In this document: piece after piece, positions 1 to 64,000 of the stretch | Layout of the letters: each line of letters opens with the position of its first letter | Numbering within the stretch: the stretch's first letter is position 1 | Made by a program: the position numbers and the translations under genes | Notes under the pieces: model-generated | The model's input: the letters and a program-made list of their open reading frames with translations, nothing else | The model's database searches: none | Told to the model about the DNA's origin: nothing | NCBI GenBank assembly: GCA_951406725.2 | Contig: OX597832.1 | Coordinates: 40,858,001-40,922,000 of the forward strand | Source: Octopus vulgaris | Taxonomy: Eukaryota | Direction of reading: 5' to 3' | DNA length: 64,000 nt

Positions 1-269
1 TGTCTGCTCAAACAAACTATTCTATCATTATTTGAATTCAGATTTTTTTTCAATTTACTGATTGATAAACTTACAGTAAATATATGTATTTGCATTTCTC
101 AGATAAAGAGTTTGTACACACAGACACACATTTATTAAAATATGAGGCATCCCACTGTTGCTAAGGACATTAGCAACATAAGTGAAGTGACGTAGCTTTC
201 GCAGGAATTGAAACCACATCAGTTTCATCTTGCCAGGAACTCATCTTCGTGTCTACAAATCTCACCTAA

Positions 270-720
270 TAGAAATAGAAATAACGGTTTCTAATTTAGG
301 CTTAAGGCTAGCAATTTTTGAGGAGAGATAATTAGAGAGGAAATATTGATCTTTGTACTTCATTTTATCGAACTTAGGTGAATGAATGGTAAAGCCAACC
401 TTGGTGAGATTTGAACTCAGAATGTAAAGAACCGTAACAAATACTACAAGGCATTTTTCTGATGCTCTGATGATTCTACCCATTTCCTGTCTTTAGAAAT
501 AATTATAATAATGGTTTCAAAATTTGGCACAACTTCAGGGGTGGGGTTAAGTTGATTACATCAACCCCAGTGCTCCACTGGTACCTATTTTATCAACCCT
601 GACAAGATAAAAGCAAAGTCGGCTTCAGTGGAATTTGAACTCAGGACGTAAAGCCAGAAGAAATGTTGTTAAGCATTTTACCCAGCAGCATGCTAACGAT
701 TCTGCCAACTTGCTGCCTTA
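270..720 (-). mobile_element. Two adjacent diverged family-B SINE copies
   Basis: Reverse-complement matches to the ctgagttcaaat B-box and gcctttcatcc...gataaa central domain. Confidence 0.7.
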
Positions 721-728
721 GAAATGAA

Positions 729-760
<32 letters not shown>

Positions 761-1393
761 TGATTTCATTGTATCTTAGGAAGGTCATTATACCATTAAT
801 AAACCCATATTTTGGTTCTTTCTTTTTTATTATTTATTAATTTAACATTTAACCATTTAACTAATTGATTGCTTGATTAATTACTTGGTCATTCAATCAA
901 TCAACTAAGTTTGTCAAAGTCCTTTCATCATCATTCTCAACTTTGCCCATGGCATTCCCCCTCTACTCTCTAATCCAGGTTTTTGCTTCAGATCTGCGTG
1001 ACCTTCCCAAGATACAATGAAATCTGTTTCAACACACGAGTTCATGTCAAGACTCCTGCAACCAAATACAATAACAAAACAATTTCTTTTGATTGATTAA
1101 TTTTTGGTTTTGTACATGTCTTAATACAATGGTTATGGTTTTAAAACGGTGACGTGGATTTTGTAATGCAATGGTTACGTTTAATATGTTTCATCTCACC
1201 TTGTATACTGTTGCTATAGAGTGTCAACCTAATTAATCACAAGAGTTCATATTGAATTACTTGGTGAGATGTGAACCTGGTTACGAATAACCAAACTAGT
1301 GTATTGTGTCATCTTGACCATATTGTTGTTGTTTCTACTGCATTGTGGCATCTTAGTCATGTTTTTATTTTGATTAATTCTTCTGTTTTCCAG

Positions 1394-1439
1394 TTATATG
1401 GGTGGTGCCAACTTTTGGGGAGGGACCAAGGAAGATGAC
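1394..1439 (+). CDS. DGKD: Type II diacylglycerol kinase (delta/eta-like), internal exon (S)YMGGANFWGGTKEDD
   Basis: ttttccag acceptor and GAC|gtaagt donor; the peptide matches the type II DGK accessory-domain motif SYAGGTNFWGGTKEDD. Upstream exons lie outside the window. Confidence 0.93.
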
Positions 1440-1494
1440 GTAAGTATGATTTGGAAGATGTCTTAGTTTTGTGTTTGTGGCTCTCTTTCCTACT

Positions 1495-1902
1495 CTCTCT
1501 TTTTACTCTGTTACTTGTTTCAGTCATTTGACTGTGGCCATGCTGGAGCACCGCCTTTAGTCGAGCAAATCGACCCCAGGACTTATTCTTTGTAAGCCTA
1601 GTACTTATTCTATCGGTCTCTTTTGCTGAACCGCTAAATTACGGTGATGTAAACACACCAGCATCGGTTGTCAAGTGATGTTGGGGGGACAAACACAGAC
1701 ACACAAACATATGCACACATATATATCTATACATATGTACGGCAGGCTTCTTTCAGTTTCCGTCTACCAAATCCACTCACAAGGCTTTGGTCAACCCGAG
1801 GCTATAGTAGAAGACACTTGCCAAAGGTGCCATGCAGTGGGACCGAACCCGGAACCATGTGGTTGGTAAACAAGCTACTTACCACACAGCCACTCCTACG
1901 CC
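1495..1902 (-). mobile_element. Family-A tRNA-derived CORE-type SINE (octopus OR/OK-like), full length
   Basis: Head ggcgtaggagtggctgtgtggtaag, ggttccgggttc B-box, ccttgggcaagt-like core, internal (TA/TG)n, tail gactgaaacaagtaa; many copies in the window. Confidence 0.9.
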
Positions 1903-2533
1903 TTGAAAGTGACCCAAGGTCTGGATATCCTGCAACTGCCATCACCAAAGAAAGCTTTGCTTGTCTTCAGCCCATGGTGATGGATGACAGGCAATTGACT
2001 ATAAATCAAATATCCAGTGCTATTAGGATGTTCCATGAGAGAGTCAGGAATACTCTGCACAATGAATTTGGAATGATTACAGTTTCTGCTTGGTGGGGGC
2101 CATGTCTTCTGACACCTGATCAGAAGTGTACCAGGCTGATGACATCATGGGAAAACTCTGACATTATCTGAGGCAGAGCCAGCTGGTTTCCTTGAACATT
2201 TCCTAACCCAGAATGAGTGTTGGGTTCATCACTTTGAGCCAAAGACAAATAGACAATCCATGCAGTGGAAACACCTCTCCTCACCTCCTCTAAAGAAGGC
2301 CAAGGTCATTTCATCTGCAGGGAAGGTAATCTGTTCCCCAATGTCATATCTGCTGTTGATGACTTTTTTGCCCAGCAGGATGAAACCTTCTTCGGCAATG
2401 GGATCCAAGCACTGCAACACCGATGGGAGAAGTGTGTGGACTGCAAAGGGGTTTATGTTGAAAAATAAACTTCATTTGATCACACCCCAGAGAATATCTT
2501 AGCTAGCCTACGAACCTTTCAGCTGACCCTTCT
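1903..2533 (+). mobile_element. Decayed, internally deleted mariner element (3' part)
   Basis: DPRSGYP, DDRQLTI, VSAWW.P, GIQALQHRWEKCVDCKGVYVEK*; ends in a TIR-like tacgaacctttcagctgaccct followed by TA. Confidence 0.85.
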
Positions 2534-2781
2534 ACATATTCTTTCCACTTGGATCCCTTGTTTGTTTAACTGCCGCCCTTTACATGCATAACATACCCAC
2601 ACCAGCTCAGTCTTCTCTCTTGGCCACTGCATCTGATCCCTTTTAAACCCAGTTTTTCTTTCAGCACCTTTGTGTTCCATCATTCATGAACATATCCAAC
2701 AGAGCACACCCACCTCAATTCTTTGCAGTCTCCATACATTTTCCATATCTGATGTCCATGCTTCACTCATGATATATAAAA

Positions 2782-3008
2782 GGCGGCGAGCTGGCAGAAT
2801 CGTTAGCACGCCGGGCGAAATGTGTAGCCACATTTCGTCTGCCGTAGTGTTCTGGGTTCTAATTCCGCTGAGGTCGACTTTGCCTTTCATCCTTTCGGGG
2901 TCGATAAATTAAGTACCATTTACGCACTGGGGCTCGATGTAATCGACTTAATCCGTTTGTCTGTCTTTGTTTGTCCCCTCTGTGTTTAGCCCCTTGTGGG
3001 TAGTAAAG

Positions 3009-3012
<4 letters not shown>
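2782..3012 (+). mobile_element. Family-B SINE (tRNA head, gcctttcatcctttcggggtcgataaa domain)
   Basis: Near-identical copies at 4683, 6101, 11074, 23093 and 61977. Confidence 0.9.
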
Positions 3013-3055
<43 letters not shown>

Positions 3056-3116
3056 ACAACTCTGCCTTTGTTCTTATTACAAAAACTACATGCATACCCT
3101 ATATATTGCTTTGTAG

Positions 3117-3230
3117 AATTTCACTGCTCCCAGCTTTGATGACAAAATACTAGAAGTTGTTGCAGTATTTGGTTCTATGCAAATGGCTGTATCCCGAGTG
3201 ATAGACTTACACCATCATCGTATAGCACAG
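3117..3230 (+). CDS. DGKD: DGK exon [38 protein letters not shown]
   Basis: ttgtag acceptor, CAG|gtgagt donor, 114 nt, phase 0/0; closely resembles the vertebrate DGKD accessory domain. Confidence 0.96.
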
Positions 3231-3352
3231 GTGAGTGACATATTTCCTTCGTCATTAATTAGCATAGGTAAGTGACACATTTACATCATTGCTGCACAAC
3301 ATAAGTGAATGACATATTTACTCTTTCGTTGTATATAACACAGGTGGACGAC
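3221..3352 (+). repeat. Degenerate ~37-40 bp tandem repeat containing the exon 5' splice site
   Basis: Four units of tagcac/tag-gt(g/a)agtgacatattt type. Confidence 0.7.
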
Positions 3353-3546
3353 CTAGAAAGATCGTGCAAAATCTTGTCGTAAATGTATATATTTCTGTAT
3401 TTGGTTATAATAACATCTTTCTATACCTGACTGTTCCAGCAAAGCATATTTATAGTAATTGGAAGGTTTATGATCTGTTCATTATACCTGGAGGTTTTTG
3501 TGATTGATTGCAATTATACCGTTTCTGAGACTTAAAATATATGTAG

Positions 3547-3920
3547 AGGCATGGACTGTGTGGTTGAGAAGCTTACCAACCACTTAGACTTGGGTTCAGT
3601 CTCACTTCACAGCACCCTTGGGCAAGTGCCTTCTACTATTGATCCAGGCCAACCATAGCCTTGTGAGTGGATTTGGTAGACAGGAACTGTTAGAAGCCTG
3701 TTGAATATTCTTTTATTCTTTAGTTTCAGTCAGTTGACTGTGGCCATGCTGGAGCACCACCTTAAAGGGTTTTTAAGTCAAAGAAATCAACCCTTAGACT
3801 TATTCTTTGCATGCCTAGTACTTATTCTATTAGTCTCTTTTCCCCCGAACTGCTAAGTTACGGGGGCATAACCACACCAACATCAGTTGTCAAGCGATAG
3901 TGGGGTGGACAATCACAGAT
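3547..3920. mobile_element. Family-A SINE head (+) abutting a family-A tail (-)
   Basis: 3547-3700 matches the head on +; 3705-3920 matches the tail on -. Confidence 0.75.
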
Positions 3921-4160
3921 GATGGTGAGAATTAATTTTTAGCCTGTTACAGTTAAATTCTAAGAAATTTTTCAGGACTACAATTTTTGTGGTCAAATTC
4001 TGTTTTCTCGTAGCCCAGTATATAATCTTGGATACACAGTTTTTTATTTTGCTGAAAGTCTCAATTAATTGTGTTGTAAAGTTGGATTCTTATGATTTAA
4101 CATTTTAAATTGCATTTAGAATTTTCATTTCTTTTATTTCATTATTTTTGTGTTTTGCAG

Positions 4161-4295
4161 TGTCGGACGGTGAAGGTGACAATTATGGGTGATGAAGGTG
4201 TACCAGTACAGGTGGATGGTGAAGCTTGGATGCAGCCACCCGGATATATCCGTATTGTACATAAAAACAGAGCGCAGATGTTGACAAGAGATCGG
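4161..4295 (+). CDS. DGKD: DGK exon [45 protein letters not shown]
   Basis: ttttgcag acceptor, CGG|gtaag donor, 135 nt; contains the PVQVDGEAW signature of DGK accessory domains. Confidence 0.97.
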
Positions 4296-4309
4296 GTAAG
4301 ATATTATCT

Positions 4310-4663
4310 TTCATCTTTTACTTGTTTCAGTCGTACTGAGGCACCATCTTGAAGCATGAAACACATCAACCCCAGTACTTATTTTTTTAAAACCTGGTAC
4401 TTATTGTATTAGTCTCTTTTGCTGAACCACCAAGTTTCAGGAACATAAGCAAACCAACACCATTTGTTAAATGGTAGTGAGAGAGAAACTTGACACAAAG
4501 TCACACACACACACACACACACACAGCAAACTTCTTTCGGTATCAAATTCACTTACAAAGCATCGGTTGGCCCAGATCTATTATAGAAGCTTTTTGTCCA
4601 AGGTACCATGCGGTGGACTAAACCTAAAATTATGTGCATGGGAAACAAACTTCTTAACCACAC
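4310..4663 (-). mobile_element. Diverged family-A SINE
   Basis: Tail, (CA)n and head motifs in reverse orientation. Confidence 0.75.
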
Positions 4664-4682
4664 AATTAATTAATTAATTTAA

Positions 4683-4913
4683 GGCGGGCGAGCTGGCAGA
4701 ACCGTTAGCACGCTGGGCGAAATGCTTAGCTGTATTTTGTCTGTCGTTACCTTCTGAGTTCAAATTACGCCGAGGTTGACTTTGCCTTTCATCCTTTTGG
4801 GGTCGATAAATAAAGTACCAGTTTCGCACTGGGGTCGATGTAATCGACTTAATCCCTTTGTCTGTCCTTGTTTGTCCCCTCTGTGTTTAGCCCCTTGTGG
4901 GTAGTAAAGAAAT
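4683..4913 (+). mobile_element. Family-B SINE
   Basis: High identity to 2782-3012; aattaattaat on both flanks. Confidence 0.9.
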
Positions 4914-5308
4914 ATAAATTAATTAATGGGTGGAGAAAAAGAATCAATATTCGCGTTGTTTTTGTATCTTGGGTATTGTTTTCGTCCATTTGTTTTTACA
5001 TCTGTTTTGTCATACCAGCTTGAGTTAAATGAATATATTATCGAAGCATTTTTTACAGCTGGATAATCCATCGTTAGCCCTTACTTGTTTTCAAATGTTT
5101 AAACTATGCCAACTTGTATGCCTAAAATACAGTGTTCCACATGCTTTTAAAGGTGCAAAGCTATTGGGCAGTTTGTTCACAAGAGAAACAACAACATCTT
5201 CACCATTTATACCTTATGTTGCTGTCATTTCCTCTGTCAACTAAATTATCCACTGGCTTCTTCGCTACAATATTTATAATGTCGTTCAAACTTATGTTTT
5301 CTCAACAG

Positions 5309-5445
5309 ATTTTTGAAAATGTTTTGAAAACCTGGTCAAACAAACAGAAAGTTCCCCAAGCTTCCAGTCCTGGACCGGCTCTGGTGTTGGAAGACGAAGC
5401 TGCTCTACACAGCTTTATAGAAGTGTCATCTGAATTTATAGATTG
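5309..5445 (+). CDS. DGKD: DGK exon IFENVLKTWSNKQK...SEFID
   Basis: caacag acceptor, TG|gtgagt donor (phase 2); FENVLKTW corresponds to FESTLKSW of DGKD/H. Confidence 0.92.
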
Positions 5446-5762
5446 GTGAGTATTTGATATTGATACTGTATGATTTTGTGGGGGATGGATGGGAAAGCAT
5501 GTGTTTCATTAAACACAGCCCCAAGAGGGTGATAAAGAGAGTCACATATATATGTTGAAGTTGTAGGTTATTTGAGGGCAGCAGATCATATAAAATTGCT
5601 GGTGTGTCACTGTCTCCATGGCTGAGATAATTTTCTGCTCCCTCCAGTATTTCTCATCTGTGGCTCTAGAGACCACAGGAAGTATACAGCAGTAAAGACA
5701 AGCTTTCATTTATGTTAGACAGCCTGTAGTCCTTAATGTTGTATAAAGTATATATATATATA

Positions 5763-6000
5763 TAATGAAATTATTGTATACAGTGCTCAGGTGCACCACA
5801 ACTTGTCAGAAAGTGCGTATAAAGCATATGCAGTAATGTACAAATGTCTGGAAAGCGAACAGTGTATGAGTCAGATACATGCTTGTGTGTGTATGGAGGG
5901 GAGGAAATCAGGTGTAGTGTTGGCGAATCTCAGGAAGCATGGAAGTTTTGAAGGATGCAGTGCTCCGACAACTAACAACTCATGCCGGCAGTTTGTTCCA
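5763..6000 (-). mobile_element. CR1-clade LINE 3' end fragment
   Basis: Minus strand encodes WNKLPA.VVSCRSTASFKTSMLPEIRQHYT* plus 3' UTR; same family at 48508 and 58701. Confidence 0.85.
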
Positions 6001-6100
6001 GAGACGAGGCTGTTTATATTGAACAGATGGGAGAGTTTTTGTGGATGCTATAAGTAGTTGCAGTAGGAGAGCTGGCAGATGAGAAGAAGGACAAGTTGAA

Positions 6101-6331
6101 GGCGGCAAGCTGGCAGAAACGTTAGCATGCCGGGCGAAATGCTTAGCAGTATTTCGTCTGCCGCTACGTTCTGAGTTCAAATTCCGCCGAGGTCGACTTT
6201 GCCTTTCATCCTTTCGGGGTCGATAAATTAAGGACCAGTTTTGCACTGGGGTCGATGTAGTCGACTTAATCCCTTTGTCTGTCCTTGTTTGTCCCCTCTA
6301 TGTTTAGCCCCTTGTGGGCAGTAAAGAAATA
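6101..6331 (+). mobile_element. Family-B SINE
   Basis: High identity to other copies; tagttgcagt repeated upstream and downstream. Confidence 0.9.
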
Positions 6332-6488
6332 TATAAATAGTTGCAGTGTGCTGCTTGTAGAGAGTATCAGTCTTACTGAGCAGATAAAGGAGCATTACTT
6401 GTCCCCCTCCACAGGGTGAAGTTGGCTCTGCTCATGTAGACTACCACTTGTCCTTCTTCTCCTCATCCCTTGTTCTCTTCCATTACAG

Positions 6489-6621
6489 TGTGAAATCGTC
6501 TGCTAATCAACACAGTGCTCTTGAACAAGATCTTTATTCCCATTCCTCTGAAGCATCAGAACGCCTGGATGCTTTGTGTCTTTCAGGGAAACTTGCTGAA
6601 TCAAATTCTTCACTGACCGAA
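6489..6621 (+). CDS. DGKD: DGK exon (C)VKSSANQHSALEQDL...SSLTE
   Basis: Pyrimidine tract plus ttacag acceptor in phase 2, GAA|gtgagt donor; open frame. Confidence 0.88.
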
Positions 6622-6664
6622 GTGAGTAAATCCATTTTCTTGTCGTTATTACTTGGCTTACACC

Positions 6665-6995
6665 TCCACCATTTTGCCATCACTAACTCCTCCACTTCAT
6701 CTCCACCCCCACTGTTATGTCATCTCTAAACCTTTATCTTCTTCCCTTCTATCTATGGAGGCATAAACACTTTCACACACATATACGTATGATGGAATTT
6801 CCACCTACCAAATTCACTTTCATCTTGTCATCACTAAATCTACATCCCCACTTCCACCATCTTGTCATCACTAAATCCACATCTACGTCCCTTGTCATCA
6901 TTAAATATACACCCCCATAACTCTGACTTCACTAAATCTCCATCTCCACTACCCTGTCATCACTAACCTACATCTCCATCCTGCTGTCATCAATA
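6665..6995 (+). repeat. Degenerate ~30-37 bp intronic minisatellite (ttgtcatcactaaatcYacatctcca)
   Basis: About 8 imperfect units. Confidence 0.7.
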
Positions 6996-7092
6996 AAACA
7001 AGGAGAATATTTTGGCTGGATATTTAAAAGTAGACTCACTTCAAAGAAATAGAGATTTTTTTGTAAAGTTTCTCTTTATGTTTTCCTTTCAG

Positions 7093-7185
7093 CCCTCACT
7101 GCGACCTTTACTCTCCGATTTTGTCAATAGCATGAAAATTCTTTACAATGAAACACACATTTTTCTACGAGAAAAGTCTCCTTCT
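7093..7185 (+). CDS. DGKD: DGK exon PSLRPLLSDFVNSMKILYNETHIFLREKSPS
   Basis: ttcctttcag acceptor, TCT|gtaagt donor, 93 nt, phase 0/0. Confidence 0.87.
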
Positions 7186-7457
7186 GTAAGTATCTCTGTT
7201 TAGAGGAGTGAATTTCTGTGTTTTGCATATTTGATTTAGGTTCTTGATTACATTATTATTGTAATAGCTATGTAGTTGTCTGTGATCACCTTGGCTTAAG
7301 TATAGTATGTTGATGGTAGATGCTTGGACATGGAGCAACCTACAGGTGAGGTAACTCACCTGTACTACTTTTCAGTCTCTTCTGGGACTAAGCTTCATTA
7401 TATTCTTCCATTTTGCAGTGGTTGGTTGTGTGAAATAGTGTGTGGAGTGATTAGTTA

Positions 7458-7508
<51 letters not shown>

Positions 7509-7529
7509 ATAAATATTAGGGAATAAATC

Positions 7530-7593
7530 CACCTGATGAATGACTGTAACTCGAAAATTTAAAGAAATTAACAGCCATGAAACGATCATAGTG
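7530..7593 (+). ncRNA. Minimal type I hammerhead ribozyme motif in a Penelope-like LTR fragment (7505-7720)
   Basis: CAC-CTGATGA-ATGACTGT...ACAGCCAT-GAAA-CGATCA-TA-GTG; canonical core, one mismatch each in stems II and III. Confidence 0.65.
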
Positions 7594-7715
7594 TTATATT
7601 AATTATATTTTTTTAATAATTTTGTTATATATTTAAATAATATAAATTAAATAATCTTATGTATTGGCTTAAGTTTTTCATTGTATGATTTGCCTAATAG
7701 TGGTTTTGTCTCTAA

Positions 7716-7751
<36 letters not shown>

Positions 7752-7785
7752 AATATTTTTCATCCCAAATTCTTTAAATTCACAG

Positions 7786-7899
7786 ACATATTACAATCGT
7801 GATGCTCAATTAAGTGGGTTACTAACAAAATTAGAAGCTGAAATGAGGAAAATAGTTGATGTCACTGGACTTGTGAATTTACAAACGAGTCAAGAAGAG
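7786..7899 (+). CDS. DGKD: DGK exon TYYNRDAQLSGLLTKLEAEMRKIVDV...SQEE
   Basis: tcacag acceptor, GAG|gtaagt donor, 114 nt; helical segment as in the type II DGK linker. Confidence 0.87.
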
Positions 7900-8279
7900 G
7901 TAAGTTGTTTCTCACATTTATCTATTAACCGCAACATTCATTCATACTTACAACAACAGCCGACGTACTCGTTAAGAAGTATTCCGTTGTCGTCATCATC
8001 GTCATCATCATCATCATCATCATGTCCAAGCTCACATGGGTCAGATGGAATTTATTGAGGCAGATTTTCTACAGCTGGGCACCCTTCTTGTTGCCAACTC
8101 TCAACTGTTTCCAAGCGGCCAGACATGTTTGCATGGAAGATTGGAAATGAAGGAAACCACTTGCATGACGGTGGCACTCGTTTACAGCTGCCACACAATG
8201 CCAAGGCAAGGACACATACATGCACACACACACATGCACATACACATGCACACACACATGCATATACACATGCACATGT

Positions 8280-8630
8280 GACAGGGCCTCTTTCAGTCTC
8301 TCCCAAATCCACTCACAGAGCTTTGCCTGGTGTCATGCTATCATAGAAGACACTTGCCTAAGAGACCACGCAGTGGGACTGAACCTGAAATCATGTGGTT
8401 CAGTGGTTCCCTAACTTTTTAGAGTCGCGACCCACTATTTATCACACCAGTTTATGACGACCCACTTAACTCTCTACTCGAACTATCTCGATAGACAGCA
8501 GTTAATCAAAGCTAATGCGTGATTTTATAACTTTTTGCGACCTGCTAAGATTCCGTTCGCGACCCATCTGTGGGTCACGACTCATAGTTTGGGAACCACT
8601 GATGTGGTTGAAACTTCCTACCGCACAACC
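8280..8630 (-). mobile_element. Family-A SINE head interrupted by a hAT MITE
   Basis: SINE sequence resumes after 8601. Confidence 0.75.
8401..8601. mobile_element. hAT-type MITE
   Basis: TIR CAGTGGTTCCC/GGGAACCACTG; perfect 8-bp TSD ATGTGGTT (8393-8400, 8602-8609). Confidence 0.92.
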
Positions 8631-8834
8631 AATCTGTGGTATAATCATTAAAAACAGATCTTGAATCGAAACATTTCACTTAGATAATCGTCTGGTTTTT
8701 GTCTTCATTGTGATCAAAGAAAACTCTGGTGACATATTTTGTGGTTGTTCCAAAGATATCAACTCATCTTAATAGCTTCCTTGTTTGTATTTTTGCTGTA
8801 TTGTTTGTAATTTTGCCCTTTCATTCACCACCAG

Positions 8835-8955
8835 ATGTCCACATCAGAACAAAAACATCGTAAGGGAGGCAAATTCCGGCAGGTTTACAGCAAATTGAAG
8901 GGCAAAGGTCGTGATAAAGAACGAGACAAGAACAGTTCTCAGGCAGCTTCAACAG
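8835..8955 (+). CDS. DGKD: DGK exon MSTSEQKHRKGGKFRQVYSKLKGKGRDKERDKNSSQAAST (basic pre-SAM segment)
   Basis: ccaccag acceptor; CAG|gttatt donor in phase 1, matching the phase-1 SAM exon. Confidence 0.85.
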
Positions 8956-9960
8956 GTTATTATTCTACTCTCTATATTCATCATCATCATCGTTTAACGT
9001 CCGTTTTCCATGCTAGCATGGGTTGGACAGTTTTATTATTTTAATCTCTAATAATGGCCAATATTAATGTTGGTTTCTCTAGTCACACTTTATATTGTGT
9101 AGGGAATAAAACAGATACAGAGAGAGAGAGAGAGTTAGCAGAAAAGGTGCAGCATGAGTACACATACTAGGCTTGGTGACAGGCAATTAGTAAAGGAATG
9201 CTTTTAAGAAAAAATTTTAAAAACATTTGTTTGCATTTTGAAATGAGTTGTCATTTTCCAAAATTACTTTTACATGTATGTGTATGTGTCTGCATGCCTG
9301 TGTGTGTGTGTGTGTGTGTGTGTGCGTGCATGTGTGTGTGTGGAGAGAGATGCATAACTCCAGTTTGGTTCCCCCTGACATTTTGATTCTTATAACATTC
9401 TGAAGAAATTTTGCAGAGATAGGTTTTTCAGTGGTGAAGATTGTAATTATATTAATAAAATTTAGAAAAATATTAACATACAAATGAGAAATTTGATATA
9501 TTTAATTTTATTTTAAGGTAATAAATATTTTTGTTTTGAAAATTTGTAATGTTAATGTGCATGAACAACAAGGCACAAATGAACTCAGAGAAAAATGGGA
9601 GAGAGAGAGAAATCAGATGTAGTAGTAGTAGTAGTAGTAGTAGTAGCAAGAGAGGAGACTGCACTGGTATAGACTTGTGATGATAGTTGGGCGAAGAAGT
9701 GCCAAGATATCCAAATTAAAGGACCCTGTAGAAGGGAAAGATATAGACAAAGGGGTCAAAGTTGATTTCATTTTATAAAAGTAATGATAAGTGACTGCAA
9801 AAAGAAACAATATGCTGTGCTGGAGAAGATTGATCCATACAAGCATGGAAAATCGACAACCCCCTCCCCCAGATAATGAGGGCAGTGGTGCTTGCAGCCC
9901 CTGATGATTGTAGACATATGCTATGTGATTAAGAGGGAGCAAATCTGGGAAATAACATAA

Positions 9961-10540
9961 CCCTTTAGTATTTAAACCAGCTATATTGAGCCAAAATATT
10001 CCATTTGTTTTATGTTCAAACTGGTCAAGTACAGTCTCTTACACCTATGCTACAATGTCATGCTAAAAGTAAACAATCCTATAATCGAAATCTCAAAGCT
10101 ACAACATAATGCATAATTAATTCCAAACATAATTGCAGCGTGGAAGATGTTTATAAGCCATTTAAGAAACAAACAAAAAAAACTGTTAGATTCACTTCAA
10201 CATTTAAATGTAATTTGTGTCAAAATATTTTCGTTGCTTTGAAACCCTGACCTGTTCATTGACAAAACTTTGTCCTGCATCTCAAAGTTTTGTCAGTGAA
10301 CAGGTCATGGTCTCAAAGCAACGAAAATATTTTGACACAAATTCAGTTTAAATGTTGAAGTGAATCTAATGGTTTTTTTGTGTTCTTAAATGGCTTATAA
10401 ACAACCTCCATGCTGCAATTGTTTTTGTTTCAGCACATGATCTCAGATCAAGTCACTTGCTATGCAAGTACATCTCCATAATTCCAAACGATGTGAATAA
10501 AAAGCGATACATTTGACAAACTAATCTGGATGCTGAAGGG
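9961..10540. mobile_element. piggyBac-like MITE hosting a fold-back insertion
   Basis: (a)TAA|CCCTTTAGTAT ... ATGCTGAAGGG|TTAA termini. Confidence 0.7.
10129..10478. mobile_element. Fold-back Penelope-LTR-like element, G3-C8 hammerhead family
   Basis: ~140-bp inverted arms; 11-bp TSD TAATTCCAAAC (10118-10128, 10479-10489); homologous to 51778-52066 and 60835-61039. Confidence 0.8.
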
Positions 10541-10602
10541 TTAAAGAGTCTTTGTACAAAAATACGTTTATCTTGGTAATAGTGATGATTCCTTTGTTAC
10601 AG

Positions 10603-10745
10603 ATCTGAAAAATATTGAAGACTGGAGTACAGCTGAAGTAGCAATGTGGTTGGAGACACTGGCTCTTGGAGAGTACCAACAGAATTTTGTAACAAATGAA
10701 ATCCGAGGTTCAGAATTACTGTCGTTAGAACGAAGTGATCTCAAA
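10603..10745 (+). CDS. DGKD: DGK SAM domain exon 1 (D)[47 protein letters not shown]
   Basis: ttacag acceptor, AAA|gtaagt donor; classic SAM pattern W..EV..WL..L.L.EY...F....I.G..LL.L...DLK. Confidence 0.96.
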
Positions 10746-11073
10746 GTAAGTACCGTTTTGTTGTCTTTCTAAATATTGCCACACATCCAAATTGCCAAAC
10801 AGTGTTTTTTGGTTTATGTCACTAGAAGTGATTCCTTTATTCATTTGAACTAAGGCTGGTGCTAAATGTGTGTCAGTTATGATAATAGAAAAATGGGCAG
10901 GAATGACTGGTCAGTCGGTGCTTATACCAAAAGCTAATCTAATGTCACTAAAACAGCAGTTTGGAAATTGGAACTGGAAATCATTAGATTTCATGGTGGA
11001 ACAAGATTACTTGTGGCTAAATCAGTGGAAGTTGACTGTGTAAATGTGTGTGTGTGTATCTATTACATACAAA

Positions 11074-11285
11074 CTGGCAGACACGTTAGCGCGCCGGGCG
11101 GAATGCTTAGCGGTATTTCGTCTGTCGTTACGTTCTGAGTTCAAATTCCGCCGAGGTCGACTTTGCCTTTCATCCTTTCGGGGTCGATAAATAAAAGTAC
11201 CAGTTTCGCACTGGGGTCGATGTAATCGACTTAATCCCTTTGTTTGTCCTCTCTATGTTTAGCCCCTTGTGGGCAATAAAGAAAT
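11074..11285 (+). mobile_element. Family-B SINE
   Basis: High identity to other copies. Confidence 0.9.
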
Positions 11286-11739
11286 ATACATACAAACATC
11301 TGTGCACACATACATGCATACAGCAGCATTGCTGTGTGGTTAAGAGGTTTGCTTTGCAACTATCTGGTTCTTCATTCTGTCTCTCTCTATGTGCAATCTT
11401 GGCAAAAGTGTCTATTATTACCTCAGGCCAGCAATGTCCTGTGTGTGAATTTGATTGATTGTGTTAGTGTGTGTGTGTGTGTGTCCCATGTCTATAAGAA
11501 TATTTACATTCTGCATTCAGACAAGCTATGGTCAGTGTATTGTTGTCATTCCATTGTCAATAAACCGATCAGCAGTCCTATGCTTTCAAAGATGTGCAGA
11601 ATAAAGAACTTCCTTGCTTTAAAAACTGGTTAGTGGCACAAAAGCCACCCATCTGTGAAACAATGCTTCGACAATGGGTTTGCCTAACCCATGTTAGTCT
11701 GAGAACATAGGCAGAAAAAACAAAAGAAAAAGTAAATGA

Positions 11740-11774
<35 letters not shown>

Positions 11775-11778
<4 letters not shown>

Positions 11779-12042
11779 TAAAAACAATAAGATAACAAAA
11801 GAAAGAAAGAGACCTCAATATTATGTAAATAGAGGAATTTATCTGTAAATATAATATGTGACAATTACTTGGTAGCCAAGATAAAACTCTGAGTTTCGGA
11901 TGCCGAGGTGGAAATCCACAGCACCAGATAACTGAAGGATGGCCAGATAACCAAAGAGATGGTGGTGTGGATTTCCACCTCGGCATCCGAAACTCAGTTT
12001 TATCTTGGCTACCGAATAATTGTCACATATTATTTTTACAGA

Positions 12043-12044
<2 letters not shown>
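11775..12044. mobile_element. Fold-back Penelope-LTR-like element with decayed hammerhead
   Basis: Inverted arms 11840-11925/11961-12044; AGATAA-CTGAAG..GATG..CATCC-GAAA-CTCAG(AG)-TT-TATCT; embedded in (TA)n. Confidence 0.7.
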
Positions 12045-12074
<30 letters not shown>

Positions 12075-12410
12075 GAGTTAAAATTTTTGTTTTAATAATT
12101 ACTGCTTCTTTTCTGATATTCCATGAAAACCCATGTAATTTACGCAGGTGATTTTCAGGATAAAAATTGTTTTAAAAAAATAGCTTCTACTCATGTCAAA
12201 TTCGCACCCAAAGTTTTCAGAATTGCCGATATGGCCAGGGGGGAAAGGGTTTTCAATTTCACTGTATTTAGCATAGATTCACTTAATTATGATTAGATTT
12301 TATTAAATTTTCATTAAATAAAAATAATTTCTGTTTAACAGGTCTCACATTAAAAGCTATTAAATTACATAGTGTTCGTGTTGTCTATATAAATAAAATT
12401 GTTTTTGCAG

Positions 12411-12525
12411 GACTGACATGTGTCAGTCCGTTTTACTCGCTCAATATACCCTCCTTCACCTCCCTTATGAGACTGACAATGTCAGTCCGTTTTTGCTCGC
12501 CCAGTATACCCTCCTCCTCCCTCGA
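12411..12525. repeat. Two ~60-bp tandem units each starting with the palindrome GACTGACA-n-TGTCAGTC
   Basis: Seen directly at 12411 and 12471. Confidence 0.8.
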
Positions 12526-12734
12526 CGTTAGCGTTTCCAATAATAAAAATGAATAAATGAAAAATATGACGCTGACTCTGTGTGTGTGTATGTGCATGTA
12601 ACTATGAGACTGTGTGTTTAAGTGCATTTGTGTGTGCTTGTATGTATTTGTATGAGACTGTGCGTGTTTGTGTGTGCGTGCACGCATGTACCTATATGAG
12701 ACTGTGTATTTGTGTGTTTCCACATAACCAGAAA

Positions 12735-12990
12735 TAACCAAAGTATTATTTTACAAATTGTGAGCAAGTGTATATGATATAATGAAGGAAATTGTTGTAT
12801 GTATTGTTGGCAGATATCAGGAAATTTTGGAAGTTTTGAAGGTTGTAGTGTCTCGACAGCTAACAACTGATGCGGGTAGTTTATTCCATGCTTCAGCAAC
12901 TCTGAGAGTGAAAAAATGTTTCCGAAAGTCATGAGTGCTGTGTTGTTTTTTGATTTTATAAGCATATCTGCGAGTGTTTGTCATATGGAA
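12735..12990 (-). mobile_element. Older CR1-clade LINE 3' fragment
   Basis: Diverged relative of the 5763/48508/58701 family. Confidence 0.65.
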
Positions 12991-13804
12991 TTCAAAAAGG
13001 TGCCCAAGGTTGTTGTTGGAAAGATGGGGGGATAATCTTGTTTATAATATACTTTATTTTACATTTCTTGCCCACAAGTGATTATGTCCAAACTTTAGCA
13101 TACTGTTGTGTGTCTTCTCAAACCATGGTCACAGGAAAAGTTGTTGATAAGAATTATCAACAAAAACAAACCTGAGAAATACGCACAGGTGTTGCAAATT
13201 AAGTTTAATTACCAATAAACATCAACTTGGGTGATACTTTGTTCAACCGAATAAATTATGTAAAATATGGCCAAGATTGGGATTACCAATCTGTCAGACT
13301 TCAAAAAGTAGTTAACCATTTAATGGTCTTAGTAAATTTATACCGAAAAGTAAGCAGTATATTGTCCGACTGCACATACCAAATGTATGTGTTTTGCTTG
13401 TTCGTCGATCTGCTGCTGTATAGCCCAATTGGGGACAAGTCTCTCATGATGCTGGGTGTTAAAACACATAAAAGTCTTAGACAGGCAGGACAACTTATCT
13501 CCAATCCTATTCAGGAGTGATGGATATTTTACCATTTTTGTGGCTTTCCAACATCATGCAGCTTTTCCGTTTTCAGAAAATAAATGCACAGTTATCAGCA
13601 GAATGGTCAAATGAATTTAAATGACATAAAAAGCTTGAAGTATCAATCTCATTTAGTGTTTTCAGCGATCAATGTACAAACAAACTTTACTTTTTATAAG
13701 GATAGATATATATATGGGTGTGTGTATGTATGTGTGACCTCGTGTGTACTGTTGGTGATTTTTTTTCCTCTGTCTTCCCTTCTCTGGATCTTTCCTTCTC
13801 CTAT

Positions 13805-13839
13805 GTTTCCGACGAAGAGCTCCGCTTGAAATGTTAAAC
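13805..13839 (+). ncRNA. Minimal hammerhead-like motif (U4C core) in a Penelope-like LTR fragment (~13715-13930)
   Basis: GTTT-CCGACGA-A-GAGC-tcc-GCTT-GAAA-TGT-T-AAAC. Confidence 0.55.
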
Positions 13840-14108
13840 TTTCCTTCTTTCCTGAGCGTCCAATAATACTATATTTGTTCCACGTCCTCGCGTTGTTGTG
13901 TTTTTTGGTGCCTTCTTGTTTGGATTAACTTTATATATATATGTGTGTGTGTGTATACATATAGATGCACAGTATGCTAACATATTTTTTTCTCTCTTTG
14001 TCTTTTATACATATATTTTTATATATATATATACATACATACACTTGCTTATATATGTAATATACACAACATGCTAACATATTCCCTTTTTGTCTTCTCT
14101 TTTGACAG

Positions 14109-14204
14109 GATCTTGGTGTCCACAAAGTTGGTCATCTCAAACGTATAATGCAAGGCATAAAAGAACTAAACAACAGACTGCCCATTACAGCAGAGAAATT
14201 ATGA
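14109..14204 (+). CDS. DGKD: DGK terminal coding exon DLGVHKVGHLKRIMQGIKELNNRLPITAEKL*
   Basis: tttgacag acceptor; DLG..KVGH.KRI..GIKEL is the SAM C-terminus of DGKD/H; TGA at 14202-14204. Confidence 0.96.
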   Translation, partial: DLGVHKVGHLKRIMQGIKELNNRLPITAEKL

Positions 14205-14413
14205 CATTTCAGACTCTCAACTCTCTCTCTCGTCAACATTCACACACACACACACACATATATCTTGCACACACACACATACGCTCACACAAATTCACTG
14301 TTTTGTCCAATTGTTCTGTTTGGCTGTCTTCTTTCAATTTTAGCCTCCTGCAATGCTTGGAATATATTGGGCCAATATTCCGTACTTTTTGAGGCTTTCA
14401 TGATAAATATATA

Positions 14414-14445
<32 letters not shown>

Positions 14446-14447
<2 letters not shown>

Positions 14448-14608
14448 CGCAGGAGTGGCTGTGTGGTAAGTAGCTTGCTAACCAACCACATGGTTCCGGG
14501 TTCAGTCCCACTGCGTGGCATCTTGGGCAAGTGTCTTCTGCTATAGCTCCAGGCCGACCAATGCCTTGTGAGTGGATTTGGTAGACGGAAACTGAAAGAA
14601 GCCTGTCG

Positions 14609-14639
<31 letters not shown>

Positions 14640-14848
14640 ATGTCTGTGTTTGTCCCCCTAGCATTGCTTGACAACCGATGCTGGTGTGTTTATGTCCCCG
14701 TCACTTAGCGGTTCGGCAAAAAGAGACCGATAGAATAAGTACTGGGCTTACAAAGAATAAGTCGCGGGGTCGATTTGCTCGCCTAAAGGCGGTGCTCCAG
14801 CATGGCCGCAGTCAAAATGACTGAAACAAGTAAAAGAATAAAAGAATA
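14446..14848 (+). mobile_element. Young full-length family-A SINE in the DGK 3' UTR
   Basis: Intact A/B boxes, core and tail; about 240 nt after the stop codon. Confidence 0.92.
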
Positions 14849-15388
14849 TGTATGTATATATAAGTATGTATATATGCATCTATGAACTGACATCCCTCTT
14901 TGTCTCTGTCTGTCTTTCTACCCCCTCTCTCTATATATATATGTGTGTGTGTATATGTATTTATCTCTCTCTGATACTTAGCATTGTTTTTTGTGGGGGT
15001 TTTTTTTTTTTGGCTGGGTTTTTTTAGGGTAGGGGTTATTTTTCTTCTCCCTGCACCCCTCCCCCCCCTGCTAATGCTGAGGATTGATCAAATATGGAAA
15101 TGAACAAAAAAAAAAAGATTTTTTGCTGGAGTTCCTCAGCTAGCACCATGTTATGCCAAACCATGAAACGCCACGTCACACACACACACCTCGTCATGTC
15201 ATGCCACATACCACATCAAACCGACAGCCATTTCTTCATCGAACTCTTCTCCGTGTTTCATTCAACTTTATTCTCAACTACAGCCTCCTTCGGACATGTC
15301 CTTCTGCTCTGTTGACCAGCCACAATAACATTGACCACATTCGTTTGTCACAAGCCCACATGTATGTGTGTCTGCATATATCTATCTA

Positions 15389-15434
<46 letters not shown>

Positions 15435-15865
15435 TATATGCACACGTACATACACATCACACGTGTGTGTATATATGTGTAAGTATGTATATAAATGTGT
15501 ATGTATTTATATATTTATGAGTTGCACTTATTTGGTAAGTGGTTTGATCTGTGATTCTTTGTTGTGACTAAAAAAAAGTATTACATCACGCAAGAGTCAT
15601 TTTAACAACAACAACAACAGCCAGAACAATCTGAAACACTGTTACTTTTTTTTTTACTCTTTCATTTTTTTTTTCTATTACTATTAATAATAACAATAAT
15701 AATAATAATAATACTAGCATAAAAGTGATTGTTTCCAACAGTCACCTCTGCATTATTATTATTATTATTATTTATATTATTAGAAAATATTGATAGGTTT
15801 CCTTTATACATGCAAAACTTGGTCATTGACATTTTACCTCAATGTATTCCACTGTAGCTATTCGT

Positions 15866-16190
15866 GAAGGCGCGTGGCTTAGTGGTTAAGGCATTCGGCT
15901 CGCGATTGTAAGGTCGTGAGTTCAATTCCCGGCGATGCATTGTGTCCTTGAGCAAGACACTTTATTTCATGTTGCTCCAGTCCACTCAGCTGGCAAAAAT
16001 GATTTGCACCTGTATTTTCAAAGGGCCGGCCTTGTCACACTTTGTGTCACGCTGAATCTCCCTGAGAACTACGTTGGAGGTACGCATGTCTGTGGAGTGC
16101 TCAGCCACTTGCACGTTAATTCCATGAGCAGGCTGTTCCGTTGATCGTATCAGCTGGAACCCTCGTCGTCCTAACCAACGGGGTGCTCCT
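15866..16190 (+). mobile_element. Family-C tRNA-derived CORE-type SINE
   Basis: gtggcttagtggttaag A-box, gagttcaattcc B-box, gtgtccttgagcaagacactt core; ~20-bp imperfect TSD tgtattccaYtgtagc(t)attc. Confidence 0.88.
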
Positions 16191-17575
16191 TGTATTCCAT
16201 TGTAGCATTCATTTAACATGGAAAAGTTTCAACGACCAAGTTGTAAACACATGATGAAATACATTCATACATAATATATATATATATATTATTGTTTCTA
16301 TGTTTACAACATGATTTACTGTATTCAATGTATGGTACAGTGAGGTACAGCGAAGTGAAATGACCATGACCAGGTTCTGGACGTATAATGAAAGACCTTT
16401 GATTCATAATAATAATAATACACATTAGTACAAAATAATTATGAAGTACAAGTGAATATAATAGTGTATGCATGTTATATATATACATATATTGTGTGTG
16501 AATGTGTAAATGTAAATATAGACATATATATATATTGCTATGGTTATACCAAAATATTTTTCTGGGTAAATAATTGATTATATTTGTTGTATTATAGAAA
16601 GATTTAGCCAGGATTTCTCTGGATCTATTTGTCTTCTCTTAATTTTTTTTTTGGTATTTTTTGTATTTTTTTCCACTGTCATTCTTTAATGACATTTTGG
16701 TCATCTTTCCCCCTTCCCTCCCCTTTCTGTATTTGCTATGATTTGTCTGTGTCAGTCTGTCCATTATTTATGAATGTGTCAGGAATTTTAAGTTCAGTGA
16801 AAACAGGAAGAACTGCAGTAATCCAGGACAATTCTAGCACTGGTTGTGTTTTCACTGTTGTCTATATAGTAATACTTATCAAAACATAGACTACACTCGG
16901 TGTTTCAATGAGCACTTCATTCCCAGGCTGAGGTTTGTAGGAGCATTTTTTAACCTTCCACTGAGTGTTGCAGGGAGTATCTTAGCATTGAACTGAGGCT
17001 TGCAGAAGTATTTTAACTCTGTTTCTATCTCTAAGTCATGGGTTAAGTTAAGATGGGCTTTAGGATCATCATCCTCATCGTTTAACGTCCGCTTCTCTGT
17101 GCACAAACTACACTTGTTATATATGGTACCTTGCCTCACTCCTAAATACGTTATATATATCACCCTACTTCATTTCCACATCAGATGACATACATTAAAT
17201 GTGGCACACTGCCTCCTGGATACACGATCATATACATACGTGTTGTCCCAAATTTTCTATCTTTGCAGATTTTACAAAGGAATCTAACCAAAGTATCTTC
17301 TGATGTGCTCTTCTTTCCAGCATCTCAGGTTGCAATCTTCAGAGAGCAAAATAGCTAAAATTGGTAGAGCAGCCTCTGTGCACTAGTAGACTAAACCATG
17401 GTCAATTGCCTACAGCAAGGAACCAATTGGCTTCACAGAATCATTGATTTTGATAGCTAGTGTAATTAGCAATGGATGAATTAATCTAACTTTGATGTTC
17501 AGTCTTTTTGTTGGATGTTGTATACATCAACACGACATCACATCACCATTCCTATACTATTGTATAAGTCTTAAA

Positions 17576-17872
17576 CTATGTGTAGCTATAGATATGTGCA
17601 GTCTCCAGTAGAGATGAGTGGCTTGGTTTATATTTAGTTATAGACTTATGCCGTCTTTGTAGAAATGTGAGACTCAGTTTATGTATAACTATCGATATAT
17701 GCAGTCTGAGTAGAGATGTGGTTTGGTCTATGTGTAGCTGTAGGTATATGCAGTCTCCATTAGAAATACTTCACTCAGTCTGTGTGGGCCTATACATACA
17801 TGCAGTCTGTGGTAGAGCTTTGTGTCTCAGTCTATGGATCACCAGAAATATATAATCTAATGATAGATATCT
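17576..17872 (+). repeat. Degenerate ~50-bp minisatellite, about 6 units
   Basis: Recurring ctatgtgtagctatagatatatgcagtct...gtagaga. Confidence 0.7.
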
Positions 17873-18544
17873 GTGATTAAAGCTAATAAATACTCATGTG
17901 GGATAGGTAAATATTAATTGACTCACCTGCCTCCTGTAGTGGAGAAATGTTGCCATTTATTGATATGTATCCCTAACTCTAAGCAATTGCGAGATACGTC
18001 ACTCCTGGATAGAACACCAGTCCACTGCATGTTATGCCTATGGGAGGATATTTTTTCCTTTGTTGTTGTAAGCTAACGAAACTTTTCATCAAAACACAAT
18101 GCCCACACTGCTTACAGCAATGGATAGCACCTCTACATGGTACTTATTTAAGGAATTGGTGAATTAGGCTATTGAATGTTGAGTGTGCCTTCATTAGGGA
18201 TACAATATTGTCAACAACAACATACATAACTTGATCTTGAGGTGGGGGGGGGGTCAGTAGGCTCCTAATTTTGTCTCAGTTAGCTGCCTCAAATAAGTTG
18301 GTTTAATGGTTTCTATTCTATGTTGCGTCAGTATGTATATTTTCTTTTTCTTTTTGTTTTTTTCGTCAGATTACTTACAAATGTCCAAAATGTACTACCA
18401 TCACCTTTCTTTTCTTTTTCATCCCACCCCACTCCCACACCTAACCACAAAATATCTCAGGGTACATAAACTGTTGTTTCACTAAATGCGTTTCTTAATT
18501 TTGTTATTTCACCTGTTTTTGTCTTGCTACTCTTGTTGTCACCA

Positions 18545-18602
<58 letters not shown>

Positions 18603-18603
18603 A

Positions 18604-18830
18604 AGGCAGTGAACTGGCAGAATCATTACCATATTGGACAAAATGCTTAGTTGCATTTCTTCTGGTTCTCCACGTTCCGAGTTCAAATGCCACTAAGGTT
18701 GACTTTGCTTTTCATCTTTTCGAGGGCAATAAAATAAGTACCTGTTGAGCACTAGGATCAATGTAATCAACTAACACCTCCCTTAAAATTTGCTGGCCTT
18801 GTGCCAAAATTAGAAAGAATTATTATTATT
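18604..18830 (+). mobile_element. Family-B SINE, alternative-tail subtype
   Basis: Head and central domain, then gctggccttgtgccaaaatt...(ATT)n tail. Confidence 0.8.
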
Positions 18831-19125
18831 ATTATTTCCTCACTGATGCATTATAGTCGCTGCTTCTGCTTATCTCTTTAAAAGAAAAATAAATAAATTG
18901 AAAAGGAAACCTTTACACACAGGAGGTACAGATGAGGGCAGCTGCATCAAACTCTCTCATGAACCAAATGTCAATTGCTAAAAAGCATTCGTGAAGTAAA
19001 ATCATGTAGCAACACCGAATGGCGGTGCCCCAGCATGACCACAGCTCGTGAGCTGAAACTAGATGAAATGAAATGAAAATGAAACTATATTTGTGTATTA
19101 GCAACTTTGTAAAAATGTGTGTGTG

Positions 19126-19131
19126 AATAAA
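19126..19131 (+). promoter_or_regulatory. Candidate poly(A) signal for the SAM-containing isoform
   Basis: AATAAA followed by U-rich sequence; position only, no transcript data. Confidence 0.25.
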
Positions 19132-19167
19132 AACTGCTGATTTGTTTAAAGTTCTCTTCTGCTTTAG

Positions 19168-19481
19168 GTCCTGACTCATCTGCAGGAAAGGTCTTCACTT
19201 TCACAAAGACATCTACCCCATCCAACCTGGCTAGAGTATTGCCTCCAGCTTTGTGCCGAGGACTTTACACATCCCTCTCCAACACAAGTGAAGGTCACAT
19301 TAAGAAATATCAAGTTATTAGTCTCCATCATTCTGACATTCAAAAATTTTTTCTTCGAGATAGCAGGAGAATATTTATGGCAGAGTATGAAACATTTGGC
19401 CTTGCTTTTTGCTTTTTGAGCCAAAAAATTAACTTAACTTATTTAAGGCAATCTGCAACTTTCCAAAATATAGGAAGTTAA
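19168..19481 (+). other. Candidate alternative last exon of DGK (without an intact SAM domain)
   Basis: gttctcttctgctttag acceptor; phase-1 frame open for 104 codons to TAA 19479-19481, phase-0 frame open for 83 codons; no homology recognised. Confidence 0.35.
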
Positions 19482-21761
19482 TGGAGAATGCCTTTTACCA
19501 AGGTCTTCTCTGTCTTTTATTAGAACCAACCAATTCTGCTTCAAAACTCTCCACTCAGCAGCATCCATTGGTCAATTGCATCCAGCCATTTGACCGTTGC
19601 ATTCGGTGTGTTCAATCAAGGATTAGTTGGGATAACACATTAATAATAGTTATCTTTTCCCAGATAATCAACACATTGGAATAGCTTTATTAAAGCAGTA
19701 TAATCCTTGTAATCCATCACATACTCTATAGCAACTTTTGGTACCAATCCTCCTGATACTGCTCCTGATCCTATGATACAAATTTCTAGTTTAAAATTAT
19801 CTAAATTAAAACTTCATATCAGTTTGTATTTCAATGGTAAAGCCATTTTATTAAATTCTTCATTATTTCCAAAATTAATTGAAACAAAGGTAGTATATAT
19901 GATAAGAAGGCAGTCAATGTTTCTGTGCTAGGCCCATCATAATACAAAGATATCTCCCTTAGATCCATTACAGTATATGAATGTCATCAGTTATTCCATT
20001 ACAGCACAATTAGAATGGTGTTACTGACAGGTCTATTTAATTAATTATCAATTAGCTGAATAACTAAGCAGAAGTGTAAATGACTTGATGGATTTTCTTC
20101 TTGAAACTTTATTTGTCCCATTTGTTTGTTTCTTATACAAGAAAGTTGTCCTTGTCTATCTTGGTAATTGTCAGAGTTTATGTATAATAAATAGTCACTT
20201 AAAAAATGCATTTCAGTTCACACAAAGGTGTTACAAAACAAAACAAAAAAGCAAAACATTCTCCATGAAAAACTCACATCTGGATTGTTGTTGTCAATAA
20301 AAGAAAAAATGTGATGTGTATTTGGTTGCTTCATCACCTTTTTTCTTTTTTTTTTTTTTTGTATGGGTTGGGGTGGCAAGAAACTGATTTGATGAATGTA
20401 TAAATATTGAACAGCTTATCTTTGGTAATTGTACATATATATTTATATATATACATATATATATATTTTTGAGGCAATCAGCTTTATTGTGTTACCAACA
20501 GCTTTTGGTTGTATGTCACTGTCCTCTTTAAAGACCACCAATTATGCTCCAAACAGGAAAGGGCAAACACAGTATTGTGAAGGCCTTTCCTTGCATGATT
20601 TTTTTCTCTCCCCGAAAAGGACAGCCGAGCCGCAAGATTTTTTTTTCTCCCTATGGATTGTAAAATTTCACAAAGTTAAGGAATATATCTTTTATATGTT
20701 GCAATTATGAAATTTATCAAGTTCTTCAGATGAGTCACTTGGGAATCAATCTTTCAATTGCTTTTTATAATTACCTGTCGTTAATTTAATGTTTGACTTT
20801 ATCTTTATATCAAGGTTCACTGTCAGGTTTGACTTATAAGGTCTGTTGAATGTTTTTTGTTTTTTTCCACTTAGTTCAGAGATAGTTTTTCTTTTTTTTT
20901 CCACCATTGTCCTCATCTGTTGTTTCTTTTGAAGCAAACAAGCATATCGCTGCTCCCTTTTGTATAAAAATATTTCATCTTTTCATGTTTTGACTTTCTA
21001 ACTTTTCATTGTTGACCATTTTAATATATTTTCTGGTCATGTTTGGTTGTTAACTGGTGTTGATGGCAAAGGTACAGTTGGTTGGTGGTGATGACTAAAG
21101 GAATGCGTTGCAAATCCCAACCCCTTATTTAGATGTAGCAAAAACTGTAGTTTTTCTCTTGTATCAGATGAAATACAATATAGTAGAAAATATCTTTATA
21201 CAATCTAGAATCAAATCCTACCAGAACAGATATAACCTTTCATCCCCTCACTCCTCTCAAAGTTCATTAATTAAATACCAGTAAAATACCCCCACCATCT
21301 CATTTGATTATACCTCCTCCGATAAAAAAGGATATGCCATTGGATGAACAGCTCAAAAGTTCCTAGGTTCAAATCCAGCGTAGGTGTTTCATTGTATATT
21401 TAAACAAGACACTTACTTCCACTTGGCTCAGTTCACCTGGCTGACAGGAAAATCAGGTACCAGTTCTTCTGGGAATGTTACCTGATATGGCTCAACAAAT
21501 TCTATCTAAAAATGATACTTATAATGCTACAAAAACCAGAATAGACAATCCTTAAAAACTTCATGGGGCTTAAGAGATATTTACTAAAAAAAAAGGAAAA
21601 TCATCAAAACTTCCATTTTGCACTACCACCACTACTACTTCCATTTATATCAACTTTATACCATCACCATACCAGTCCACTACTACCACCCCAGCACATC
21701 ACTTCACCACCACTCTACCTCCATCACCACTTTCATCATACACCTTTATACAATATGTCAT

Positions 21762-21828
<67 letters not shown>

Positions 21829-21953
21829 TTTTAAACTTGGCGAAGTTGTGATTTATTTCATAAATGAATCTGTAGGTTGGCGTAGGAAGGAATATAGTAT
21901 TTGTGTGTTTAATATATACGTGTGTTTATAGATATATATGTGTATGTTTATAA

Positions 21954-21991
<38 letters not shown>

Positions 21992-22034
21992 TTCTTCACT
22001 CAAACTGCTGTTGCATGACCTTAAATAGTGTGTT

Positions 22035-22076
<42 letters not shown>

Positions 22077-23092
22077 CATACATACACACATACATATTGT
22101 TATAGTAAAATATATATTTCACAGTATCACTGTTTATGTCATCATCACCATTATCATCATCACAAAGCTCCTACACGATCACTCAACTCGCTAGAAATAG
22201 CAGCCAAAATTTCCTTTAAAACCACACTCTACCGTCTTAAACGAGGAAACAAATTAGTTAATATGGTCCTAAATACCTTTAGTGAGGTGATTGTCAAGGC
22301 TAGACTACTTCCAGTTATAAGTCTGCATGATCACAGTTGACTTTGAGCTAAACAACAACTAACACTCTATCCTGTTGTCTTGTTTTATGAACATCTTTTT
22401 GATGTTTTTTTTTTTTTTTGCTCATCTAAAAGTATGAGAAGCTGGCAAACTTATAAGACAAAATCATCTTCATTCATATTTGTTATGTAATCTTCCTTCC
22501 TCTCTCCCCACTCTCTCTCTCTCTCATCCACTTTCAGACTATCACCAGGCAGGATGTCACCAGGGGGTTGGAGGGGAAAATGGTTTTGGTTCTCTGAAAT
22601 AAATCTAAGCTATCTCATCTTCAAGACTGTTTCTTATTCTGCCCCCATCACATCCTCTCATTCCTCACTTCTCCAACACTTTGTCAGTGCCTGAATCTCT
22701 GCTACCTCTGTCTAATTAGTTACGTCTCAGTTGGAAACCCTTCTTGTTTATTGTAGCTACTCTGAGTACCTGGTGCTACTCACCCTACTGGTTGGTTATT
22801 TAGTTGGACATTGACTGTGTTTTGATAGACTAATGGTAGAAGTTGAACCCAGACTAGGTTTGTTTTTATTCAATGACCAATGACTTAAGAGGAGATCATG
22901 GTTTTCATTGAATGTCATGAGATAAGTGAATTAAGGGGAAAATCAGATTTTGAGGGAATGGTAGGTGAATGGTTGTGTTGCAAAAAAGGAGAGGCGGTTA
23001 GCACTCCCTTTGACAAGGATGGAAGAGATCAATCGATCTTTCCAACACATATGGGCATTGCTCTCTACTTTAGAGCAACCTATTTAAAAATA

Positions 23093-23322
23093 GGTGGCGA
23101 GTTGGCAGAAACATTAGGATGCCGGGCGAAATGCTTAGCAGTATTTCGTCTGCCGTTACGTTCTGAGTTCAAATTCCACCGAGGTCGACTTTGCCTTTCA
23201 TTCTTTCAGGGTCGATTAAATAAGTACCAGTTACACACTGGGGTTGATGTAATCAACTTAATCCCTTTGTCTGTCCTTGTTTGTCCTCTTTGTGTTTAGC
23301 CCCTTGTGAGTAATTAAGAAAT
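23093..23322 (+). mobile_element. Family-B SINE
   Basis: High identity to other copies. Confidence 0.88.
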
Positions 23323-24627
23323 AGGTAGGTGATATGAGGGCAGATGAGATTTTACCAGAGAGGTAGAGAGATGATTTGGGGACCAGGCATTTGAAAATAT
23401 TTTTTTGTTTTTGTTGTTGTTGTTAATTGACTACATGGCAGGGGAGGGGATATAGATGTGTGTCTCAATTTCATGAAACACATTTCAAGGGATTTTTACA
23501 ACTGAATCATTTCTGTAGGATATCAGAATATTTTCTATACTATTGGAACTCTTCAACATATATATATATATATATAAACACACATATGTGCACACACACA
23601 CACACACACTAATTCATGTCTATTTTCCATGCTGGCATGGGTTGGACAGTTCAACAAGATCTAACAGATCAGAGGACCGGTTTTGCCATGGTTTCTACTG
23701 CTGGATGCTCTTCCTGATGCCAAACACTTTACAGAGTGTACCAGGTGCTCTTTTTTTTTTGGCACAACCACAATAGACATTTCCATGTAACTTGCAGTTG
23801 AAGAACCTCCTCAACTGAGAAGAGCAGTTTTGAGCGAAGTGTCTTTATTGGGGATGTTGGGAGGCAAAAGTATAATAGAAGGGGACAAGTACAAGATGTA
23901 ACAGAGATGCATGGCTACCCACACATTATATGAAGGTAAATGGGAGCAAATGTGGTATAAAGGCCTTGTGCCTTTAGTAGAAAGGATTATTATTATTATT
24001 ATTAGGATTGGGTAGCAAGCTGGCAGAATGTTAAGTGCATCAGACAAAATACTTTGTGGCATTTTTTTCCAGCTCTTTGCATTCAGAGTTCAAATTCTGG
24101 TGAGGTCAACTTTGCCTTTCATCCTTCCAGGGTCAATATAATAAGTATCAGGTTATGTAATTGACTCATCCCAGCACCCCTAAAATTGCTAGTCTTCTAT
24201 CAAAATTGAAGACATTTATTATTCGGGTGATCTAGAGGCAGAAATGGTTGAGTGATGGACAAATATGTTGGGGCCTTGTGCCTGGGTTGAAACGCATCAT
24301 CATCATCATCATCACTACCACCACATTTACTCATCAGGTAGTCCCCCCCCCCCCCAACTTACATACACTCTCAAAAGTTTTGTTTTATCTTCTCTTTTCT
24401 GCTATCCATTAAGGTGTTGAAGAGAAACTTTAATGTTTCCAGCTGCCCGGTGTCATAAACAAACAAACTATATATATATGTGTATATATAACAAACTTCT
24501 TGCATGAAACCATCAATAGCTCATGACCCAGCTGGAGCTTTATATACATGCCTCTATATATATGTATGCATGTCTCTCTCTCTATATATATATGTAGATG
24601 TGTGTGTGTGTGTGTATATGTATATAA

Positions 24628-24975
24628 GAGTGTATTAAAGATTTATACACAGAGAGAAGACCCTTGACAGGACTTCTTATATGCTAAAAAGGGCAGTTAA
24701 ACCCAAGCCATGAGGAAAAAATGGAATTCTCAAGGTATGCTGCTAATAAGCACTAGAGTGAATAAAAAATTAGTTAATCCTATACTCAAGTTTCGTTATT
24801 AATGACCAGATAAATTAATTTGGTCATTAATAGTGAAACTTGAGTATAGGATTAACTAATTTTTTATTCACACGAGTGCCTAGTAGCAACGTGCCTTAAG
24901 AATTCCTTTTTAGCATGTAAGAAACCCTGTCAAGGATCTTCTCTTCTTGTATAAACCTTCATACACCCTCGTATA
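24628..24975. mobile_element. Long fold-back element (Penelope-LTR-like)
   Basis: Arms ~24628-24808/24821-24975; the inner ~65 bp are nearly perfect; GAAACTTGAGTA hammerhead 3' half on both arms. Confidence 0.75.
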
Positions 24976-25059
24976 TAAAATATTTTAAGTGTTATAACTT
25001 ATTACGCATGAGAACCACTGGTAATAAATTATTTTCATTTTTTACCTTCATACTTATAC

Positions 25060-25450
25060 ACTATATTTATATGTATATATTTAAATATCTATGTATATAT
25101 ATATATGTGTGTGTGTGTGTGTATATATGTGTATATGTATATGATATATATGTATTTATATATATATATATATATGATATGCATGTATTTATATATATGT
25201 GTGTATATATGTGTGTGTGTGTATGTTTGTAAAGAAGAATATATTTTGAATAACACAACAATGCACTATAATACAAACAATAGACTATGAAAAACAATTG
25301 TAGTTTAATCATCCAGAGTCTGACATATTTTGGAATAAAATTCCTCCTTCAGATATTCCTAAGAATTGATGGAGTCGCTGCTGTAATAGGTTTTCCTATA
25401 TATGTATATACATATGTATATATACAATATATATATATATGTATATATAT

Positions 25451-25515
<65 letters not shown>

Positions 25516-25762
25516 ATATATGTATATATATATATATGATGTATATATATGATAGATATATATGTATATATTATAAATATATATCATATATATGTATATA
25601 TTATGAATATGTATGGTATGTGTATATACATATGATATATATGTGTATATATATATATATATATATGAAATATGTATGTATCTATGTATATGTATGTTTA
25701 CATATGTATGTATATATAAATATATATATGTATGTATGTATACATGCACATACATACACACA
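25060..25762. repeat. Complex (TA)/(TG) microsatellite field
   Basis: Direct; similar fields at 26650-27006, 28376-28880 and 29630-29812. Confidence 0.9.
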
Positions 25763-26104
25763 CTATTTTATGTATAGTGCCTTTGGAAATTACTCAAAAT
25801 TCTCTTCTTTATCTTGTCTTTTTTATTCATCTTTCATCTATTTCTTCATCTTTCATCAGTTTTTCCATGTTTTTTCTTCTTGGATTCTTCTTCCTTACTA
25901 TTCTCTTATCTCCGTGTCCTTTTTATCTGCTGATTTTGTCAGCTTCTTAACCATTCTGTACATAAAAATGGACTCTGCCTCAGTATTTGATATATCACCA
26001 GAAATATTTCTTACAAAATTTTCTTATGCAACCACCTGCGTACATATATATATATATATATATGCACATGCATATATGTATATATAAAAAAATACACTCA
26101 TATG

Positions 26105-26520
26105 AGCACAGGCATGGCTGTGTGGTAAGAGGTTTACCTCCCAACCACATGGTTCTGAGTTCAGTTCCATTGCATGACAGCTTGGGCAAGTATCTTCTAC
26201 TATAGCCCTGACCCCAAACAAAACTTTGGGAGTGGATTTGGTTGATTGAAGCTCAAATGAGCCCATTACATATATATGTATATATATATATCTATCTGTG
26301 TGTCTTTATGTTTGTGTTTGTTCCTCACCACACTTGGAAAACTGGTGTTGGTTTGTTTGTGTCCCCATAAGGGAGCAGTTCAACAATAAGAGACTAATTG
26401 AATAAGTAGCAGGCTTCATAAAATAAGTACTGGAGTCAATTTTTTTAAACTAAAAACACTTAAAGGCAGTGCTCCAGTATGGCCACAGTCTAGTGACCGA
26501 AAAAAAATGAAAGATAAAAG
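26105..26520 (+). mobile_element. Diverged family-A SINE
   Basis: Head, core and tail recognisable. Confidence 0.8.
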
Positions 26521-27430
26521 ATATGTGTATGTGTTTATATATATATATCATCATCATCATCATCATCGTTTAACGTCTGCTTTCCATGCTGGCATGGGTT
26601 GGATGGTTTGACCGGGAACTGGCAAGCCAGGAGGCTGCACCAGGATCCAATCTATATGCATATATATGTATGTATGTATGTATATATATATATATGTATT
26701 TATGTATATATTTATATATACATTATGTATTTATATATATATATGTCATGTATATGTACATAGGTCTATATATATATACTATGTATTTATATATATATTA
26801 TGTATATATATATGTATTTATATATATTATGTATTTATATATATTATGTATATATATATATATATGTATTTATATATATTATGTATATATATATATGTAT
26901 ATGTATTTTTATATATTATGTATATATATATACATACATATATATATATATGTATGTATTTTTATATAATTATCTTATGTGTATGTATATGTATTTATAT
27001 ATATATGAGGGGGTATGTAAATATCTCATTAATTATTTTATTATCTGTTTGTTCTTTTTCCTTACTCTGTCCGCTCATTCCCTGCGCCCCCCCCCCCTAT
27101 TTTCTGCCTTCACTATATCTAAATCTTTGGTACTGAACAAAACACAGCAGATGCCTTCATCTTCAACAACTTGGTATTTTTGGGTTTGAATGTTATTTGT
27201 AATTCTTGCATGGTGACCCACCCTCTCTCTCTCTCTCTCCTCCCTCTATCTCCCCCACTCTCTTTTTCTATGTCAACATATATTTCTTACTCTCTCAAAC
27301 AAACATATGCTCCAGCATGGCTTTAGGAATGATGGATGTAAGGAATTACACACACACACACACACACATATATTCTTGCAAACAAGTATATACTCCTACA
27401 TGATCTTAACTCCAATGGCTAAATAACTGA

Positions 27431-27485
<55 letters not shown>

Positions 27486-27578
27486 ACTAATGTAGGATAA
27501 AATTTTTTTCGAGAAAAAAATTTTATCAATGGCCAGCATATCAAAAAATATCTTTAAAGGTTAAATTTATAAATAATT

Positions 27579-27757
27579 TACAAAAATAAGGGCAAAAGAA
27601 AAATTCTAATGCCAAATATGCCAAAAAAAGACAAAAATTGTCAATAACCATTATAATTTATGTGTATAAATTTATAAATTATAATGGTTATTGACAATTT
27701 TTGTCTTTTTTTCGGCATATTTGGCATTAGAATTTTTCTTTTGCCCTTATTTTTGTA
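27579..27757. repeat. Near-perfect ~82-bp-arm inverted repeat
   Basis: tacaaaaataagggcaaaag...ccattataatttat against its reverse complement 27675-27757. Confidence 0.9.
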
Positions 27758-28468
27758 TATATATATGTGGTTGTGTCTGTGTATGTATATATATGTTTAT
27801 ATAAATGTGTCTATATATTTGTATATATGTATATATACATGTATATATTTGTATACATATGTATAAAGTTTAAAATGAGCAGAAAATTGAGTTTTCCCCA
27901 TTTTCTGCTCATTTTAAATTTAATTCCCGATAAACTCATTTATTCTGTTATTACCTGCATCTTCTGTGCATAGTATGCTTGCATACTCATGCCCAGGGTT
28001 AGCATAGGTAATTTGCACCCTCGGTAATCACTCAGGGTAAGCAGTTGGCAGCCTTTATGTAGTAAAACATAAAAAATAAGTGATCAACTTCTGCCTTTAT
28101 AGCATGTAAAGAAAATAGTGTTGCAGAAATATATGCAGCAGGTGTACTACGGCAGTACTATGTATGGCTGAAATACTGAGATAGAAGACTAGAGGTGAAA
28201 TATTCCTAACCAATCTACAAAAATAAAAATTAAGCGTTTTTTCATTTTTTGCATAGAAATCAAACTAACCTTTATCATTTTATTGAATTAGTTGCACACT
28301 TTGACATGTGTGGAAAATGTTGCTGTTGATCTATTTTATTCAATTAGGCACAGCCTACCTTGGTGGCACCTCCCTGATATATATATATATATATATATAG
28401 CTGTGCATATATGTATGTGTGTATATAAATACATATATAAATACATATATATATAAACATATATGTAT

Positions 28469-28499
<31 letters not shown>

Positions 28500-28835
28500 C
28501 ACACACATATATGTATGTATATATATATACACACACACATATATGTATGTATGTATGTTTACATATATTATTGTTTTACTCTTCTGTTCGTTTCAGCCAT
28601 GCGACTATGGTCATGCTGGAGCACCACCATGGTCTTTCTGACTTCCTGACATATGTTTGTATATATCATATATGTATATATACATATATATGTATATGCA
28701 CATATATGTATACACATATATACGTATATATATTGGCACATATATATGTATATATGCAGGATAATGGAGTTGGTGTCTAACCCTGTTTATTCCCATACTA
28801 ATAAATATGTCTTTGTATGTATGTATTTGTGTGTG

Positions 28836-28871
<36 letters not shown>

Positions 28872-29664
28872 TATATATTATATCCTATCTATGTTACAAA
28901 ACCAGAGGGCTCATCCTAATGCAGAAACATATATATATATATATATATATAGGCATGCATGCACATATACACATATTTTCCTTATACAAGGCGCCATATA
29001 TTCGCAAATCAACAAGATACATGAAATAAACGTACAGATTCTTACCTATCTTTGGTCATCTGGTGTCAGTGAAAGGGAGCTTCAGAAATAAATATATTTA
29101 AGGGTTTTCTGTTGTAGAAAGCAAATGCTGCATTGTAATCGGAGAGAATTTACGAAGCTTTAAAGCTGCCAAATTTTCTATTTGTTTCGCTGCTTGATTG
29201 TCATCAATGACTCTCAAGTAAGCTGTTTCCGAGGCTCCGTATTTCTGCTTTCACATTTCAGCATCAAATTTCAAGCCAGAATTTGAAATGAAATTGGGTT
29301 CTTTGATAAATCATTAAGTATTTTACAATATTTTTATTTTGTCCAATTTTCCCCCCGACATCTACGTTAACAAAAGTAGGAGATTAAATCAGAAGCCATT
29401 TATTTATTTGAATATCCTTGTTGTTGATTCACGAATATATCATACTTTGTATTATATATATATGTATATATATGTGTGTATATATATATATGTAAGTATG
29501 AAAAAAATTTACATATAAATATAAATATGTGTGCATACACACTCATATTCCTACATATATATATATACACAATAATACAATATAGATCAATATATATTAA
29601 CAAACACAATAATGTTCCATATTGAACTCCACAGTTCTATATATATATGTATGTGTATATGCAT

Positions 29665-29698
<34 letters not shown>

Positions 29699-30483
29699 AT
29701 ATGTATGTGTGTGTATGTATGTGTGTGTATGTATGTATGTGTGTGTGTATGTATATGTGTGTGTGTATACATATATATATATATATATATATTTGTGTGT
29801 GCGTGTGTGTGTATAATACACAAAAACTCTACCTGATTTTACTTGCAAATCTACCCCTCTCTTTGACCCTTTTTCTTATACCCTATATTCAGGCTGGAAA
29901 CTGCTGACTGACCCCACTCCCCCCCCCACTTGTCATGATCTTTCTCCCCTTTCCTGGTTGCCTTCTATCACAGTGTCCTCAGTCCTTAAATTCATTTGGA
30001 AGTTTTGGGGCTGTTGTCATGGGTCCCTTTCATTTATCATTTTTTATTTTTTACTATTTTAAGATTTTTTTCCCTCCTCAAAGATATTTTTAAAGGAAAA
30101 AAAAAGCAAAACAAAAAATAATAAAGAGAAAACTTTTGTTTTTCTATTTCTTTTCTTTTCTCTCTCTCTCTCTCTCTCTTTTTTCTTTTTTAATTTAAAA
30201 CAGTTTGTTTTTCTTTTAAAATTTCCTGCTAAATTGAAAAGAAAAAGAAAAACAAAAGAAAAAGTCTACTTCTTTCTACTTGATGGTAACAAAGAAAATA
30301 TGAAACAAAATTCACACAAATCCAGACAAAAAAAAACAAAAAAAAAAGAAAGAAAAATCTTTTGACAATGCAACAACAACAAAAACAATGAAACTTTTTA
30401 AGAATTCAAACAACTTATTCCTTTTTCTGTGGACCATTGACATTTTGGTAAACAGAAATGATTCAACTACAAACGTATAAAGA

Positions 30484-30590
30484 AATAAAAAATTTTAAAA
30501 AAATATTTAAAAATGATTGAATGAATAAAAAACAAATATAATTAAATAACAAAAAATGAATTGATTGTAAAATTGTTTGATACTTTTTTT
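30484..30590 (+). promoter_or_regulatory. Candidate distal poly(A) signal cluster
   Basis: AATAAA at 30484 and 30524, ATTAAA at 30541, downstream GU/U-rich tract; near the end of the CpG-poor domain. Confidence 0.3.
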
Positions 30591-30899
30591 CTCAGGTGTA
30601 TAAAATGTGATCTTAACTTGATATATCTCTTCTGGTCTATACAAATAAATTCTTGTTGTTTTGTAAAAGTAGTTCATCTATTTTCTTCTTTTGATTATTA
30701 TTATTATTATTATTATTATTGTTATTGAGTGAGAGAGCAGTGAATGCCATCAAAGTGACACTGAGGTAAAGTATACGAAGCCCAGTATACCCATCATGAC
30801 TACCCGTCTGATAAGGGTACACCAGGCACATGCATCACAACCTTATGTGCACGACATGGTTATCTCATATCAAGATAAACAGCGCATGACCTTGCAGTT

Positions 30900-31078
30900 C
30901 AAGGAAAATAGTGGAACATGCTCGAACGTTCAAGTTCTTTCACAGGAGTTAGAAAAACTGAAGGACCGCTGCAATAAGTGTGGGAATCTGAGAGGGGAAT
31001 ATGTTGAATGAAACCATAATTAAATGATCCTCTTATATTTTCTTTCACCCAAAACCAGGAAGTTTTGAGCACCCCTTA
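30900..31078 (+). mobile_element. Mariner 3' end fragment
   Basis: LEKLKDRCNKCGNLRGEYVE* followed by TIR-like ggaagttttgagcacccct-TA. Confidence 0.75.
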
Positions 31079-31152
31079 TATATATATATAAAAGAAAAAA
31101 AAGAAATTGGGAAGTTAATAATTGTTTATCATTAACAGTAAAATTAATCATC

Positions 31153-31234
31153 CCTTACAGCTGTTTCAATTAATGCTCAGTAAATATTAAGTAGATATTA
31201 AATTTATATAGCCTGAGCATAATATTTTCAGAAG
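31153..31234 (-). ncRNA. Decayed minimal hammerhead motif
   Basis: Minus strand: CTT-CTGAAAA-..ATGCTCAG...CTGAGCAT..-GAAA-CAGCTG-TA-AGG; palindromic stem III. Confidence 0.45.
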
Positions 31235-31411
31235 TGAATGTTTGTGTGTGTGTATGTGTGTATATATATATATAGATCAAACCAGTTTGATTCAAATTCG
31301 TTGGTACTCTTGAGTTTCAAGTGTGATGCTAGTCATCAGCCATTTTGAATTTGAATTGGTTAAGTGCCCTTCTTTTGTTTGTCCACTCACTCATGTGTGT
31401 GTGTATGTATG

Positions 31412-31448
<37 letters not shown>

Positions 31449-33730
31449 ATACATACATATTTAGTGAGTGTGGTGACTAATTTATAGCATAAAGTGTTCA
31501 TGGAAAAGTCTTGTGAGTGAGTTTTTGAGAAGCATGTGTAATGGAATATCAGAATCCAGTTTTTACACAAAGATGTTTTTTATTAACGAGTGCTGACAAG
31601 TAGTAAGAGAGTAGCATGGGTGTTTGTGCAAGAGTCAGGGAAAGCATTATAACTTATGTTTGAAAAATGGATACAGTTAGAAGTCGTTATAAGCTAATAG
31701 GAACAGACCTAGCGTAAACAAAAATATACCATTCATAACACGACCAGAGTAGTGAGCGGATCTCATCTAGAATTTCGAGGAGCGAAGTGGGCATAAATGA
31801 AATAAGCTGAGAGATGCTAAAAATTTAGAGCTAGCGGCACAAAATTGGTGTGAAAAGCAAAGAGCTATTCCTGCTGTTGCTGGTCATTCCGTCTTTCCGC
31901 TAGCTGGTTAAAACGCGTGGTTCACTTTGCGTGCAGAGAACTACCTCTAGTATTCATACGCGCCCAGCCTTGATTGGCTGGAGAATGCCAGAGTACAACT
32001 GTGCAATGATGCCACAACTAATATAGCTTTCCTAGCACACACACACACACAAATACAATCTCTGATCTAACGGTATTTAAAGTAGGTTTCGTCAGACAGA
32101 TACTTTCTGAGGTTTAGAGTCTCCAGCTCTTCCACTTATTCTGGGGATGGAGGAGCTAAAGAACGTCATGTCCTCGTTTGACTGAGCCATTAGAAGAGGT
32201 TCTGGGTTTGATCCCAGAACAAGGTACCTTTGACAAATGTCTTCTGCTATAGCCACAGATTGACTAATAAATTGTGAGTGGAATTCATTCAATGGTAACA
32301 GACCCCACCATAGAATCTTATCCAAGAGCATACCTGTCGCTAGGGTGTCCAATGGATGGCACTGTGCCTCACTATTCAAAGCTGCACCCCCAGATTTACA
32401 GTGATATACTTATTTCGAAACTCCACTTTTACATTATTACAAATTAGTGCCCACCCAGGATATTCTGAAGCACCCCTAGGTACTAAAGTTTGGCCATAGG
32501 CCTGTCCACGAGTTTAACAAACATTTACTTCACTGTGAAAGTAGGGCCTGTAGTTAGACCACAGGGCTAATGAGGATCGAAACCAACAAGATTTGTTGTA
32601 TTTGCAGCTTACTAGGATTGGACTGTCTCCCTTCCATAATGCCGAAAGATAACAACGAAAAGCTACGTAAACAATATTGTAAATTGTACAACCCCTTATC
32701 TCATCATGGTCATTCATCTCTTAAATACAATTATTCTTAGTTAACGCATTAAAAAATATAAAGTTTTTTGTCGGAATTTTCCTTATTTATTGCACCTGTT
32801 TTTTAAATGTTAACGCTTCGAAAGTTTACATCAACTGACCCTTCGAGCTGCTTAAAATTAATACAAATTAACAGAAGAATTTGAAACAAGTAAAAGGGTC
32901 AAAACCGAAAGAATTTGTATACATTAAACGAATCTGAGCTACCAGCGAACACAAAATTTATCTACCATCTTGACCAATGTTTGTATCACTATAATCTGTT
33001 AGTCATTATTGTGTCTGGGACAAAAGATATCTTTTTTTTTTACGTTTTGATCAAACGACATCTAGAGCTAAGATAGAAAACTATCTCAATGACTCAACAA
33101 AAGATACGCAGTGGTTACAATCCGAGAAAAACGGTATCCAGGCGACAGCAGTATCTCTTATCTTGACGACTGAAAACAGAAGGTTTGTGATTAAAACAGT
33201 TACATGATTCAACCAATATGTGTAGTGTATATAGTATGTGTGGTATATATGTTTTTGTGGTGTAGTTTGCACAAAAGATTTTCAATTTTTAGGAATAATT
33301 ATAAAATAAAAATTATCAAAAATATTTTGTTTTATTAGTATGAAAAGTATGGTTGTTTTCCAAACAATTGGTTTAAATATAATGTTTAAATAAAGTACAT
33401 TACAATTTGGTGTATGGACATATAAAGTTTTGATCTTTAAAGAAAAGGTTCAAGTCCTTTTTTTTTTTTTCATTGAGCCAGTCACGCAGAGTCTTTTTAA
33501 AATAAAATTTATATAATCAAGTGGATAATGAATCGAGAAGTTAGCCTCTATTCTACTGCCTATGCTATCTGCTGCAGAGTGAGATGTCATTGGTGTTGTT
33601 GTTTATCTGCCACCACCACCCTGCCCCCACGGTCAACTCAGACCAAGTAGATCTATGATTTTAAAATGTGCGTTCTAGTTAGGACCATTCTCTATTTTAC
33701 TTATTTAACCTTTTAACTTTTACACCAGCT

Positions 33731-33829
33731 AGATCCAGCCCAAATACTGGGATGGATATGTTCAAACAGGTCAGATCCAGCCCAAATACTGGGATGGATA
33801 TGTTCAAACAGGTCAGATCCAGCTCAAAT
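33731..33829 (+). repeat. Perfect 42-bp tandem duplication (2.4 copies) within a piggyBac-like MITE fragment
   Basis: agatccagcccaaatactgggatggatatgttcaaacaggtc x2; resembles the 5' part of the 9961 element. Confidence 0.85.
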
Positions 33830-33916
33830 CCAGCGTGCACATGCGCATTGCGTGTTCATACGTCTCTTTCCGTTCCTACATAAAACTGTTTACAGATCAC
33901 AGCCATCTCACGAACC

Positions 33917-33994
33917 TGAGAGACTTTATTTACACATGTGTACAATAGGATAAAGTGAGAGACTTTATTTACACATGTGTACAATAGGATAAAG
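33917..33994 (+). repeat. Perfect 39-bp tandem duplication
   Basis: tgagagactttatttacacatgtgtacaataggataaag x2. Confidence 0.95.
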
Positions 33995-34877
33995 TATGGG
34001 TGCTAGCAGAGTGTTTTTTTAAAGGACAATTTACTTTGACATTTTATGACGGTAAACTGTTATGTCAACCCTTACTTTTTTGTTTTAAAATGTTTGTGGT
34101 TAATTCGGGAAAAGATAGTATGGAGGAGAATGTTACTGACAGTACAAAGAACACATAGCTAGTAAAAAAGAAAAGCATTAAAAATGAAAGTTCTTCATTT
34201 CATTTGTATCAACACACTGCATCTACGATTTTTATGTTTACAACATAATATTCGAATGGAATTTTTTTTAAAAGTGCTCATTTGCAACCTACGAGAGTAC
34301 GTAATAAAGAAGCAGTCAGTCTTATTCATTCGATGCATAGAAAAGCTTTTATTAACGCGGATAACTGATCAAATACAATGATTAAAGACGCCTTTTATGC
34401 AAGTTGTTATTTGCGCTAAGGCCTTATCTACTTTTAAGACGTATGGAGATAAGGCGGCAACTGTGACAAAACGTTTGGTATATGCAATTGTTGGTTTTAT
34501 AGATTAAAAAAAAATACCGAGTTGGTTGGTATAATGTAAAAGTGCAGGGAGAAGCTGTTAGTGTTGATAACGAAGCAGTAAATCCCCCCACACACAGAAA
34601 AAAGATAAAATAACAGAATAGGGTATCACATCCTCGCAAATTTTTCAGGTAGATGAAACGCTTATTTTGAAAGATTTTAAAGTCGCTGATGGTCAGTTGC
34701 CGTCATCGTTTAAAGGTAAGGCTACAGGAACCTGTAGGTTAAGAGACATACTTGTGTCTCGTACTATAAATCATCCAAAATATACTTCTAATCACATGAA
34801 AAGGAAAGAAAAAAGTTTCGGTTTCTTGAAGGGTGGTTTTCATATCACATTTTGCTGTGCCCGAAGTACAAAAATAT

Positions 34878-35092
34878 TGGTTTCAAATTTTGGCACAAGG
34901 CCAGCGATTTTGGGCGAGGGGGTAAGTCGATTACATTGGCCCCAATGATCAACATGTACTTGGTTTATTGACCCCGAAATGATAAAAGGTAAAGTCGACC
35001 CCGGCAGCATTTGAACACAGAACAAGAAGACAGACGAAATGGCGCCAAGCATTTTGCCCGTTGTGCTAACGATTCTGTAAACTTACCGCCTT
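34878..35092 (-). mobile_element. Family-B SINE, alternative-tail subtype
   Basis: Reverse-complement match; aaaatattg on both flanks. Confidence 0.82.
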
Positions 35093-36064
35093 AAAGTAGA
35101 AAAATATTGAGAGACGAAACTATTCTATTTCATGTGTTACTGGTCATAGAAAATGAACCTTATTATCCATAATCTCCATTATATCACTATCTAAATATTA
35201 GATTAGCGTTTCTGACACTAAATACGCCATATTTGTAACCAATGGTTCAGGGTGTAATTGCAACAGTTAACCTGTGCTATTTTCGACAGAATTAAGAAAA
35301 CATACCAATAAAGAAGGCGGTCCTACACTAAAAGAATTTTGGCAATATTCAGTATTTTGGATGCTGTAAAAATAATTTTTAAAAAGTCTGAAACAAATTA
35401 TGAAAGACAGATAAATTCTACCTGTAACGAGACTGTTTGTCATACCTGGGGCCGATGGTCGTCTCACAAAACGTTACAGTCAGAAAATGGCTCCTGCGCT
35501 GGTGTTCTACGATTGGTCATGTGCTGGTGTAACACATTGACCAAGCCCAATGTTGAAATTGGATACGTTAGTACCCAAACAAGGGGCGCCAAGATATTGT
35601 TTGCTCCTTGGAGTCCTCGATCATCTTCAATTCGGAGTATCTTTCTTCTTTTCGCCAGTGAAGTGGGGAAAAGGCACACGGAGAGGAGAGTTATTCTGCG
35701 GGTAGTTTTGATGCGCTACGTGTGTTTTTGTTCACCATGTACCAGTAACCAGAGAGGATATGAGGGACTGCAAGAAGGGATGTGACGTATTTCTGTTCCT
35801 GTCTGCTCAGCACACATCACCAAGTTCCGACTGATTGAGAAGCAAATATGTATATTTTTCTTCAGGCAGTATCATCATGATGTAACCAACTTGTTGCTGT
35901 ACCAATTCATTTAGGGTTGAATAAAAAATGTAGCAGTTAATTGCAACTCGTTTTCTAGTATTTCTTTCCACTGTTTATACACGACTTACTGGAACTAAGA
36001 AATTGAAATTATACCAGGGCTTGAGACACACTAACCAACCTGGGAGATATATATATATATATAG

Positions 36065-36295
36065 TTTATTTAAAGCAGCAGAAAATTCAACAAAACCTGT
36101 TACTTTGAGTTTCCCGTTGCCGTTCATCGGACAGTTTTTTCTAGCAAAACTGTCCGATGAACGGCAACGGGAAACTCAGAATAACAGGTTTTGTTGAATT
36201 TTCTGCTGCTTTAAATAAAGCATATTACTCTACCACTGGTATTTGAGTACTCTTTTTTCCACCTTGTTTCACATTTATGTGTTTACTCCGGTATA
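36065..36295. mobile_element. Fold-back Penelope-LTR-like element with a hammerhead motif on each arm
   Basis: Arms 36065-36138/36146-36219; CTGT-CCGATGA-A-CG-GCAA-CG-G-GAAA-CTCAGA(G)TA-ACAG. Confidence 0.75.
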
Positions 36296-36411
36296 TATAT
36301 ATTTATATATATAACGGGAAGGTTTACGAAAATAAACAAAAGACGAAGGCAGGTGGAGTACAAACAAACAAATGTATTAATATGGCGCTCAGGAATAGAA
36401 ATAGAACAAGT

Positions 36412-36447
36412 CTTTTACGTTTCGAGTCTACGCTCTTCGACAGAAAG
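36412..36447 (-). ncRNA. Minimal hammerhead-like motif (CUGUCGA core) in a Penelope-like LTR fragment (36312-36508)
   Basis: Minus strand: CTTT-CTGTCGA-A-GAG-cgtaga-CTC-GAA-ACGT-A-AAAG. Confidence 0.55.
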
Positions 36448-37108
36448 GAATACAGAAAAAAAACAAGGAGAGAAAAAATGCGTGTAGGAGCTAACGATCT
36501 ATCATGGCATATATCCCTAATTTACAAACAATTCTGAAGAATTTGAAGAGCCAGTGTTGTTCATTTGAAATGAAACAGGCGTGATTGTCGATATTGCACA
36601 GCCTGTCAGCCAAGATTCATCACATCTGTCAACTATAAGGAAAAAGTAAGTGGATGAAAGCAAAACCGTAGCGGTGCTGCACCTACCTGTGGCCGATCGT
36701 CGTATCACAAAACGTTATAGCCAAAAACACGAATTTTACATCCTGTATGGCAATTCTTTTGACTAAGAAATAAACAACTATAAAGCTGATCTGTAAGAAG
36801 ATAAAGTTGAAATACGATAGATATATAACAGTATTCATTTCCGATAAATTTATGAGTTCATACTTTGTTCTGGTATGCTGTCAAAACATTGTATTTAAGT
36901 GCAAATTTCTTCCTACATACAACTTCAAAATAATCTTCAATAAATGTATGATGTAAAATATACTTGCAAAATAAAGGATTACATCATTTACTTGCGCGTG
37001 ACCTATATGCCGGTTAATACAGAAAGTTTACTAACCAAATACGAGCAGGTATGGAGACTAACTGGCTCATTACAGTTCGGGATGACAGCTGCATTGGCTT
37101 GAGAGTTG

Positions 37109-37539
37109 GGATCTTTTCGGTTTGAACGTCAGTTTTTCTAGCGGTGTCATATGAAATTGTCACTCATAATTATGACCCTAGTATCGATCTATTGCATTTC
37201 AATCTGTTTTAGGACTAGGGTTAGAGTTAGGGTTAGGGGTGGGGGAAGGGCATCTTTTTTTTTCTTCACAAATGTAAATAAACCCAATCTGTTTCTGAAA
37301 CGAGGGACATTTTCATATGGCACAGAATGTTTTCACCTCAATAGACGTCATTGATTGGTTGAAATTGCAGAAATTGAAGAAAAAAACAACAAATATCTTA
37401 CGTAAAACTATAGAATTTTCTCAATAAAGCCAAGAGAAAAAGATGTTTTATAAACACATTCTACCAGCATACGAAGTTTAAAAGTGTTTAGTTACGTGGA
37501 AATTATTTTTAAAAACTGCCGGTCAAATAGAAAAGATCC
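37109..37539. mobile_element. MITE with GG termini and 8-bp TSD (Merlin-like), internal TTAGGG-like repeats
   Basis: TIR GGATCTTTTCGGTTTGAACGTCAGTTTT / AAAACTGCCGGTCAAATAGAAAAGATCC; TSD gAGAGTTG/aAGAGTTG. Confidence 0.8.
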
Positions 37540-37789
37540 AAGAGTTGTTCAAAAGTTAAGAAGAGCTGTTGTTGCCCTTACTATGGTAATTTCAAATAGT
37601 TTTCCGTTGGCCCTCATTTCTGAAATATCAAAGGTGATGGAGGCATCTTCAGATTATTTCCCTTCTTAAAGCTAAGTATACAGGACGTTTGTTTCCTACA
37701 TCACACACCACTGGTATCTGGCTAACGACGATGAAGACGGTGGTGGCTACAACAACGACGACGACGACGTCAAAAAAATCTTCATCCAG

Positions 37790-38130
37790 AAAATTGGCAA
37801 ATTTCTTAACCAGCTCTGACATTTTGAAGTCCCTCCCATACATCTCATTATCTCTCACCTCCTCTCTAGCATCATTAAACCTCTTGTGCCAGCAAAAAAC
37901 AGATGCTCGACTCATACATGTTATTCCATGAGCAATCAAGAGTATTTCATAAGTTTCTGGAGTGTTTTTGCCCAGGTTTACACAAAACGTAGCGGGCTTT
38001 CAAATAGTCTCCACGTCCCAACTGCATTTAGTAAATGGTCAGCAAGTAGTGCTTTGTAGGGTGTGTTCAAAGTGCTGTTACAGCCGTTTCTTTTAATCTA
38101 GAATAAAAAAAGTTGTCAAGTTAGTTAATT
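37790..38130 (-). mobile_element. Mariner transposase N-terminal relic
   Basis: HG..CMSRASVFCWHKRFNDAREEVRDNE helix-turn-helix region. Confidence 0.72.
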
Positions 38131-38156
38131 AGATGTATAGTAATGTTATACAAAAA

Positions 38157-38237
38157 CTAGCAGTATAGCCCGGCGTTGCTCGGGTTTGTTTTCTTTTCGA
38201 CCATTTAGAACTGGAATTTTTGAAAAGTAAAAATTTT
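38157..38237 (-). mobile_element. Helitron 3' end fragment
   Basis: Minus strand: acaaacccgagcaacgccgggctatactgCTAG|T, hairpin plus CTAG; same end as the 47105-47493 element. Confidence 0.75.
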
Positions 38238-38665
38238 GCACAGGAGTGGCTGTGTGGTAAGTCGCTTGCTTACCAACCACATGGTTCTGGGCTCAGTCCC
38301 ACTGCGTGGCACCTTGGGCAAGTGTCTTCTACTATAGCCTCGGGCCGACCAAAGCCTTGTGAGTGGATTTGGTAGACGGAAACTGAAAGAAACCCGTCGT
38401 ATATATGTATATAAATATATATATATATGTATGTATGTATGTGTGTGTGTGTGTATGTTTGTGTGTCTGTGTTTGTCCCCCCAACATCGCTTGACAACCG
38501 ATGCTGGTGTGTTTATTTCCCCGTCACTTAGCGGTTCAGCAAAAGAGACCGATAGAATAAGTACTAAACTTACAAAGAATAAGTCCTGGGGGTCGATTTG
38601 CTCGACTAAAGGCGGTGCTCCATCATGACCACAGTCAAATGACTGAAACAAGTAAAAGAGAGAAA
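38238..38665 (+). mobile_element. Young family-A SINE
   Basis: High identity to the 14446 copy. Confidence 0.92.
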
Positions 38666-38669
38666 AGTT

Positions 38670-39580
38670 TAAGAAAAACGAACATTTTCGACACCTCCTT
38701 CTTTTAGCTTTTAATCAAGGTTCTAAGGTCGCAAAAGCTGCTCGCGACATTTGTGTTGAGTATAGAGAGGGTGCCATAGCTGAAGGAACCACTAGTGATT
38801 GATATGCCAAGCTCAAAAATGGAAATTTTGATCTCAAAGACGCACCTCGTTCTGGTCGTCCATTTGAGTTAGATGTAGAGCGATTAAACCAACTTTTGCA
38901 CGAAAATTCTCGTCAAACGACAAGGGAACTGACAGAGAAAATGGAATGCTCCCACACTGCTAAAGAGAAGCATCTTCACTCGATGGGAAAGGTTCAGAAG
39001 TATGGAGCATGGGTACTGCATACTTTAAGTGACAACAACAAAAATCAACGAGCCACAATCTCCGCTGGTTTGTTTGCTCGTCACCGCTCAACTCATGGAC
39101 ACAAGCAACGATTTCTTTACCGAATCTTTACTGGCGACGAAAAATGGTGCCTGTACATCAATATGAAGCAGCGTAAAGAATGGCATAGCCCCGGTAAACA
39201 AGCGATACCGTGCATGAAACAAGATCTTCATCCGCGTTAAACATTGTTGTGCGTATGGTAGGACTGGGAAGGGATTATCCATTACGAATTGCTTGAACGG
39301 AACCAAACGGTCAATGCGGAACTCTATGTTCAACAGATGGAACGACTCAACACGGCTATTCAAGAGAAAAGACCTAATCGGCAGCATGGAGTTCTGCTGT
39401 ACAACAACGCCCGCCCTCATACCGCCAATATGACCAAGGAAGCCATTCAAACGCATGGCTGGGAAGTGCTGCCACCACGCCTTACTCTCCTGATTTGGCA
39501 CCAACGTATTTCCAACTATTTCTATCTTTTCCAAATGCTATGCGCGAAGTTTCTTTCAAAACTGATGCAGTATTCGGCTC
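38670..39580 (+). mobile_element. Mariner (DD34D) transposase pseudogene
   Basis: KNEHFRHLLL, RSGRP, GAWVLH.L, TGDEKW, NNARPH, YSPDLAP; several stops and frameshifts. Confidence 0.92.
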
Positions 39581-39587
39581 TTTTCGA

Positions 39588-40335
39588 ACGTATACGAAAA
39601 CAAGGACGGAAAAACAGACGATGTTACACGAATATAAATACAAAAATACAATAAAAATAACAATAATAATAATAAGTACACATTTCACTAAATTTTGTAC
39701 GACTTTTTCAACCTGTTCACGCTTCGTTCTTGCTTTCTCCCCCCTCCCTCTCGCGCTCTCTCTTTCTATTTCTCTCTCTCTCTCTTCTCCTCCTCCTTAA
39801 TTCCTTTGTTCCTCTTTTTCTTTCTCTTCTCTTCTCACGTGACCTATTGGCCGACTGCTAGCCCTTTTGCGTTTAACCGTGGTCACGGCCACATCGATAT
39901 TCTTCCCTCTGCTGTAAGGCTTCATTTCTACACACGCCAGCTGAATTCAATTCGTCCCCAGTCGAAAGACGCTTGTTGTTATGTCCTGTTATTATTATTA
40001 TTATTGTTATTATTATTGTATTTTTGTATTTATATTCGTGTAACATCGTTTGTTTTCTCTCCTTGTTTTCGTATACATTCGATGCTTTTTTCCAAGGAAT
40101 CTAATGTTATTAGCTTAGTTTTTCCTTGGGGCTGGCCAGATTCGAGCAATCTCAAGATTAATCAGCCGAAATTGCGAGGATGATCCGGTTCTTGACTGAA
40201 GATAAAATGCTTCGAATGACCCGTCCTTGTTATTTTGTATCGCCTATCTGGATGTTTTGTTGTCCCTTTTTGTATCACCTAGTCGTCCGGATGTTTTGCG
40301 TTCTTGTCCCATTTTGTATTTTATTTTATATATAT
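39588..40335. mobile_element. Penelope-LTR-like element with spaced inverted repeat and a structured RNA motif
   Basis: 39588-39676 is the reverse complement of 39990-40079; hammerhead parts at 40130-40202; ends in (TA)n. Confidence 0.6.
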
Positions 40336-40371
40336 ATATAGCGACGTACGTACACTTTGTTCTCTTTTATA

Positions 40372-40480
<109 letters not shown>

Positions 40481-40526
40481 ATATATTTATATATCAGGGA
40501 CATGCCGCCTAGGTAGGCAAGGTATG

Positions 40527-40558
<32 letters not shown>

Positions 40559-41007
40559 TGTATGTATGAGGAACTATATAAGTCCTTTGTTCCGTGAAAT
40601 GAAATTTTGAAGCTATTCCTCCGGATTCTCATTGGCAGTATTGAGACCAAGTTTAAAGAATCATCGTTTCTTTGCAGAAATCGGTAACAGAATATTTACA
40701 TATTTACATTTCAATTCAAGAACACACATGCAAGAAATATTTCATTTTCAAATCATGTTGACGTGCGATTTCAAATGCCACAAAAGTCGCAAAAATCTTG
40801 ATTTCTTTACAATATATATGTGTTGCATATTTAATGATACATGCGTTTTATGTGTGAATAGAGGAATCATAGGTTTTGAGATTTGAATTCACCCGTCAAC
40901 TTGCTGAATGAATGCTGTCTGAAAAGTAACTATTCCTAACATGTATATTCTTGAATTGGCTCTCGAACATTTAAACATTTTCTAATGCTAAAATTCCGTG
41001 TTAAGGG

Positions 41008-41195
41008 TGTGAGGTGGCAGAACTGTTAGCACGCCGGGGGAAATGCTTAGCGGCAATATCGTCCGTCTTTAAGTTCTGAGTTCAAACTCCGCCGTGGTCA
41101 GTTTTTGCCTTTCATCCTTTCGGGTTCGACAAAATAAGTACCAGTTGAATACTGTGATCGATGTAATCTGCAAGTTCCCTCTTCCAAAATTGGCT
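41008..41195 (+). mobile_element. Family-B SINE, alternative-tail subtype
   Basis: Head and central domain. Confidence 0.78.
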
Positions 41196-41304
41196 GAGGA
41201 AACAAATCGCAAGTTCGATTCGTAGAAACAGGATCAGTCCCAGTGTTAAGTTGCTAATTCCACACGCGTAAGCATCTTGTGTCTCAGATTAAATCGGCCT
41301 GCAT

Positions 41305-42235
41305 TACATGTGGTCTAGCGGTGTCGTGGTGGAATATGTTTACTTCACGATTTGCTAATTCTGGACGTTTTTCTTTGATTAATTCCTCCAGTTTCATTAG
41401 TTGTTGACAGTAAACATCTGAATTGATCTTTTGATTCCTTGGAAACAGTTCAAAATACACAACACCTTTGTAATCCCACCAAATTGACAGCATGACCTTT
41501 TTTTTTTTTTGATACAATTCAGCTTTCAGTGTGGTTTGTACTGGTTCATTACGCTTGGACCATGATCGTTTTCGATTAATGCTATCGTTGAAAATCCATT
41601 TTCATCACCAGTGATGATTCATTTTGAAAAAGGTCGATATCATTGCGTTTGAGATGCATATCACAAATATTGATTCGTTGTGTTAAGTGAATCTCTTTTA
41701 ATTTATGTGGAACCCAAATATCGAGCTTCTTAAAGAGTCCCAGACATTTTAAGTGATTTTCAATTGTTCTGTGTGATACATTTAACCTCTCTGCAATCTC
41801 TCGCACAGTTTTATGATAATCAGATTCAACTATGTCTTTGATTCGGTCATCATCAATTTCAGAACGTTGGTCATCTTTGAGTGAAAATTTCCAGAACGGT
41901 ATTTTTAAAACCATTTCTGACATGTGCTTCCTGTTAAGCAATCGATACCATAAACTTCACATATCTCTTTGTGAGCCTCAGCAATTTTATTGCCTTTACG
42001 GAAATAAAAAAAAAAGCAAAATATGGCGAAAATGCTTGTTTTTGCTCTCCATGTTAAAATTGACGCTGAACTAGCAGCTGTAAACAAAATTACGCGCAAT
42101 TTGCTTCTAAAGTAAGCTAAAAGTAACGGCTATCAAATGTCAAAGGAAAAAATCACAACATTGACAAAAGTCATTTAAAAAAATCGTAACTCAGTCTACT
42201 TGCAAAAAAACGAAATTATTTTCTTGCCAAACCAA
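41305..42235 (-). mobile_element. Mariner element, 5' TIR plus decayed transposase, 3' truncated
   Basis: TA|TTGGTTTGGCAAGAAAATAATT TIR; EAHKEICEVYG, WVPHKL, KKVMLSIWWD, HHDTARPH. Confidence 0.92.
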
Positions 42236-42807
42236 TATATATGGGGGGTACCAAAATCTTTTAAGTACCTAAGCCTCAATGAGTCTTAATCTGGCCCTAT
42301 CATTTTCTCCCTACAACACATTAACTTGACACAATGTATTTAATTTTGTGGTTGTATGGAGAATGTGTCTATCCTTTTGTTCATTTTCTTTTATCCTTCT
42401 CCTTTACCAGCTCACCATATTTGCTTCTCATCCTTTCGCACCATCTTTCTTCTCTGGCGATCCGTTTATCCACCAAATCGATCTGTCAGCTTCGATTTTT
42501 GCCCTAATGTTTCTCATATTCAGATGAAAAACCAAATCTGTGAAACGATATATTCTACAATCCTCGCGATAAGCTTCACCATCCATTCGAACCTCTGCCT
42601 CATTTTTGCTGTCATAGACTACCACTAGTTCCTTCAAACACTGGATTTTACACTATATCACAATGAAGTGAAATGACATGGCCAAATTCGGAATTTTTAT
42701 GTAGAAACTGTGCTTAAAATATTCGTGTCTACACGAACCGGTTTTAAAGAGAAATTTGCCAGCTAAGTGAACCGGTCGCTAAAATTTTAACTTTGCTAGT
42801 TTACATC

Positions 42808-42940
<133 letters not shown>

Positions 42941-42979
42941 CGCGTGTATGTATTGAAGATACATATACGTATATATATA

Positions 42980-43215
42980 TTCTTTTATTCTTTTACTTGT
43001 TTCAGTCATTTGACTGCGTCCATGATGGAGCACCGCCTTTAGTCGAACAAATCGACCCCAGGAATTATTCTTTGTAAGCCTACAACTTTTTCCATCGATC
43101 TCTTTTGCCGAGCTGCTAGAATACGGGGACGTAAACACACCAAAATCGGTTGTCATGCTATAGTGGCGGGGGGGGATAAACACAGACACACAAATTACAC
43201 ACACACACACGCACA

Positions 43216-43254
<39 letters not shown>

Positions 43255-43442
43255 ACATACACACATATATACATACGACGGGCTTCATTCAGTTTCTGTT
43301 TACCAAATCCATTCACAAGGCTTTGGTCGGCCCGAGGCTATAGCAGAAGACAGTTGTCTAAGATGCCACACAGTGGGATTGAACCCGGAACCATGTGGGT
43401 GGGAAACAAGCTTCTTACCACAACACAGTCACTCCTGCGCCT
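42980..43442 (-). mobile_element. Family-A SINE
   Basis: Full length, reverse orientation. Confidence 0.88.
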
Positions 43443-43472
43443 GTATATATATATACATACATACATATATAT

Positions 43473-43795
<323 letters not shown>

Positions 43796-44183
43796 ATAAT
43801 ATGCAGGTATATTGTTGCAAACAGGAAAAATAGAACTTAACATATGAATATATGTATATTCTTTATTAATATTTAACAGAAGCAACAGAAAGACTCAAGG
43901 GACCGGCCTAAATCAACTACAGCACTCTATGTTCGCATTGAGTACTTCACCGAAACGTTAGCTAACTCTCGTACGCGTGTGTGAATGTGTGTGTGCGCAC
44001 GCGTTATTTGGAGCAAAAAACAATTTAATTCTTTTTTGACCATTTCCTCACCAGACCAGAATCTCAGAACCACCACTAAAACAGCTGGAAATATTGGAAT
44101 TTCCTTCAACTATTTCGGTATATTTTACTATAAGGAGTTCTGACTGCTTTAGTCAACGTATCTATCGATCGATCATTCTTTTT

Positions 44184-44734
<551 letters not shown>

Positions 44735-45528
44735 CACTCTCAATATCTTTCTTTTCAATTGCATTGTAGATTTTACTATTGTAGATGTGTGAGTGTGAGT
44801 CTGACGATATCAGTGAATAAGTAAATACTCAGTATAAGCTAGTGTGTGTGTGTGTGTGTGTTTGACAGAGAGGGAGAGAGATATATAGAGAGAGAGGGGG
44901 GAGAGAGAGAGAGAGAGAGATAAACAGGCAGTGAGACAAAGAGGGTTACATGAATATAGATGTAAGATAATGCAAGACATGTCGTTATATAAAAACGTGT
45001 TCGTGAAACAAAGAAAAAAGTTGTATGTATGTATGTATGTATGTATGTATGTATGTATGTATGTATGTATGCATGCATGCATGCATGTATGTATATATCT
45101 ATGAATTATCTGTTTGTGCATGTATACATGTGTGCATGTATGTGTGTGTGTGTGTGTGTATTCAACTGAATGGGTAAAAAAATAATGAATAATAAATAAA
45201 TAAATAAATACACATACATATACACACACATATATATATAATTATATAACTATATATATATATTTATATATTTATATTTATATTGATATATATATATACA
45301 TATACATATATGTGCGTGTACGTGTATGTATAAGTGTATGTGTGTGTGTGTATGTATGTATGTATGTATGTATGTATGTATGTATGTATGTATGCATACA
45401 TACATATACTTTAAACCGGCTGCATATATACGTGTAAGAGCTTCAACGTAAGCGCATATGCTAGTGTGCATGTATTTGTGTATGTGTGTGTGTTTATTGC
45501 TTATGTGAGTGACCATATGTACTTCTGC

Positions 45529-45580
<52 letters not shown>

Positions 45581-46058
45581 TCATGTATGTGTATATATAT
45601 ATATATATATAGCTGTGCATGTGATTAGGTGTGTACTCCAACCAGGATTAAATGTAGATACGGCATGACAACCTCCCCCACAACCAAGATATTTTTCTCA
45701 TTATCACTTTTCTCTTCCAAAGAAATATTTTATTAAGAAACAGTCACTGTGGCAGACGACAGACAGCAAACGGCAGGCGATCTCGTACCGGCCATTAATC
45801 TATCGTCTGCTTGCGGAATTCACTGAACAACCGACTCAGGTGAGAACCACTTTGTTTTTTGGTTGGGTTCTTGGTCTTTCATATTGTTATTGTTTTCTAC
45901 ATGCTGTCATTTAGCCCCTGGTTAACTCTGATCCAGTACAGTTATGACCAATAAGTGTTTAAGCCTTATCAATCTGGTGGTTGAAGGACGTTCAGATTCT
46001 GTATCTGGGATCACATTGTTAAATGGGTCCTTTTTCTTTTCCTTTTCTTTGGATCTTT

Positions 46059-46134
<76 letters not shown>

Positions 46135-46274
46135 GCTTTCTTTCTTTCTTTCTTTCTTTGTTATTTTTGTTAAAACAATAAGGTGTGATTTGATGGAGAT
46201 GGAGATTCGGCTGCTATTTCTTGCAATTGTGACTTCCTCGTACGAGTATGTAGTAATGTGCGTGTGTTTGGGTG

Positions 46275-46356
<82 letters not shown>

Positions 46357-46743
46357 AGATTTAATTACTCGGTTAATTTTCGCCGTTAATTAATATTGTT
46401 CAAAATCATTACAGATGGAGACATTGCGGTAATTATTTACATCTTCACGCTTTGAATTCAAATTTTAGCATCTCAACATTTCCCTTTCATTTTTCCGATG
46501 CAAGGTGGAGAGGGTACCGAAAAAACCCAGCATCAATCAGGAATGACCAGAATGTATGACCTGTATGTATGATGTAGTTAGGAATCATCCGCAGCATTCG
46601 TTACGTCGCAATATTTGTTAGTGTTACGCTTTAAACAACCTTAACTACTGAACAAAATACAACACGCAACCAAAATCTTTAGCATAAGGTAACAACATTG
46701 TGGAGATCTATAAATTTATTGCATCAAAATATAAAAAAAACTA

Positions 46744-47104
46744 TGCAAGTAGCATAGTTATGTGGACTGAGAATCGGGTCTACTGCATAAATGCTGTGGG
46801 GGGAAACGGGGACAGAAAACTCAAGGGCCTTCCCCGAGTGGCACATACTCTTGCTACACCACTGTAAATTGCATCAGGTCGTCAGAAGTTCAGAGGTTTT
46901 GGAGAGTAACCAGTCACCCTTAGTCACCACATCTTCCAAGTCCTCTCTGCCCGAAATGACATTACTTTTTGTCAAACCCAGTTCTGAGTCAAATAACAGA
47001 AGATCGTCCTATGGCTAAAACATATCGGCCTCGGAGGAGGGATGGCCCCCCTACATATGTGTCCGGCTGATCCACATGCCCCAATGTGCAGACATGCCCT
47101 GATA
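46744..47104 (+). mobile_element. TSD-flanked duplicate of part of the 48.8-49.5 kb LINE relic
   Basis: Aligns to 49115-49501 with a ~47-bp deletion; flanked by ATCAAAATATAAAAA once the Helitron is removed. Confidence 0.8.
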
Positions 47105-47493
47105 TCTTTATATATAAAAGTGAGGTTGTGTGCTGTCTGTCTCCTATGATTTAGATTCCTAACTACTCCCACATTTTGCGGTGGAGTTTAACCAAAAGCG
47201 GGTATCTTATAGTCGTGATTCATATCGAGCCCTTCTGGGTATTAGCGCGCATCTACGATGAGTGTACGATTTAAAAAAATTTACCATAATTTTTTTCCAT
47301 TTTAATGCATTTTTTCGCTATTATATAAGGGAAGTAACTCTCTAAAAATGTCTACGATGAGTCAACGATTTAAAAAAAAATTTACCATCATTTTTTTCCC
47401 CATTTTTTTGCTATTTTTTGGCTATAACTCTCTAAAAATGCTTATATAGTTATTTCCCTTACAAATCCGAGTAACGCCGGGCGATACTGCTAG
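47105..47493 (+). mobile_element. Complete non-autonomous Helitron (389 bp)
   Basis: A|TCTTTATATATAAAAG...tccgagtaacgccggg hairpin...CTAG|T; no TSD; internal direct duplications. Confidence 0.88.
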
Positions 47494-47740
47494 TCAAAAT
47501 ATAAAAACCAGGTATTTCCACGTGTCTTGCGAGTAATTATTACCCAGGTAGCCTTGTTTCTTACCCGCTTTCATTACGTAACAGGGTTACATATAACTTC
47601 GATTTAGCCTTGTTTAGCTCCGTATGACTTAGATAAGGACAGTGTTTATCGGTTGCTAGTGTTGTTTGCACTGTTTTCTAGCGCATTGAAAGTACTCTAC
47701 GTATTATGTGTACGTAGTCAGAGTTTATTAGTCCTTCTTC

Positions 47741-48321
47741 TGGCGGAATTCAGGTCTAAGTACCTCATCTAATCCGTTATAATTTTTTAAAATATTTTTT
47801 GGAATTTTCAGAAAATTTTTCCGAATTTGTATTTCTCTACACGGAAATTCAAACGATTATGCAAACAACAACAACAACAACAAAATTCATGTGTGATTTA
47901 AACGCGATTTGCCCGTTATTTTTAGCACATCTCACGACCACCTGATACCTTCCTCGTTTCTTTGTCACTCTAACTTGTATTGATGTTTTTCAGTTTGTTT
48001 GTTTTTTTTTTGTTTTTTTTCTCTCGCTATAAACACATTTAATGGAATGATGATGTACCCAAGAGTGGTCGATTCCTGGGATTTAGGAACTGTCCGGTTT
48101 TTAAACACTGATTTTTTTTTTAATTCGGAAAAGAGTGAAACCTTTGGGATTTATATGAAGCGTGGAAAGTTTAAAAATTTGCTTTTAATTCTTTTTTTTT
48201 AATCATAATCGCATGAATTCGTGTGTGTAGAACACAAAATCGCAAAAGTTTTCTGAAAATTACAAAAAAATACAAAATTTATGATGGGTTATATGCGGTG
48301 CTCTAAACCAGAATTCCACCA
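47741..48321. mobile_element. Old MITE with ~110-bp degenerate TIRs
   Basis: tggcggaattcaggtcta... against ...taaaccagaattccacca. Confidence 0.65.
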
Positions 48322-48507
48322 TTCTTCTATGTTGTATATATGTAAGTCCTGAGGTCCGCTTTATGTAAAACGGGCGCAGTGTCTTGTAGTTCAAATTCTG
48401 TGTTATATATATGTCCTGTGGTATACTTTATGTAACATGGATGCAGTGCCTAGAAGTTTTGTTTCCTGTATATTGTGCATTTCTAAGTCCCATGCGGTGG
48501 TGTAAAA

Positions 48508-48779
48508 ATAATATAATAATGAAATTATTGTATACAGTGTTCGGGTGGACCACAACTTGTCAGACAGTGCGTATAAAGCATATGCAGTAAAGTACAAATG
48601 TCTGGAAAGCGAACAGTGTATGAGTCAGATACATGCTTGCTTGTGTATGGAGGGGGGAAAAATCAGGTGTAGTGTTGGCAAATCTCAGGAAGCATGGAAG
48701 TTTTGAAGGATGCAGTGCTCCGACAACTAACAACTGATGCCGGCAGTTTGTTCCATGGTTCAGCAACTCTCAGCGTGAA
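48508..48779 (-). mobile_element. CR1-clade LINE 3' end fragment
   Basis: Same family as 5763 and 58701. Confidence 0.87.
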
Positions 48780-48789
48780 TGATGTGCTC

Positions 48790-49510
48790 AGGGTAGGCAA
48801 ACCTCACAGGCCGGTCAATTAGGGGGAATGGGACAAACCTATGCTGAACGAATGTTATATTTAAGGAAGGGACAGCCAATTTGGTTACAGCACAGAATAA
48901 TTAAAACCCCACGTCACGCCACTGGTACTCTGGTGTGCTTTACGTAAGATAGCTGCAGTGCTTTGTTGGTGAGTTTTCTGTCGTGTCCAGCAGTGTTGAT
49001 TTCTGTAGGTTGTGTATAGGCGTATATGCTCTGGAGTACAGCAACTAGGAGAGGGGACAACGCTAACATAGCTATGAGCAATAATCCCCCTTCGTCCTGG
49101 AAATGGTATTTAACTGCAAGTAGCATAGTTATGTGGACTGAGAATCGAGGGAGTGGTCTGACCCAGGCGATGCTATTATGAGGACAGCACTTTCGGGTCT
49201 ACTGCATAAATGCTGTGGGGGGAAAGGGGGAAGAAAACTCAAGAGCTGCCCCAAGTGGCACATACTCTTGCTACACCACTGTAAATTGCATCGGGTCGTC
49301 AGAAGTTCAGAGGTTTTGGAGAGTAACCAGTCACCCTTAGTCACCACATCTTACAAGTCCTCTCTGCCCGAAATGACATTACTTTGTCAAACCCGGTTAT
49401 GAGTCAAATAACAGAAGATCATCCTATGGCGAAAACATATCGGCCTTGAAGGAGGGATGGGCCCCTACATATGTGTCCAGCTGATCCACATGCCCCGATA
49501 TCCCGCGACT
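48790..49510 (+). mobile_element. Decayed non-LTR retrotransposon, R2-like post-RT/CCHC region
   Basis: GSGLTQA..GQHF.V and HTLATPL*IASGRQKFRGFGE*PVTLSHHILQV resemble R2 N.LPT....RGR..CR.C...ETL.HILQ.C. Confidence 0.42.
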
Positions 49511-50049
49511 GAATTTGGCCCTGTGCGCAAGTGTAAGCTCGGAAGAGCAGGAGACTAGCAACGTAAACTTTAAAAAAAATAAAAGTAGAAGGCATCAGAA
49601 TCATAATTACACGTCCAATCCATCTTATCGTTTCTACATGTTTTGGCTCTTGAATCATTGATACGAAAGCCAGACGTGTTAAGTGGCAACTCGTTGGAAC
49701 TGGGACGTGGATGATCCGTGTCGTCATACGTAAATGACACCATCATTATAATGTCGGACACAATGGAAATCGAGATACTTAGCATTATAATAAAAGCTAC
49801 AAAGTGGTAACAGTAGTACGCATTAATCAGGACAAATAGGTGGGTGAACAGTTCAACACTTAGAATAAGTTCTCGCTAACTAACGTGGTGACACAATGAA
49901 CCGATGATCCTGTTAAGCTGTTTGGGTTTGACCATGTCCCAGTGAATCGGAACTTGAATGAAGTCAAGAGCAGGCTAGTCAGTTATCCTTGAAATATAAG
50001 ACACAGGTTATCTATCTCCACCTGGCTGCTGTTCTCTGCTTCAGCTTCC

Positions 50050-50480
50050 ATCTCTCGCTTTTTGTGGAAGGGATGAGTTCCACTGATCAAAACGGCCTCT
50101 GCTGCTAACATCCTTTGCATGGAGAACTTGGTATGCCGTGGATCATGATGCATGAGTATGGCTGAGGCTGCGACATATGCCGAGACTCCTAGATGAAGAG
50201 AGAGCGGGTCCCCGTTTTCTGCAGCACGTTATTCCTTTTTTTTTTTGAAGCTCATCTCTTTGATCCCAGAAACACAGTCCCAGGGCAAGCGAAGACCTAA
50301 TTTGGACGTCTGGTCATGGAGATTGAAATCAATCACGGACAAGATTAAAAGGAGTGGAGGCAAACATTTTTCTTCAGTCAAGCTCCCATCAACATCTTCA
50401 TGTTTCACTTAGAGAGGAATGTGAGGGTGGGGATGGAGGTGCTATCCTCCACTAAATATTCTGAAATGCTGGGCATCTGG
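50050..50480 (+). mobile_element. Possible decayed Tx1/L1-like LINE C-terminal fragment
   Basis: SQAPINIFMFHLERNVRVGMEVLSS peptide; recognition is tentative. Confidence 0.25.
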
Positions 50481-50999
50481 CATCTGGCATGTTATCAGGT
50501 ACTCGAGGAATAAAGCTGGCACAACATCAATCCCCGAATCTTATGGAATGTTGGTAGCGGGCAAGAGAGATGACTGACATTCTTAGCCAAACTCAGAGCA
50601 TTGATGAAGACCAACTGAACAGCCTCTTCCAGGGGAGTTCACATAAGTAAAAACTGCAAATATAGAAATAAAGTAGTTATTGCTTTGTTCCCTGAAGGTC
50701 TGACGGAATTATAATAGTACCGTTGGGACATGTGACGTGTGTCTTAGGCATTTTAAATCTGGAATAGCCCTTCACTCTTTAGGTCTGATCTCAGCCTATT
50801 TCTTCTTTCGGAGAGAAAAAGGGGAGAAATAACCAACTCTACTTCAGTAATCGACTGGTATTTTATTTTATTAACTCCAAGAGTATGAAAAGTAAAATTA
50901 ACTGTATTGGGATTTGAACTCAGGGTGTAGAAAGCCGGAACAAATACTGCGAGTCATACCCTCCAACGTTCTACCAATTCATCACTTTTTATTACATTA

Positions 51000-51212
51000 C
51001 TTACTTTTTTTACTTTTTACTTGTTTCAGTCATTTGACTGCGGCCATGCTGGAGCACCGCCTTTAGTCGAGCAAATCAACCCTGGGACTTATTCTTTGTA
51101 AGCCCAGTACTTATTCTATCGGTCTCTTTTGCCGAACCGCTAAGTGACGGGGACGTAAACACACCAGCATCGGTTGTCAAGCAATGCTAGGGGGACAAAC
51201 ACAGACACACAA

Positions 51213-51263
<51 letters not shown>

Positions 51264-51425
51264 TACGACAGGCTTCTTTCAGTTTCCGTCTACCAAATCC
51301 ACTCACAAGGCATTGGTCGGCCTGGGGCTATAGCAGAAGACACTTGCCCAAGATGCCACGCAGTGGGACTGACCCCGGAACCAGGTGGTTGGTTAGCAAG
51401 CTACTTACCACACAGCCACTCCTGC
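51000..51425 (-). mobile_element. Young family-A SINE
   Basis: Very close to the 14446 copy (shared tagcattgcttg variant). Confidence 0.92.
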
Positions 51426-51777
51426 TGTTTATAACTATTAATTAAATACAGCTATAAACTATTTATTCTATTTTGTTTATCATTTCTAAAGTGTTCCCTC
51501 TCTACTTTTTGGAAAATCCCAAACACATGATTTGGTTCGCCCTAGGATATGATGCCACCAAACTGGCTGTACTTTCACCAGGCTCTAATTGTAAGGTATT
51601 ATTAATGTATATGCGTTAAATGCCATTGTTATTAGTCAACTTCAAAAATGAGTCCTTTAGGGTGCGTCACGTTCTCATATTCATATCCTGGTAAAGCACA
51701 CTCTAATATTCGTCTTTGAAGTCGACAAAATAAGTAGCAGTCATGAAATGGTGTTTCAATAATTAGTTAATTGTATA

Positions 51778-52066
51778 GGTATTGAAGGTGTTTATAAGCC
51801 ATTTAAGAAACACACAAAAACCATTAGATTCACTCCAACATTTAAATTTAATTTGTCAAAAGATTTTCAGTGATTCGAGACCGCGACCTGTTCACTGACA
51901 AAACTTTGTGCAGCACGAAGTTTGACAAATTAAATTTAAATGTTGAAGTGAATCTAACAGTTTTTGTGTGTTTCTTAAATGGCTTATAAACACCTTCCAC
52001 GCTGCAATTGTTTTCGTTCCAGCACACCATCTCAGATCAGGTCACTTGCTATGCAAGTGCATCTCC
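51778..52066. mobile_element. Fold-back element, G3-C8 hammerhead family
   Basis: Inverted arms; 11-bp TSD TTAATTGTATA (51767-51777, 52067-52077). Confidence 0.82.
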
Positions 52067-54237
52067 TTAATTGTATATGTTGTTATTCTAATCAGAACTG
52101 TTTTTTTTTAACTATTGATCTGTAGCAGAGGTCAGTAAATTCTTTCTGTGACGTAATACGAATCATTTACCCATGGTTCACATCCGCAAAAGATTGTTTC
52201 AAAACCATCGACCACTCCATAGATTACATATATATAAAATTTTTTATATTTTTAGAAAAAATACGAGTCCCACAGAGACCGCTAATTTGTAGAGCGTAGC
52301 TTACCTATTACCGACCTGTAGTCTGGAGTAAAGGACTCTCACAAATCTTTACAAGTCTTCTGAGACCGGTGAGATATTTCCAGTTAATGATCTTAAACAA
52401 TTGCATGTCAACGATTACAGAAAAAAACAAAACATATTCAGGGTGGGAGGGATTTGAATGGGCCGACATTCTCCTTCCTTGGCGCAATAGTTCACATGGT
52501 GTGGGTGTAAGGGCTGAGAAGCCTTAACAGTTTAGTGACGTGAGAGGATCAGTAAGTGGAGGTAAGGACAAATAGGTGTTAAGAAATTGACTCCTACTGA
52601 TCGGAAGGAGCTGGAATTTTTCTATTGTTAATGTTTTCATTTTCTTATTCTCATTACTTCTAAAGTAAGACAGTAATGCAACTTGTTCCATTCCAAACAT
52701 TTACCAAAGTCATTGTCTTCATCTCCTGCCAAGCAACTGCAAATGAACATGGACGTCTTCATGAAGCAACAGTGCTTTTACATTATTGGGGGAAAAATCT
52801 TCAGCTCACTTTTTTGGACGTAATTCAAACAGGAAAAGAAATCCCCAAAGGGAACCACACATTTTTGAGTGGGTGTATATATAATATTATATACACCAGC
52901 TTAAACTCATAATCTCAGTAATGATGTGTCATGCTGGGCTTCAGATGATTGTACATAAAGCAAAAATTTGCTACTTATTAACTTGATACCCAGTGTGTTG
53001 TGTTCAAGACACTTGAACAAGCAAATTTCATTGGCATTGTTAACTTGTAATAAAATAAGATGCTCAGACTTTAATAAGTTAATTTACAAATTTTCTAAAT
53101 GGCTCAAACTTTGAAGTGTCTTCATTTTAAGATTTACCACAGGCTTTATTTTTCGCAATGGTATGCCTTTTCTGAAAACAACACTGCCTTAACATGATAT
53201 TCCTATAACCACTGTTATCACTCCTTTCAGACTGTACGAATTTCTACATACACCTTTTGGCCTAAAATACGCAGCACTATCCTTTCAGTGCTAGATGGAA
53301 ACCGAGCGTATGGGTCTAGACTTTTCACATACCCAGATGACATCTTTATTGCAAGCCAAAATACAAAACTACTCAAGAAGCACTTAGTGGCTCTTTTACT
53401 TGAACAATATAGTTTGGTTAGTCAAACCCACTTTGTCTTTTAAGAGTCCTACATTCAAATTCCAACACATGACTTAGTACATTAACACCACCAGGTCTTT
53501 GTTAAATATGCCATTTATAAACAACTATGTATTTATCTTGCCTAACTTTCATGCTTTCTGCTCTTCGTTTGAGAGTCACCTTTTAGAGAAAGCTGTTGCA
53601 ATTTGGTCTTTAATTTGCATATATAAAAAACAGCTTGTTTTCTGTGCCATAAATTGTACAAGCACATGCTCTTGAAACATTATTCTAATTTATCACATTA
53701 GTTCTAATTTCTAGGCCATATTCAAATTCAGATGTTTTCTTTTAATTCCTCTATCACTTGATGCCATTTTGAAATGTAAGAATTGTGAAATTTTAGGAAA
53801 ACTTAGAATTCAGAAATTACCAACTAACACTACCAACTAATAGCATAATAGTTTAAAGTAAGCTAAGACTGAAAGCAAGTCAATCAAATGCTACCCAGAT
53901 GAAATGCAATATGAAATGTTCTCAAACCCATCCATTTGCACACACATATACACACATACTGCAAACATGTGCACTTACAAAAGCACACAAATGTCCATGC
54001 AAACTCGGAGTTTCCCATAATACAGTTGGCCAATATTTAGTGAGACAAGAGGCAGAGTTTAGGTTTAATTGGTGTGTTTTTAAGAACACAGAAATATTTG
54101 TTTGGGATATACTTTGATTGCAACTGGAGAGCTGCCCAGGGTCCAGTTGTCTGTTTTGGCATGATGCTCATGGCTGGATGCCCTTCCTAAGGCCAACCCG
54201 TTTTCAGAGTGTACTGGGTGCTTTTTACATAATACCA

Positions 54238-54495
54238 GCATACATACATACATACATACATACATACATACATACATGCATGCATGCATGCATACATACA
54301 TACATACATACATACATACATACATACATACATACATACATACATACATACATACATACATACATACATACATACATGCATGCATACATACATACATGCA
54401 TACATAAATACATACATACATGCATATATACATACATACATACATACATACATGCATACATACATACATACATACATACATACATAAATACATAC

Positions 54496-54526
<31 letters not shown>

Positions 54527-54647
54527 CATACATAAATACATACATACATACATACATACATACATACATACATACATACATACATACATACATACATACA
54601 TACATACATAAATACATACATACATACATACATACATAAATACATAC

Positions 54648-54678
<31 letters not shown>

Positions 54679-54743
54679 CATACATACATACATACATACA
54701 TACATACATACATACATACATACATACTTACATGCATACATAC
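54238..54743. repeat. (CATA)n array, left part (continues 57260-57512)
   Basis: Direct. Confidence 0.97.
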
Positions 54744-57259
54744 GCTTCTTGACTTCATGGATGACTTCTTCTTGTCCCAACTGGTACTCGAACCAACGAG
54801 ATGTCACAAAAACGTCTTAGACTTAATTTTCAGCAATCACACTGATACTATCCACAATATTGCAGTGGAGAAAACCCTACTCTCCGACCATGACATGGTT
54901 CTCTGTGATCTGAGATTTCACTGGCCAAAATGCAAAACAAATGTCATCCCTCCTGTTCATCCATTTGACACTATGGATTTCCACAATGCAAACTGGGAAG
55001 CGATCAATAATGATCTTGCACAAGTCGATTGGTCCTTCACGCACACATACACACCCACTAACATCAAAAAGTCCTGGCAGTCACTTGTAGACACCATCAC
55101 GAACATATGTGCAAGACACACCCCATTAAGATCTGCAAACAAATCTAAGTGTCGAATCCCTAGAAATAGAAAATCTCTCATAAGGAAAATTAAAAGAATC
55201 AACAAAAAGATCAACATGCTGAAATACTGTCAACAGCAACACACCAACCTGACTGCCATCTCGTCGCTAGAGATTAAAAAACATAAACTCCAAATCAACA
55301 TGATGTCTATCATCAATAGTCAGCGAAGAGCTGAAGAGGCCTGGGCCATTGAGAAGATCAAACTCAATCCCAAAGTGTTCTTTTCATTTGCAAAAAAACA
55401 CAGAGTCACTGGTTCTACTGTTGGCCCTCTGATTGATGAAAATGGTATTCTTCAAGACAATGCCAAAACCATGGGAGAAATATTGCAGAAACAATATTGC
55501 TCTGTTTTCAACAATCCTGATATGACTGATCTGGGCTGTATCAGTGATGTTACTCCCCAATACACTTTATCGGACATAACATTTGGCGCTCCTGATGTCT
55601 TAGCAGCAATAAAGGAAATGAAGCATAATTCAGCAGTAGGTCCCGATAGGTTCCCTGCTTGTGTCTTGAAGATGTGTCAAAACCAACTTGCACCCCCTCT
55701 AGCCAATCTGTGGCGGAACTCATTGGATGCTGGATATATACCAGAAGACCTTCTATCCCAGTCTGTTGTCCCAGTTTTCAAAAAAGGAAACAAATCACTT
55801 GCCGTGAATTACCGTCCAATCTCACTCACCTCTCATATCATCAAGGTATTTGAGAGGGTGCTGAGATCGCGTATGACTCACTTCCTTGAGAGTCATAATA
55901 TGCTGAACCCCAACCAGCATGGATTCCGTAATGGGAGAGATTGCCTGACGCAGCTACTGCATCATTTTGATGACATTTTGAGAGCCTTGGGAGAGGGTTC
56001 CAACACTGATGTCATCTACCTTGATTTCAGCAAGGCCTTTGACAGGGTTGATCATAAGATCCTTCTGAGAAAGCTGTCCAATATTGGTGTCACTGGAAAG
56101 CTGCTGCAATGGATCAAGTGCTTCCTCTCTAACAGAACCCAACATGTTGTAGTCGAAGGAGTCAAATCCAGCCCAGCCAAAGTCAGCAGTGGTGTCCCAC
56201 AAGGCACTGTGTTGGGCCCACTTCTCTTCATCATCTACATAAATGATATTACTGACACCATCAAACACAGCAACATCAGAACCTTCGCTGATGATTCCAA
56301 GCTCCAGAAGGTCATCAATGGCGTGGATGACCGAATAAACCTTCAGTCAGACCTACTAGCTGTTGTCCAATGGGCGGAAAAGAATAACATGTTGCTAAAT
56401 GAAGACAAATTCGAACTGATCCACTTTGGAAGGGAGGACGCTCTGAAACTCCCATACTCTCTTCCTTCTGGAGAAATTCTCATGGCATCCAACAACATCA
56501 GAGACCTGGGAGTAACAGTGGACAACAACATAAGCTGGGCTACACATATAAGCAGCAAAGTTGACATGGCCCGCAGAATGTGTTCCTGGATTCTCAGAAC
56601 CTTCCAGTCGAGAGATTCCCACGCTATTATCCTTCTCTTCTCCACTTTTGCCCGACCCCACCTTGAATACTGCTGTCCACTGTGGTCTCCCTACACAAAA
56701 CAAAATATTATGAGAATTGAAGCTCCCCAAAGGTCAATCACAAAAAAGGTAGATGGCATGTCAGACCTTGACTACTGGGGTAGACTAGAGAAGCTGAAAT
56801 TGTATTCACTCCAACGACGCCGTGAACGCTACATTATCTGTATGATGTGGAAAATATTCCATCAGCACTGTCCGAATGATGTTGGCATCACCTTCAAAAT
56901 GCATCCAAGGCTTGGACCACGTGCCATCCGTCCACAACAAAAATCTAAATCGCATCACATAACGACAATACGGCACAACTATTTCACCTCAATTGGACCC
57001 GCTCTCTTCAACATTACACCAGGACACGTCAAAAAAGAAACTGACCACACAAAATTCAAGAAGTCTTTGGACAAATTCCTTCAAACAGTACCGGACAAAC
57101 CATCCACACCCGGATATGTCTCCGCAAACAATAACTCTCTGCTCGAATGGGCCTTGGTGCCCAAATCCTGAACTGAAAGACTTCGCCAGGTGGTGCTATT
57201 AAGTTAGACATGGCCTGGGCCAATACTGGCCAAAAACCTTTCTAAGTTATTCTAAGTTA
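54744..57259 (+). mobile_element. Young 5'-truncated CR1-clade LINE
   Basis: 17-bp TSD CTTACATGCATACATAC (54727-54743, 57260-57276); (TTCTAAGTTA)2 tail; short 3' UTR. Confidence 0.95.
54757..57171 (+). CDS. LINE ORF2 remnant: end of APE endonuclease plus complete reverse transcriptase (804 aa, uninterrupted)
   Basis: LDLIF/SDHD (EN C-terminus), NYRPISLTS, QHGFR, YLDFSKAFDRVDH, GVPQGTVLGPLLF, FADD, RDLGV, RPHLEYC, LYSLQRRRERY. Confidence 0.93.
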   Translation: MDDFFLSQLVLEPTRCHKNVLDLIFSNHTDTIHNIAVEKTLLSDHDMVLCDLRFHWPKCKTNVIPPVHPFDTMDFHNANWEAINNDLAQVDWSFTHTYTPTNIKKSWQSLVDTITNICARHTPLRSANKSKCRIPRNRKSLIRKIKRINKKINMLKYCQQQHTNLTAISSLEIKKHKLQINMMSIINSQRRAEEAWAIEKIKLNPKVFFSFAKKHRVTGSTVGPLIDENGILQDNAKTMGEILQKQYCSVFNNPDMTDLGCISDVTPQYTLSDITFGAPDVLAAIKEMKHNSAVGPDRFPACVLKMCQNQLAPPLANLWRNSLDAGYIPEDLLSQSVVPVFKKGNKSLAVNYRPISLTSHIIKVFERVLRSRMTHFLESHNMLNPNQHGFRNGRDCLTQLLHHFDDILRALGEGSNTDVIYLDFSKAFDRVDHKILLRKLSNIGVTGKLLQWIKCFLSNRTQHVVVEGVKSSPAKVSSGVPQGTVLGPLLFIIYINDITDTIKHSNIRTFADDSKLQKVINGVDDRINLQSDLLAVVQWAEKNNMLLNEDKFELIHFGREDALKLPYSLPSGEILMASNNIRDLGVTVDNNISWATHISSKVDMARRMCSWILRTFQSRDSHAIILLFSTFARPHLEYCCPLWSPYTKQNIMRIEAPQRSITKKVDGMSDLDYWGRLEKLKLYSLQRRRERYIICMMWKIFHQHCPNDVGITFKMHPRLGPRAIRPQQKSKSHHITTIRHNYFTSIGPALFNITPGHVKKETDHTKFKKSLDKFLQTVPDKPSTPGYVSANNNSLLEWALVPKS

Positions 57260-58167
57260 CTTACATGCATACATACATACATACATAAATACATACTTAC
57301 ATACATACATACATACATGCATGCATACATGCATACATGCATGCATACATAAATACATACATACATGCATATATACATACATACTTACATGCATACATAA
57401 ATACATACATACATGCATACATACATACATACATACATACATGCATACATACATACATACATACATGCATACATACATACTTAATTGCATTCATACATAC
57501 ATACATACATACACATGTGTGTGTATGACTTTGTGTTTGTCTGTAACTTAGTAGTTCAGCAAAAGAGAATGATAAAATAAATATCAAACTTTAGAATGTA
57601 AGTACTGGGGTCAACTTGTTCATCTAAAACCCTCAAAGGCAATGCTCCAGCATGGCTGCAGTCTAATGAGTGAAGCCAGTAAAAGATAAAAGATAAACAA
57701 ATATACACCCATATATACACATGTGCATGAATGTGTATGCGTATGCACATATATGAGTATGCATTTACATATAAACATGCCCTTATAAACCCAGGTGTGT
57801 GTATGCTTACATGGTGATATACATTTTATGATGTGAATACATAAATAGGTAGACAACAAGAAACAGCTGATGTGCAAAAGCATCTGGTCCTCAGAAAGTA
57901 AATTAAATGCGTTAGTTGCATACACACACGTGTGTGTGTGTGTGTGTTTTTGGCCCCCACTACCACCACTACTTGATGGCCAGTGTTGATATGCTTATGC
58001 CCCCGTAACTTAGTGGTTCTGCAAAAGAGATTGATAGAATAAGTACCAGGCTTTTAAAAAAAAATGAATAAATACTAGTGTTGATTCATTTGACTAACAA
58101 TTCTTCAAGTTGGTGCCCCAGCATGGCCGCAGTCTAATGACTGAAACAAGTAAAGGATAAAACATAA

Positions 58168-58222
<55 letters not shown>

Positions 58223-58700
58223 CCATCTTAAAAGTAAATAAATACCATCATTTTTTGTAAAGGTCTATTTCTAGAAACAAAATAGTGTTGATTGCATTTA
58301 AATACTTAATCTAGTATCTAGTAGTCATGCCTTGTGCAGTTTTTAATGAATAAACTCGTTTGGACATTGTACTGATGAGAAGTGTCTGCACAAAGAAAAC
58401 AGTGTAATGAGGAGTGTCTATTTCCTTTTGAGACACACACACACTCACATACACATATACACACACATACACACACACACATATTTCAAAAATTTAGCAG
58501 AAATACAATAAAAATGGAATATTTTACAAAAACATAAAAAACAAAATTTGTAGCTAATTCTTCGTCAGTCAACATCCAAAAGATCCTTACAGTTTCACAC
58601 CTTTAACAATATTTGTTTCAGTCATTAGACTGTAACTATCCTGGGGCACCACCTTCACTTTTTGGTCAAATGAATTGATACCAGTACTTTATATCTTTTC

Positions 58701-58977
58701 CATGACTTTCGGAAACATTTTTTTTACGCTAAGAGTTGCTAAAGCATGGAACAAACTGCCGGCATCAGTTGTTAGTTGTCAGAGCACTGCATCCTTCAAA
58801 ACTTCCATGCTTCCTGAGATTCGCCAACACTACACCTGATTTTCTCCCCTCCATACACACACAAGCATGTATCTGACTCATACACTGTTCGCTTTCCAGA
58901 CATTTGTACATTACTGCATATGCTTTATATGCACTTTTGACGAGCTGTGGTGCACTTGAGCACTGTATACAATAATT

Positions 58978-59018
<41 letters not shown>

Positions 59019-59021
59019 TAT
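58701..59021 (+). mobile_element. CR1-clade LINE 3' end with (ATT)n tail, nested in a family-A SINE remnant
   Basis: HDFRKHFF.LRVAKAWNKLPASVVSC...*; SINE sequence on both sides. Confidence 0.87.
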
Positions 59022-59331
59022 TTTTATAAGCCTGGTACTTAATTTTATTGGTCGCTTTTTGCTAAACCATAACTATCACAAAGGATTGTTGTGAATTAAA
59101 ATTCACAATTAATCACAAAAGAAATGAAATTACAAAAAATTTAATTTATTTTATAAAAAAATTACATCTCAGCATCAGAGAAAATTTGATCTGCTTTTCT
59201 CAATGAAGGCCAAACTAGAGAGGAAGCAGAGAGGAGTAATAAGTAGCACCAAAAACAATTTACTACATTGAAACTGATTATTTTTGCTACTTTCCTAGTA
59301 CCAACAACAAATTTATTTTATATACTAAGAT

Positions 59332-59649
59332 GGCACTCTGTCAATTACAATGATGAGGATTCCGGATGATCCAATCAATGGAACAGCCTGATTGTGAAAT
59401 TAATGCTCAAGTGATTGAGCATTCCACAGACACACGCTCTCAATGCAGTTCTCAGGGAGGTTCGGCATGACACAGAACATGGCCAGACTGGCCCTTTGAA
59501 ATACAGGTACAGCTTATTTTACCAGCTGAGTGGACTGGAGCAACATGAAACAAAATGTTTTGCTCAAGGACACAAAGTGCTGCCAGGAATCAAACTCATC
59601 TCCTTATGATTGTCAGCCAAATATCCTACCCACTAAGCCATGCGTCTTC
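59332..59649 (-). mobile_element. Diverged family-C SINE
   Basis: Reverse-complement match to 15866-16190. Confidence 0.8.
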
Positions 59650-59864
59650 ATATATGTCGTTAGAAACTTTAGAAAATAAAATATCACATTCATAAGATGC
59701 AGTAATTGATCGGCAGACTTTTAGAATACCAATCACTACCTCATGGATAAGAAAGAAAGAAAGAGGGCAATGAATTGGGTGAATGCTTCTTTCTGTGAAA
59801 GAATTTTTTTTGTCCAAAATATATAGCTTATTTCACATACATACATGCATACATACACACATAC

Positions 59865-60030
59865 AATAGGCTTCCACTCAGTTTCCATCAACCAAATTTA
59901 CTGACAAGGCACGAATCAAGCCTGGAGCTATAGCGGAAGACACTTGCCCAAGATACTGCACGGTGGAACTGAACCGAAATCTATGCGGTTTTCTAAGCGA
60001 GCTTCTTAGCCACGCAGCCATGCCTGTGCC
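59865..60030 (-). mobile_element. Family-A SINE head
   Basis: Reverse-complement head and core. Confidence 0.75.
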
Positions 60031-60851
60031 TCTATGGAAAGATTAATGGGGTAAGTGATCTCGGCAAGAAAGTGGTCTTAGATAAGAAACTCATTCTCGA
60101 AAAGGGTTAGTGGGAAAAAACAAAAATAGCAGTCGGAGGTTATAAGTCTAGCCTCATTACATAATTGCAGTCATTGTATTTCTTTTCATAGTTTCTTGGC
60201 CTAATTTCACGGACAAAGCTTCTCTACACTCTGTCACTCTGTTATCTGTTTGTTGCTGTTGTTGGCATTGATGATGACACTATTGTTGTTGTTGTTGTTG
60301 TTGTTGTTGTGTTCGCCAATAATGGTGAAGTCAATATGTCTTTAATCCCAATATCATCAACTTCTAATACCTGAACTTTACTCTTGTGATAACAGTTGAC
60401 TTACATCAGCAACGACAATGACAACGACGATGACAACAACAACAACAATAACATCAATAACAACAGCAACAATAATCCATCATTAATATCTCAGTCACTA
60501 CACCACCACCGCTATCATCAACAACACCAATACTGATATCCTTGCTACAGTGTGTTTTTTTTTTTCTTTTTGCAAAGAACACAACTAAATACTTACAATG
60601 AATACAACAAAAAACAAACAAAAATTTAAATACAAAAGACAAAAAGAAAATGAGGTACTTTCCTATTATCAACGGCCAATTTTTACTATTATGAAAATAA
60701 TTAGTAAATTAACAAACTATTGGACTCCTATTAGATTCATGAGACAAGTGTAATAGTTAGTTGATCATTGAACTTTCAGAATAGCAATCACAGCCTCATG
60801 GAGGAAAAGTACCAATTAGTACATATATATATATGAGATGCAGTACGGAAT

Positions 60852-60902
60852 TTTGTCAGTGAACAGGTTGCGGTCTCAAAGCGACGAAAATATTTTGACA
60901 AA
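60852..60902 (+). ncRNA. Minimal type I hammerhead with G3-C8 core, inside a 205-bp monomer (60835-61039)
   Basis: TTTGTCA-GTGAACA-G-GTTGC-ggtctcaaa-GCGAC-GAA-AATATT-T-TGACAAA. Confidence 0.62.
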
Positions 60903-61159
60903 TTAAATTTAAATGTTGAAGTGAATCGAATGGCTTTTGTGTGTTTCTTAAATGGCTTATAAACACCTTCCACGCTGCAATAGTTTTCGTTCCAGCACTC
61001 GAATCTCAGATCAGGTCACTTGCTATGCAAGTACATCTCTGTAATACCTATTAATATTTACTGGAAAAAGGCATGGAATTGGAGCACCATCCGATCGTGG
61101 CCGTTGCCAGCCTCGCTTGGCCCCTGTGCCAGTGGCATGTAAAAAGCACCATCCGATTG

Positions 61160-61310
61160 TGTGAAGAAAATAAGATACCCTTCCCCTCACCCCTAACCCT
61201 AATCCTAAAATAGATTGAAATGCAATAGATCGATTCTAGGGCCATAATTATGGGTGACAATTTCATATGACACCGCTACAAAAAACTGCCGTTCAAACCA
61301 AAAAGATCCC
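61160..61310 (-). mobile_element. Partial copy of the TTAGGG-containing MITE
   Basis: Reverse complement of 37108-37270; fused to a family-D SINE fragment (61082-61155). Confidence 0.82.
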
Positions 61311-61976
61311 TTATTGTTGTTAAGTCTCCAGTTAAGTTTGATTGAGCAAGCCTTTCATTATAGGTGTTCAAGCTGTATTATTCTGTGTTTTAAGTGGCAC
61401 GTAGGCAACATCATATATTATGTCTTCATTTGGGATAAGATTAGAGAGAAATCTAGCTGCTAATTTTAGCAAATTGAGTGACCAGATAGAGGCTCTTTCA
61501 CTGGCTCCACTCAACATAAAGTCGTTTCCTCTAGTCAATTTGTACAAGCTGGACCTGAGATGACAGCTGACATTTATAAGATGTACTCAGCCATATAGTC
61601 TACAGAAGGCAATATATACACATAACATGTATGTATCGAGTCAACATCTACAGATAATCAGAGATTATCAAGTTATGTACAAACAGCCTGAATAATAGTG
61701 GACATCAGCTTGTTTCAACACTACCACCCCCACCTTCTGATTTAAGTATTGACCTCTCCCCACCCTTTCCCATTTAAGTAGTTGCTAGTCTTTACATTGG
61801 TTCATTTTGGTAGTGATTGGATGAGAACAGGTGTGCCGATGAGAACAGGTGTGCAGATGACAACAGATAAAGACATAAATTATAATTTATTCTCCCATCA
61901 ACAAAATAATAATAATAATGGTTTCTTATTTAGGTGCTAAGCCAGCAATTTTGATGTGAGGGATTTAGTCAATACC

Positions 61977-62207
61977 TATTTCTTTACTACCCATAAGGGG
62001 CTAAACACAGAGGGGACAAACAAGGACAGACAAAGGGAATAAGTCGATTACATCGACCCCAGCGCATAACTGGTACTTAATTTATCGATCCAGATAGGAT
62101 GAAAGGCAAAGTTGACCTCGGCGGAATTTGAACTCAGAATGTAACGGCAGATGAAATACAGCTACGCATTTCGCCCGGCATGCTAACGTTTCTGCCAGCT
62201 CGCCACC
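61977..62207 (-). mobile_element. Family-B SINE nested in an older family-B copy
   Basis: tttagtcaatacc on both flanks. Confidence 0.88.
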
Positions 62208-63256
62208 TTAGTCAGTTTAGTCAATACCATCAACCCCAGTACTTGATTAGCACTTTATTCTATCAACCCCAACTGGATTTAAACCCTTTATGTACATAAT
62301 CAGAAGAAATGCCACAAGATATTTTGTTAGGCACTCTAATAATTCTGTCAATCCACCACCTTAATAATAACAATAACAACAACAATAATTATTTCTACTA
62401 TAGGCACAAGGTCTTGAAATTTTTGTGTAGGGGGTATTATCTAATTACATGACCCTAATGCTCAACTAGTTCTTATCTTATAGACCCTAAAAAAAAAAAG
62501 ACAAAAGGCAAAGTCAGTCTCAGTGGAATTTGAACTCAGAATGTAAAGAGCTGGAAGATATGCTAGTAAGCATTTTATCCAACATGCTAATAATAACAAA
62601 TTCTTTTATTAGTAAAAGTGGTCCAAGGTGTTGGGGGACAATGCAAGGATGAAATACAAAAAACAGCAAGAGGTGGGGTAGAACAAATAAAAGGAAATAA
62701 TATTATTTGAGAACTTCTAGGGTGTATTTTTTTATGTCTTAGAACATAAGGTTTTTTTGGGGATGGGATTCCTTTTATTTCCCCCTCTGAACTAAGTGTG
62801 TATATTTAGCATGACTCAGGACAAATGTTTCATGGTAAAATAAAATGTGAGCTGAATTTGAAATTAGTTCCTGTTTGCCAACTTGTGGTTACATTTGTAA
62901 ACAGAAGTTACTTCATATTGACTACAATGACTAGACACAAAGTAAGTGTGAGGCAAGACTTGATGTAGGCCAAGTGGCTCGTATCTTGTACTTTAAAAAG
63001 TTATTTCTTCTCTTTGACAAGCATTTATGAGATTCCACAGAATGCAAAAATAAACTTTGCAATTATTACAAGCATCTGCTTTCTCTTTCTTTCTTTCATT
63101 CTGTCTTTCATTCATTCATTCATTCATTCATTCATTCATTCTTCGTCTGACTTAGAATAATTTACTGAAGAAACGATTGTACCTGAACTTTTTGTGATTG
63201 GTCCTCTATTTCATTGGTTTCAAATTTTGGCACAAGGCCAGCAATTTAGAGAGTGA

Positions 63257-63506
63257 GGATGGCACGTAAAAAGCACCATCCGTCCGTGGCCGTTTGCCAG
63301 CTCCGTCTGGCACCTGTGCGGGTGGCACGTAAAAAGCACCCACTACACTCACGGAGTGGTTGGCGTTAGGAAGGGCATCCAGCCCTAGAAACACTGCCAG
63401 ATCAGACTGGGCCTGATGCAGCCTTCTGGCTTCCCAGACCCCAGTTGAACCGTCCAACCCATGCTAGCATGGAAAGCGGACGCTGAATGATGATGATGAT
63501 GATGAT
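63257..63506 (+). mobile_element. Family-D SINE 3' part ((GAT)n tail), nested in a minus-strand family-B SINE (63215-63650)
   Basis: tggcgttaggaagggcatccagc domain and ccaacccatgctagcatggaaagcggacg tail; fragments also at ~8980, 23610, 26550 and 54110. Confidence 0.82.
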
Positions 63507-64000
63507 CAACCCCTGTGATCAACTGCAACTTATTTTATCGACTCTGAAAGGATAAAAGGCAAAGTCGACCTTGGTAGAATTTGAACTCAGAATGCAAAGA
63601 CAGACAAAATTCAGCTAAGCGTTTTGCCTGATTCTGCCAGCTTGCTGCCTTCAGTCCTCTATTTTATTGACATATAAACGATCACCTTCTGTTATAACAG
63701 TGTAAAGTGATGAAAAATATCAATACTGTGTCAAAAGAAATCACAGGCTGGTTGTTGCTGTTGATGTTTAGATTCAAGTCAACCTTGATTGAACAGATAT
63801 ATGATCAAATGTTCTCCAGCCATGACCATCCTGTCGTTTTCTCAGTCGTTATATATCTCAAACAATATCCTTGGTTATTGCTGACTTTTAAACCTAAGTC
63901 AGTTCTGTGTAGGTATATGAATAAAAAATGTCTTAGGAGAAGAGAGAAAGAAAACAAAACAGAATTAATCTCCAATTAACAATAGACCTATAAGTTCAAA

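Follow-up and report, generated by a model that had tools for sequence, protein, structure and literature searches.

The window analysed here, a 64,000-nt stretch of the Octopus vulgaris genome, contains towards its right-hand end a solo copy of the 5' end of a Penelope-like retrotransposon, together with two head-to-head insertions of the same family. The features of the window are as follows.

60835..61045 (plus strand): solo 5'-end copy (pseudo-LTR end and tail) of an endonuclease-bearing Penelope-like retrotransposon; the 3' end is sharp family-wide, and the sequence is continuous with an open reading frame (ORF) at loci L174 and L173
60835..60836 (plus strand): untemplated G that is likely cap-derived, and the A at which transcription is inferred to start; of 831 copies without the parent's C at this place, 82 of the first 100 have G
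60852..60902 (plus strand): minimal type I hammerhead, with G3 at 60859, C8 at 60864 and A9 at 60865
60952..61045 (plus strand): first ~31 codons of the parent reverse transcriptase (RT)-endonuclease ORF, opening with the same ATG as in L174; a 1-nt insertion breaks the frame in the window copy
60985..61045 (plus strand): Penelope 'tail', ~60 nt between two preferred 3' ends (118/231 versus 80/231 arm ends)
10132..10482 (arms in both orientations): head-to-head insertion of a short inverted arm without tail and a long arm with tail; 11-bp direct repeat 10118-10128 / 10479-10489
51784..52070 (arms in both orientations): second head-to-head insertion, with a plus arm lacking the hammerhead; 11-bp direct repeat 51767-51777 / 52067-52077
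1499, 14449, 38241, 42959, 50993 and 2780, 4678, 6096, 11070, 23092, 61977: abundant repeats of two families

The two abundant repeat families, ~430 and ~240 bp in size, are distinct from the Penelope family. The window also contains a match to the U6atac snRNA (22975-23087, plus strand, 85 bits, above the Rfam cut-off), with an interspersed repeat directly behind it from ~23092. Four further long palindromic stretches (11818-12067, 24718-24911, 27576-27760 and 36059-36225) lie outside this Penelope family; they may represent miniature transposons or retrocopies inserted head to head.

The hammerhead motif can be read directly from the sequence. Stem I is formed by 60852-60858 pairing with 60896-60902 (7 bp), and the core reads GUGAACA; A9 is followed by one extra G and a 5-bp stem II, which opens with a G-C pair and has a 9-nt loop, and then by GAA and the palindromic AATATT. 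The two stems, the palindrome and the core are thus as described in the initial annotation. The motif has the further elements of a minimal type I hammerhead (stems I and II, U4-G5-A6, A9, G12-A13-A14, A15.1-U16.1 and H17), with U17 at 60895 and the predicted cut directly 3' of it. The canonical C3-G8 letters are absent from the motif, and G3-C8 takes their place. Because pairing between positions 3 and 8 is retained in this form, we filed the motif as a hammerhead variant, and from its sequence the flipped core is likely to represent a natural variant of the self-cutting RNA. A relaxed descriptor with positions 3 and 8 free matched 60852-60902 as the sole site in the 64-kb window. The same descriptor gave three matches in 464 kb, compared with none in five Markov-resampled controls of equal size. 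As had been anticipated, the G3-C8 core escapes CUGANGA-based descriptors; in an Rfam scan of the window, the hammerhead was absent among the matches listed (best 150 of 193, E <= 1). The fold z-scores were modest (-1.9 for the window copy and -3.3 for a younger copy).

The initial annotation had also placed the GUGAACA core in the other window insertions. It does recur in the right arm at 10.3 kb and in the minus-strand arm at 51.9 kb, but the stem II or GAA context has decayed there; the left arm at 10.3 kb has A3, and the plus arm at 51.9 kb has no motif. In 600 kb of random sequence, where the G-C motif was found only in this Penelope family, we counted six insertions, corresponding with a wide error to a few tens of thousands in the whole genome (2.8 Gb, 227 contigs). 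A genome-wide search for an exact 20-letter pattern that left positions 3 and 8 free returned 7,500 matches. G3-C8 was present in 6,867 of these, which supports the claim that this core is fixed in a mobile family; the remainder consisted of 408 copies with G3 and non-C8, 204 with non-G3 and C8, and 21 with both positions changed, and C3-G8 was not represented (0 of 7,500). The pair was restored in 8 of the 21 both-changed copies versus 7.8 expected, indicating that positions 3 and 8 decay independently among copies. Independent variation, which the initial annotation had set against its own proposal, is therefore formally observed within the family. It is not informative on selection because inserted copies decay without selection, and the informative comparison is that of source lineages.

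Six main subfamilies are distinguishable, all of them fixed for G3-C8. At this level the core, stem II and stem III are invariant; what distinguishes the subfamilies is loop II, the sequence just outside stem I, a single T-run and one change from U-A to a U-G wobble. The C8-to-G change accounts for ~36% of the position-8 changes (~147 copies), compared with ~18 copies for the mirror change at position 3. A G3-G8 sub-lineage was ruled out, because the C8-to-G copies are spread over several subfamily backgrounds, which indicates recurrent change. A candidate second G3-C8 family in the genome was likewise rejected: the one pattern used gave 360 matches versus 58 in a reversed control, and the first 100 of the 360, inspected by eye, were mutated copies of the Penelope family, a repeat without stem II, and singletons. 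Sequencing runs of four further organisms contain part of the element, and positions 3 and 8 were absent among the variants listed for reads or contigs aligned to it.

Related motifs occur elsewhere in this genome. At L088:668-1640, tandem ~166-bp units of the family consist of a tail-less arm and a TA run with the G3-C8 motif in each unit, which provides a natural setting for dimer cleavage. In the random sequence, an array of ~355-bp units (L031:2300-4600) contains a type I hammerhead with the canonical C3-G8 pair; five units lie on one strand and two on the opposite strand, and in its sequence the array looks like a retrozyme. U3-A8 core motifs occur in the repeats of L050, L064, L112 and L131.

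The parent element was reached from reads crossing the 5' end of the unit. These provided an upstream extension with 471 exact genomic matches, and following it further upstream revealed a single frame that encodes a GIY-YIG endonuclease together with an RT. RT motifs, a CxxxCxxC linker and the GIY-YIG domain are present at L133, L141 and L172. L172 has an 839-aa open frame with the motifs DKS, YVDD, VYQIKC and YIGET, and its linker (CQSNCAVC at residue 710) is of the CX2-5CxxC type and lies ahead of GIY-YIG. The C-terminal piece matched PF01541 (E 2.6e-5), and a Pfam scan of the entire 839-aa ORF gave no match. Among 30 loci picked solely by the endonuclease, 24 have a complete motif ~1 kb past the stop codon, with GUGAACA every time; the other six comprise four without a sense copy in reach, one partial copy and one with a damaged GAA stretch. 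In L174 and L173, the unit lies ahead of the ORF and runs directly into it, and in L174 a pseudo-LTR unit is present on both sides of the ORF. The ATG at 60952 opens the polyprotein in L174, whose N-terminus aligns with that of a sister family (discussed below), and this start codon is located 57 nt past the predicted cut site. The linked RT/GIY-YIG ORF suggested by the initial annotation thus exists, in one frame and continuous with the unit in L174. A self-contained 205-bp monomer is not supported: the sequence runs on into this ORF, and the unit is not self-standing but forms the 5' terminal part of a Penelope-like retrotransposon. L131 and L141 also contain a different Penelope-like element (PLE) with a Neptune-type linker.

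The ends of the copies differ from those first assigned. The true 3' end is located ~6 bases beyond the proposed boundary at 61039 and is sharp throughout the family. The self-complementary ends GAGATG...CATCTC do not constitute a terminal inverted repeat, since the first G of the copies corresponds to a pyrimidine in the parent. In the first 100 of the 831 non-C copies, the base before AGATG is G in 82, A in 12 and T in 6, and the sequence upstream of the G-starting loci is unshared in 23 of 23. An untemplated 5' G in retrocopies is a mark of a copied cap, and the first G is probably untemplated and cap-derived in this family. Most simply, RNA synthesis would begin at the A at 60836 and priming ~210 nt downstream would yield the 205-bp unit, in which case neither the first G nor the 3' hexamer is an end of the element. 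We considered the upstream CTAAC...AG as a splice acceptor, which is disfavoured: beyond the single G, the upstream sequences of the copies are unrelated, which favours a transcription start. An internal promoter with an initiator is described for Penelope in the available text of PMC2377424. Our literature search found no mention of an untemplated G or cap in Penelope elements.

The arms have two preferred 3' ends. In a set of 231 aligned arms, enriched by targeted searches, 118 terminate at the far end and 80 at 146-154, ~60 nt earlier; the short end is typical of an inverted or inner arm, and the tail is present at one end only. Inverted arms were seen in many loci. Direct repeats measure 11 bp at both head-to-head insertions of the window and 12-14 bp at some further loci, and no target duplication is evident at the 60835 copy.

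The sister family, found in the same genome, has 54% protein identity and groups with the G3-C8 family (SH-aLRT 99) in a quick tree that used 17 of 78 metagenome loci and no reference PLEs; one row of this tree, labelled Poseidon-like, carries a Neptune-type linker. The sister motif occupies the matching place before the start codon and is C3-G8 in 52 of 52 occurrences, with C at position 9 and with A-U in stem II where the flipped-core family has G-C. The C-for-A9 change is also present in the relative L223. Many sister frames of 1,310-1,312 aa are intact at 99% identity (L192-L221, e.g. L197:60-4119), and the family was likely active recently, as judged from these frames. Sequence behind the ORF is available for 21 metagenome relatives. 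With positions 3 and 8 free, nine of them have a motif and 12 do not, several of the latter for lack of sequence. The pair is C-G in five of the nine distant motifs, U-A in three and A-U in one, whose stem I is weak; none is mismatched. When all 78 loci were scanned more strictly, there were six matches, all paired at 3-8, versus one in five resampled controls. Among individual relatives, L222 has U15.1-A16.1, and L235 has a possible A3-U8 core with a weak stem I. The proposal of a compensatory change at 3 and 8 is thus borne out across lineages, in which C-G, U-A, A-U and G-C pairs occur without a mismatch, the sister family included. Because the C3-G8 sister groups with the family among C3-G8 and U3-A8 relatives, the comparison suggests that G3-C8 is likely a derived state that arose from C3-G8.

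Most properties of the element have counterparts in known systems. According to the available text of Cervera and de la Pena 2014 (PMC4209133), metazoan Penelope pseudo-LTR hammerheads are C3-G8, with U3-A8 as one natural covariant. The motif shares with them the type I order, the extra base between 9 and 10.1, the G10.1-C11.1 pair and the short palindromic stem III, and the element shares the pseudo-LTR location and the predominance of solo copies, some of them close together on opposite strands. In contrast to those hammerheads, the core is G3-C8 and stem I has 7 bp rather than 4-5. The hammerhead at the pseudo-LTR/ORF junction and the AT-rich targets are also found in the Poseidon element PAc of the green anole (Frangieh et al. 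2024, PMC11167929), the tail of which was traced to reverse transcription initiating at two sites within the ORF. The engineered C3G/G8C variant of PAc, which has the same pair as the octopus family, cleaves partly. However, G3-C8 is natural in the octopus, the start of the ORF is 57 nt downstream of the cut site, compared with 26 nt upstream of it in PAc, the tail is ~60 nt long, and the protein has a zinc-finger-like linker.

The order of RT, CX2-5CxxC linker and GIY-YIG, the tandem or inverted 5'-truncated structure, the one-end tail and the (TA)n targets are all features of Nematis/Neptune PLEs in the available parts of Craig et al. 2021 (PMC8557442). In Fig. S2 of that paper, the Nematis rows show a similarly short spacer after CxxC, a likeness seen in the alignment. 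Two of the four octopus entries in its supplement were compared and neither is this family, and the 9-letter core word is absent from one file of that supplement. Natural covariation at 3 and 8 is known in other hammerheads, for which the available text of Perreault et al. 2011 (PMC3088659) names U3-A8 rather than the G3-C8 observed here. Our literature search, of partial coverage and thus compatible with an earlier report, found G3-C8 only as an engineered form, and it found no description of this octopus Penelope hammerhead family.

The copies were also compared at the predicted cut. Among 30 copies inspected from 118 matches, 17 start at this position, which corresponds to ~67 genome-wide (counted at the cut site alone), whereas 831 copies have the cap-site pattern. 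When copies were picked by their 3' part, 1 of 30 starts at the cut. In one raw RNA run, no pile-up of starts or ends was seen among 1,774 reads on both strands, 84% of which continue into unrelated sequence. In the computed dimer, stem I is swapped between the copies, and the six-pair stem III is unfavoured (-21.2 versus -23.0 kcal/mol without it, a cost of 1.8 kcal/mol). The engineered C3G/G8C double mutant was reported to give partial rescue of cleavage (PMC11167929, and the available text of PMC8495972 and PMC3884650), and insertion in vitro was reported to proceed without the need for cleavage (PMC11167929).

These observations bear on three other explanations of the unit. The resemblance to a hammerhead could be accidental, the unit being a miniature DNA transposon bounded by the inverted repeats GAGATG/CATCTC; the hexamers are complementary in the window copy and two window copies are palindromic, but the 3' end lies past the hexamer, the G is absent in the parent, the 5' ends vary, and the palindromes consist of tail-less inverted arms with direct repeats of 11-14 bp. 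With a parent that encodes RT and GIY-YIG and a unit that runs into the ORF in L174, this reading is refuted and retains a negligible probability. It is very improbable, too, that the family is an independent non-autonomous retrozyme replicating through a 205-nt circular RNA. A descent of retrozymes from Penelope pseudo-LTRs has been proposed (available text of 10.64898/2026.07.22.740005), and tandem ~166-bp units of the family do exist in L088; however, tandem copies are confined to L088 and the others are dispersed, solo or inverted, the solo copies have fixed linear ends (an inferred start and a tail) rather than permuted ones, the parent sequence continues into a protein gene, and no head-to-tail joint is among those listed for the raw RNA run.

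A third explanation accepts the Penelope origin and regards the ribozyme as a relic, in which drift produced G3-C8 in a source element with no further need of cleavage, the fold being unselected or kept for protein binding or translation control. We consider this unlikely, though less so than the preceding two. Drift is unlikely to account for two transversions by which the pair is restored exactly, with the other core bases intact in six subfamilies, and for relatives that show only paired 3-8 combinations; on the other side, both sides of the cut are present in most octopus copies, the engineered double change rescues only partly, and for the anole element cleavage was dispensable in vitro and cut-site reads were not found (PMC11167929).

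The explanation that we prefer, with a probability of roughly 80%, is that the 205-bp unit is a Penelope 5' end that was likely internally primed on capped, uncut mRNA, and that the flipped G3-C8 hammerhead likely still gives the source element a weak self-cleavage that depends on dimer formation or on protein. Reverse transcription would start inside the ORF and run to the capped start of the mRNA. Because the copies hold both sides of U17, their templates were uncut, and the solo copies likely arise by such priming. G3-C8 would have arisen from C3-G8 by a double change, and an inactive intermediate could have been tolerated, since insertion in vitro is reported not to require cleavage (PMC11167929). 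In this scheme we infer the cap origin, the internal priming, the derivation from C3-G8 and the catalysis. Weighing against it are the rarity of copies that start at the cut, the lack of a pile-up of ends in the RNA run, the unfavoured six-pair stem III, the empty Pfam scan of the entire ORF and the excess of C8-to-G changes. A bolder version could equally well prove right or wrong: a Penelope-like lineage would run on a cleaving G3-C8 hammerhead, its clade would use all four Watson-Crick 3-8 pairs, descriptors would have missed whole ribozyme families, and the cap-marked solo copies would record internal priming on uncut mRNA.

The element is of an ordinary kind, and its unusual core variant is well supported. 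G8 donates the 2'-OH that has been proposed as the general acid (available text of PMC6155905). In the literature examined, G3-C8 has so far been known as a laboratory rescue mutant, and the octopus family provides a natural, amplified example, with which it can be tested directly whether selection acts on cleavage by Penelope hammerheads. Hammerheads are undercounted by searches with a fixed CUGANGA core. With the cap-to-tail copies, the internal-priming model is carried over from in vitro work on one lizard element to a genomic setting in another clade.
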